From Octopus sinensis (Eukaryota), in NCBI RefSeq assembly GCF_006345805.1, contig NC_043000.1, forward strand, positions 44,082,001 to 44,146,000: a DNA stretch of 64,000 nucleotides, given 5' to 3'. The notes beneath the pieces were generated by a model that had not been told where the DNA came from, ran no database searches, and saw nothing but the letters and a program-made list of their open reading frames with translations. The translations under genes and the position numbers were made by a program. Positions 1-64,000 of this stretch are shown piece after piece (position 1 is the stretch's first letter; each line of letters opens with the position of its first letter).

Positions 1-77
1 CTACTTCATATTCAGTGCATTATTTTCCATTAGCATTTAACAGATCATTCAATTTTCTCTACCTTCGGACTACTACC

Positions 78-96
78 ACAGCTGCTACTACTACTG

Positions 97-157
<61 letters not shown>

Positions 158-189
158 CACTACTACTACTACTACTACAGCTGCTGCTG

Positions 190-257
<68 letters not shown>

Positions 258-258
258 T
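78..258. repeat. (CTA)n microsatellite
   Basis: Long CTA/TAC run; explains the poly-T/poly-L ORF 15..365. Confidence 0.97.
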
Positions 259-688
259 CGAAGTGGAAGCGAGATATACTTCCATTTCGGTACTTAGCTC
301 TTGCTCAGCGTTATATCCAAGGATACCGTACACTTTTTCACTTTTCTTTTATTGATAAAATCTAAGCCTCGTCTTCAAGCCCATTCATCATCACAGTCAT
401 CAGGAGTAGCATTAGAACCACCAACACCACCAGCCTTGTTGCCCTGTTCCCAGTAAACATCGTGGGCGACTTCTACTTCCATTTCTTTCCTTATTCTCCA
501 TTTGTGTCGTTTTCCATGTTCTTTTCTTTCGTATTTCACATACTTTCCTATTATTATCGTAAATTTTACCTTTTTAGAAATTTTAAATCGCCTTCATTGT
601 ATTACTATATATTTATGTTTAATCTCCTTCATTTATATTTACTAAGAGATTTCTCTATTCCCTTCATATTGATGTGCTTATCGCTGTT

Positions 689-691
<3 letters not shown>

Positions 692-728
<37 letters not shown>

Positions 729-782
729 AACTACTACTACTACTACTACCACCACCACCACCACCACCACCACCACCACCAA

Positions 783-819
<37 letters not shown>

Positions 820-820
820 G
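692..820. repeat. Compound (TAC)n/(CAC)n microsatellite
   Basis: Direct reading; explains the poly-Y/poly-H ORF. Confidence 0.95.
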
Positions 821-1284
821 TTCCACTTTTTCTTCTTCATTTTCTAATTATTCGCTCTATTCTTCATTATTTCTATTATCTCATGCATAAATATTTTCAT
901 ATTATTCTTCGTTCTTTAAAAAGTTCAGTCTCTGCAGTATACTCACATAAGTATATATTTATACTTATAAATACATACTAAGACACGCGTAGACATACTT
1001 ACATATATAAACTAATACGTATTTCATAAATCTATGATACAGTACTTTTATATATATATTTCCATATGTATAATACAATATATTTCGTTCGTGCGTTTGC
1101 GTTACTAAATAATGTCGTATGTGGTAAATTATAGCTGTGCATTATATTATCTTAAACTCACTGACACGTAATGACATTTTTAGGCACGATGAAAAAATTC
1201 TAATGTTGTAGGCACCCACACATACACACATATTCGTATATGTGTACATATATTCATGTATTTAGAAATATATACATACATGTA

Positions 1285-1500
<216 letters not shown>

Positions 1501-2559
1501 ATATTTAATTATTATATTTATGTATATATGTAATATATATGTATGTATGTATTATATATATATGTGTGTGTGTGTATACAGAGACACGAATGTATAATTA
1601 TTTAAGCACATATTTATATACACTCACATACATGTACAGGCAAATGTAGGGGAAGAGAGTGAGTGTGAGAGATTTTTAGGTATTTATACTTATAAATGCA
1701 CAAATATATTCGTAGTCAGCTAGATACACATGAGAAATGCTTAAGTAAACCCTGAATATGCTAATGTTTGTCCACACACATACATACATACATTCCATGT
1801 CTGCACGTAACCAATCTTCAGCAGCAAGAGTGTTCGTTTCATATATATTTTATCTAAGATATTACGAGTTATGTAATACTTCTGTAAAGCATACCTTTTT
1901 GCTCCATCAAATTTATGTGTGATACCCTTTTACTTAATATCTGATTGCAGATTTTTTTTATAAATTTCCAATTAGGTATTTGCCATGGGTACATTCCAGT
2001 AACAGCTCTCAGCTTGTCAGCCTGTCAAATTATATGATTTTTTATTCCGTGCAACATTTCATACATTAAAAATTCTTCTGACGCTTGAATATTTTGCGCT
2101 GTCAAACTTGCATTTTAATGATAAAAATTTCATTTACGTTTGCGTTCTTGTGTTGGAAATCTGCTATAAAATTTGAAACTGATGAAATGCATTTTCGAAA
2201 CGCAAATTTTGGGGAAAATCAGAAGGAAATATCAGCTCTTAAATGTTGTTATAAAAAGGAAAATACGTTTTATTCATTAATAACAATTTCTTTACCACCA
2301 ACCTGAAAAACAAATGGAAAGAAATTGAAAATATATTTTACTTACAGAAAAACCTATATCCACAAAAAATTATGGGTTTCTTTAAAATGAATCTAATCGA
2401 AGTTTATATATATTTTCAAATTAAACTAGAAACATTGTTTGACAGAAATCATTACCGTGATACTTGAAATATCTACTTCTAAACATAAAAAGAAAAGCGG
2501 TTTAACACTTCAATGCTTTCCTATCTTCAACAAACACTTTAATCTTTTCCTTGAGATAC

Positions 2560-2780
2560 GATTTTCAATCGTTAGAAAGAAGAAGCACCGTGACCTGTCC
2601 TCAAGAAAGACACACTCTCTGACCCTAACAACTAGCAAACAAGTGACTTCATTGGTAACAGTCGTAAACAATCACTTCTATCTTCAAAATGAGTCTCGGT
2701 CAATGGCCACCAGATCAGATTTCATAGCCTTTCATCTAGCGGGTTTGTACGCTCCTAACTCACTAAACAGTTGCTTTATC
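2560..2780 (+). mobile_element. Degenerate APE-endonuclease fragment of a Tx1/L1-like LINE
   Basis: Translation ...FIAFHLAGLYAPN resembles the APE 'vavYAPN' motif; the preceding segment resembles the 'GVsLLv' strand. Confidence 0.45.
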
Positions 2781-3024
2781 TCCCTTCACTTCTTCTGTGG
2801 CGGCAATATTCTTGTATTTCATATTTATAATATATATTATTTTAGTCTAAAAAACTTCATAGCTATGGTGATGAGGGTCTCTGATTCTCTTAATCTCACG
2901 TATGTCCCTTTGTCTAACTCATTCTTTATATATCAGTCCGTTGGAAGTGAGATGTAAACACGCAAGTACGCATACACATAATTATGTGTGTGAATGTAAG
3001 TATATGCACTTGTGTGTGTAAGCA

Positions 3025-3090
3025 TACATAATACATACATACATACATACATACATACATACATACATACATACATACATACATACATAC
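3025..3090. repeat. (TACA)n microsatellite
   Basis: Direct reading. Confidence 0.97.
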
Positions 3091-3108
3091 TTTATTAAAG
3101 CTGCAAAA

Positions 3109-3166
3109 TCTTCACAAAACTGTTACTCAGATTTTCACGTTCCCATTCGTCAGAGAGTTGTGAAGA
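3109..3166 (-). ncRNA. Degenerate type I hammerhead-like motif
   Basis: Minus strand reads TCTTCACAA-CTCT CTGACGA ATG-GGAA-CGT GAAA ATCTGAG TA ACAG-TT-TTGTGAAGA. Core boxes are present, stem II has a GNRA loop, distal stem I is 9 bp, and there are mismatches near the core. Confidence 0.55.
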
Positions 3167-4644
3167 ATACTGAATTAAAATGGCGATGGTACATATATCA
3201 TATAATATAATATATGATACAATTCAACTCAACCAATTTAGCATTTAACTTTGATTGGATGGGAAATTCTCAAAATGTAACGGTTTAGGTTTCGTTACCA
3301 TTTGGGTGGTAATGTGATGTGTAAATTAACAGTAAAGTATTAATATAAAAATATATTATAATTTCGAAGAAATCTTGTGTAAAGCGAAAGGAAACGCAAT
3401 TCCAGAAAATGATTAGTTAATGCATAATTAAATTGAAAGAATAGCAACGCATGTTTGATGTTGAAAGTGAGATATAATAAAATACTGATGAGAATCTATA
3501 GATGGAAATTTCAATAATGAGTGTACGATATAAAATGTATATGCTTGTATAAAGGGATTTGTTCAGTTTGGTTCACAGATTTTTTAATTAATTAATTATT
3601 ATTAACTAAACAGTTTGAAACTTCGTATACTGGTGGAATGGCTCATACAGAACACGGTTTACTTTGAACATTTTTGACAAAATTTGGTATTTAGAAGATA
3701 TTTCGTGTTAAAGTTGTCATATATGGGTATTTTCAACCAACCAACGACGTGCATTTGGTTGAAGAATTCTACTGCTGTTTGCAATAGAAATCTATGGGCA
3801 ATAGCTTCTGGGCCATCTCTACTAAATGTCACCACTCTATTCTATTTGAATGTCGAACGAAGACGATGCCACCTTTATCCTTTCTTTCTTCTTAGTCAGC
3901 ACCGTGCATTCCTTACTCTTTCTCTCCCTTGTACACTAGCAACCAGTGACAGAGCTTGTCACTGTCACTACAATTACCGTATTTCCCGGTGTATTAGACG
4001 CTATTTGTTTTGCTTCACCTTCATGTTTTGATAATGTTATTTTGAATCTAATAAGGACTTTTGTATAGATGAAATGTGTTTGTTGTTGATTATACTAAGA
4101 TAAATTCATGACAATAACAAACATCTCATAGTTGTAAAATAAGGCATTTTCCAACTACATATACGTCAACAAAAAAAGCTAGCTGCGGATTGTAGCACCC
4201 TAGGTCTTTTAAATACCGGTGCGCTTTATATGTGGATGAAACACCGATGTCAGGCAAACAAATAATTATATGTAAATAATATCTCTTCCTTCTTGGTGTT
4301 GATTCTTCATATTTACTGGTTACTCCTACGCGCGAACCAAAAAAAAGCTTGTAATATCAAACACAGTCAGTACTCTACGAAGTTTCAAACTGTTTCGTTA
4401 AAAAAAATTAATCAAAAAGTCTGTGAGCCAAACTGAACAGATCCATGTAAATACATATACGAACAAATATACTTACATATACATGCATATATGTAAATGC
4501 AAACATGTATAACACTATACGCACACAACACATAGACATGCACACATACGAGTACATAGCATATATATGACCCGCTTACATATATATACATCCATATGTA
4601 CCAATATACGTACGTATACAAACTTGTGTACTTGAGATTACTGT

Positions 4645-4730
4645 GTGGTAAAAAGCTTGCTTCCAAATCACATGATTTTGGATTTAGTGCCACCGCGTGG
4701 CACCTTCGTCAAATATCTTCCGGCCGATCA
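4645..4730 (+). mobile_element. 5' fragment of tRNA-derived SINE (same family as 42074-42445)
   Basis: gtggtaaaaagcttgcttccaaatcacatg...ccaccgcgtggcacctt aligns by eye with the head of the 42074 copy. Confidence 0.7.
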
Positions 4731-4966
4731 AAATCTTAGTAGGGGATTTAGCAAAGCAGGCAATGAGAAAGAAATAATTGAAAGGAGGCAAGACGGAGAA
4801 AGAAAAAACCGACTGTTATGGGCTATAAGAAATAAGCTGGTGAGTTTACAACGCTTATAACAAATATTTACAGAATGAAAATGTTTAAAAGAGACAGATG
4901 TAGAAATTATAAGGAAAAAAACATGTTGTAATGTATGTATCAGAGACCATAAGGACATATATAGGT

Positions 4967-4969
<3 letters not shown>

Positions 4970-5008
<39 letters not shown>

Positions 5009-5085
5009 TAGATAGATAGATAGATACATACATACATACATACATACATACATAAATATATACATATATACATATATATATATAC
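4970..5085. repeat. Compound (TA)n/(GATA)n/(TACA)n microsatellite
   Basis: Direct reading. Confidence 0.95.
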
Positions 5086-5379
5086 ACGCCCATATAAACA
5101 ACTATATCTACACGTTCACACTAATCTATGCACTAATTTATGTGTATGTATGTGTATAAATGCTGATATATGTGAAAAGCACTTGCGTCTTTAAAAACCA
5201 TATGTATACTAACGTATAGACATACTAGCATACATATGTATATGCACACGCATTGACAAATATACATAGACAAAGCCGCATATTAAATGTTCATAAATAA
5301 ATTCCCATAACACCTGTAAGAAATAGATTCCTATAAACACATATATGTGAGTGTTTGTGTGTGCGTGTGTGTGTGTGTG

Positions 5380-5412
<33 letters not shown>

Positions 5413-5494
5413 CATGCGTGTGTGTGTATACAATCGTTGAGAAAATACCGGTATGTTAAATATGTACGAAAATTTTGATACGAAGAATGGGAGT

Positions 5495-5562
<68 letters not shown>

Positions 5563-7133
5563 AAGAATAATAAATGAATGAAATAAATTAAAATAGAAAA
5601 TTAAATCACAAGTAAATGAAGTTAGAGTAGTTTTTTCAGGTAATGTCATCCAGTTGGATGTAACTCTTTGAGAGTTAGTTACACATATTTTATAAAGACG
5701 CACTAAATAATAAATTTTATAAGAAGAAACCTGAATAATAAGTAGAACTTGCAAGCTCTTCTAAAATACACGAATAATAATTCACATATATGTCCACATA
5801 TGCTTGTAAAATTATGGCCATACAGATGAACAGTCAGAAGCATTAATACTCAGTTATTGCATAATAGTCGTGTCGATTTATTTGGAGATTACTATATACC
5901 ATTATGGTTAAATTCGTATCGATTGTATCCTTTTAAGATTATAAGACCAGGTCCTATATTCGATATTGGATGTGGTGTGGACTGAAAAATCGCTCTTCAG
6001 TGACGGATAATATTAGTTCGTTCTAACATTGGAAATGAAAGTTTAAGTGCAGAGACGGACCATGGAAAGGATAAACAATTGGGTAAGTAGAGGGGATAAT
6101 GTCATCAATAAATAGGGAACATAATGTTTTACTTAACTACATTAATTACAACTAAAGAAGTTTTTTTTGTCTTTCCTAATTTGAAATGCAACATGATGTT
6201 CTTTCCCCCGATAACACAATATGAAAATGTTAAAAAATATCTTTCAGAATGAAAAACAAATTACTTGGTTGGAAGGTTTATTTGTATTATAGAAGACCGT
6301 CTGACATCCGCTAGGCATTTTGCAGTATTTCGATAAACATTTCTTAAATATGATGAGATGACTATTGAATGTGATATACATTTAGAAAAATAAATTACTT
6401 TATTTGTTCGTCAGCTGTACGGTTGTATATGTTTTCTAGTGTTCCGTAAAATTTCAGCAAATATTTCGATCCGTAAAAGTACATGAGATGTGTTAGCAAT
6501 GTGTTTCTATATGTCAATATATTTGTTTAGTGTGATACAAAGTCCATAAACTTCGTGAATCTTTTTATAATGATCTTATTGTATATTATCATTCAAATAA
6601 GTTTAGTTCCTCATAGTGTTTGTTATATTTCAATAGCTCAATCTCTTTATATTTTCTCCAAAATATTTGTATATCTAATCGAAGCGACATTTGTTTCTCT
6701 TTTCTTGTCCTTGTTTTCAAAGACAAATCCAAAATATATCAATCTTTTACATGCAGCATTAGAGGAATTTATGGGAAATAACAGAATACAATTATAGATT
6801 TTGAAGGAACAAATGCGTAAAAGTCAATTTATTCGTATTCTTTCAGTTTACCAAAAATATCTTCGTTGCTGCAATTATGTAATTAAGGATCAATTTACTA
6901 ATTGATGAGCCATATTAAATTAATAACACTTCCTTGTTTTCATTTTTCTTTCTCATTTTACATCCTTTGCTGTCGTAGTAATCACAATCGTAGCCATCGA
7001 CGCAGTTCTTGTCCTCGCGTGGTTATCTCATCATCATTAACATCACCATGGTCTATGTCGTTGGTGTCAGCGTCACGATCATTTCCCAAATATTTTCATC
7101 AAAGTTATAAGCCATCAAAGTCACATTTTCATG

Positions 7134-7453
7134 TTTAGTACCGCCTTAGCGAAGGTGGAGGTATTGTTTTCAGTTCTGCGTGTTTGTTTGTTTGACTGTG
7201 GACAAGCTATCTCAAGAACCGCTGGATGGATTCGGATGAAACTTTGGGGGAGTGTTTGGCATTGTGCCTGGCACGAACTGATTAGATTTTGGTATCGATC
7301 TGGTCCCGGACAAAGATTCTGGATTACTTTTCCTGTTTTATTACTTAATTTTTGAGAGCGATCGGGTTCATTTTTAGTATTATCTCTGGTTAATGGTTGA
7401 GAGGACGTTGGTGCTGCCTTGGCGGAAGTTTGCGTTCTCTGATTGCTCTTCTT
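7134..7453 (+). mobile_element. Non-autonomous Helentron/Helitron2-type element (HINE/DINE-like)
   Basis: 5' hairpin CCGCCTT-AGCG-AAGGTGG, body gtttgtttgtttg...gatggattcggatgaaact, and 3' end ccttggcggaagtttgcgttctctgattgc, all typical of this class. Confidence 0.7.
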
Positions 7454-7477
7454 TTATAATTATGATTGTTCTTAATG

Positions 7478-7888
7478 TAGTATCTTTGCCACTTAAATGT
7501 GGCTAACCCTTAAGGGTGGATGCTACTGTAGATTGTAGCCCCAGGAGGACACCTCCTCCAGCTGGCTATTGACACATTTCTGTGCCCTATGAGTATTTTC
7601 AAGGGGAAGCCATCCTCCCCATCTTCAATCTGACATGATAGACACGGACTCGAGTTTCTGGGTATTGACCCGTCATCAGCGTGTAACAATCACCGATTGC
7701 CGATGAAAAGTGGGTTCCCTTTGCAAATATTTATCCTTTTTCCAGTGACGAAAAATCACTGATATCGAAAAAGTGTAAACAATCAATAATAAATCTCTGA
7801 ATGAGGTATAAACAGTAGTTGCACGACATCATGAAGTATATTTGCCACTTAAATGTGGCTAACCCTTAAGGGTGGATGCTACTGTAGT
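7478..7888 (-). mobile_element. Diverged retrozyme-like monomer (~356-nt unit plus ~50-nt terminal redundancy)
   Basis: Colinear with the 8321-9412 unit. tttgccacttaaatgtggctaacccttaagggtggatgctactgtag occurs at 7485 and again at 7841. Contains an HHR. Confidence 0.85.
7642..7684 (-). ncRNA. Minimal type I hammerhead ribozyme (stem II closing pair mismatched)
   Basis: Minus strand ACACG CTGATGA CGGG-TCAATA-CCCA GAAA C-TCGA-G TC^CGTGT. Confidence 0.8.
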
Positions 7889-8014
7889 TTAAGATTAATG
7901 TCGTAGAATAAAAGTAAATAAAACCTTTGAAAATCGGAATTTAACAACGCGATAATTTCTTTGGAGTTTGGTCGTCATACTGATTTGCCATTACCTACCG
8001 ACGCTTCACGAAAG

Positions 8015-8077
<63 letters not shown>

Positions 8078-8488
8078 CAGAGAGAGACAGACAGACAGAC
8101 AGAAAAAAGGAAAATGTTCTACCTATTTGAAGACTATGGAAATATTTTAAATAAACATTTCATTTAGTTTTCCACAATTTATAGATTTTTCATTCTTTAT
8201 TCTAAGTGGAAAAGTCGTCGAAAAGGCTGAAACCGGAACTAAAATGTTTTTTTTATGATAGAGCAATTTTTTCTACCTTGTCTTATTTCCTCGAATATAT
8301 ATATATATATATATATATATATCGTGACGTATTTTTGCCATTTCAATATGGCTAACCCCTAAGGGTGGATGCTACTGTAGTTTTTAGCCCCAGGAGGACA
8401 CACTCCTCCAGCTGGCCATAGACACACTATCTGTGTCCTGTCAGTATTTGCAAAGGGAAGTCATCCTTCCCGTCTTCAACTTATGATA

Positions 8489-8533
8489 CACACGGACTCG
8501 AGTTTCGAGGTATTGACCTCTCGTCAGCGTGTG
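8489..8533 (-). ncRNA. Type I hammerhead ribozyme, copy 1
   Basis: Minus strand CACACG CTGACGA GAGG-TCAATA-CCTC GAAA C-TCGA-G TC^CGTGTG. All core nucleotides are present; predicted cleavage between 8495 and 8494. Confidence 0.92.
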
Positions 8534-8839
8534 ACAATCATAGTTGTCGCCGAGAATTAGATTTCCTTCACAATACTTATACTTTTTCCAGCGTCCACTG
8601 TCGCTGATATTGAAAAAGTGAAATCAAACAATGATAAATATCAAAGTAAGTTATATACAGTAGCGGTAACACATCGTGACGTATTTTTGCCATTTCAATA
8701 TGGCTAACCCCTAAGGGTGGATGCTACTGTAGTTTTTAGCCCCAGGAGGACACACTCCTCCAGCTGGCCATAGACACACTATCTGTGTCCTGTCAGTATT
8801 TGCAAGGGAAGTCATCCTTCCCGTCTTCAACTTATGATA

Positions 8840-8884
8840 CACACGGACTCGAGTTTCGAGGTATTGACCTCTCGTCAGCGTGTG
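8840..8884 (-). ncRNA. Type I hammerhead ribozyme, copy 2
   Basis: Identical to copy 1; predicted cleavage between 8846 and 8845. Confidence 0.92.
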
Positions 8885-9191
8885 ACAATCATAGTTGTCG
8901 CCGAGAATTAGATTTCCTTCACAAATACTTATACTTTTTCCAGCGTCCACTGTCGCTGATATTGAAAAAGTGAAATCAACAATGATAAATATCAAAGTAA
9001 GTTATATACAGTAGCGGTAACACATCGTGACGTATTTTTGCCATTTCAATATGGCTAACCCCTAAGGGTGGATGCTACTGTAGTTTTTAGCCCCAGGAGG
9101 ACACACTCCTCCAGCTGGCCATAGACACACTATCTGTGTCCTGTCAGTATTTGCAAAGGGAAGTCATCCTTCCCGTCTTCAACTTATGATA

Positions 9192-9236
9192 CACACGGAC
9201 TCGAGTTTCGAGGTATTGACCTCTCGTCAGCGTGTG
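9192..9236 (-). ncRNA. Type I hammerhead ribozyme, copy 3
   Basis: Identical to copy 1; predicted cleavage between 9198 and 9197. Confidence 0.92.
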
Positions 9237-11006
9237 ACAATCATAGTTGTCGCCGAGAATTAGATTTCCTTCACAAATACTTATACTTTTTCCAGCGTCC
9301 ACTGTTGCTGATATTGAAAAAGTGAAATCAAACAATGATAAATATCAAAGTAAGTTATATACAGTAGCGGTAACACATCGTGACGTATTTTTGCCATTTC
9401 AATATGGCTAACATACATACATACATATATATATATATACAATATATACAATATATACATATATATACAATATATACATACATACGCAGAGCAAGAGAGA
9501 AAGAAAGAGAGAACGTTAGCGGTTTTAGTAACCGACTATGGGTAAAATATCCGTTAAAACTATCAGTATCCGTTACCTGTGTTATTCCAGGGCAAAGTTG
9601 TGCAGGCATACCATATACGTCGAGCGCAGGTAACAATAGGATAAGCAAAACTTTATCAGGAACCAATGCAAATAATTAGAAAATGGATAAAAACCTAGAT
9701 TAACCCGTACATCGGTTAGACCACATTTAAAAGCTTGTTTATTGATACAATGCAAGACATAACAGAGCTAACAGCTGTTTCTAATCAGATTACCACAATG
9801 CAGTCTATACATAAATGCAAGAATAATATTCTTTTTCTTCAAAGTGCATTCTAATTAAGGCAACAGATCTTCATCACAGTGGAAAAAAAGTGCAGACAAT
9901 ATAAACAAAAGGATGAAGGAAAAGGAAGGAAAACATGGCTTAGACAAATAATCTAGAAGCCCAATATTTGAAGTGCACATAATTATTTACCATCCAAGCT
10001 CAAAGAGCGTAGATAAGAGCTATAGCATATTGATACATATGCACGGCTTTTATAAGTGAATTAGTCTATGTTGTACACTGTAAATGGCGTAGTATATGCG
10101 GTATTATCATTTAGATATATCAATACATGTATTATCAGTTTATATTTTCTCAACCAGCTAACGAAGCTATACTTCGACTCACTGTTGTTATTAGTGACCC
10201 AATTTCACCAAAGATAGTGCATTAACGCCACAAAAGAATGTATTCAAAATATGTCACTTCTTTTTAGATATAATAAGTGTAGCAATCACCGATTCTTTAT
10301 CACAGTACGATTTGCTTCAGCATGGCCTGCTTTGAGACAATCCTCCTCCCTATCTTCATCATCCTCATCACCACCACGACCGCCACGACCACGACCACGA
10401 CAACGATGACGATGACCACCACCACTTACAATCAGTTAATCCAATATGGTGTATTTTCAAGAAACAACAGGTTTTTTTAAACGCCTATGAGTTTGCAGTA
10501 CCTCAGTAGTTTACAATAAATTGTGTTTAACATTTAGTTTGTTTCTTATATATATAATCTGCATATATAAATCTAGTGTCGCAATATTTTTTTACTAACA
10601 TTACCACCTATAGTGTTTAAAATGAAGTGAGATAATGGAAGTTCTAACATAGTTATAAGAAGTTAATTGTTGTTTTTTATGGTATTGTTGGGAAGTATGC
10701 TGATAGTGTTTATAATGATAAACATGGGAACTATTTTAATACTGGTTGTCATGATATTAAATGAGATGATGATAATTATGACGTGCATAAGGTTGAATTT
10801 GTGTTATTGTATAAATAAGTCGAACTTAAACATGTATACATATGATAATAACACAGGAATATGAGACTTCGCTACTTAACATCACAAACACAAAAATATA
10901 AATATTTACTAAGAGAGTCAGATAACAGCACACGAAACAACTACATAGCCTCGATACCTTCAATAATCAAACCACATGCAAAAACAACAGCTGAAAATGA
11001 AAACAG

Positions 11007-11140
11007 TAACAGGAACAGTTCTATATTTAAGAGATGAAGACTTATGTCTAGGGGAAATTTCGAACATGAAGGGTGGAAGGTATATAAGCCGACACAACAA
11101 AGAAGATGAGGGCAAATATCCGTCAAATGTAAATAAAATA
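11007..11140. mobile_element. Rearranged, decayed copy of the PLE pLTR/HHR tail family (minus-orientation piece joined to plus-orientation piece)
   Basis: agttctatatttaagagatga and ggggaaatttcgaac match 13025-13190 in the same orientation. tgaagggtggaaggtatataagccga...gatgagggcaaatatccgtcaaatgtaaata matches it in reverse. Confidence 0.65.
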
Positions 11141-13024
11141 ACAGGAAGAATTTAACAGAAACGGACTGTATGATTGTTTAAATGTACCTTGCCTTTCGAC
11201 CACTACGTGCATCACGTTCCATTACTGCATCGTAGCACGTAGGCAATCATGCAGTATGCACATGGCACAAAATATGACTGTTAACTCCAATGATCATCGA
11301 AGTGAAATTAATCCTTGTGATGTTATTACTTACAAAAACAACATATGCAACGACTACCTAGCCGTACTGTAGCGAAGAAGACTAATGCGATGACAACCAC
11401 TTCTACTAGTATTTCAATTTCAAATATATTTCTTGATTTCACACAACTCTAGTTACCATTCCCATAATGGAAATTTTGTTTTGATATTGCTTCTCACTGC
11501 GTCCTGTGTTAATCTTGTCCATTATGCATTCTCCATTCACCCCAAATAGCAGATTTCTTATATATGCATGTATTCATAATATCCATGTTGCGATGAAACC
11601 AAGATGTAATATCGGCTGAAGAAAATATTTCTTTTCATGTGAAATTCCATGCGATTTGATGCAATGCTTCCGATCTCGTCATTTTCCAATATGGAAGCAG
11701 TGTGATAGCGTAAATCTATTATGATACACATAAATGAAATTGAAATCTGGTTAGGTTTTACTTGCTGTTCATATATTGAAATATAAGCAAACCAACATGT
11801 ATCAGAAAGAAAATGAAAACGTACGAGTGGAGACATTGGAAATCAATTGATTTGATTTTCGGCAAAAATAATATATGTATGTAATGATTCCTAACATTGT
11901 TTCTGCAAAATCAGAAATCTAGAGCGATTATGGCAATTTCATTCAAGTTCAGTATTATACCGATAAATGAAAGCCAATAAAGGGCATGGTGTCAATTAAA
12001 AGGTAACGCAGGAAAGATTTCTGTCGCCACAATGCCGAACAAAATGTTGATACGAGGGAGAATCTACTTGGTCAAATTTCCGTTAAATCATTCGGGTCGA
12101 TAGATTACTTAGTATTGGTCAGGTACAAAGTACGCTACAATCAGTTCAAACTGTCCCTAGGCATTCTTGACTTTGTATTGGTAAGGAATGATCAGTATTG
12201 TTGCTGTTCTTTTTCTTTCGAAATATAACCTCTTCCAATCGATTGTAATTTTTTTAGTTAATAACTGTATTTTCCCTAGAATGTCATAATGTATCATGCA
12301 AATAGGACAATACAATGACGTGAGAATTCTTGCAACATCGTCTCCAGACATTGCTTTTGAACATTCCTGATGCAGCACGTTCTGTCTTTGTATTTGGTTA
12401 ATCCAGGATTGCTATTCTCTATCTGACTATTTAGACAAAAAGCGCATCTGACAAAGGGTGAAGTCAGGATCAAAGTCAGGCAAATGCTGGTCCTGTTACA
12501 TTATCCGACAGTCATGATAGGGTATCGCGGAAGTTCAACCTGCGATTAAATTTGTCTATTCTTCCCGAACAATCGTGAAATACACCGCTGAAAGCCGCAG
12601 ATATCTGTTATGGTAGAGCAACATGTGTTCATCACGATCCCCAAATACGGAATTGTGGCCTATGGTCAGGTTGCGTCTCTGCCTCTCACTGGCATCAAGT
12701 AGTTGTCTTTTCTTTCATTTTTATTTCTGGAAACCACGATTCATATATTAATCTCCAGTCTAAGATTCTAAGCTACTTCCTAATATTGTTTTCTATCTCG
12801 TTACTTCACCACAAAAACTCATCATTTCTGCTCTGATTGCTATTTGTTGGCGATTATCCATGTCAAGTGAGGTTTAAGTTATGAATGAATCCGATCTTGG
12901 TACGATTTAAAACTGTCGGCTTTAAAATTCTGGCATTTATCCCGGCACGGCATTTGAATATGCTAAACGTTCAGTTCACAAATTTCTCGTTTACGAGAAG
13001 CCGATTTCCTTACAGTATTGACTT

Positions 13025-13216
13025 TACGGTTCTATATGTAAGAGATGAGGAATTATGTACATTATTTACATTTGACGGATATTTGTCCTCATCTTTTTTG
13101 TTGTTGATACAGCGTTTCGGCTGATATACTCTCTAGCCTTCATCAGGTGTCTTGGGGAAATTTCGAACCTGCGTTCTCATTCCTAAGGTTTTATTATTAT
13201 TATTATTATTATTGTT

Positions 13217-13297
<81 letters not shown>

Positions 13298-13385
13298 TCA
13301 TTATTCAGGCCACTGCCTAGATTCGAACTCGAATCTTGGGGCTAGTAGCCCGTGCTCTTAACCACTACGCCATATGTCCGTGGGC
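13025..13385 (-). mobile_element. Composite element: tRNA-like head + (TAA)n + PLE pLTR-like tail with hammerhead
   Basis: Minus strand has A box TGGCGTAGTGG (13372-13362), B box GAGTTCGAATC (13330-13320), (TAA)n at 13300-13191, then the tail with CTGATGA...GAAA. The same head and tail end recur together at 60587-60781. Confidence 0.75.
13107..13150 (-). ncRNA. Minimal PLE-type hammerhead motif
   Basis: Minus strand ACAC CTGATGA A GGCT-AGAGAGTATATC-AGCC GAAA CGCT GTAT. Core is intact; the stem III/cleavage region is mutated relative to sister copies (probable ancestral GAAACGTT^GTGT). Confidence 0.65.
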
Positions 13386-13405
13386 ATAATAATGATGATA
13401 ATAAC

Positions 13406-13463
<58 letters not shown>

Positions 13464-13477
13464 TAATAATAATAATG

Positions 13478-13531
<54 letters not shown>

Positions 13532-13545
13532 GTAATAATAATAAT
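13386..13545. repeat. (TAA)n microsatellite
   Basis: Direct reading. Confidence 0.97.
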
Positions 13546-14192
13546 GCCCCCTGAAGAAAACTGGTGGGAACACAATCCACCTCAGTGCTTGAAAATGACC
13601 ACATTTCACTCCTCTGGAACTTCACCATTCAAACTGACAGGAAGATAGATGCAAATAGGCCAGACATCATATTGAAAGACTTCAGACAAAGAACATGCCT
13701 CCTCATTGATATGACTGTCCCAATCGATATAAACGTATTTGTCAAGACCTACCAAAAACTGAGCAAATATAAAGATCTTGAAATAGAAATCAGCAAAATG
13801 TGGAAGCTGAAGACTAAAACAATACCTGTTATCATAGGTGCCCTGGGAATGATAGCGAAAGGGACTGATTGCTACCTAACTCAGATACCAGGAAACCCCA
13901 AAATGGCAGAAATTCAAAAGATAGTGCTCATGGGAACTGCTCATATCCTACGCAAAATAGTCTCTATGTAATCCCAAGGTTTAAAACAAACTTTTTTTTT
14001 ATTTTTATTTATTTATTTTTTTTTTTATTTATTTATAAAATTTTTTTTTTTTAATGTATTAGACATTCACTAGCACAACACCATAAAAAAAACCCAAATA
14101 TATGGCACAGAACTTCCAACCAGTTGTCTCTTGAGGTCTCTGGGTGAGACTTGGAGCCAACTTGTACAGACATAAAGCAAAAGTCAAACATA

Positions 14193-14193
<1 letters not shown>
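13546..14193 (+). mobile_element. 5'-truncated Dong/R4-like non-LTR retrotransposon (restriction-like endonuclease C-terminus + 3' UTR)
   Basis: ORF 13564..13971 reads LWNFTIQTDRKIDANRPDII...LLIDMTVP...KLSKYKDL...IPVIIGALG...GTAHILRK (PD-(D/E)xK RLE). Flanked by (TAA)n, the known Dong target. Confidence 0.9.
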
Positions 14194-14246
<53 letters not shown>

Positions 14247-17200
14247 GGAAGACACCGGGGACGTTTAAGATGTAAGAAGGAAAATACAGAGCTCCGAAAT
14301 CTATCCACAAACATCGAAAACAAGGACACCCTATGGAGCCAAAGGTTTACTAACAAACAATTGGACTATATCCGAGTAAGTAATACGAATTGAAATTTAT
14401 TACTATTTTCGAAACGAAATGATGTATTTTGACTCGATATTATCTCCACCTCTAACACAACACATGTAAACATGCGTGGAACAACACGATCATCCCCGAC
14501 CTCAAACACCATGTACAAAGGAACTACGAAGAAATTAAATGCCACCGATACTATTCAACCCAAGAATAACAATCGAGCGGTACGTACATTAAACCTACAA
14601 CAAAAAATGTACGAAAAACTACACTTGCGAAATAATGTGACAACAGAAATAAACGGACCGGTACCCTACGAAAATGACGACCGTCAAAATAATGGGCCGG
14701 CCGTTGTACCTCATGTCCCGCAATTAAAACCCAAAAGACGTAAATGGACACGTGAGGAATACATTTCTATCTTACACGCATAATTCACAGCAATGCTCTA
14801 CCCACAAAATGAAAATACAACAACACATACATATAAAATATGGAAGGAAAATAATAGAGGTATAGACTTGGATACAGCAATGAACCCTAATAAATTAGCT
14901 AACGTACGAAGATACATTCTCAAAGCCAAAAAAATATCAGAAATAGAAATAGAATATTTAAAAGAAAAAATACACCAGGAAAATGTAGATAGAAGCCACA
15001 CAACAATGCCCAATAATATAAACACTGAAACTGTAAAACACGAAGACAAACGCAACATTCCCAACAAACACGATGTAACAACGAAGGGAGCCTAATGATT
15101 ATGATAATATAAAAAGTCAAATAATCAAAGAACTAAAAACCACAGAGCTCAAAATGGACCACCGACCATACCTCCCAAGAATAAAAATAAACGCAATAAC
15201 AACACCAATTATAACAACATAAACCTAGCCGTCACTGAACTAGCCACTGAACAAAAAAATTGATATCACTGAACTAAATGACTTGATATATGCAGCAGCC
15301 ACTGCAGCCACAAAAGAAGCTGGATACTCACCCAACCCGCCCAAACAGGAGTACCACCACCCAAACAAACCCTGTGGATAAATAACATCCAAAACAAAAT
15401 TTAAAAAATTAGAAAAGACCTGTCGATTCTTAATGAAATCAGCAAATAAGCAACGCTACTGAGCAACAAAAGAGAACAAAAATGCTCCGCAAATATAACA
15501 TCACGGAAAAAGATTTGCCGGAGATAAAAGAAAAGCTGAAGCAAGATATCCTTGCCAAGCTCAAAGGATCCGCCGGTACGAGAAACGCCAACGTTTCTTT
15601 GAACAGAACAAAAAGTTCAACTCCGACCCCAAAAAGTTCTACCAAGAACTGGGCAAAAATAAAATAGAAGTCACTGCAGCACCAACGGCAGAAGAATTGG
15701 AAGAATTCTGGAAAGAAATATGGTCGGCGAACGAACAGGCTAAAAAAAGGAGTATGAAAATAACAAACTCGGCATCTGAACAACTTTGGACCCCCATAAC
15801 AACTGAAGAGGTCACCCAGGCACTGCAAAAACTAAGCAACTGGAAGGCACCTGGGCATGACAAGATCCCCAACTTCTGGTTGAAATATCTAACAGGAATG
15901 CACAAAAAGCTGGCTGAAAACTTTAACAGCATACTAGCAGAGCCAGAGACAATGCCTGAATGGCTCACGAAGGGGAAAACCATCTTAATTCCGAAATCAA
16001 ATGAAACAACAAAACCAGAAAACTACAGACCAATAACCTGCCTCCCTACCATGTTCAGGGCATTTACTGCAGTGATATCGCAAAGGCTGAACAAGCACCT
16101 GGACGGAAACATACTGTTCCCAGAAGAGCAGAAAGGCTGCCGCAAGGGCTCATATGGCTGTAAAGATCAAGTAATGATTAATAAAGCCGTAACTGAAGAC
16201 AGCCACAGAAAGAAGAAAGGCCTCAGTATGGCCTGGATTGACTACAAAAAGGCGTTTGATAGCATCCCCCACACATAGATCCTCGAAATACTAGCCATTA
16301 ACAAAGTAGCACCAACAATCATAAAATTCATAGAGCACTCTATGAATAAATGGCAAACAGTCCTACACCTCCAAACAAAAGAGGGACTCATGAAAACCAA
16401 AGACATCTCCATTAGAAGAGGAATATTCCAGGAGACACGCTCGCTCTCTCCACCCCTTTTCTGCTTGGCACTGTCACCTCTATCTGATATGCTAAATAGA
16501 ACTGGATGCGGATATAAATGTTACGGCAAAACGATCAGCCACCTTTTATATATGGATGACCTAAAACTATACGCTGCAAATGACAAACAGCTGGAAACAC
16601 TATTAAAGACAGTTCATGGATTTACCAAAGAAATAGATATGAAATTTGGATTAGAAAAATGCGCCAAAGTAACCATGAAATGAGGAAGACTAGTTAAGAG
16701 TAACAACATCACACTAGATAAAACCAATGAAATAAAAGAATTAGACCAAAGCCAAACTTACAATACTTAGGAATCCATGAACTAGATAAGACACAACACA
16801 CACAAATGAAAGAGAAAATAAAAAAAGAATATTATAGACGAGTTAGATCAATACTAAAAACAGAGCTCAATGCTAAAAACAGATAATAGGTATCAACACT
16901 TTAGCTGTCCCAGTTATAAGTTACAGTTACAATATCCTTAACTGAACACGAAATGAACTGTCCAAAGTAGATAGGAAAACAAGAAAAATACTGACAGGAT
17001 CTAGGATGCATCACCCAAAATCTGACATAGAAAGACTATATATACAACGTATAGAAGGCGGTAGAGGCCTTATACAGCTGGAAAACTACTATAAAATAAC
17101 CACCATAGGACTGCAAAAATACCTACTTCAGAAGGAAGGAAAACTGATCCAGATAGCAGCAAAACACGAGCAAAACAAAAAACTGTTCTCAGTATTTAAG

Positions 17201-18302
17201 GAAGCTGACAAATACAAACAAGAAATCATACCACCTAATAAACACAAGAAGAAGAAGAAGATGATGAAGAAACAACAAAGCTATAAAACAAATGAAATCC
17301 AAACTAAAATAGAACAGCAACGAGCCATGATAAAACGATGGCAAGAAAAGCCCCTTCATGGTAAATACTGCACTAAACTAAACGCAAAAGAAATAGACAA
17401 AGAAAAATCCCAGCAATGGTTGAGAAGCTCAGGACTCAAAGCAGAAACAGAGGGTTTTTTAATTGCAGCACAAGACCAAAGCCTCCCCATCAGAAATTAC
17501 CAAAAACATGTAATGAAAAGAAATATTACAAGTAACTGCAGAATATGTGGAGATGGACAAGAAACAATAAATCACATTATCTCTAGTTGCCCAGTCCTGG
17601 CTAAGAAGGAATATATTCACAGACATGACAGAGTTGGAACCTACATATATTGGAAGCTATGCCAACATTATGGAATAACAACAGAAAAAAGATGGTATAG
17701 GCACACACCAGAAAAGGTCACAGAAAACGAGAAAGCAACCATACTCTGGGATATGCCGATACACACAGATAGAGAAATTAAGGCCAACAGACCAGATTTA
17801 GTTGTCAGAATGTGGAACCTGAAAACAGAAACAATTCCTATCATAGTAGGTGTATTATTTATTTATTTTTTTTTTCTAGTACTTGTTTCATCATTTGACT
17901 GCGGCCATGCTGGGGCACCGCCTTTAGAGTGGTGAAAGACTACAGCAGGGATCACCACCTCCTGTCGGAGCCTCGTGGAGCTTTAGGTGTTTTTTCGCTC
18001 ATACCACACCAACGCCCGGTCTGGGAATCGAAACCGCGATCCTCCGACCGCAAGTCCGCTGCCCTAACCACTAGGCCATTGCGCCTAAAAAAAATATTCA
18101 GACAATACATAACAAAAACACCAGGACTTGCAAACACATATAACATACAGAAAATTGCACTACTAGGCACTGCACACCTCCTACGCAGAACACTTTCCAT
18201 ACAATAACCATCAGAGCATCACAACAAATCACAGCACATACCCAAGGCACACAGAGCTGCGCTCGGTAGTGAAGTGAAAGCACGCTATAAAAAAAACTAC
18301 TG
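14247..18302 (+). mobile_element. Near-full-length decayed Dong/R4-like non-LTR retrotransposon
   Basis: N-terminal RRKWTREE/KLANVRRY motifs; RT motifs WKAPGHDKI, NYRPITCL, WIDYKKAFDS, RGIFQ, YMDD; CCHC zinc finger CRICGDGQETINHIISSC; RPD of the RLE; C-terminus ALLGTAHLLRRTLSIQ. Multiple stops and frameshifts. (TAA)n on both sides. Confidence 0.95.
17855..18086 (-). mobile_element. tRNA-derived SINE inserted in the Dong/R4 element
   Basis: Minus strand aggcgcaatggcctagtggttagggcagcggac...ggtttcgattcccagacc matches the head at 42583. A-rich tail; splits the RLE coding region. Confidence 0.88.
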
Positions 18303-18329
18303 AATAATAATAATAATAATAATAATATA

Positions 18330-18367
<38 letters not shown>

Positions 18368-18386
18368 TAATAATAATAATAATAAA

Positions 18387-18939
18387 TGCCCTGATGCAGT
18401 ACCAGGCAGTGGCTCTCATGGCTTCTGATCTTAACTGATTGGAAGTGTTATCATGTACATTGTTTTGTCTTGTATAAAGATGGGCTACAGCAAATATTCT
18501 GCTCAATACCACAGATTTGCTTGTCAGTTGTTTGACCATAACCAGTGGAGCATGTCCCTTAGTGGCTGACGATATGTGCATCTCTGATCACGAGCAGAAG
18601 TAGTGGGGGAGCATCATAGCCATGTGTTGAGAGGGATTCTTTGGGGTTTGAATAATTCACCTCTGGAAACATGGGTGGTTCATTCAACATCCTTAAACAA
18701 CCCTTATTCAGGGACCTTTTGAGCGGGATGGGCTACTCAACCTGAAGAAAATTCTAACTGGGCCCCACCTGCAAGGTCATGTGCTGTTTATCTTGATATG
18801 CGATCACCATGTCGCGCACATATGGTTATGATGCATGTGCATGGTGTACCTTTATCAGATGGGTAGTCATGATGGGTATATTGGGCTTCGTATATTTTAC
18901 CCCAGTGTCACTTTGATGGCATGCACTGCTCTCTCACTC

Positions 18940-18940
<1 letters not shown>
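18387..18940. mobile_element. ~555-bp non-coding interspersed element embedded in (TAA)n
   Basis: Both ends abut (TAA)n. Diverged copy at 46831-47429 and a fragment at 48013-48125. No ORF. Confidence 0.8.
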
Positions 18941-19022
<82 letters not shown>

Positions 19023-19029
19023 CAAAAAA

Positions 19030-19155
19030 ACTGAGGAATGAAAACCCAGGTTCGAAATTTCCCCAAAACACCTAATGAAGTCTGGAGGGTATATCAGCCG
19101 AAACATTGAGTTAACAAAGATGAGGACAAATGTCTGTCAAATGTAAATTACGTAA
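19030..19155 (+). mobile_element. PLE pLTR-like tail with inactivated hammerhead (CTAATGA)
   Basis: Reverse complement of 13060-13190; ACAC CTAATGA A GTCT...AGCC GAAA CATT GAGT at 19068-19111. Confidence 0.8.
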
Positions 19156-20029
19156 GTATTGACTTTGTTCTCTATTTCCATCAAGAGAGAACACTCTTAG
19201 TAAGATATGGATATATTGATTTCCTCGTTATTGTTTGCATGTCTTCCCTGTAACATTTGGGATATCTAGTCAGTAATCGTCAAAGTGTTAGTTACAACTG
19301 TGCAGTTTCGTAAGATTTTTGCAACTTTGCATGTTGGTTCACGTCAGATATTCTCACCAAGTATCCTCGATGCCATTCCAGTTGCCAACTGGCGCTACAA
19401 ATCAGAGCATTCCCAGGAACGTTGCAATATGCCCAATGAAATTAGGCCTAGTGAAGAACTCATAGGGCGTGTATTGCTGCAATTAGGAATGTTTGATGTT
19501 CGTTGCTAGTCAAGATTTGCATCACCAACACAAAACCTCGATCCCAGATGGTCCTCAGCGTGAATTGCACTTTATACGAATAACACAGACATTAAACCTC
19601 TTTACCATATTACTCTTGGAATTGTTTAAGCCAACCAGCTGTTGTAACGTCCCTTAAAACACTGATCTCAAAGGTGGCCACCGTATCTGCATCTAATCGT
19701 TTAACATCTTCCTAGAAGTGGCTTCGCTTCCAAAGCATCCTACCTGGCAATATACTGCGTAGCCTACTTACGACCTTGTTAAAGGGAGAAACGATTATTT
19801 TACATTATTGAGAAAGGCAGGACTTCTGTAATTTCGAATGTGACTTTTAGGAAATTATAGTTGTTACTGCTGCCAGGATATATCTAATTCCATTGGGATA
19901 TCTCATATCTGAGCTTGATTTTATCATTTTTTCTTGTTTTAGAATTTTTATATAGGTATATTATTTCATGAAGAAGAAATTGCTGTGTGCAATGTTTGTG
20001 TATTGCTTTATGCAGTTTATTAGTTCTGT

Positions 20030-20400
20030 TGTTAGTCGAGTTCACTGTTATGGTGATTACGATTTTTCTTCGCAAGTTTGTTCATAGTACTTGGATCGAA
20101 TGTAATATGGATTCTGCTAATGTTTGCAAAGATTGTGGCTGCCGGTTTTATTTTGGTGAACATGTTGTTGATGATGGTTTTGATGATATTAGGGTATTGG
20201 TTTTGGAGGCGGTGTTTTTGTGTCATTTCACATATTTCTTCCAATCTTTCGATATTACTCGTACTTTTGTTGGAACATGTTATTCTTTTTTTTTGTTAGT
20301 CATTTCTATTTTAATCTTGATACACATGTCTTAGATTTTCGAAGCAGAGAAAAGTAATCCCTGGGAGGAATAAGTTTATCATGTTCTCTTGACTTTTTAA
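20030..20400 (-). mobile_element. Possible degenerate PLE RT thumb fragment
   Basis: Translation RITCSN...ERLEEIC...QNQYPNIIKTII loosely resembles PLE 'R...ICS...EL..L...NGYP..II'. Confidence 0.3.
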
Positions 20401-20453
20401 TGTTGCATTCTGTATTTCAGTTTGAGTTCTTATCAGTGACAGTCGTTCATATA

Positions 20454-20683
20454 GGCGGCGAGCTAGCAGAAACGTTAGCACGCCGGGCGAAATGCGTAGC
20501 CATATTACGTCTGCCGTTACGTTCTGAGTTCAAATTCCGCAGAGGTCGACTCTGCATTTCATCCCTTCGGGGTCGATAAATTAAGACCCAATCACGCACT
20601 GGGGTCGATGTAATCGACTTATCCCTTTGTCTGTCCTTGTTTGTCATCTCTATGTTTAGCTCCTTGTGGGCAATAAAAAAATA
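20454..20683 (+). mobile_element. Full-length tRNA-derived SINE (Nin/Deu-like central domain) with TSD
   Basis: ggcggcgagctagcagaaacgttagc head, tttcatcccttcggggtcgataaa central motif, aataaaaaaata end. TSD-like TGAYAGTCGTTCA at 20437-20449 and 20684-20696. Confidence 0.88.
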
Positions 20684-23600
20684 TGATAGTCGTTCAGGAA
20701 GGTCCTTCATTTGTTGTATCTGTTGTTACTTTCGCTGCAAATGTCATTTTATTTGCTGCTGCGACTGTTGATAACAATTTGGCAACAATTGATTTGAAAT
20801 GTCATCGTTGGTAGTGCTGCAGCTGTCGACGTTGCACCTTGTTCTTATTGCTGCGGCCACTTTTGTCTTCGTTTTCGCTAACTTAATGGTTCTATTTTGT
20901 CGTCCCCTTACTGATATATGTCAATGATTTCGTTTGCGCATGTCACCATATATGTGGAATGTCGTCTTTCTGTCAGCAAACACAATAAACGTTAAGCAAC
21001 CCACCAGGAAAATTGTTTCATTTCAATAGGAGATCCAGTGTAGTGCAAGATCATCTGTTCCATCACGTACAGACATAAATTATGTCTCATAATTTGTTTC
21101 ATTTGTTCAAAAGTAAACGGCGTCTACACTTGAGCAGATCTCTGTTTCTCGGGGCAAATCAACCGCCTTACTTTTACCACACTTCAGCCGATACAGATCA
21201 GTTTTTATACCAGTAGTAGTGCCTTAGTGTTGTAGAGTGGCGTTATCCACAGTCAGAAATATTCTCTTTAGGGTGCCGAGTCATTTCCTATAAATTACAT
21301 ACGGTTTTCTACATACATGTGGGAATGATTTTGTGCATTCCTAGACATTTTGAGTACGTTTAAATTTAGTGTCCGACAAATATGGTTAGGAAATATTTGG
21401 CATTGTCTGTAGTTATGTGAAAAGGATACTAATTGATTCTAGTGTAAGGAAAAGCATTAAGAGTAGGTGTGCTTGCTACATCATTCTCATTATAAATTGT
21501 TTTAATGCTAATGCTGGCACCAATGGTGGTTTTGGTCACTATGTTGATCTTATCGGTAGATATGTTGTTGAATTGTCTGCATCTTTATTTTCAAAGTTGG
21601 TTACCATCAGTTTTTCTTTGTGATTGTTATTTAGGTATTTCGTCTCTAGCGTAAATTTTTTGTAGTAGTTGCTGTCATTTATTTCAGTATTGATGGTGGC
21701 TAAAGATGGCATTAATAGCAGTCTCACTCTCGCCTTCTGTACTTATATTTTTGTTGGCATGTTATTGTTCTCGATGTTTTTGTTTCTGTCGGCACACGTG
21801 TTGGTGGTATTATTAGGATTTAAGTTAGGAAAGCAACATCAGAATTGCTTACATCCATCACAGTCATGTTGCATAATTCCGTGCCATGCTTTGTACATTT
21901 TTGCTTTGTTCAGCGAGTACGTTCTAGAATAAGTCTATGAATTTTAGCCTCCAGGGGTGGGAACTTAGCTGAACTGACCTGCTACTCAGCGGTTTGGTCA
22001 GTTTAGCTACAACACAGCATATGCAATGCAAAAATACAGGTAAAACAAAACCAACATACAAGCGATTTCATGGGGTAACTAGCCTATATCAAAACAATAA
22101 CAAGTCTAGTAATATTGGAAATGTTAATACAAATTAATAAAGACATTGATGGTGATCATGAAAAAGCTCTTGTGTCAGTCACCTTTTTATTATTATGTTC
22201 CTTACTTCTCAAAATCAGTCATGTTATACTTGTTTTCGGAAGCTGACGACGCATCTGCAGAAAAAAAAAAGACATACACTCAAGTAGGAAATGAGCTTAT
22301 ATAATCCTAAATTCGTTTAAATTCCACTTTCTCTCTCCAACTTATAAATGCTTGCCAGCAAGGTACAATCTCCTCCAAGTGATGTAGGACTAGTAACAGG
22401 TGACGATGGGTCTACATTTGCTATTAATCTGTTGGCCAGTAAAACAACAAGCAATTTTGCTAGTAAGAATTGTCAGTCAACTGTGAGTGAAACCGACCCT
22501 TAACAGATATCCCTAATTTGTCTTCCAAAATGTCGACACGAATAGCAACAAAAATAATCGCAAAAACGCTCAACCAAACCAACGCAGTCATCAACACCAA
22601 TAGCAACAATGACAAGGACAATAACAACACCAGGAAAAACTAGAACGACAAAACCGCGAACAGCAAGAAGAAAGACAGCAGAGCAGCTAAAAGGAAGACT
22701 GACGACAGTAGCTGCGTCAGTAACAACGAAAATGACAACAACGGTAACAACAATGAAAACAGCAATGGCAACAATAAATTCAAAATAATTTTAAAATCAT
22801 GCAAGTCGTCTACGACTCTTAACGAAAACGTGGATTAATATATCACTAGAGGGCAGCACAGACTTCTTGAGGTACAGATACTGCTCTGGCAAGCCGGATC
22901 TGACCGTGCTTACACAGGAAGAGACGACAGAATATGGACGTATACAAATATATGGACAAAAGAAGCTGAAGAGTCGAAAATCCAGCTCTAGCTAAAACAG
23001 GAAAATGCGTGAAGGGAGTGTGTACATCAGTGTTGCATCTAAGGTAAAGAAAGTAATTTGTAACGGTAGAAGTTGTAACCACAACGAAGAAGAGGCTATA
23101 AAATTAGCTACGGATACTTACTTCTCTGAGGAATATATCCTCATACCTTCTGGAATACGAAATGTAAAATGTCATTAAATAATGTACCTTCGGAAATGAA
23201 CGTCAATCTTTTTTTAGGAAGATCATGGAGAGCTACTGGGAGATTATAAACTTGAGATTATTCCCGACAAAAATTAGTTCGAAATATAAGTCGTGTCTCA
23301 CATGCGACTCAGACAAAAAAAATTAACAAAAATGATCGAAGGCAGTGAGGCCAGGCGTTGCTTATCCGGGAGCACAAAAAGCTATAATGTTTTGTTACTA
23401 CAGAAAGATATAGAATAAGTTGCATTATCTAAAGCGGGTCAATGCCATATTACAGCCAATTTTCTTTCCCAGCATCTTTTGTAATGCATTGCATTTCAAC
23501 TAAGCCTTGCAGTATTAATAACGTTACTAAGAGGGTCCATCAATCCAAACAACACGCGAATTTCAATTTTGGTACCGTGACACAAAGACCTATTGCCTTC

Positions 23601-23714
23601 ATTGCCAATCCTTGTGTCTAAGAGCGTATGCAGTTTAGATTTATATATGCTTGGGACATGCATAGCGTGTCACTAACTCTATGCACGTACGCCCCTAATT
23701 CATAGAAAATATTA

Positions 23715-23928
23715 TTTTCTCCTCTAGGTACAAAGCCTGAAATTTTTTGGGAGGGGTCCAGTCAATTAGATGGAGCCCAGTACGCAACTGGTAATTAATT
23801 GATCGACCCCCGAAAGGATGAAAGGCGAAGTCGACCTTCGCGGAATTTGAACTCAGAAAGTAAAGACAGAACGTAATAGTGCAAAACATTTCGGCCGGCG
23901 TGCTAACGGTTCTGCCAGCACGCAGCCT
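23715..23928 (-). mobile_element. SINE, same head/core as 20454 but a different 3' tail
   Basis: Reverse-complement match of head and core; flanked by atagaaaatatta repeats. Confidence 0.85.
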
Positions 23929-23959
23929 TTCTTATAGAAAATATTAAAACATACTTAAC

Positions 23960-24173
23960 CTTTTCTATTCTAGACTCAAGGCCCGAAATTTGGGGAGAGT
24001 GGGGCAGTCAATTAGATCGACGCCAGTACGTAACTGGTACTTAATTTATCGACCCGTGAAAAGATGAAAGTCAAAGTCGACCTCGGAGGAATTTGAACTC
24101 AGAACGTAAAGACAGACCGCAATACCGCAAAACATTTCGCCCAGCGTTCTAACGTTTCTGCCAGCTCGCCGCC
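23960..24173 (-). mobile_element. SINE, second tandem copy
   Basis: Reverse-complement match; 26-nt flanking duplication at 23934-23959 and 24180-24205 (2 mismatches). Confidence 0.85.
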
Positions 24174-24576
24174 TTTTTCATAGAAAATATTAAAGCAGAC
24201 TTAACGTCAGTTGTGTTTCAACTCAGTAAATAAAGAACTTGAACTGATATCACGCTGCATTATAGGATGTTAAAACCGAAGAGAATTCTTGCTGTTGTAT
24301 CTCAAGTGTCTTTAACAAATTCCTATCACTGGTTTGGATCAGAATTTATTCATTTAATTTGCAGCTTAAAATTGATTTGTTTCATGTGATCTTTTTTCAC
24401 ATATTTTATATATCTATCTTACACTTCCTCGCATCTGCTTCTTTCGTTTTTGTAACGGATCACATATTATACAAAGAGATGAATAAACATACAATGAAAG
24501 AAACTACCGTTCAATACAGAAATAACGAAAGAAACATATCGCAGAAAATTTATTAAAAACAATACATAAAAGTGTC

Positions 24577-24770
<194 letters not shown>

Positions 24771-25432
24771 ACCTATAGAGTCGTGAACATAAATTTTTTG
24801 TTTAATATCGTATTGATTTCGAATGATATCTTCCAGGTCGTCATCACACAGAGAATCCAAAAGGAAAGAAAATCACAAGTATAAGATATTGCCGAAATTA
24901 TTGAATTATAAAGTAAAACTTGAGTCAGATATTATTTTCAATAGTAAAGCCAGTTAGCAATAAATAACAACAAAATATTTATCAAATGAATAACTCCATC
25001 TTACGTTGCAATTACAATTTAATATCCTTTGCATTCATTTCTTTGAAGTTTGTGATATTTCATACCAACTCTGCTCTGTTGCGTGAATCAAATGCTTCTG
25101 AAGCAATTGTATTTCCTACGCTTTTAAATCATACTGAAACGCCTATAAACTCACGCACAGATTTTCGTGTACCTGAATGCATATTCATATAGGAGGTGTG
25201 CTGAAATACAAAGGGTAGAACAAAGAAAAAAAAAACAAAGAAGATTCAGAAACGTGTAACCAAACGAGAGAAAGAACTAAAGCATCTGAACAAATATACA
25301 TGTTTATAATTAATGATTTCCTGTATATGGATGTATTGATAAATATTTGGTGAGATGGTGTAGGTTTCATTGTTAATATCCTTAATTTCGCTTTATCAAT
25401 GACGAACATATTCACAAATAATACGTAAACAG

Positions 25433-25475
<43 letters not shown>

Positions 25476-25613
25476 TATATATATATATATGTGTGTATAT
25501 ATAACTGGCCACAGTTAGGGACACATTAGCAATTATATGTTTTTTTAAAGACTTAATACATATATAGTTACATCAACAATATGAGACATCAATATATGGA
25601 TCCTTTGTACACA

Positions 25614-25653
<40 letters not shown>

Positions 25654-25730
25654 ATATGTATATATACATACATACATATACACCACACACACACACAACA
25701 CACACACACACACACAACACACACACACAC

Positions 25731-25761
<31 letters not shown>

Positions 25762-26427
25762 GCAGGCAAATTCGTTCTAATTTCCACCGAAGTCAAATAT
25801 TTCCGTATCTGACCCTGTTCGACTTAACTGATATCACTCCTTCAGTATTGCTAACATTGTGACATCCAAATGAATTAAGGAACAAATGCTTGAACGCATG
25901 CGTTCAGAATTGCGTTACACCGTTTCGCTTTAACATCGCGATATGGTAATATTCATGAACATGTAAGTACATATTATACAAATTAAAGGAGTCACAAAAT
26001 TGTTTACTTGATGTGCAATGACACTTGTCACAGAACAGCGACATATATAGCACTGTATTTCTTTACAGAGATATTCTTGTGTGGTTGACACGAAGCAGAT
26101 GGATTTAGAAATGCTATTAAATTTAAGGAAACGTATGCATATTGAATATATGATGGTAATTTCCTAAAAATGAAGATTTCATTTATTCTGTTTATACCGA
26201 AGATTAAATCCAAAACGATTGAACACAAATATGATGAGAAAGAATATTTGTAATCACAATACCATAGAAATATATCGGTAAATGATAACCGCAAGAAATG
26301 TAAGGTAAGCAGTTCAGAAAATAAGAGGTATTAGATGCGTATACTGATGACATGTTCATAATAAATGAAACAATACCTGTTCTTACACTTACATATATTT
26401 TTGCGAAACATATATACATACAAACAT

Positions 26428-26458
<31 letters not shown>

Positions 26459-26516
26459 CACACATATATACATATATATATATATATATACCTAAAAATT
26501 ATATATATATAAATAT

Positions 26517-26552
<36 letters not shown>

Positions 26553-26610
26553 AAACATATATATAATAGTATTATATATATATATATAATATATTATATA
26601 TATTTAATAT

Positions 26611-26652
<42 letters not shown>

Positions 26653-26683
26653 AATATTATAAATAAATATCACACATACACAC

Positions 26684-26750
<67 letters not shown>

Positions 26751-29304
26751 TTACGTTTGAAATTAAAATTTAGGAGATTTCAATATATAGTATCAAAACT
26801 TTGTTTGGATATATTCCTAGTATTGTGCACTGAGAGTACGTTCACATAGGGCTACAAGGCATCATCGCCGCTACTGTATTTTATTAGGAGCGTCTGTGTA
26901 GTGAATTTCTGGGTGTACGTTTAGCATACATCAAATCATTGTTAGGGAAGACAGGGTGTACTGTAAATTGAATTAATGTTTCGGCTTTTATCTGGACTGC
27001 TTCCTAGTGAGTGGTGAACGATATAATGGAATCGAAGGCACCCCCACAGTGCAGAAGAAACCTTATCAGGATAGATAATATAGTACGATATGTGCGTTTA
27101 TAATACTTCACAGATCCATTAAGGATGCGGGATGTTTGCTAGGTATTCGGGGAGTGATAGTTAAAGAATGCAAAGAATCAAATACAAATAATAATTTGGA
27201 ATGTGAGAATGTTTTTTGAATGAAATGTGCTCAGAAGTTTGTGAAGTTCTTTCAGTGTTGGTCATGCGAATCATTCGTGTCAACACACACAGACATACAC
27301 ACATCCTGCCCGTCCACACATTCATGGACACATATGAATATATATCCCTGTGTGTGTGCCTATGGGCGTGTAAACCATCTATAAATGCAATTGCCTATAG
27401 TCACTGTCAAAATCCATGCAATCTTTGCGCTCGTATTCTAAGATAAAAGGCTTGAATTGTGTGCGTCTTAGTTTCGAAAGTATTTCTGTATTTGCTGAAG
27501 TCGTTTGTACTGCAGCATCGATCATTTGCTATATATAGTAACTTGTTTTCTGGCTTATACCTGTATAATTTTTTCATATCTATATTGCATCAAAATTGTT
27601 TGAGAAACGTTAATGTCAGTGTAAGTATATCTCCAATAGTGTGTCATCATTTTCTATTCCCATCGCTTTTCTCCATTAGCCTATTGCCATTGGAGCGGCT
27701 ACAATTATTATAATAGGATATGATATCATATCCTTCAGTAAAAAGACTCTTCTTAAGGTGGTTCGCTTCCAGATATCTAGTTAATTAGGTATTTGTAATA
27801 TGCAAAAACCATCATGATTATTTAATCCCATAGTTTATGTGAAAAAAAGGTTTGATGTGTTTTCTTTCATATTAATAATGGTTTTCCTAAACATTTATAT
27901 TATGTATGATTTTTTTTCTATTCTTGTTCATATATTCTGTTATTCATCACTAAAACATGGGCAAAACCGCACTTTTTTTCTTCATTGCAATTAATATGAT
28001 AACATGAACTCGACTGGTTAAAAGGTAGCAACTAATTACCATAAGAGAGGACGATCCGGATATTAAATTGTGATTTGTTGGAAAATAAGGGCTGATACTG
28101 CTTTATTCCTTAGATTATAAGATGAGGAAGTATAAAATCATTATCCCTCTTATATGTATATATGTATGCATATATGTATGTATATATGTATGTATGTATG
28201 TACGTGTATGTATGTATTTATGTATGTGTGTGTATGTGTATGTATCTATGTATCTATGTATAATTTTAGGTACAATGCTACTTCATCGAGTATAAAAAGA
28301 TGAAAGTCGGGGAATTTTAATTCTGCAAAAAGAACACTCATGAAATTCTTTATTATAGTTTGTATGTTGTAGCTTCTAACTATATTATCTCGCATTCATA
28401 TGAAACTATATTAATCACAAATTATCTGGTTGGTCGATTAAGGTAGACGTTAAGTTGGGCAATACTAAACCGAAACATCTATAACAATTTATTCTCATGT
28501 ATATCAATGATAACCGATAGCAATAAACATGGATCCACTATTAATATTTAATATGTTCTATTAGTGGAATAAAGCAGTATTTAATAATGAATCAACTGTC
28601 AACAAGTGTTGTAGATCTGAATAGATTCGTGGCGTTTTCCATTTATCAATGCCTTGTTCCATTTGGGAAATATTATATGCTTTCTAAAAGCAGCTTTTCT
28701 AACAGGTTTTTTTCTGTCAAACAATGGTAAATGTTTACTGATTTTGTACAGTTTTCTAAACATATTTTTATCATATTTCTTCCCTATTCTTTAAACCGAC
28801 TCCTTTCACAAAATATTTTGTAAATAAATAATTCTTTCAATCAGTATATAATACTGAAATTTATTAGATAAATACTAGTGAATTGGACTTAATAACATAA
28901 AATGGTGAGTTTTCATATAAGTCACAGGAACATATTATGAAATATAGACATGCAATATTTATGTTTATTATGAAATATATGCTACTTCATACAGAAAGTT
29001 GCTCTACATTTGTAAATACAAACGATTCTCCGCATTTAAAGTTTAGAATAGTATATAAATATTAGAGTGATCATTTCTACTATAACAAACAATGTACCGA
29101 CCAGCATAAGATAGTTTTATATATATGTGTGTGTGTGTGGCACCAATACAATGATGAAAAGGTATTTATTCTAACACTTGGCCGGTGTACGACTGCATAC
29201 TCAACATGATTAGAACTTAGTGCCTGTAGGAATGAAACTGACTATTCTTGTGAAACTAGTTTAGTTGTCAAAACATTTAGTACTTCACATAGTTCGAAAT
29301 ATCG

Positions 29305-29501
29305 GTTAACAAGGCCAGCAATTTCGGGAGAGGAGAAGTCAATTACATCACTCCCAGTACACAACTGGTACTTATTTTATCGAACTGCAAAGGATGAAAG
29401 GCATGGTCGACTCCGTTGGCATTTGAATGCATAAGGTAAAGAGGGACGTAATACAACTACGTCCTTTGCCCCATGTGCTGACCGCTATGGCAGCTCGCTA
29501 C
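29305..29501 (-). mobile_element. Old degenerate SINE of the 20454/23715 family
   Basis: actggtacttattttatcga...ggatgaaaggc...gtcgac core; cagctcgc head remnant. Confidence 0.7.
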
Positions 29502-29704
29502 TGAACGTATAGTTGGAAATATTGCCAAATAAACTCCGAATTTAGAAAATATAATAATATGACTCAATGAAATATATTGGAAATTTGATTTTGTCTCGAA
29601 TTTCTACATAGCCCTTACCAAAATCAAACATATATTTCACACATACATTTGACTACTCTGGCATGTGTATTAAACTCATCATCGTAAACTTTTGTTAGGT
29701 TCCA

Positions 29705-30150
29705 ACACAACATTTCATTCGAGCGTTAAATATCGAACTCTTGTCACAAAAGACCTTTGAGAGTAATTCAATAGTTTCTTGGAATTAAATCCCACTCGAT
29801 TTCTTGGGCAATATAAAGTTACAGTAGTGTTACGCTCGGCCGGAGATACCTTGCGTAGTAATAGCCTCACTTTCTCCTCATCCGACCATGACATGTAATC
29901 GTTGTAAAAAATGTATTCGTATGTTCTGTAGAACTCAGGAAACGTAATACCCACTTCCGGATTATAAGTGAATTCAGAAATCGAGCTCGCCACGCCATCT
30001 GGTGTAAACGAACGTACCGAATCTTCGAACTCCTTGACTGTAACTCAGATAACTGTTGCTGTAATATTTGCATCTGCAACTCCTCCTGTAGTTGTTCTTA
30101 TTGCTTCTCTTGAAGCTGTATTACTGCAGCTATTGGGTCCTCCATAGTTT
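29705..30150 (-). mobile_element. Ty3/Gypsy gag N-terminal remnant (frameshifted)
   Basis: SISEFTYNPEVGITFPEFYRTYEYIF...WSDEEKVRLLLRK resembles Mag/K02A2.6-type Gag; preceded by a Gln-rich coiled coil. Confidence 0.7.
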
Positions 30151-30198
30151 GTCAAATGACGCACAAATTGTGGACTAGCCTACTGGAACTTCGAAAAT

Positions 30199-30593
30199 CT
30201 CCTCGATACCAGATGTTATATCCTTATGTTCCCAATATCCTAGTAGGGTTGATATTGTCGACGATAGATAAATAACATATTGTAACAGTGATATAACAAT
30301 ACAAAATAGAAACAGCGGCACTAACAAACACATATGTGTCCACCAATCAATACTTCCATCACACTAATTCGGACTGTACCTGGACTTCAATGACCAAACT
30401 ACGAACTGCCGACTTTGTCAGAACGCTAAAATTTATATCTAGTGGTGCCGTCTATTCTCGTCCGGCGGTGTCGTACTCTCGCCATAACACAATCCATAGG
30501 GGTAACTATAAAATAGCATTTGAACTTTACACGCTTTGCCTAAACGGAGCATGATTCGCCATGTTGAAAACCATCAGTAATATCGTTGTGACA
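30199..30593 (-). mobile_element. Putative 5' LTR (30593-30214, TGT...ACA) followed by a primer-binding site
   Basis: Minus strand starts TGTCACAAC and ends TATAACA, then TC and TGGTATCGAGGAG, immediately upstream of gag. Confidence 0.5.
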
Positions 30594-32298
30594 TTTCAAA
30601 GCTGTCCCAAACCTATTCGAACTGACCGAAACATTTTTTAAGGCTATGCGTTTATACTATGTAAACGAGTGTGTTGAGAATCTGTATCTAAGTTCCAAAG
30701 TTTAGAGGGATTTTTACTGATTTGTTTATTCCATTGAAATATGCCAGAACTAATAATAGATTAAAGCAATTAAAAATGTTATACATTTGGCTGACCACAG
30801 GGTCGATAAAAATGGAACTTGGCTCTCTTCCTATCCTATGAACTAAAATTCTTTGAATAGTTATCTCACTCAACAGAATAATGTTGATGCTAAATATTAT
30901 TTATAAATATCCAAATAATATATTGCATTGGTTCAGAGCAAGAAATGTTTTCGACAAAGATATCTTCACTTGTAAGTGATGCTATTAAGTATTTAAATCA
31001 ATGTTTCTAGCCAGCATACATTCTTATCACTTTATCTACATTTCTAGTAAATGGAAATCTTTCAAACTAATGATATGTCAGGTTCAAAATTCAAGAAATG
31101 TCAAATAATTTAACAAACCTCTTTTCACTCTCGGGCTATCTTCGACTAACAATGCCAAGAAAGTAATTCACAGAAATTTCAACTCGACATTTATCCTCAC
31201 TATCAAAACAAACTTTTGAGTTTGTTTGTAATAAATTCTGTCATCACATTTTGACCTATTTCTCACATGAGGAAACAATAAATTTATGGAAGGTATATGT
31301 GTGTGTGTGTGTGTATTTATGAAAGATACGTGCGTATACATCTACGTAAATATGTATGAATGTATGTATGTATATATCTAAATCTACACCCCTCACACAT
31401 TTATAGCTTTGGAAATACTTGGTTCTAAGATAACAACTGTATTTGTCTTCTGCATCAACGAATGTTACGGTAAATTATATTTCACTTCTACCATATGGGT
31501 ATGAAATGTATTTAGCTATTATCTAGTTGACTGGATTATGTAGACCTAAACTGAAGTGTGACATTCCGTACCAGGGAATAAGTTATTAAGTTAAAAGAAC
31601 TTTTGTTTCTGCTTTGGTATATACACATAGATTCATACGCATATCAGTGTCAGTTTACTTTATCCAGATTTATTACATGAATATAATCCGATATTTTGAA
31701 TCGAAACATTCTACAATCTAAATACTATAACGTTGGATTATATATCCCTTGGTCTATAATAAAAGAAAACAATTTGGCACTGACTTGCACAGATATTAAA
31801 GACATTGTTTATGGTATATTTTGCAACATATAAAATACATTTCCTTCCTTCATTTTTTAACTGGTATCAAACAACATACACTTCTAAACACATTAGATAA
31901 TGTATTGCCAAGCCTTATTTCTCTCGCAATGACATATTTACGTGCATGTACGGATATACTTAACAGTACATTTCCCTAAATGCACACACAATCACTTTTT
32001 GTGCTACATATAACTATCGGATCGTAAGATGACTGTTTATCGTGAATTGACTTCAATCCATCCTGAAGCAGATCAAGACATTCATACAATCATAGAGTCG
32101 AAAACTGAAAACATGTAGCCACTTGAAGAAAAACACATATACATACAGACACGAGATATTTGTGTATATATATATATACATGAAATCAAGCGTTCAGAGA
32201 TATAATTTAAATAAGAATGCGTACATGCAAACGAATCTATATTCGCACTTGAATAATTCATTCATGTTTCAAATGTGTAATAACGGAGAATTGTTTTA

Positions 32299-32360
<62 letters not shown>

Positions 32361-32408
32361 TATATATATATACATATAACTATATATGTATATATATATT
32401 TATATATG

Positions 32409-32439
<31 letters not shown>

Positions 32440-32596
32440 GTATATATATATTTATATATGTATATATGTATATATATATAAATTTATATATAGAGGGCAT
32501 TATACATACATGCCAGAAGGCATTATACATACATGCCAAAAATATTACTAATCCCACCGAATGCAATTTTTCAAAGTAAGACATTTAAAAAAATAT

Positions 32597-32644
32597 AGAC
32601 CTGTATCACAGTGATTTCATACTTACGTACTCATCAGCAGGCCT
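32597..32644 (-). ncRNA. Type I hammerhead ribozyme (482-nt family), copy 1
   Basis: Reverse complement of 35367-35414, identical. Confidence 0.88.
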
Positions 32645-33078
32645 GAATGTATTATAAATAAACAACGACCCTGCCCCGCTTAAGCCGATCAGCTAACTGC
32701 TCAACATCAACGAAGCACATGGGTGAGTTTACATATATTATAATCCGGGTAAATGGCAAACTTTTACGAATTGCATTTCGGGAGAGAAGAAGTTATTTCG
32801 GAATAAAAATTTAGCAATTAAGGACAACTACTTAATAAGGAAAACTTAACAAGAAATTGTCAGGTAGATAGCGTAAAAAACCTCATAAGAGAAAAAATTT
32901 CGAAAATAATTATTTCTTATTGAACATATTAATTTATATATAGAGGGCATTATACATACATGCCAGAAGGCATTATACATACATGCCAAACGCTAAGAGG
33001 GACAATTAGTCATTTCTACCAAAAATATTACTAATCCCACCGAATGCAATTTTTCAAAGTAAGACATTTAAAAAATAT

Positions 33079-33126
33079 AGACCTGTATCACAGTGATTTC
33101 ATACTTACGTACTCATCAGCAGGCCT
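33079..33126 (-). ncRNA. Type I hammerhead ribozyme (482-nt family), copy 2
   Basis: Reverse complement of 35367-35414, identical. Confidence 0.88.
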
Positions 33127-33607
33127 GAATGTATTATAAATAAACAACGACCCTGCCCCGCTTAAGCCGATCAGCTAACTGCTCAACATCAACGAAGCAC
33201 ATGGGTGAGTTTACATATATTACATCCGGATATACTTTGAAAAATTGCATTCGGTGGGATTAGTAATATTTTTGGTAGAAATGACTAATTGTCCCTCTTA
33301 GCGTTTGGCATGCATGTATAATGCCTTCTGGCATGTATGTATAATGCCCTCTAGATATAAATTAATATGTTCAATAAGAAATAATTATTTTCGAAATTTT
33401 TTCTCTTATGAGGTTTTTTACGCTATCTACCTGACAATTTCTTGTTAAGTTTTCCTTATTAAGTAGTTGTCCTTAATTGCTAAATTTTTATTCCGAAAAA
33501 ACGTTTCCTCTCCCGAAATGCAATTCGTAAAAGTTTGCCATTTATCCGGATGTAATATATGTAAACTCACCCATGTGCTTCGTTGATGTTGAGCAGTTAG
33601 CTGATCG

Positions 33608-35302
33608 TCAGTTTGAGTTCGGTCGTGTTTTTTTACGCTCGTAAAATTCGGTAAAAAAAAGATCAAAAAGAATTGTTGTTGTTGTTGTGGTAATTTTGAA
33701 CGGCGTTAAAGCGGTTTCGCGTTCCACTGGTTCTGCGCGTAACACTTTTTCTGTTTTGACGGCCGTTTTGGCCTGTCAGGCGGGAGGAAATGGATGACCA
33801 CTACCTAGTGGAGGAGTCGGAGGAAGAATGGATATTTGAGAGCTTGTCGGAGACATCGAACTCTGAAGACGAGCAAATCGGTGATGTAAATAATGTGGAG
33901 ACAAAAAACAGGAAAACGTACGCAGGAGTTGCAAAAAAGAAGACGGAACAGGAAAAAGAAATAAATCTAGAAAAATTGCCAGGTTCCAGAGGTATATGAG
34001 GAAGGACAGCGGCGAGGTGGAACTGGAACCACCACCAAAGAGAAAGGAATGGTACAATAAGAGGACCATAATTTACAGGGTGTTCGTGAACGATAGAAAG
34101 AAAATAGAGATCGTAAACATGGAATGGATAGAGGAGGCCCTGAGAAGATCGGAGGAGGAAATCATTTTTCTGACTCGAGGATCGAAGTACGGTACTGTAG
34201 TGGTGCATTTTAAAAGTGAGACTGCAGCGAGGAGGATGGCGGTGAAGGCGGTGAAGTCAGAAAGGGTAACACTTTTACCTATGTACTTGAATAGAAGGAT
34301 CACACGAGTAAGGGTGGAGGGAGTGCCACCAAACGTGGAGGCTGAGTGGATTGTGGCGGCTGTGATCAGCGGCCACGAGGAGAAAGTAGATATTCTCCAT
34401 GCCTCGGTCAAGACCGAGGGCTGGAGAGGCGTAATAGTGGAGCTGAACGTGCAGGCGGAGAGCGAGGTACTGGTGGACCTGGCGGAGAGCATTAAATTGG
34501 GAGACGTGATTATGAGAGTGTGGGTGGAGGGCAGAGCTCCACGTTGTTACAAGTGTGGCCTGAGGGCCACATAAGAGCCTTCTGCCCTCCCCCACCAAGA
34601 GAAAAGGAAATCGTTGAGGAAACTACAAAAGAGGAGGCCCCAAAAGAAGAAGAAATAAAGAGAAGCAGACGGAAAGAAAATGACAGAGGAGGAGGAGATG
34701 CAAAAAGAGTGTGAGGAGGGCAGAAAGAAGAGAAAAGGAAAGAAAAGGAAAAACTGTGCGAAGCCCCAACCCACCCCAATACCACCCACACCCTTGGAGA
34801 CCCTCCTGCCCCCGCAAACAGCAATCCCACCCACTCCCCGCCTACAAGAAAAACGAAAACAGACACACAGAACATACAAAAGCCCAGTCCTACTTTTTAT
34901 GTGTTGTGGGGAAGGGGGATACTGAGAACGCAAGAAGGCTATTTGAAGACGATGTATGGCAGGAGTATGAGGACGGAAGTTATGCGGTATTCGATTTTGA
35001 ACTCATGGGCTCTTTGATGAGCAAGTGCAATGAACTACGTATAATTGTATAACAGCATTTATGAAGGATGATATGATAGAGAGATATGAGAGAGAAATGA
35101 AAGGTGAGGTGAAAAACTTTGGAATCGTGATAGGAAACGGAAAGGTAAGTGATGCTGGCGGAGGGGGCCGTTAGCATCGCTTTCATGTTATCATTTTTTC
35201 ATTTTAACATTCATTTAATCATAATTTTAATCGCATTGTTTTATGTCCCCCATGTTTTGTAATGTTCCCTCTTCGTGGCCCCTAGTGGGTAATAAAGAAA
35301 TA
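33608..35302 (+). mobile_element. ORF1-only non-autonomous retroelement (Tx1/L1-like ORF1 with CCHC knuckle), 1695 bp, 23-bp TSD
   Basis: TSD gatgttgagcagttagctgatcg at 33585-33607 and 35303-35325. Starts TCAGT. Frameshifted ORF from 33790 with RRITRVRVEGVPP and CYKC-GLRG-H-IRAF-C. Ends AATAAAGAAATA. No endonuclease or RT motifs. Confidence 0.88.
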
Positions 35303-35366
35303 GATGTTGAGCAGTTAGCTGATCGGCTTAAGCGGGGCAGGGTCGTTGTTTATTTATAATACATTC

Positions 35367-35414
35367 AGGCCTGCTGATGAGTACGTAAGTATGAAATCAC
35401 TGTGATACAGGTCT
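35367..35414 (+). ncRNA. Type I hammerhead ribozyme (482-nt family), copy 3
   Basis: AGGCCTG CTGATGA GTAC-GTAA-GTAT GAAA TCAC-T-GTGA TA^CAGGTCT. Stem I is 7 bp (one G-U), stem II has a GNRA loop, stem III is palindromic, triplet AUA; predicted cut after 35407. Confidence 0.88.
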
Positions 35415-38400
35415 ATATTTTTTTAAATGTCTTACTTTGAAAAATTGCATTCGGTGGGATTAGTAATATTTTTGGTAGAAATGACTAATTGTCCCTCTTA
35501 GCGTTTGGCATGTATGTATAATGCCTTCTGGCATGTATGTATAATGCCCTCTATATATAAATTAATATGTTCAATAAGAAATAATTATTTTCGAAATTTT
35601 TTCTCTTATGAGGTTTTTTACGCTATCTACCTGACAATTTCTTGTTAAGTTTTCCTTATTAAGTAGTTATCCTTAATTGCTAAATGTATATATATATATA
35701 TATATATACATTCGTTATTATTTTGAAAACATTATAATTAAAAGCATGACATTTATACATAAACGCATATAATTAACTAGCTAATCGATAAAACTAGGAA
35801 TTCGGAACACGAAACAAAGAATCAGCCAGAAGATGAAGTCATATATAGATGCAATAATATGCCACTTAAGACACGTAAAAAAAATATGCAAAACATACCA
35901 TTCAACAACATTAGCCTGTAGTATTTACACATGTGAATGCATATAAATGTATATACAATCAATGTCATTTTTACAAATGCATACACATTGACTAGCACAT
36001 GCATTATTTATATGCATACATATGATATATACATATGCGTGTACTTACGTGAAACATCACAAATCACTCATTGTATAGATGGCCATATTTTATAATCTAA
36101 ATTACAATGACCAGGATATTTCATTGAGATGCAAGCTGGCTCGTTCCTTATTAATTAGGGAAATAAAATCTAAAGAACATAAATAACTAATCGATTATAA
36201 CTAAATTAGTAAGAAATAGCAATGTTTACTGAAGCGGAATTTGAAATAAAGAACCATAAAAATGCAAACATCAATTTAGCTGATTATGATGCCATATGGT
36301 GCCTTGAAGCATTAACTTTTAAGTCTTAATTGCTTAAGAATTCTTATTTCAAAACAAATCATCGAATACATCATGGAAATCCAATTGCCAAAGCAATATC
36401 AAGAAGAAAATTGACCTTTTAATGGGGATCCATTGAAAGTCGGTGTCAAAAATAGTATTCGCTCGTGGAAATATGAGTTTTCTGTAATAATGTCTGGTGA
36501 ACTACATTGTTTAATATTGGAATGGCTCATTCTAGCAATGATATTCTTGTTACATATAAGTTAATCGATATAAGTTGCTATATCTATATCTTAGAGCACT
36601 ACATCTGAAAGAGTTAACTTCTGGTGTCAATTAGCTTGTCAATATGTGCAACAAACTGCTATTGGCATCCTGTTCTTCATTTAATTGGTATTATTATGTG
36701 TATAAAATTTAGCGCATTTAAATGTTGTTCTTGGTCACTCTGATGTATTGTATTAGATGCATATACAATTCTTGTCTATATCACAGTTATTCCGAGTATT
36801 TGACAGTGGATGTGAAACTTGCACTTGATTATTAGAAGTTTGTGATTTTTTAGGTGTGCTATTTCAGATAGTGTGCAGGCACGAAATACATATACATCAG
36901 GGACGGGGAAAGAAGGTACTAACTCATATCAAAATTTTCTTCGAAACATATAACAAAGATTATTTTGGAGATCATAATATATTTTTTTATTATTTTTTAA
37001 AGAAATAACGTTTTCAATAGTTAAAAGTGTTTTGTTCTATATATAAGATTCTTAATATAAACTAATGGTTATGTATTTGTCACAGAAATGCAATCTTTTA
37101 CAAGGGCTTGGTAACCAAAGATGAATATGCTTAAATATCAATTTGGGTAAAGGTGTATCAGCGCTTAATTTTGACGTTAAACAGTATTTTGAAACTGAAA
37201 GAGCACACCTACAGGAACTCTGTAAAAATCTTAAAGTACTGGTTATATTGTGCATTACTTCTACCATTAGTCATTTGTGTATAGGAAACGGGCTCAATGC
37301 TATTAAATATACACATATACGCACATATATACATACACAAACCTACATACATACATACACCTACAAACACATATATAAAGCATAAACGTGTACATACACG
37401 TACACGCACGCACATATATATATAGATATATGTGCATAAATACACATATATATAAATATATATGCATAAATACACACATACATACAAAAACATGCATACA
37501 CACGCTTACATATCCAAAGACATAAGCATATACAAACGCATATATATATGTATGTATATGTATATATACATATATATAGAAACACATTTATACACATATA
37601 CATCTAAAATATACATAATATATACACATCCATTTTACGAAATTTTTTGTCCGAATCATAATCTCCGTGTTTTTCTACGTATTTCGCAAAAAAAAAAAAC
37701 AGGTTTAAAAAAATGAGAAACGAAGAAATTGGGAGAGAATTGAAATTTTAAAATGCAAATTGTTTTACAGATTCGGAATTCCCGTACTCGATATAGTGGA
37801 TTCGTGTAAAAAAACCGAAAGGAGGTTCGGTCCCTATCGTTTACCTCCACATTCGCAACCATATTTCGCAAGTTATAAATTTGCAAGTAATGTATATGGT
37901 TTGCAATATAATCCCAATTTATTGCATCTCAGGCAAGGATTTTAATAAATGGAAAACTTCGAAATCCTTCAATGCATATGTGAGCGCATGTACATTTTTG
38001 ATTGTGACACGACACTCAACAAACGGTGGATGATTTCACACTAATGTTAATATTTTTCTATACAAATGAGAAATATATTAGCAGTATCATACTTTATAAA
38101 ATCATTTCATTACAGGAACAAATTAAAATTCATCTCAATGATGACCAAACGTAAACAGAATCAGATGAGTAAACAAAGAATATAATAAAAGAAGGTTATA
38201 TCTACGATTTGTTGTTGTACAAAGCACTCCATGCAGCACCTGTTCGTTCATGTGACAAGATAAGTAATAGGCGACGGAATCGGGCTTCGAACCTTGTTTT
38301 GAGGCATGTAACTATCTAACAGTCACTTACTCTACCTGTCTGTCGTATCTCTCTCTTCCTCTCTCTCTCTCTATCTATCTATCAGTCAATCTCTCTCAAT

Positions 38401-38895
38401 ATATATATACCTGTACATGGTCACGTACATATATATCTGTGTGTGTGCATGCATGCATGCATAAGCATGAATACATGTATATGCATATATTTGTGAGTAA
38501 CAAATAGGTACAGATGTCAATTCATTACCACCGTACCTAACGACTCCTTCAATTCATTAATGAGAACATACCTTGTTGCAAAGAAACCGTTTTTGTCAGA
38601 TGAATTCATGATATTCAAACATAAAGGACAGTTCAATTTATTTAACACAATTAACAAATTCACGGATTTAAATATTTGGATTGATCCTGCTCCCATTCAG
38701 TTGACAGAATGAACTTAACAGAAAAATTTAGGGATTCATAGAGTTTATAATAGGGAAGAAGATAATTGACACAAATGATCCAGTTATCTAATCTTCTACC
38801 TATAGATCGTCTCGATTTTTATCTCAAGTAAGGTGTTTATGAGTACTAGGTGTTTACGAGACTAGGTAAGCCTACAAAAGTTTGAAAGGTAAAGG

Positions 38896-39016
38896 GACGA
38901 TACTTCGGCTTAATTATGGCAAAATTGGCCAGGAATATGGTAGTAATAATGGAGGGAGTGGTGGGGATGGGATGATACTGAGTAGATAGCAGAAGCTGCT
39001 TTACTTAGATTCATTA
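38896..39016. repeat. Left arm of ~120-bp imperfect inverted repeat (partner 41448-41566)
   Basis: gacgatacttcggcttaattatggcaaaattggcc...ttacttagattcatta versus the reverse complement of 41448-41566, about 80% identical by eye. Confidence 0.85.
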
Positions 39017-39740
39017 CTTTCAGAAATATTGGAATAAAATTCTAAAATAATATACAATAGATGTGGTAATAAGATCACATTGATAATTTAAGTAAATACT
39101 CTTTCATGCAATTTGATATCAAAAGTTACTATTCTAGCATCTCCCCTATTCTGAATAAGTCCATGACTTTTGGTAAAGGCTTCTCTCATTTGAGTAGGAA
39201 TAAAATACATATTATTCTCTTAGGTAGGAAAAGCATTATCTAATTTGAGGGTAAACTCAAGAAGTGACAAATCTGATAATTTTGATATTGCCATGGGTTC
39301 AAGCGACTCAGCTCAGGTTACGAATTTACCTGGTGCTTATCACCTACACTGTCCTAGTAAAGAATTCCTTGAACTGCATGGTGGCCTATGTAGAGAAGAC
39401 GCATTAATTATTATACCAAATATTAGTAAGGCTGTTATAGAAAGAATGAGGAAGAAAATTAGAAAATGTTTGAAACACTTTAACCTACTTCTCACTTTTG
39501 GAGAAAAAAGTAGTTATTTTCTTAAACACCGCATCAAATATAAATTCTTTTTTATATCATCCATATAGAAAACCAGAGGAGATTATCTGGTATGTAAAGA
39601 GATCCTCAAGCCACCCCCTAATGTATTAAAATCACTAATAAATGAAATTTTGAAAGGAATTACGCAATTATCAAAAAATATAGATATATTTAACCCATAT
39701 TCTCACTCATATAAATCTGCTCTAACAAAGGCAAGATGCA
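39000..39740 (+). mobile_element. Degenerate Penelope-like RT fragment
   Basis: SFMQFDIKSYYSSIS, FDIAMGSSDSAQVTNL, GLCREDAL (YRDD-equivalent), SSSHPPNVLKSL and YKSAL motifs match PLE RT across several frames. Confidence 0.75.
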
Positions 39741-41447
39741 ACTTTCATTCTTGTTTTGAGGTGTGTATCTATTTAACAGTCATTTTCTTCGCCTGTCTAA
39801 TAGACACTTCCTACCTAAAAGTCACTTTCTCAGCCTGAGAGCTCTGAAGCCTATAATATTAACTTAACAAAAGAGTCAGATAGCTAAGACTAAATCGAAC
39901 AATATTAACAAGGAAATTATGAATATTGTCTATTCTAATAGTTCACCTAATACAAATAGCGACGCTAGGCATAATGATAAATTATTAAAAATGAACATAA
40001 CGCCAGACGCTCAACTATCCTAGCATATAGGTCTAGACATATTGGGATTGAGAGCCAGAGATATAATATTTATAGAATATATATATTAAAGAGGGAATAA
40101 TGTCTAGTATACCTAATAATTGCGATGATATAAATGGGATGAATAAGGTCAATACTAACAATAATATAAACACTTATAGAAATTGCATAAATAGCGTAAA
40201 TAACAATTTATCTAGATGTTCGGGAGGTAACAGACAGGCTGACAGAGTCTATTTTAGTAAAAATCTGAATACTGAGAAAAATGATATTGTCAGGTATAAT
40301 ATTATTTCTTTATATAACAAACAATGGTGTATGAATAACTTGTTCGCCACCCAATTCATTTATACCTTATACATTGAAACTTCTCTTTCTAAATTGTGAT
40401 ATTCCATATATTTAATCTCTTAACTTTACATGGAATACTGAGTTTATAACTCCATTGGTTAAACATTGAAACTCTATATAGCAATTAATATAACGTCCTT
40501 CCACTAGAACTGCATTACTTCATAAATTTATTTTTACTTCTTAATTTGTTATTTGCTTTTCTCTTCCTAATTATATCCTTCTTCCGTTATAGTTTATTAT
40601 TTGTTGAATCATTGTTGAATCATTGTAACCGTTCGTAAATTTTGACAATTTTTTGATAATCTTGAAATATCAGATTTTTTAATATTCTTTTTAACATATC
40701 AACATTCCATTGCTGGTTACCTTTAATAATACTTATATGATCTACTAGATCTAGTATACATTTTGTAAATCATACTTATAACACCCAATCGTGATTTGAC
40801 TTAATAAAACATTTGAGTTGAAATGATTATTCTATGACTTAAATTAAGAAATAATTATTGATAACTTAAAATGCTATAACCCAGAAAATTTACACCTTAT
40901 TAATTATTACAATATGTATCTACCTATTTCCTAAATCAATTCCTTCCATATATGGTGATAAAAAATATGATTTTATCTTTAGTACCAGTGGTTTTTATAT
41001 TTCGCATTTCCCCAGAGTACAAAATGTATCCTTCTATTAACTATTATTAATTATTTATCTTTATGTATTTTTATTGTATACCTTACAAACATTTGTAAAA
41101 CCTTTTCTCACTTGTAGCTTTATTTACATTAAATTCTGGTATGTTTATTTTTATTTCTACCTCTTTATTTAAAATTATATTCTTGTTATAATTTCTTTTA
41201 TACATATATACATTTATAATTTCTTACATATTTTTATATTAATTATATTTTTATATATCTGCATTTTTCCTATGTTTGTATATTTTATTTGATTAGTTTT
41301 TATACTTTTAGATATTTTATAATCTTTACAATTAAAAAAAATATATATTATTTTATATATTCTTTTATATATGATATTTCTTTAAATATTATATACACTT
41401 ACAGTTTATATTTTATATTCGGAGTTACCAGATGTCGTTTTCGCTAC

Positions 41448-41566
41448 TAATGAATCTAAGTAAATTCTGCTATCTTTTTCTCAGTATCATCACCTCCCCA
41501 TCAATCTCTCCATTATTACTACGTTATGCCTTGGCCATTTTGCCATGATTAAGCCGACGTATCGTC
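41448..41566. repeat. Right arm of the inverted repeat
   Basis: See 38896-39016. Confidence 0.85.
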
Positions 41567-42073
41567 GTATCACTGTTGATAATTTTGTAGACTTATGAAC
41601 CAGGTCTGATATTCTCTTAATACTGTTGAGTATGCATATTACTCAGGCCTAATTAATATTGTTGAGTATAAACATGTTACTCAGACCTAATACACTGCCT
41701 CGATTTCTCTACAAAATTCAGCTGAATCTTAATATGTATTTATTTATATATATCCACACAGACAAATACACACACACACATACACAAATACACCCATGCA
41801 TACGTACAGACAGACGGGCAGTCAGACAGACAGATAGATAGATAGATAGAGAATTCTCAAACAAGGAGAGTATTGACAGTATATTCGACGTTTCGAGCAG
41901 CTGAGCCAGCACGGCCCGGTGTATAGCTTAGAATGGGAAACTTCGAAGTCTCTATTAAGTCTATTTTTGCTACAGAGAAATAAATTTGTACTCTATAATA
42001 TCATATTGAGTAATATTTCAATTCAATGTAAAATTGCATCTATTGTAACAGAAATACAAACATTAATATGTAC

Positions 42074-42445
42074 GTGTTTGTGTGGTAAGTAGCTTGCTTA
42101 CCAACCACATGGTTCTGGGATCAGTCCTTCTGTGTGGTACCTTGAGGAAGCGTCATCTACTATAGCTTCGAGGTAACCAATACGTGTGAGTGGATATGGT
42201 ATACGGAAACTGAAATAAGCCCATCGTATACATATATGCGTGTGTATGTGTGTATGTATTTGTCCCCCCACCGTCACTTGACAACTAATGTTAGTGTGTT
42301 TACGTCCACGTAACGTACCGGTCTGGCAGAAGTGACCATTAGAACAATGACTAAGCTTACAGAGAATAAGCCCTGGAGTATATTTGTTCGGCTAAAGGTG
42401 GAGCTCCAGTTTGGCCGCAGGCATGATATCTGAAACAAATAAAAG
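42074..42445 (+). mobile_element. tRNA-derived SINE
   Basis: tgtggtaagtagcttgcttaccaaccacatggttc head, internal (TG) tract, 3' tail taaagg..ctccag..ggccgcag..tgaaacaaataaaagag (also present on the 17855 SINE). Confidence 0.85.
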
Positions 42446-42549
42446 AGTAAAAGAAAAAAGAATATATATATATATATGTTATATATATGTTATATATATA
42501 TACACACACACACATTTAAACGGTTACATATATATATATATATATATAG

Positions 42550-42580
<31 letters not shown>

Positions 42581-42582
42581 GT

Positions 42583-42862
42583 GGAGGCGCAATGACCCAG
42601 TGGTTAGGGCAGCGGACTCGCAGTCGTAGGATCGCGGTTTCGATTCTCAGACCAGGCGTTGTGAGTGTTTATTGAACGAAAACACCTAAAGCTCCACGAT
42701 GCTCTGGCAGGGGTGGTGGCGATCCCTGCTGCACTCTTTCGCCACAACTTTCTCTCACTCGTTCTTCTGTTGGCCTGCTCGCTTAACCAGCGAGGTGGCG
42801 TCATTTGAAGGCTAAAACAATGCGAAACGCATTGTAACCAGCGATGTGAAATAACATCTGAC
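42583..42862 (+). mobile_element. tRNA-derived SINE followed by (GACGGT)n
   Basis: A box TGACCCAGTGG and B box GGTTTCGATTC; head matches the 17855-18086 copy. Confidence 0.88.
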
Positions 42863-43569
42863 GGTGACGGTGACGGTGACGGTGATATATATGCATACAT
42901 ATATATGTAAGTATATATATATGTATATATATATGTGTATATATATATGTATATATATATGTATATATATATATATATGTATGTATATATATATATATAT
43001 TCTGTATATATATATATATATATTTATATATTCACACACATATCAATTTATTTACTTTTTTGTCGATATAGCCATGTTGGTGTTGCAACTACAAGTGTCA
43101 TTGGTTACGTTCTTATATTTACATGTTTGTTTTGGAATACTATTTTTTGTTTTGTTTTGGGCGCGGTTGCGTCGATCTACTTTGAAAAATATAATCTTTT
43201 GCACACTACCTTCAGATTCACTATTGAATTTATTACTTGTTACTTTGATCTTTGTGTCTTTGATGTGATATGGAAGCATGTCAAACATAATGTACATGAG
43301 GCGAAGCTGTTGCTGAAGTGATATGGGAATTTTATAGTCTAGTTTAAGTGACTATAATAAACACTATTGCATTGATAAAAATTGAATATTAATATAACCT
43401 ATATGTACTGAGTTGAGTAAAAACAACTGAGTGACAATTGCGCCGTGTTTTGAAAATATGCTAAGCGTGAAAGTGTAAATAACGAATTACATACTTTTTG
43501 TTCATGTTTAAACCAACACGAAATCACGCACATAGACGTTATAAAAACTGTATCAACATAGCCTATGAT

Positions 43570-43860
43570 AATCTGAAAGATGGCGTTGCCCTCCAGAAAC
43601 AGTTCCGCAACCATAGGATGAATTTGATTAGATAAAATGCTTAAATAGTCTTGATCATTAATTCTGCCATGAAGGGAAACCATTGGGCCGGCGGATTTCT
43701 AAGATATTGCTCACCGGATCATCACAGATCCTCCTTTAGTTGGAAGAAGGCAGTTTGGTCAAATGCTTCCTCTAGCTCTTTCCACACGTATACTCGGCCG
43801 GTGAAATAATTTAAGCGATAAGAGATTGCTCCACGATCACATTAGGGAAGAAGCTGAGGA
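43570..43860 (-). mobile_element. Tc1-like transposase fragment
   Basis: GRVYVW...GGSVMI...GPMVSLHGRINDQDYLSILSNQIHPMVAELFLEGNAIFQ (region leading to the second D of DD34E). Confidence 0.85.
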
Positions 43861-46063
43861 TGTGTGTTTTGCCCATGCAACAGCATGGACCCTAAGTAAG
43901 GTATATAAAATTAGAATGAAATCATTTCGGTAGTTCTCGAGTTTTTGTGATGCACATATACATATCAACATACAGAGAGACAAAGAGACACACATACTTA
44001 GTTTTTATATATAGACGTAGTTACAATTAGCCCATTATATATGATCTACATTATTAAGTACATGAAAAACTACATCGACCATAACATCCAATGTCAGTAT
44101 GAGGACCAATTATAAAATATACATATAAGCATCAAACGTGTATTCTCTAATCCTGTCTTCACTATAAGTAAAAAGTGCTGGACTAATATCTTTAAATTCA
44201 CAATCTTTGTGAGCATTTAAATGTTGTTGTTATTTCTGATAGTGACAGCGTCTATTATACAGTAAGTATATAGATGCACTCAAATGATAATGCTATCTGT
44301 TCCTAGCGACTAAGTGCTCTGTCCCTACTATATTGTTGATTCGCTGTATTGGAAACATACTGATTGTATTTATACCAGACAGCTAGATTGCATTAAGAAC
44401 ATGATTATCAAGATTATTTGCAAAACTAACATGTCAACACATTACAACTAAACCCAAAGTTTTACATTTTTACTCATCCATGCTCATTGCAGCTAACGTT
44501 TCGTGTTTTCTGATCGAAGAAGCTACAGACTATATTCAACTAATACAGTTTGATAAAAGCTCCTCTATCCGTTTGTATTTTAATTCATCCTGTATATACC
44601 CTTACGATAACCGGTTGTGTAATGTTTCCGACGAACATAGTATTAGGGAATTCATTCATTTGAAATTTTGGTTACCAAAAATGCACAAACTGACGCTCAA
44701 ATTGTAAACCATCGAATTTGTCAATCTAGAAAATCCTGCAACAATTATGCTTGCTCTAAGTATTTCCTTCATTCAATAATGGTTTCCAAATCAGACACAT
44801 CGCCAGAAATTTTAAGAGGAATGGAAGTAGTTGAATCTGTTAACCGTAATACATTGCGGTAAATGTTTTATTGACGCTGGTATTATGAAAGACGAATTTA
44901 AACAGCGAAATTTTAACAGATTATAAACTCTCAGAGGTACTATCACTAGGCATTGTATTAAATACACAACTATTAAGTTAAAGCACATCTGTAAATAAAT
45001 ATAGTAAAATTAATTTGTTTAAAAATAATTAAAATGGCAACTGCGGCGTTATAAATATATTTTCACGTTTAATATTCCACATCACAAAGAAAGCTACAGC
45101 CAATATTTGCATCAGTTAAACATTCTTACATGGATCTGAAAACGCCATTATGTACCCCTTTCCTTATAGCATAAAATATATTGTAATCTGGAAAATACAA
45201 CTATGAATGAACTTAACGTTTCCCGCTTGTTTTATACACAAAACACTAGATGTATCACAGGGACGCTGTCATCTCTTACTGCGTGTATTGAGTATTTATG
45301 TGTGACAGAATATCTCCGTATGGGAAGAGCTAAGTTTCCCAAAGAAAACGAAATGCGAGGAACCGTTACTGAAACTTTATTTTACGATTAAGGGGAAGAT
45401 GACGAATAATGTTGATATCGACAGGAATAGGAGCCAGGGCATACGGATTTTGAAATGATATTGAACTGCATTCTGTTTGATAGTCACACGAATCTGCCAA
45501 TTCCCCATCTTCATTTTAAATAAATATCACACATTATAAAATCTTTTCTTAAAACTTTTCCTTCTGCAATTAACTTGTAGCCTTAAAAATACAGGTGCTA
45601 CAGTACACCTGTTCATGTTCTTCGAGTGGGCAAATCATAAAATTCTTGGTTAAATTAAAAGTCTTCTCAGTCTTATTTTATTCCCATGACTATAATATTG
45701 CATGGGATCAGATTCTTCTAAACTAAACAAGTATAAACACATTTCCTTATAAACATTTGTAGTTGTTCTTCATTTAGTTTAAAATTCAATTTCGAAGCAG
45801 TTTATTGATATAATTTGTCATTTGTTTGTTCAGTTCGTTGACACCTCTCGTTTATCAATACTCTCCTTCAAATAAATGCTCTGTTTTATGCAACTGGGAG
45901 TAATCGCAGTTAAATGGAAGCCCGAAAGGAATTAATAAGCACTATTACTAGCAGGATTGTCCAAACATTATCAAACGAATAATCTTTTGGTAATCTAATA
46001 TTGTTAATAATGATAATGAGAATGATAATAAAAACGCATGTCGTTGCAGTAGCAGCAACTACT

Positions 46064-46117
<54 letters not shown>

Positions 46118-46147
46118 AATATACTGAAATTTTCTTTTTCTTCGCCT

Positions 46148-46181
<34 letters not shown>

Positions 46182-46233
46182 GCTACTACTACTACGACCT
46201 CCACCTTCACCCCCAATAATAATAATAATAATG

Positions 46234-46735
46234 GGGATTTGAAGCACATGGTACAATCATCGAGTCGAAAGGGTGCTAGAGTTGGAGAAGTTTAAGATTT
46301 TCTGCGAGTTTCCTTTTCAAACGGACAAGAAGTTAGAAAATAATCGACCAGACATAACAATTATAGGTAAGGAAAAACAGAGTTGCTTACTTACGCCCGT
46401 TTGATTCCAGGACCTAAAGAAAGAGGACATCTTCCGCCCCCACATGCCCGTTTGAAATAGGAAGAATTTGGGATATGTGGACAGTAAATGTCGTGCATAT
46501 AATAACTGGGGCATTGAGAACAGTAAGTAAAGATATAGAGAAATGGCTGAAGGAGATTGAAATAGAATGCCCGGTAGAGCTTCCCCAGAAGCTTTGTCTC
46601 TTAGGGACAGCAAGGATTATGAGTGTTCTAAGCACTTGAAACACTGCAGAAAACTTGTGGATACATAAGTTCACGGGTGGTAATCCGCTACCCACATAAA
46701 TCCTACCAGAAATAAGACCGAGCCTGAGCCAAAGC
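46234..46735 (+). mobile_element. Dong/R4-like 3' fragment (RLE + 3' UTR)
   Basis: WYNH...FPFQTDKKLENNRPDITII...ITGALRTVSK...LLGTARI; preceded by (TAA)n. Confidence 0.8.
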
Positions 46736-46830
46736 AAAATAAGAATGAGAAGAAGAAGATGTAGTAATAGTAGAAGAAGAAGAAGAGAAGAAGAAGAAGA
46801 AGAAGAAGAAGAAGAAGAAGAAGAAGAAAA

Positions 46831-47429
46831 TGCCCTTAAGCAGTACCAAGCAGTGGCTCTCATGGAAGAAGAAGGCGGGAGAGGGGGACCAGGAGGAGGA
46901 GGAGGAAGACGATGTTAGCAATAACAAGAAATGCCATCATGTAATATAGGGCAGTAGTTCTCATGTCTCCTGATTTTAACCTGAGTGATAACATATGCAC
47001 GTTTTGGCCCCGTGGAAAAGATAGACTGCAGCAGATTTTCTGCTCAATAAAGCAGCTTTGCTTCTTAGCAAGTTGACCAGAAGATGAGGATATGAGTATC
47101 TCGCATCACGAGCAGTAAGAGTACTTCATAGCAATGTTTTGAGATTACTGTGGGGCGGGGAGTGTGAATAAGTCCCCCCTAGAAATATTGGTATTTCATT
47201 AATCATCCTTAAACAACTGCTATTCAGGGACCCTTTTGAGCGAGATGGACAACTCGACCCCAAGAAAATTCTAAATAGTCCTCACCTTGTGCTATATTTC
47301 TTGATATGAGATCACTCTGCTTACTGCACACTATCAGACGTGTTATCATGATGGGGTGAGGGTATATTGACCTTCATATATTTGAGTCCCTTATATTTGC
47401 GTCACTTTGATGGCGAACGTTCTCTCGCA
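46831..47429. mobile_element. Diverged copy of the ~555-bp TAA-embedded element
   Basis: Shares tgccct..gcagtacca.gcagtggctctcatgg at the start and gtcactttgatggc at the end; ends in (TAA)n. Confidence 0.75.
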
Positions 47430-47458
47430 TAATAATAATAATAATGATAATAATAATA

Positions 47459-47512
<54 letters not shown>

Positions 47513-47580
47513 TAATAATAATAGAAGAAGAAGAAGAAGAAGAAGAAGAAGAAGAAGAAGAGAAGAAGAAGAAGAAGAAG

Positions 47581-47612
<32 letters not shown>
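47430..47612. repeat. (TAA)n then (GAA)n microsatellites
   Basis: Direct reading. Confidence 0.95.
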
Positions 47613-47624
47613 GGAGGAGGAGGG

Positions 47625-47920
47625 GAAATAAACAACTATGACGATTTGAAGAGGGTGTATGAAATTTGGGTTTAATAAGGAGAGTAGTCATGATAACAAT
47701 AGCAATTGGTGCACTTGGAATTATCAACACTCACCTACAAACATGGGTGAAAAATATTGCTGCAAGTGTGAACGTAGAACAGATACACAAATCAACATTT
47801 CTTGGAACTGCAAGAATTCTTCGCTAAGTTCTTGACCAGTAAAGAAATGTGACCATAGTCAGCTGGCTGAGGACAGCTGACACTTTCTATCATACCCTGC
47901 AAAATAAACTGAGGTTTCAT
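47625..47920 (+). mobile_element. Dong/R4-like 3' fragment
   Basis: NYDDLK...IAIGALGII...STFLGTARILR; followed by (TAA)n. Confidence 0.75.
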
Positions 47921-47926
47921 ATAATA

Positions 47927-47986
<60 letters not shown>

Positions 47987-48399
47987 TAATAATAATAATA
48001 ATAACAATTGGGGGACAGCTACGTGTTGAGTAGAATTATTTGGGATTTTAATAATTCACCTCTGGAAACATAGGTGTTTTGTTCATCATCCCTAAACAAA
48101 GAACTCCTTGAGTAGGATGGGCTATTCAGATTGTTTGGCTAGACATCGCCTTTGCTTAAGAGGAGATAATATTCGGAATTAGAAAAAAGCCCTGAAAACG
48201 ACGTATTGCATATGTTGGGCGTATAAAGAAAAAAAATTAAAAAACACGAAAATAATGTTGTAGATTATAGGGATGATAGTTTTGGCAGTACTGGTGTAGC
48301 ATATCTTTGGTTTAGCATTGAGCATCCTCACTGAAGTGTTGCTTATCAACGTAGAAATGTTTTTGTTGGTCTCTTTTGTGTCTTTTTCTTTCTTTTTGC

Positions 48400-49430
48400 A
48401 TTAATAACCTTTTGCAATTTAGGTTCCACACTGTCCCTTTCGCCACAGGAGACGTCTGAGGTGTTCGAAACGGGAAGGTTCATTTCACGGGTTTATTATT
48501 AAGACTGCTTTTGTCAAGTGTTCATATTTGGCAATAATCAAAAGGAGTTCTCGAACTCAACTCAACTATGATCATAAAATCATTTTTTTCTATTTCTAAA
48601 AGAGTGTGGGAGTTTTCCTAAGCCACTCATTTCCCCACTTATAATTTCGATCTGCTTCTATGTCTAAGAATTTTCTCAAATCACTCTCCATTCGTTGCAG
48701 GTAAATGGGTATTAATGTGAAAACATCCGTTTATAGTGGGATAGTGGAAAACGTTTGTGCCTGGGAATCCGCGTTGAAAATAATTTTGATATACTCAAAT
48801 TAGTGGGCAGGATTCAGAAGATAGTAGTCAGGCTGCATATTACTTAAGAAAACATTTGCTACTGAATAGATGTACTCTAACGTTTGACATTTTGACATTG
48901 TCTACTCTCTTTCGTCTAGCATAATCTGTAGATAATTTAGCGTAATTTGTCTCTGTTTTATTTGGTTTATATACCTCTGTGCCACCCACTCTTCAATGTT
49001 TATATTTCTCTAGTGAACTTCCACCGAACATGTTTGTGAGTTTTGCAAAAGAAATATTTTGCGTTGAATTTTTAATGCTGTTGATAGTATAAAACCATCG
49101 TTGTCGCTGCTACTCTTAATTCATATATTATTGGCGACAATGATACCGGTAGTAGCAATTTTGTGGAGAATATAAGATTTTCTGCTTCTGGTTATTTTTA
49201 GACTGTCTTTGCTTCACATTTTAGGGAGTTTTCCACTTTTAATCTTGTTACTGTCGTCGTTGTTCTTGTTCTTGTTGCTAATTCTTTTGGTATTCTTGTT
49301 TTTCATGCTGCTTTTGCTGCTACTCATATGACTGTTGATATTTTTAATTGCATCTGAATAAGTGGATGTGAGAAGTTGATTGCGAAAGACAAAATCACCT
49401 TCAATTCGCTTCTTACCTTCATCCATTCTC
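48400..49430 (-). mobile_element. Highly decayed ORF1 related to the 33608 and 52716 ORF1s
   Basis: Minus strand FNADSQAQTFSTIPL*TDVFTLIPIYLQR near 48790-48700 parallels FKSETAARRMAVKAVKSERVTLLPMYLNR and FKNAETAQKHSIKSLESEDTMLIPIYMR. Confidence 0.5.
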
Positions 49431-51072
49431 AGATTGGCGAGGAAGACGATGCTATTTTGAAATTACGTTTTTATGTATCGCAAAATGACTTTCCCATAAG
49501 ATTTTGCCCTTAATTCGTGTAATAAAATCCTTGTTTAGTCCTTGACGGTTATGGTGAAATAGAGAAACGAGACAGAAAATGAAAATCAATAACAAAAGAA
49601 AAACAAAAACAGGCTATTAATTAATGCAAAAATATGATTGAGATTCCGAAAGACATTTAACTTTCGTGACAAATAGCAACAATAATTATAATAATGATGG
49701 TGTTGATAATGATATTATTGATATTGTAATCATCATCATCATCAGCTTTACCGTTATGTGAACCAAAAAGATTGAGCGTAGTACAGGACGATGCAATACA
49801 ATGATGGCTTAAATAAAGCATATAAGCGATAAATACAAAGAAACTAACATATTCAAGCAACATATATATCCGCAATAAAATAAGGGTGGACGCTCTCTAT
49901 CAATCTACTGGCGAATGTTCAGATCATGTCAATTCACTCAGACCATAATTATTATACTCAACACACGCCTTCAAATTTGCTGCTTGACAGCACATAGTTC
50001 CCCATCTTAATTTTACTTTCATTGAGAAAATGTGACAATGGTTTGGCGAAAGAGAAATATCACTTCCGTATCAGTCTAGTTCACCCGACAACCTCTTCCG
50101 TTATTCCGAAACGGCTAAAGGAAGACGTGTGGGCGAACTTCACAAGAAGCGAAAACGGCACCCAGATCCGTTACGAACGTACCACAAACTTCAAGCTCTC
50201 CTTCGATAAGTATTTTTAGAGTATTGTTTCCATTTCTCTCTAACGTAAAATGCATTATGGCCTATTTGAAGTAACTTCTCGCCGATTTCATCAATTGATA
50301 TGTCTCTTATACTCATTTATATGTTCATATTTTATATTTAATGAAATGAAACTGGACACGTTTGTGACTTTAACGATTGAATAGTTTATATGTTGATGTG
50401 TTTTAAATGCTGTTGCTTCTGGTGTTATTAATATCATCTATATTGCTATCTTAATTGGTTTTCCTTTGGTAGCTTCAAGCGGCGTTGCCGGTGGTGGCAA
50501 TGAATAATGTGCTTCTGCGGGCAATTTTATGAGTTCTTTTGCATGGCATATCATTGTTATTTCTGATGCTATCTTCTTTGTTTTTATATTTATCGTTTTT
50601 GTAAATTTTCTTTTTACTAACCAATAATTCTACTGTCTTTAATCATTTTAAATTACGACTACCTCTGCAACATTGTGTGTAGGTATTTATTGCGTAATTA
50701 TGGTTTCATCTTCAGTTTCTCGTCCTACGTTCCACTCTTACTGATTTGTCGAGAATGTCAAAGCTATTTTCAACTTCTTCTGTGTCTTGAAATAATTTGC
50801 CGTACGATTGCCCAATTGAGTGGTCGACAATAACTGTTCAAGTGTTCCACACAAAATGGTAAAGAAAATTCTAAATTTAACAGTGTGCAGCAAATCGGGG
50901 AGCCTCTAAATTACCTTCAGTTTCAGCGATAACTAACAAAGCATCAACGTCTACAGTAGCAATAGCAACCACAATAACAATGATGATGATAGTGATGATA
51001 TTGACGATGATGATGATTATTATGACGACGACGACGATGACGATGGTAATAATGGTTTCGAATTTTGGCACA

Positions 51073-51245
51073 AGGCAGTGATTTCGGTGAGGAAGACTAT
51101 AAATTCGATTACATTGACCCCAGTTATTAACTGGTACTTATTTCATCGACTTTAGAAATATGGAAGACAAAGCCGACCAGGGCAACATTTTAGCTCAGAA
51201 CTTAAAGACGGAATAAAAACTGCTCAGTATTTTCGCCAGTGCAGT
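51073..51245 (-). mobile_element. Old degenerate SINE of the 23715 family
   Basis: ttgaccccag...ctggtacttatttcatcgac core. Confidence 0.65.
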
Positions 51246-51317
51246 AAGAAAGAACAATAACACAAAGGTGACGAAAATATGTTCTGCAACAGGGTAGTAT
51301 AAAGACATGGATGGGCA

Positions 51318-51720
51318 TATAAAAGGGAGTAACCAAAAGAAATCGGAATTTTGCAATACCACTTTATTAACATATATTTACATGTTTACACTTTTATCGC
51401 ATTCAGAGGATTCTCCATTTGAAGCAATGCAAATTTCTAGATGCACTTTCTACTATTCGAAGCAGTCTTGAAACTCTTGGTAAGTGATTCCTTTTAACGC
51501 CTCCGTCGTTTTGTCTTTCACATTTTCCACATCTGCAAATTATGTAGTCACCAGTGATGACCTGCCGAAAAAATGTCAAGATCAACTTCCAACCATTCTT
51601 TCAGTTCACGACGCGCATTCAGTCGTGATCGGTTTTGATCTTCCGTGAAAAAGCGAGGCACAAATATTGCTACAACAGTTTTCATTTGCACTTCTTCACT
51701 CAAAGTTCGTTAATTGTTCG
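51318..51720 (-). mobile_element. Internally deleted mariner remnant
   Basis: FVPRFFTEDQNRSRLNARRELKEWLE...RVITGD joined directly to the C-terminal ADVENVKDKTTEALKGITYQEFQDCFE...CIASNGE; TIR-like gggagtaaccaaaagaaatcggaatt next to TA. Confidence 0.8.
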
Positions 51721-52043
51721 GCGACGGTTACGTTTATGCATTTTTGTGATGGTCTCATGCGTTCAGGAGATTCATGATCGTCCTGAAGAGGATTAGACTT
51801 AAAACGACTTATGACCGTTCCTGTATATGACAAAATTCCGTGCTGCATATTTTAAAAACTACCAGGAAAATAAACGATTCTTAATTGTTATACCAGTAGT
51901 AATTGATGGCCGTCTATGCATTGAAAAAAAGTGATAATAAATGCAAATATAACTATATTAACATACGAATATAATTAGAAGTAATGGAAAAAGAAAGTAG
52001 CAATCCCTCTAAAATGCCTAACTTGTACAAAAATTGACCTAAC

Positions 52044-52112
<69 letters not shown>

Positions 52113-52629
52113 CAGCAGCAGCAGCAGCATATTTTCATTATGTTACAAATACTGTAATGAAATTATTGATATTGTTGCTGTATTTGCTTTACTGCTTCCT
52201 AGATAATATTTTACGAGCATAAATACATTATTTGATAACACTGACCTATAAATATATGGTACACTCCATTTCTCGTGAATTTAAATGAGCTTGAACAGGA
52301 TTGAACTAGCATTAGCAAAAAAATCAAAGTCAATCGTTATTAGCGATTTTTTATTCGATCAAAAATTGACACGGCAAGATAGATACTTAAGACATGTTAG
52401 GTCCGAAAATTAAAAACACATCATTACAGTCTCATTTACATAACACAAAACAATCATAGCTGCATAATACTTGGATTTTAACTAAAAACATTAGATTTCC
52501 AAGTGAAAGCACTAGTACTGCAATTACCAAAAATGGATTTATGCTCAACCGATGCAAAATAGAGGACAGGTATTTTGCAGGGATAAAAAATCAAATATTG
52601 TTACTAAATAAGATTTTTGATAACACTTA

Positions 52630-52693
52630 GGTGGCGAGCTGGCAGAAACGTTAGCACGCCGGGCGAAATGCTTAGCGGTATTTCGTACGTCTG
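52630..52693 (+). mobile_element. SINE 5' fragment abutting the Tx1-like element
   Basis: ggtggcgagctggcagaaacgttagcacgccgggcgaaatgcttagcggtatttcg matches the 20454 head, then stops. Confidence 0.88.
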
Positions 52694-55010
52694 TTATTGA
52701 AAATTTATTGTTAGTGTGTTCGTAAGTTTCTGTTCATTTTTATATCTCTTGTTGGGCCTATTGTTGGAATTATTTTTGAAAAATTGTAGTATAGTTTTCT
52801 TTCGAAGGCTATCTGTGGTTTTCCCCTGTGAGGAAAGCATTAATTGCCGGCAAGATGCGAAAATTTTGTCTTATTCGTCACGTGATGAATCATCGATTGA
52901 GCGAGAAGCAAAGAAAATAGAAGGTTTAATTTTTGATAACGTTTCTGATGTGTCTGAAAGCGAATTTCCGGCATTTCCAAGAGTTACGAACACCAAAAGA
53001 AAAGACAGAAGAAAGGACCATCCAAACATAATTATCAAAATACAAAGATATGATAATAGAACGGGATGGAATTATAAAAGAGGAAATAGCAGCAGAGTTA
53101 ACGGAGGAAAAATGAAAATCATTATTTTAAAGACATTCTGGTTAAAAGCTCGTAAAGTTGATAAGATATGTGAGCAAAAAATTGGAAAATGCCTAAAACC
53201 CATCTTGCAGGACATTACATATCAGGCTAGAGGGAAGGAGTTTGAAACCATTGTGGTGAGGTTCAAGAATGCAGAAACAGCACAAAAACACTCTATAAAA
53301 TCTTTAGAGTCGGAAGACACAATGTTAATCCCAATTTACATGCGAATATGAACATCAAAGGTGAGAATACAAAGAATTCCACCCGGAGCAAACCTTATGT
53401 GCTTGATGGCGGCAATCTTGGTAAACAGGGACGATAATATTAACCTCCTGCAGGCTACAGTCAGAGAAAATACCTATTGGACTGGTCAAACGGTTAACCT
53501 CCTACTGCAGGCTGACCAAACAATTTTAGAACAGCTCCCAGAAACTGTGGAAGTAGGGGAGGAAGTTCTAAATATTTGTGTTGAGGAGCATAAGCCCCGA
53601 TATTTCCAGTGTGGCCAACTGGGTCACATTAAAACATATTGTAAAGGTGCAGAAGAATCAGACGCCGAGGAGGAAGAAAGAGAGAGAAACAGAAGGAAAA
53701 ATAAACAACAAAAGGAAGACGGAAGGCTCGAACCAGCAAAAGCAGAGCGAGCCAAGACCCCCACCCCCACCCCCCAAAAAACAGCCAAGAGAGACAGATC
53801 GAGGAAGGTGGAGGGGGTGACCAACAGAGGAATAGCTGCACTACACAGCAAAAATGAAAACTTAATGCGGGAAATAAAAACCAAGAAATCAGCAACTAAA
53901 TTAATTGAACTGTTATATAAATATAAAAACTATGAGTCTTATTAATTGGACGAGAAAACGTATAGTATGTTGTTTAACACATAGAAAATCGGTCACAACA
54001 TTGAGACTTGATTTTCACCAATCTATGTTTGAAGGCTTGCCATCTCCGACCCTAAGTCAAGAAAATGTGGAGAGTCCCTCTCCACAGGACGCCTCGATCT
54101 AAAAGGTAAGTCACGTCTGTTCACATTGGTTGTATAAATGTTCGTGGTCTGATGTCGAGTTGGAAGCAAGGGTGCTTCCTAAATAAAATCAGGTGGAGAA
54201 ATTTGATGGTAATTTTTGCAACGGAAACCCGGGTGAAAGGGCGAAGAGATCCGTTCCCCCTCCTGAACAGCTACGAGAAATACGTTTCTTCGAGTCGGGC
54301 GGGAAGTGGTTGTGGGGTGTTGGTCCTACTAAGAAGAAACCGGGCAGCCGAGAAAAAGCTGGTTTTCTGTGGCCTGACATTGTGGGAAGATAATCAGGCT
54401 GATCGCTATTTATGCACCCAATATTTTCCTGACCTGAGAAATTTCCTAGTCACGTCGCATTCGCTAGTATTGTTAGGAGACTTTAACACAATATGTGAAG
54501 CACACACAGGTTGAGTTGGCTCGAACATGAACAGAAAATGTAACCCAGGCTTACGGGATCTGCTAAATCAATTTCAGCTAGCAGATCCATATAGGTTGCA
54601 ACACCCGAACAATTCACAGTGAATGTGTTCAAATAGTGACGGGTCTTCCAGAACATATCTAGATAGGATTTTAATTAGAGAAACAGATAAGTCCATAGCC
54701 GAGTGTCCACAGTTTTTTTCTAGTGAGCTACAGTGACCACAAGATGGTTGGTTACCTGTAAACTGACGGTAGATATGTTGCATAGTCAGGGATCTGGTTA
54801 CTGGAAACTCAATGAGTCCCTTTTTGCTATAGAGGAGTCAGAAAGCGGATCAAACTGTTAATACAGAGGGCATTAACAGGTACCATCATTAATAATACGT
54901 GGTGGTACGCCCTAAAAAAGTGCCATCAAATATGAGTATATTAGATTTAGCGTAAGTTTAGTTAAGAAGGCACGTAGAATACGAGATGGTCAAGTGAATG
55001 ACATTTCGGC
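52694..55010 (+). mobile_element. Decayed 5' half of a Tx1-like LINE (ORF1 with degenerate knuckle; ORF2 APE domain)
   Basis: ORF1 similar to the 33608 element (RIQRIPP; FQCGQLGHIKTYC). ORF2 has ATETR, GVLVLL, LVLLGDFN, RTYLDRI, DHKMV and GSGYWKLN. No RT follows. Confidence 0.82.
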
Positions 55011-55073
55011 ATGTAGTGTGCCTTCCACAGGTTAAAAAAATAAACTTCTCAATCTACCCCATGTTTGGTAATA

Positions 55074-55220
55074 TTTTATAGGATTGAGGAAACTCCTCCA
55101 ATAAGTAAAATGAAGTAGATTGTGCAAGTAATGCCGAAATACCCCTCACTTGATAGCAATGGCACTCTTCTTTTTTTGCTGCTATATACCTACTAGAGGA
55201 GATACCTCAATCCTATAAAA
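55074..55220. mobile_element. 147-bp MITE-like element with 25-bp terminal inverted repeats
   Basis: ttttataggattgaggaaactcctc (55074-55098) versus the reverse complement of 55196-55220, 23/25 match. Confidence 0.65.
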
Positions 55221-55224
55221 AACA

Positions 55225-55303
55225 TAATAATAATAATAATAATAACAATAATAATAATAATAATAATAATATAATAATAATAATGATGATGATGATGATG
55301 ATG

Positions 55304-55339
<36 letters not shown>

Positions 55340-55418
55340 GTAATAATAATAGTAATAAAAATAAAAATATTAATAATATTAATAACAACAATAATAATAA
55401 TAATAATAACAATAATAA
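55225..55418. repeat. (TAA)n/(TGA)n microsatellite
   Basis: Direct reading. Confidence 0.95.
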
Positions 55419-56942
55419 TCTAGAACACAGAACATATAGAACACATGTAACTGACCCTTTTTATCGCATTATAGATACCTTACTAATAACACTAACAAGT
55501 CCAATGATTACAATAGCATCATTCTTCTTTAGGAAAAGTATATAATTGTAAAATGCTATGATGAACCGTGAAGTTTGGCGTGGCATCGTAAATTCCATTG
55601 TCTCGACCACGGTCGAACAATGATGATGATGATTCCTCATTTTTATTTGACTAATCTTCTATATAAGTATCTTAAGCCTTTACACGATTCCACTATTCTA
55701 AACATACTACTTACCCGAACTCTGTATAACTTTAAATAACATAATTCGTAATTAGACTCCACTCTGATTGGAATTACATTACAACGCTTCTACGAAATAT
55801 ATTCTCGAGCAACCAATTAACATATTTTAGCAACCACTCAGGATAGTCTCTCCTAACGTATTAACTTTAAGATCTGTCTGTTTTTACTTCATTGCTTCTC
55901 CTATATCGACATTTGAACGTTCGCATTCTCTTCATTAAACTTACGATTTTAGATATTATTTACTGAGAGCTACAATAAATAATTTCTTCATTTTGGTAAT
56001 TTCCCATAAATACATATATCTACTGCGCAGTCACTGTTTTCAGGAGCTACATTCTAATTAGCTGATTTCGAAACTGATATTTGAATAACATCGTAACTCT
56101 AAAACAGCTCTCCCTATACTTACGATAAGCTTTTCCTATCCATGCGCGTCGTATTGACCACACCATATAGGGTTTTTCTTTTACACACCACCCATGCGTT
56201 CGATATCTATTCTGACTTATAGTTGTAATATACTTGCCTCACGTGCTGGCAGCATTATAGGCATCCTCTTCCTCAAACCGTAAATTCAATAATCCCTGTC
56301 CATATTGTCCCCTGTTTTTATTCTTTGCATATTTTTCTGTTGATCTAGAAATTTATGTATCTACTCTTCTCATAATTGTTAGTTTATACTTATTCTTATA
56401 TAATTAACTCGCATTTTCTGCCCTTTTTCCGTTAGGCCTTCTTCTATAACTCACTGATACTAGACTACAACTCTCTAATACGAATTTGTCTCATAACCAC
56501 TCAAATGAGCGCTATCCATATGCCTTGCAATTATATAGATAACTATCAGTCGTTTTGAGATAAGGAACCATCTGTGCATCAACACTTCAAACAATTCTAG
56601 GTGACCATCTGCACATCATTTTACTTGATTATGCTTTGTGATCTTTACATCTGTAAAACGTCAACACACATGCTTAGTTATATAGCTACCATAATCTAAC
56701 CATAAATTATTTATTTGCCTCTTTATAATTATTTTTATAACACATTCATGCCTGTATACATGTATACGTATGTGTGTGTTTGTATGCGAGCGCGTGTGTG
56801 TGTATACATAAGCATATGTATATATATATATATATATATATATTGTACGTATATACGTATATAAATATATATATATGTTTAAATATATATATACAAATAT
56901 ATACATATATAGGTATATATATAGATATATATATATATATAT

Positions 56943-56973
<31 letters not shown>

Positions 56974-56980
56974 ATGTATG

Positions 56981-57012
<32 letters not shown>

Positions 57013-57021
57013 AATATATAT

Positions 57022-57072
<51 letters not shown>

Positions 57073-57270
57073 TCAATTCGTTTTGCAAGATTCCTGATGT
57101 GGAATCGTGTGTTGAGACATATTGCTGTAATTCGAGATGGTCATTTTAGTTATTGTTATTTTTTGGGGCCAAATAAACACACGCACTACATATTGTTTCT
57201 TCACTCGTTCATTACTGTTATTTTATTATTTTGATGACTGAAAAAAAATGATGATGCCCTGAAGTACAAC

Positions 57271-57347
<77 letters not shown>

Positions 57348-57941
57348 TATATTATATATTTATGTATGTATGTATATATTGAGCAAAAACAAATAAGATC
57401 CAAGTGAATTCCAATGAATTCAAATGAATATGGTACTTAACTTAGATGCACCAGAATTCATTTATGGTATTAAACATAAAATAATGTGGGGTGATTATAA
57501 CCACGAAAAAATCAACAAGAATGGATTAGTAGTTTAGTACAATTGTTTCATACTAAGAACAATTTTATTTGAAGCTGAAAATATTGCAGCAAATACAAAT
57601 GTCCATTATTCATCAGCTAAATCACATATATGTTTTCCAGACATCCTAGAGAGTTTGATTATCCTCATGAAGTATTAGGAGTGAGTTCTATGAAATTTAA
57701 TGTCAAATTATAAGCTGACTAAAATTGCTTTCTAATGATGCACAGTTTTATAAAAAGTTTTTTAAAAGTTTGTAAACTTCCCAGAGAAGGTGAATCCCTC
57801 CATAAAAATGTCGATATAATTTCCGGAGACATGAGGAAAGCTGCTGGTCACACAGCGGTTCATTTCACAACTAAACTGTTGTCAAACTTACAGGGAAAAA
57901 TCAGATTTTGGATTGAATCCAATTTTATAGTAAAATATTAT

Positions 57942-58390
57942 ATTATATTAAATTAGAGATAAAACCACTATTAGGCAAATCAAACAATGAAAAACTTAAG
58001 CCAATAAATAAAATTAATTAATTTATATTACTTTAAATATATATCAAAATTATTTAAAAATTAATGAGTAAAACATTACGATCGTTTCATGGCTGTCCAA
58101 TTCGTAATAATTCGAGTTATATTTACAGTCAATCTTCTGGTAATTGAAATATTTATCTTTGCTAAACCTCGCTAAGATAAATATTTCAATTACCTGAAGA
58201 TTGACTGTAACCATAACTCGAATTATTACGAATTGGACAGCCATGAAACGATCGTAGTATTTTACTCATTACCTTTTAATACTTTTGATATATATTTAAA
58301 ATAATATAAATTAATTAATTTTAGGTATTGGGTTAAGTTTTTCATTGTTTGATTTGCCTAATAGTGGTTTTATCTCTAATTTAATATAAT
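57942..58390. repeat. ~450-bp foldback palindrome (arms ~218 bp, ~14-nt loop)
   Basis: 57942-58159 is the near reverse complement of 58174-58390. Confidence 0.93.
58189..58260 (+). ncRNA. Hammerhead-like motif in the right arm of the foldback
   Basis: ATTAC CTGAAGA t-TGACTGT...ACAGCCA-t GAAA CGATC GTAGT. The left arm carries the mirror copy with CAGAAGA. Confidence 0.5.
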
Positions 58391-58612
58391 GTATATATAT
58401 ATATATATATTACGGAGATGTACTCGCATAGCAAGTAATTTGATCTGAGATCGTGTGCTGAAACGAAAACAATTGCAGCGTGGAAGGTGTTTATAAGCCA
58501 TTTAAGAAACACACAAAAGCCGTTCGGTTCACTTCAACATTTAAGTTTAATTTCTCAAAATATTTTCGTCGCTAAAATCCGCGACCTGTTCACTGACAAA
58601 TTCCGTGCTGCA

Positions 58613-58668
<56 letters not shown>

Positions 58669-58868
58669 TACTATACACATACAAAGACAGAGAGAAAGAG
58701 AGAAAGGGAGAGAAAGCAACATATATAAAGTAAGTAAAATGGGAAAATGATGGGCTTGGTGTGCGACTAAATGACCGATTTGATTGCAACATAAAAGGTC
58801 ATCACTTGAAACGGTGCTGCATGAACTCATAAATTTCTACGCGGTCCTGCATATGTATCCATACCTTC

Positions 58869-58899
<31 letters not shown>

Positions 58900-59201
58900 C
58901 GTGTGTGCGTGTGTGTGTGTGCGTGCGCGCGCGTGTGTTTATATATATAACAATATGTGTGCGTGTGTGTGTGTGTGCATGTATATATTTGATATTTGTG
59001 TGTGTGTATACAAATAGCATGATAATAGTCTATAAAGAATTTATGCCCCAGTGGTACCTGACCATATGTTAAGGACATATAACAATTATTTATGTAAAGC
59101 AATCATTCTATTGCTCCAATCCCATGTTGAATTCCAGCTTTTGGCCAATTTCTCCCAAAGTATCTCGTCATAAATATATATACAGATATATATATAATAT
59201 A

Positions 59202-59284
<83 letters not shown>

Positions 59285-59969
59285 GATATACATATACATA
59301 TGTTTGTGTGGGTGAGTTTTTTCAAGATTATATTTACAGAAAAATATATTAAGTTTCAAAAATTAGAATTCCAGGCAGCTTATGTTTTGTATACTGAATT
59401 AATAATTCGATTGCGAAATTTCATTTTTCTCAATGTTAATGCCCTTGAGTAGGTATTTTTAAACAATGCTTTGTGATGTAATTTACTTCCCATGAGATAA
59501 ATAGTTAAGTTTTTTTCGGAGATGTTTAGAATGTATATAATTATATTTAATATGCACTTTGCAGACATACACACTACTCGCGCGCGCACCCACACACACG
59601 TACACATACACGCATACATATATGCATACATACTTGGAGCGGAAACAGGCATCATATCGGCAAAAACCAAGGCATAGTTATATATTCCATCAGCTGGAGA
59701 GTAACAACAATCACTGAGAAGGATAATATCCCGTCATGGAGCTACGAGAACAGAAACATTTCATCGCACCTAGAAGGATATTCCTATGCTATTCAGGAAG
59801 AGGTATCTACAAGATACCTGATAAACAAATGTCCACAATATAATAAATGCCCATGAGGCATGATATAGGTACAAAAACTATTTACAACGTTATACGCTGG
59901 AAGGGTTGCCTTAAGCACATATCAAAGTAATCTCAGAAGCAGCCGGTTTTCACACCTTTAAAACTAAGG

Positions 59970-60110
59970 AAAACTGTACGTTATTTACATTATTTACCTT
60001 CGACGGATATCTGTCCGCATCTTGTTTGTTGTTAACACAATGTTTCGGCTGATATACTCTCCAGCCTTCTTCAGGTGTCTTGGGGAAATAAAGAATATCG
60101 GTTCTCATTC
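59970..60110 (-). mobile_element. Inverted PLE pLTR-like tail with hammerhead motif (60035-60078)
   Basis: Minus strand ACAC CTGAAGA A GGCT-GGAGAGTATATC-AGCC GAAA CATT GTGT; same family as 13025-13190. Confidence 0.8.
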
Positions 60111-60560
60111 TACAGTCTGTCTACCCTATGTGAAAGGCCTCTCTACAAAGATACGAAAGATGTGCGGCCCATATGAAGAGAATATGACCACCTCTTCTAA
60201 ACCACCAATAGAAGAGAATATGACCAAAGACTACGTGTACTCCATCCCATGCAGCTGTGGTAGGTTATACAAAGGCGAAACATGCCGCCCCTACAAAATA
60301 AGTTTAGACGGACATCGCAAAGCTGTGACACGAGAAGATATGGCTAAATCGGGTAAAGCTGATCATGTATAGAAAAATGGAGACCACTTCCCCCTGTGGG
60401 ATAAAGTTAAATAATAGAGAGATAACGCCACGGTAAAAAACGAAAACTAAAAGAAGCAGCACATATGCTAGGACCCAACAACCTCCAAAGCAGACCAAGT
60501 GCAGATATGAACGGCATATGGGAACCAGAATTAAAGAAGGATAGAAAAATATTAGATTTA
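60111..60560 (+). mobile_element. Penelope/Poseidon-like element 3' end: GIY-YIG endonuclease pseudogene
   Basis: LPYVKGLS linker, then VYSIPCSCGRLYKGETCRP...HRKAV...ADHV, and downstream HFPLWDKVK; stops and frameshifts present. Confidence 0.88.
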
Positions 60561-60586
60561 TAAGCCCTAAAATTCACTCCATAATA

Positions 60587-60781
60587 GCCCTCGGGCATAT
60601 GACGTAGTGGCTAAGAACGCAGGCTACTAAGCCCAAGATTCCGAGGTCCGTTCCAAGCAGTGACCTGAACAACAACAACAGTAATAATAATGATAATAAT
60701 AATAATAATAATAATAATAATATCGAAAACATCGATGTAAATAATGTATATAATACCTCATCTCTTATATATAGAACTGTA
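60587..60781 (+). mobile_element. tRNA-like head + (TAA)n + tail end (internally deleted copy of the 13025-13385 composite)
   Basis: gccctcgggcatatgacgtagtggctaag head; 60736-60781 matches the reverse complement of 13025-13071. Confidence 0.78.
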
Positions 60782-61445
60782 AGGAAAACTGGAGGAACAT
60801 TCCAATAGAAAACAGACGTGATATTATTCTGTGATATTATTATTATAACGAAATAATGCACTGTTGTAGAGGTTAACTACCCAACAGTGGTGAATAAATG
60901 ATCAAATGCCCTGAAAAAATGAACCTTACTAACGAATTAAAACGAACATTACAGCATTGCCCTCTGACTATGAATTCTCATTTGCATCTGCGGTCATTGG
61001 TGTATTATGATATTCAGTTTCACGGAGAAAGAATAACAGAAATTGACGCAGATTATTCAAATCAAATCTATTATTGGCATTCTGAATATTTGTAAGACAT
61101 TCCAAAAATTACCCTTTGCAAACATTTGCACCAACTCAATCACGTATTTATATTCACCGAGAACTCAAGAAGCTCTGCCACTTTGTTAGCGACAGACTGC
61201 AGAACTCTGAAGGAAAACTTAAACCATAAACGAAAGCCTACATACACACACACACAGACACACACACATACAGACACACGCACACACACACACACACATA
61301 GACACGCATTTCATTTTTGTGTATTGTCTGCAAGATTTTTTTATGTGAATTCGTGTGTTGACGCAATATTTTGTCGTGTCTTGGGAGAGTCATTCTGTTT
61401 TAATGCTTCTGATTTTAATGCCTAGATATAACCAGAGAATTACAA

Positions 61446-61870
61446 TTCTCTGGATATGACCAGAAATATAAAATTCGGGTATACAAGGAACCTAGAAACA
61501 TAGCATTATCAAGTAGGATGTAGAGAGATTGTCACAAATCAAACAGGGTGAACACATGGTACAAGGCCGACAAATATCATGGAGTCATGTTTGTAGAGTC
61601 CACAGCCCATGGAAAATTATCCCGAAGATTTAGGAAAATTGTGAAGGAAAGCAAACACAACATTAAGATCGTTGAAAAGCCAGGGAACTCCATCAGATGA
61701 CAGTTATGAAGGACGTATTCCTTTGAGGATTCCATACTGGGTCGATTTAACATCTGCATTTTATCCAAGCACCCGAATGACCCAACACATACTAATAGAG
61801 GAGTACGACCACTTAAATGAAACACCTCCTGTGCTAAATAGGAGATACACGTAGAAGGTAGTGATGCCCC
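61446..61870 (+). mobile_element. Neptune-like PLE fragment (RT thumb/linker)
   Basis: FSGYDQKYK...TWYKADKYHGVMFVESTAHGKLSRRFRKIVKESKHNIKIVEKPGNSI resembles Neptune-type 'WYK..Y.SVLFVP.TP...IKVVEK.G.S'. Confidence 0.65.
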
Positions 61871-61902
61871 AGTACCCACAGTTTATACATACACGTTTCC
61901 TG

Positions 61903-61940
<38 letters not shown>

Positions 61941-63797
61941 TGTATGTGTGGGTATGTGTGTGTGTATGTGTGTGTGTGTGTGTGTGTGTGTATAGGTAAA
62001 TGGATATGTAGGCAAATATAGATAAGAAGAAAGATAGCTACATAGGTAATACGGACGACATGTACATACACATAAATGCACAAAATGAGACGGAAATATG
62101 ATCATATACACACACGCACATTCCACATACACACGCATAAATACACACATATATACATACATAAATGTGCGTATACACATGTACACTGACGCGCAAACAC
62201 GAGTAAAAACAAACAAATAAGAACGTAGCTCCGAAAACGGACAGATTCAACGACTGTTGAAAATTTGCAAGAATCAACGAAAATTTTATAAAAATATTAG
62301 AAATAAATAAGTAAATGAGTGGAGTTTGAACCGGTGAGAGTGTTGATTAATAAGGCATTAAAACAGAATGACAGAGAAAAACGTTGTGTGGGGTATAATC
62401 GAATTAAACGAGGATGAATTGGCCGACACTTATGAAAATGAAATAGAGAGAAAAGTATTTATAAAGGTGGTGATATGAAGAAGAAACTGAATGTGTATAT
62501 TTAATAACTGGTATTGAATATGTTTATTCAGTGTGGTTCAATTGCCTGTATGTCCAAGAATATGCTAAAATCATGAGCTCTGATATCCTTTATGTTATAG
62601 CATACTTTTCATAGGAAATCCACATATCGCCATCAATCGTCTTGTGCTCCAGTTTAAAATCTCAAGAGACACGAACGTTAAGGTAAAACTACTTGAAAGA
62701 AGTCTACGCAGGAATTTTTGAAAACGTGTACTTAATTACTTCCGAAGAAAATTGTAAAATCCTGAAAGATTAATGAACTAATGTTTTAGACAGGAAAGCA
62801 GAAAATTTGAAACAGTTACATTCTATGATCTAGCTATGAGGAAAGGGAAAATTATATCTCAAACAAATACGTCAAGAAATTCGTTTAGTTAAGCACATGA
62901 CGTTACTGAAGGTTAAAAGCACACCGAAACAGTGCAATATATGAACTGCTTTATTGAGAAAATTTGAAAAGTAAATAGACTGCAATCATAGAACTGAATT
63001 TTGGCCAGTGGTGAATGGTTCACAAGTATTAGTGTAACAGGTAAATACAAATTCAGAAAGCTCTGAAATTAGAATTCATTGCCTTACTGGAAACCGAAGT
63101 ACCTATGTTTTTCTATATAGATGTATGGTTACACTTCAGCAAGATTGTTTCCGTTTGGAAAGATACACTGCAGTCATGATGATAGCTATGTAGACAGGTA
63201 GCAAAACTAAATATAACTGTCATTTGACAGGTTCTACATTGCAGAAATGTGTAACGATCTATTTTACACCAGTTCAGAACGTTTAGACGAAGCAGATATC
63301 TCCCGCCAGGATAAGTTCTTTGCAATGTTTGTATATACGTCTAAGATTATATCCGATTATATCTAAAAATCAAGGCTTTAGATATATATGCGCAGAAATG
63401 TCAGTTTAAGGTATTCATAAAAAGATATGAAAACGTGTAATTTCAAGAATAAATTTAAGTTCAAGTAAATATCTTCGATCTTAGCACCTACGCATAGAAA
63501 CAGAATTCAAGAATCTATTAAATAGAGAACATCAGGTATATGTAACACTTGAACACATACTCCATGTAAGATGCAGTGTCATATTCTAAGTTATTTTACT
63601 AACATTGTATACGCCAACACACAGGCGTACTACGTAACTCAGTAACTAATAAAATCTTATACGTATGTATGCGTGTGAATGTTCATTTATACAAGTATGT
63701 ATTTCTCTCCCTCCCTCTTTCCATCTCTCTCTCCTCTACCCCGTCTCTCCTCATTCTCTCTCTCAAAATATATACATATATATATATGTATATGTAA

Positions 63798-63832
<35 letters not shown>

Positions 63833-64000
63833 TATAAAGTGTGTATGTGTGAGAAAGACAAAATTTCAGTAGCAGAGGCAAAATCTGAAAAATGGAAAGC
63901 GATATGTGTGTACGTGAGTGTGCGTATGTGTTCGTGCGTGCGTTTGTGCGTCTATTTATGTATCTATGTAAAGAAAATGAGGAGGAGGAGCTCATATTTG

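Follow-up and report, generated by a model that had tools for sequence, protein, structure and literature searches.

Is a tandem repeat with a hammerhead ribozyme motif in every unit an ordinary minisatellite, or is it the genomic trace of a mobile RNA? The question is raised by positions 8321 to 9412 of the window, the 64,000-nucleotide stretch of Octopus sinensis DNA that was analyzed here. Animals have their counterpart of viroid-like circular RNAs in the retrozymes, whose copying back into DNA is still inferred. In our reading, which we hold at a probability of roughly 80%, the array represents a single recent insertion of a metazoan non-LTR retrozyme, a non-autonomous and non-coding element that was mobilized by the enzymes of Penelope-like elements (PLEs). 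The family to which it belongs adds an example to a known class, the animal retrozymes, and is no new kind of element.

Tandem Repeats Finder (TRF) resolved the array into 3.1 tandem copies with a period of 352, 99% matches, and zero indels, which agrees with the approximately 3.1 near-identical, head-to-tail units of ~352 nt described in an earlier note on this DNA. The units are 351 or 352 bp long. Read along the minus strand, the array starts at position 139 of the family consensus (window position 9412) and ends at consensus position 174 (window position 8321), within the first of two fixed end sites of the family, here called A and B. The features of the locus are as follows.

8321 to 9412, minus strand: probable single-armed retrozyme insertion of 3.10 units (TRF; blastn against the family consensus, 99.1-100% identity)
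9192 to 9236, minus strand: type I hammerhead, copy 1, C17 = 9198, predicted cut 3' of C17 (RF00163, 32.2 bits, E value 9.1e-6, full model)
8840 to 8884, minus strand: type I hammerhead, copy 2, C17 = 8846 (RF00163, 32.2 bits)
8489 to 8533, minus strand: type I hammerhead, copy 3, C17 = 8495 (RF00163, 32.2 bits; fold and cofold)
8846 to 9197, minus strand: predicted monomer 1, 352 nt, between the cuts at hammerheads 1 and 2 (from the C17 positions)
8495 to 8845, minus strand: predicted monomer 2, 351 nt (fold of -117.6 kcal/mol, z of -4.98 against shuffles)
8295 to 8322, no strand: (AT)14 microsatellite, the target sequence, abutting the 3' (site A) end of the array (TRF; sequence)
9413 to 9485, no strand: TA-rich imperfect microsatellite abutting the 5' end of the array (TRF)
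7480 to 7890, minus strand: older copy of the retrozyme family, 1.15 units, 79-85% identical, with a C.A mismatch at 10.1/11.1 of its hammerhead

Judged from its sequence, the hammerhead of the older copy is probably dead. With regard to a SINE reading, ARAGORN found no tRNA or Pol III head in positions 7300 to 9420. The open reading frames (ORFs) of at least 150 amino acids in the window are LINE-type reverse transcriptase (RT) fragments and bear no relation to the array.

The hammerhead of each unit reads CACACG-CUGACGA-GAGG(UCAAUA)CCUC-GAAA-C(UCGA)G-UC^CGUGUG on the minus strand, at 9236-9192, 8884-8840, and 8533-8489, and these are, in 3/3 copies, exactly the letters given in the earlier note. 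Both direct reading and alignment to the model show a complete core, comprising C3, U4, G5, A6, G8, A9, G10.1-C11.1, G12, A13, A14, A15.1-U16.1, and C17. The motif has the three helices of a type I hammerhead, with its ends open in helix I and with C at position H17. Stem I is extended by AUGAU/AUCAU past a UGU/U (3x1) internal loop, an extension that had been proposed as ATGAT/ATCAT and is borne out by sequence and fold alike; in copy 3 the extended stem I and its internal loop span 8478-8546. Because C17 lies at 9198, 8846, and 8495, the predicted cuts are spaced 352 and 351 nt apart, as had also been anticipated.

The search with Infernal and the Rfam Hammerhead_1 model (RF00163) that the earlier note had recommended gave a divided answer. 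All three copies matched the model over positions 1-45 of 45 with 32.2 bits (E value of 9.1e-6 in a 1.4-kb search and 4.2e-4 in a 64-kb search), but this falls 1.8 bits short of the gathering score (34 bits), and for that reason a default Rfam run lists no hammerhead here, while one with an E-value threshold does. A loose hammerhead core pattern occurs nine times in the window against 1.27 expected, a count in which the three array copies are mutually non-independent. The main evidence against a chance motif is the conservation of the hammerhead over the genome-wide family: among 133 hammerhead copies from 40 independent loci, 106 are identical and 127 have an intact core. The same 40 loci provide the insertion anatomy given below. 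Of ~266,000 candidates in an RF00163 scan of the whole genome, only 74 were scored, which makes that scan unusable as a census.

Helix III consists of 2 bp and a palindromic 4-nt loop, whereas stem II has 4 bp and a 6-nt loop. Since this helix III is both weak and palindromic, the retrozyme hammerhead is predicted to act as a dimeric (double) hammerhead, and with only 2 bp in helix III a lone ribozyme may be almost inactive. Modeling of the RNA is consistent with the earlier assignment of such short-stem, palindromic hammerheads to the dimer type. No hammerhead fold was predicted for a lone 69-nt segment; two such segments cofolded at -46.3 kcal/mol, compared with 2 x -20.8 kcal/mol, and the dimer contained an 8-bp intermolecular helix III together with both stem II hairpins. 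In the predicted fold of monomer 2 the 5' and 3' ends are paired in stem I, and the circular fold of the family consensus has -116.9 kcal/mol. The fold predicted for the monomer is thus stable and highly self-paired, as is that of retrozymes.

The family consensus is 353 nt long with 42.5% GC and no ORF, the longest open frame in a trimer being 66 codons. When the unit was searched for in the whole genome, as had been suggested, a dispersed, multicopy family was found: at least 1479 first-look candidate sites on many chromosomes and, spread over more than 20 contigs, 208 scored matches of 95-100% identity. Loci diverge from one another by 1.28%, and a median unit departs from the consensus at two or three positions. 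The largest arrays contain 9-11 units of 96-98% identity and could have grown by unequal crossing-over. A hammerhead in 3/3 units, a unit of 351-353 bp, the lack of coding capacity, low GC content, and arrays that directly abut (TA)n complete the genomic features of a metazoan non-LTR retrozyme, and the earlier designation of the array as a candidate octopus retrozyme has held up on every one of them. Between 60 and 73% of sampled family words were present in 14 small sequencing runs whose status as RNA is only guessed, and carry-over of genomic DNA from a high-copy repeat could explain them; among the runs listed as carrying family words, none is on record as RNA and none has an RNA-Seq library label.

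The anatomy of the insertions supports a link between the family and PLEs. At the 40 loci, (TA)n microsatellites are the site of nearly every insertion. Arms have their 3' ends at one of two fixed sites, A (consensus positions ~171-174) or B (~214-220), and nearly all enter the (TA)n with the sequence ...ACGTCAC(G) or ...TTTATCAT(TGTT); the 5' ends are variable. Head-to-head twin arms are the majority form. There are 23 twin-armed insertions, and the 19 of them that a script could classify are all A/B pairs, with no A/A and no B/B, and the single arms (n = 20) comprise 16 that end at A and 4 that end at B by the same script. At the center joints of the twins there are overlaps of 0-4 nt or short fillers. 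A hairpin between A and B was considered as the cause of the A/B rule, and folding gave no support for it. The arrays run unbroken through the cleavage site, and none ends there. Ten of 19 single arms lie between -0.10 and +0.15 of a whole number of turns, a clustering that is post hoc and weak (binomial P value of 0.009, Rayleigh P value of 0.16); as proof of a circular template, these whole-turn lengths are suggestive at most.

Microsatellite target, 5' truncation, inverted head-to-head copy, and one-sided tail are together the scars of PLE insertion, and a PLE family of this genome shares with the retrozyme its target and an optional tail. The genome yielded at least 5029 candidates for GIY-YIG and at least 6635 for RT, including open frames of 775-883 amino acids with an endonuclease (EN) domain or the N-terminal part of an RT, so that potentially active autonomous PLEs are present alongside the retrozyme; candidate frames of ~781 amino acids are located at C6:12731772, C9:97176874, C1:207476083, and C19:35628579. 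RVT_1 and GIY-YIG domains occur within a single ORF in that PLE family, of which 10 3' ends lie in (TA)n, 5/10 without a tail and 5/10 with a tail of ~36 nt. A link between the retrozyme and PLEs, suspected previously, is therefore supported both by its own insertion anatomy and by the like scars of a PLE family in the same genome. The sequence of the PLE 3' end and tail differs from that of the retrozyme unit. Compared with 30 PLE loci by blastn, the unit matched only an adjoining diverged retrozyme copy and AT-rich stretches of 28 nt (E values of 0.25-0.67), and the sequence up to 1.5 kb from the EN domain at these loci yielded no matching hammerhead or homologous pseudo-LTR (pLTR). The Rfam hammerhead search of 20 of the 30 loci was likewise negative, while a motif finder returned one doubtful hammerhead-like motif, at locus L054, which has the same ACTCGAGT helix III and lies near a decayed PLE EN domain. 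In a search of 5.8 billion proteins, the octopus PLE had no match of more than 60% identity, so that no close octopus PLE is present in that database.

These observations suggest a life cycle in which transcription, cleavage, circularization, and the identity of the copying PLE are the inferred parts. In a minus-strand transcript of at least two units, the 8-nt palindromic helix III (ACUCGAGU) would pair between copies to form a double hammerhead. Cleavage after C17 would release monomers of 351-353 nt with 5'-OH and 2',3'-cyclic phosphate termini, and these ends would be kept together by the extended stem I until a host RNA ligase circularizes them. The RT/GIY-YIG enzyme of a PLE would then nick a (TA)n stretch and prime cDNA on the retrozyme RNA at internal site A or B, copying on across the ribozyme site, from 1.5 turns to more than 7, and so producing a tandem array. 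Where both ends of the break serve as primers, two converging arms would be synthesized and joined by microhomology, giving head-to-head twins with one A end and one B end, and the extra stretch at the B end would correspond to the one-sided "tail" known from PLE insertions.

A tandem repeat whose Rfam score is below the gathering threshold might be taken for a minisatellite or satellite that was spread by duplication at the DNA level and in which the hammerhead survives as a relic or arose by chance, and some long arrays, such as those at L030 and L050, may indeed be products of unequal crossing-over. However, segmental duplication or slippage would predict neither the dispersal of hundreds to thousands of short arrays over many chromosomes at 98-99% identity, nor fixed 3' ends combined with 5' truncations of variable extent, insertion into (TA)n, and the A/B rule of the twin arms, nor the conservation of the full hammerhead core; for these reasons we give this explanation hardly any credence. 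It is also improbable that the array is a tandemized pLTR fragment of an autonomous PLE, that is, a solo pLTR behind which there is no independent element. Type I hammerheads and partial tandems are indeed known from PLE pLTRs, to which vertebrate retrozymes are sister, and the motif at L054 would fit such an origin. Against it, the arrays at the 40 loci are flanked on both sides directly by (TA)n with no attached ORF, the unit has no significant match in the 30 PLE loci apart from the adjacent diverged retrozyme copy, no hammerhead was found near the EN domain at those loci except for the doubtful one at L054, and the 3' end and tail of the PLE family have another sequence.

The remaining alternative accepts a retrozyme and concerns the template, which could be a linear, uncleaved, multimeric read-through transcript, with the ribozyme dispensable for mobility. 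Such a transcript would yield identical arrays, its use would agree with the unbroken passage of the arrays across the cleavage site, and little cleavage is expected of a single hammerhead whose helix III has 2 bp (PMC7229834). Fixed internal priming and arrays that reach at least 7 turns from parents of mostly two to four units are nevertheless easier to obtain on a circle. The near-whole turns of single arms point weakly in the same direction, as does the intact hammerhead in most of these young copies, although youth alone also predicts the latter. We regard a linear template as unlikely, though it deserves to be kept in mind. The explanation that we retain is a recent insertion of a retrozyme mobilized by PLE enzymes. 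We further propose, tentatively, that the pairing of A with B in each classifiable twin insertion, which has its parallel in the tail that PLEs of this genome either have or lack, may be a direct genomic read-out of Penelope integration, in which the two 3'-OH ends of one staggered (TA)n break are handed to two fixed priming sites that lie ~46 nt from each other on one (circular) template RNA. If this were true, the 353-nt retrozyme would be a minimal natural substrate with which to work out how PLEs transpose, a mechanism that is still unsolved.

No cephalopod retrozyme was found in the searchable literature, and as far as that literature goes, the range of the class grows to include cephalopods with the present family, which is young, abundant, and clean in structure. 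It would also place a predicted dimer-type hammerhead, previously tied to amphibians, in an invertebrate retrozyme. The full set of Penelope scars, including the strict rule of one tail per insertion, occurs beside intact Penelope elements with the same scars, which provides a concrete pair for a retrotransposition assay.

Metazoan non-LTR retrozymes have tandem units of 150-450 bp, with families described from mussel, coral, and axolotl (Cervera & de la Pena 2020, PMC7229834; review, PMC7761336). The octopus family resembles them in its 353-bp unit with one type I hammerhead, a GC content under 45-50%, the lack of an ORF, LTR, PBS, and PPT, and its dispersed copies in dimer-to-multimer arrays with a compact, self-paired predicted monomer. 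Dimer-dependent hammerheads are described in the same papers, according to which the hammerheads of most invertebrate retrozymes possess a stable helix III and are cleaved as monomers (PMC7229834; PMC7761336). In contrast to the latter, the octopus family has an amphibian-style weak helix III that predicts dimer-dependent cleavage. Like newt and axolotl satellite 2, Rtz331, and Rtz353, it has a unit size in the range of ~330-353 nt and a helix III that is very short, and it is predicted to act as a double hammerhead in multimeric transcripts (PMC7229834), but its sequence is unrelated and from another phylum, and its copies number in the thousands, compared with ~126,000 motifs in axolotl.

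PLE insertions are known for partial tandems, an inverted 5'-truncated copy, a tail of 30-40 bp on one side, and a preference for (TA)n (Craig et al. 2021, PMC8557442), and in vertebrates PLE pLTRs have been linked to retrozymes (bioRxiv 10.64898/2026.07.22.740005). The octopus family shares with EN+ PLEs the partial tandems, the inverted head-to-head copy, the tail at one end, and (TA)n. It differs from them in having no RT or EN ORF and no detectable homology to the PLE copies compared, and would be their passenger. Minimal PLE hammerheads cleave as dimers according to Lunse, Weinberg & Breaker 2017, as cited in PMC7761336, and in that account, as in the octopus, a palindromic helix III region permits an intermolecular helix between two ribozymes. 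In the PLE variants portrayed there, nucleotides of helix III and loop-loop contacts are usually missing, whereas the octopus motif keeps 2 bp and a loop in helix III, its stem II has 4 bp closed by a 6-nt loop, and its stem I is long and interrupted by an internal loop.

The earlier note had described about 3.1 tandem units of ~352 nt, each with an intact hammerhead, and had read them as a candidate retrozyme; the description is confirmed and the interpretation is supported. On all genomic criteria the array is a metazoan non-LTR retrozyme with predicted RNA products, falling short only of the formal cut-off of Rfam Hammerhead_1 (RF00163).

Features of the window
8321-9412, minus strand (ribozyme strand): tandem array (Tandem Repeats Finder: period 352, 3.1 copies, 99% matches, 0 indels)
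7480-7890, minus strand: older copy of the retrozyme family, 1.15 units, 79-85% identical
32481-35685: second, unrelated hammerhead repeat family, with hammerheads starting at 33119 (minus), 32637 (minus), and 35374 (plus)
15697-16278 and 17006-17935, plus strand: LINE-type retrotransposon remains (RVT_1 E 8e-12, zf-RVT E 4.5e-5)
23759-24205: 246-bp tandem repeat, 1.8 copies, 85% matches

On the minus strand, all units of the array carry CACACG-CUGACGA-GAGG(UCAAUA)CCUC-GAAA-C(UCGA)G-UC^CGUGUG. This is a type I hammerhead with an open helix I, a 4-bp stem II capped by a 6-nt loop, and a helix III consisting of A15.1-U16.1 and C15.2-G16.2 closed by UCGA. C17, the nucleotide 5' of the predicted cut, lies at 9198, 8846, and 8495, so that the predicted cuts are 352 and 351 nt apart, and stem I is extended by AUGAU/AUCAU past a UGU/U internal loop; both features had been proposed from the sequence and proved exact. 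RF00163, which the earlier note had suggested running, aligned to 3/3 copies across the whole model at 32.2 bits each (E value of 9.1e-6 in a 1.4-kb search and 4.2e-4 in a 64-kb search). These scores are 1.8 bits below the gathering score, and a run at the default gathering threshold is therefore blank.

The 351-nt monomer (8845 to 8495) has a predicted fold of -117.6 kcal/mol (z of -4.98 versus dinucleotide shuffles), in which both ends pair within the extended stem I, and the family consensus is predicted to fold as a circle at -116.9 kcal/mol. The minimum-energy fold of a single 69-nt hammerhead segment is not a hammerhead (-20.8 kcal/mol). Two such segments cofold at -46.3 kcal/mol; each forms its stem II hairpin, and the perfect palindrome ACUCGAGU pairs between the two molecules as a helix of 8 bp. 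This dimer is a predicted double hammerhead, consistent with the very short stem III and palindromic loop of dimer type that had been claimed. The unit is noncoding (longest stop-free frame in a trimer, 66 codons), has a GC content of 42.5%, and contains no tRNA-like part that we could find.

The window is C4:44082001-44146000 of a 2.72-Gb assembly of 13,516 contigs. A genome-wide search with the unit, as had been proposed, placed the family on many chromosomes: first-look candidates number at least 1479, and 208 matches were scored, with identities of 95-100%. The family consensus, built from 80 complete units of 40 independent loci, is 353 nt long, and the median unit has 2-3 differences from it. 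Units diverge on average by 1.28% between loci and by 0.96% within an arm (one tandem run within an insertion). One C-to-T change is common to the two complete units of the window, and each of the two also has single-T deletions of its own. Among 133 hammerhead segments of the family, 106 are identical and 127 retain the whole core, which at such an age shows youth rather than selection.

Some 430 bp separate the older copy at 7480-7890 from the young array, and the two share an orientation. The hammerhead of the older copy is CUGAUGA-CGGG(UCAAUA)CCCA-GAAAC, in which the 10.2/11.2 pair has changed compensatorily and 10.1/11.1 is now C.A. In the unrelated family at 32481-35685 (CUGAUGA-GUAC(GUAA)GUAU-GAA-AUCACUGUGAUA^CAGGUC), a minus arm precedes a plus arm; the layout is twin-armed with the arms facing outward, as in the retrozyme family. 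Weak hammerhead-like cores on the minus strand at 13106-13146 (CTGATGA...GAAAC) and 3153 (CTGACGA...GAA) have no Rfam support at an E value of 0.05 or better. The open reading frame fragments at 15697-16278 and 17006-17935 are unrelated to the array. Dozens of subthreshold Rfam "miRNA" matches across the window (mir-297, mir-466, mir-3149, and others) are noise, all lying on TA/TG microsatellites.

At the 40 loci, read on the ribozyme strand, nearly every arm terminates in a (TA)n microsatellite. The 5' ends are variable, and the 3' junctions are confined to two places: site A (...ACGTCAC(G) then TATA; consensus positions ~171-174) and site B (...TTTATCAT(TGTT) then ATAT; ~214-220). Neither coincides with the cleavage site or with the best UA-rich microhomology of the unit. 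In 23 insertions two arms stand head to head with their 3' ends outward; all 19 that could be classified by script combine an A end with a B end (A/A, 0; B/B, 0), and a further 3 are A/B by eye. The 20 single arms were scored by script as 16 A and 4 B. At the centre joints of twin arms there is either an overlap of 0-4 nt or a short filler copied from sequence close by, which is the outcome expected if two cDNAs were extended separately and then joined. In the window the insertion has one arm, 3.10 units long, that extends from consensus position 139 to site A, with an (AT)14 tract 3' and a TA-rich imperfect microsatellite 5'.

The arrays pass through the cleavage site and begin at internal sites, so the template was a circular RNA or else a multimer that had not been cleaved. 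Of 19 single arms, 10 have lengths that deviate by -0.10 to +0.15 from a whole number of turns, counted from the start of each arm, and a second cluster of 5' ends (266-333) lies in and beside the hammerhead and stem I structure. The clustering was recognized post hoc and points only weakly to a circular template (binomial p of 0.009; Rayleigh p of 0.16); a linear uncleaved multimer as the template for reverse transcription remains a live rival. One insertion (L020:1328-2029), outside a TA repeat, has 1.99 units (consensus 180 to 175) and starts 5 nt past its end point, as would result from the copying of two complete turns. The longest array observed (L030 and L050, G000:C4486:18500-26500) has at least 11 units of 96-98% identity and an arm of 2.2 units in inverted orientation; its flanks are not TA repeats, and it may have grown by unequal crossing-over.

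Insertions of Penelope-like elements (PLEs) are 5'-truncated partial tandems, often beside an inverted 5'-truncated copy, with a tail of 30-40 bp that is often at one end only, and are biased to (TA)n (Craig et al. 2021, PMC8557442). In the octopus genome, GIY-YIG candidates number at least 5029 and PLE reverse transcriptase (RT) candidates at least 6635, and open frames among them measure 775-883 aa; the one PLE frame that was read contains RVT_1, then a CX4CXXC motif, and then GIY-YIG. No close octopus PLE was found in the searched protein database, in which the nearest named relatives are bivalve proteins. The family of the frame that was read was examined at its 3' ends.

L055, L062, L066, L070, and L075-L080, ~1 kb downstream of the endonuclease (EN) domain: RT and GIY-YIG PLE family, 10 copies, ending in ...TTTTTTACAAATA

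In 5/10 copies this end lies directly on (TA)n, and in the other 5/10 it is followed by a ~36-nt tail and then (TA)n. The tail contains a perfect palindrome, CTCGTATACGAG. The retrozyme A end has no tail and the B end has a 46-nt tail, and we regard the A/B ends and the optional PLE tail as the same phenomenon, at one kind of target within one genome. The suggested Penelope-like mobilization is supported by the (TA)n target, one-sided tail, and inverted arms; the target and the tail recur in this PLE family, and this shared behavior is the strongest evidence that the retrozyme is copied by PLE enzymes. At 30 PLE loci, searched up to 1.5 kb from the EN domain, neither a hammerhead nor real homology to the retrozyme unit was found. 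A hammerhead-like motif at L054:2620 (plus strand; CTGATGA...GAA-ACTCGAGTT) adjoins a PLE EN domain that has decayed and lies on the opposite strand; its helix III palindrome is as in the retrozyme, whereas its stem II region, at 39 nt, is not.

In sequencing runs, 60-73% of sampled words were present in 14 small runs from six studies, which are only guessed to be RNA, and 67-76% in six larger runs. The runs with these words carry eight coded organism labels in all; none is recorded as RNA, and none remained when the word RNA-Seq was required.

No report of hammerhead retrozymes in cephalopods was found in the searched literature. The present analysis adds the strict A/B one-tail rule of twin-armed insertions and the match in tail behavior between the retrozyme and a PLE family that shares its genome. 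The link to PLEs agrees with the derivation of vertebrate retrozymes from PLE pseudo-LTRs (2026 preprint, bioRxiv 10.64898/2026.07.22.740005). In amphibian retrozymes, hammerheads whose helix III is short are inefficient at cleavage as single copies and efficient as dimers; most invertebrate retrozyme hammerheads have a stable helix III (PMC7229834; PMC7761336). In its short, weak helix III the octopus family resembles the former and differs from the latter. With this helix and the predicted dimer fold, it is classed as amphibian in style within a mollusc-type genome, and a predicted dimer-type helix III in an invertebrate retrozyme is a further addition.
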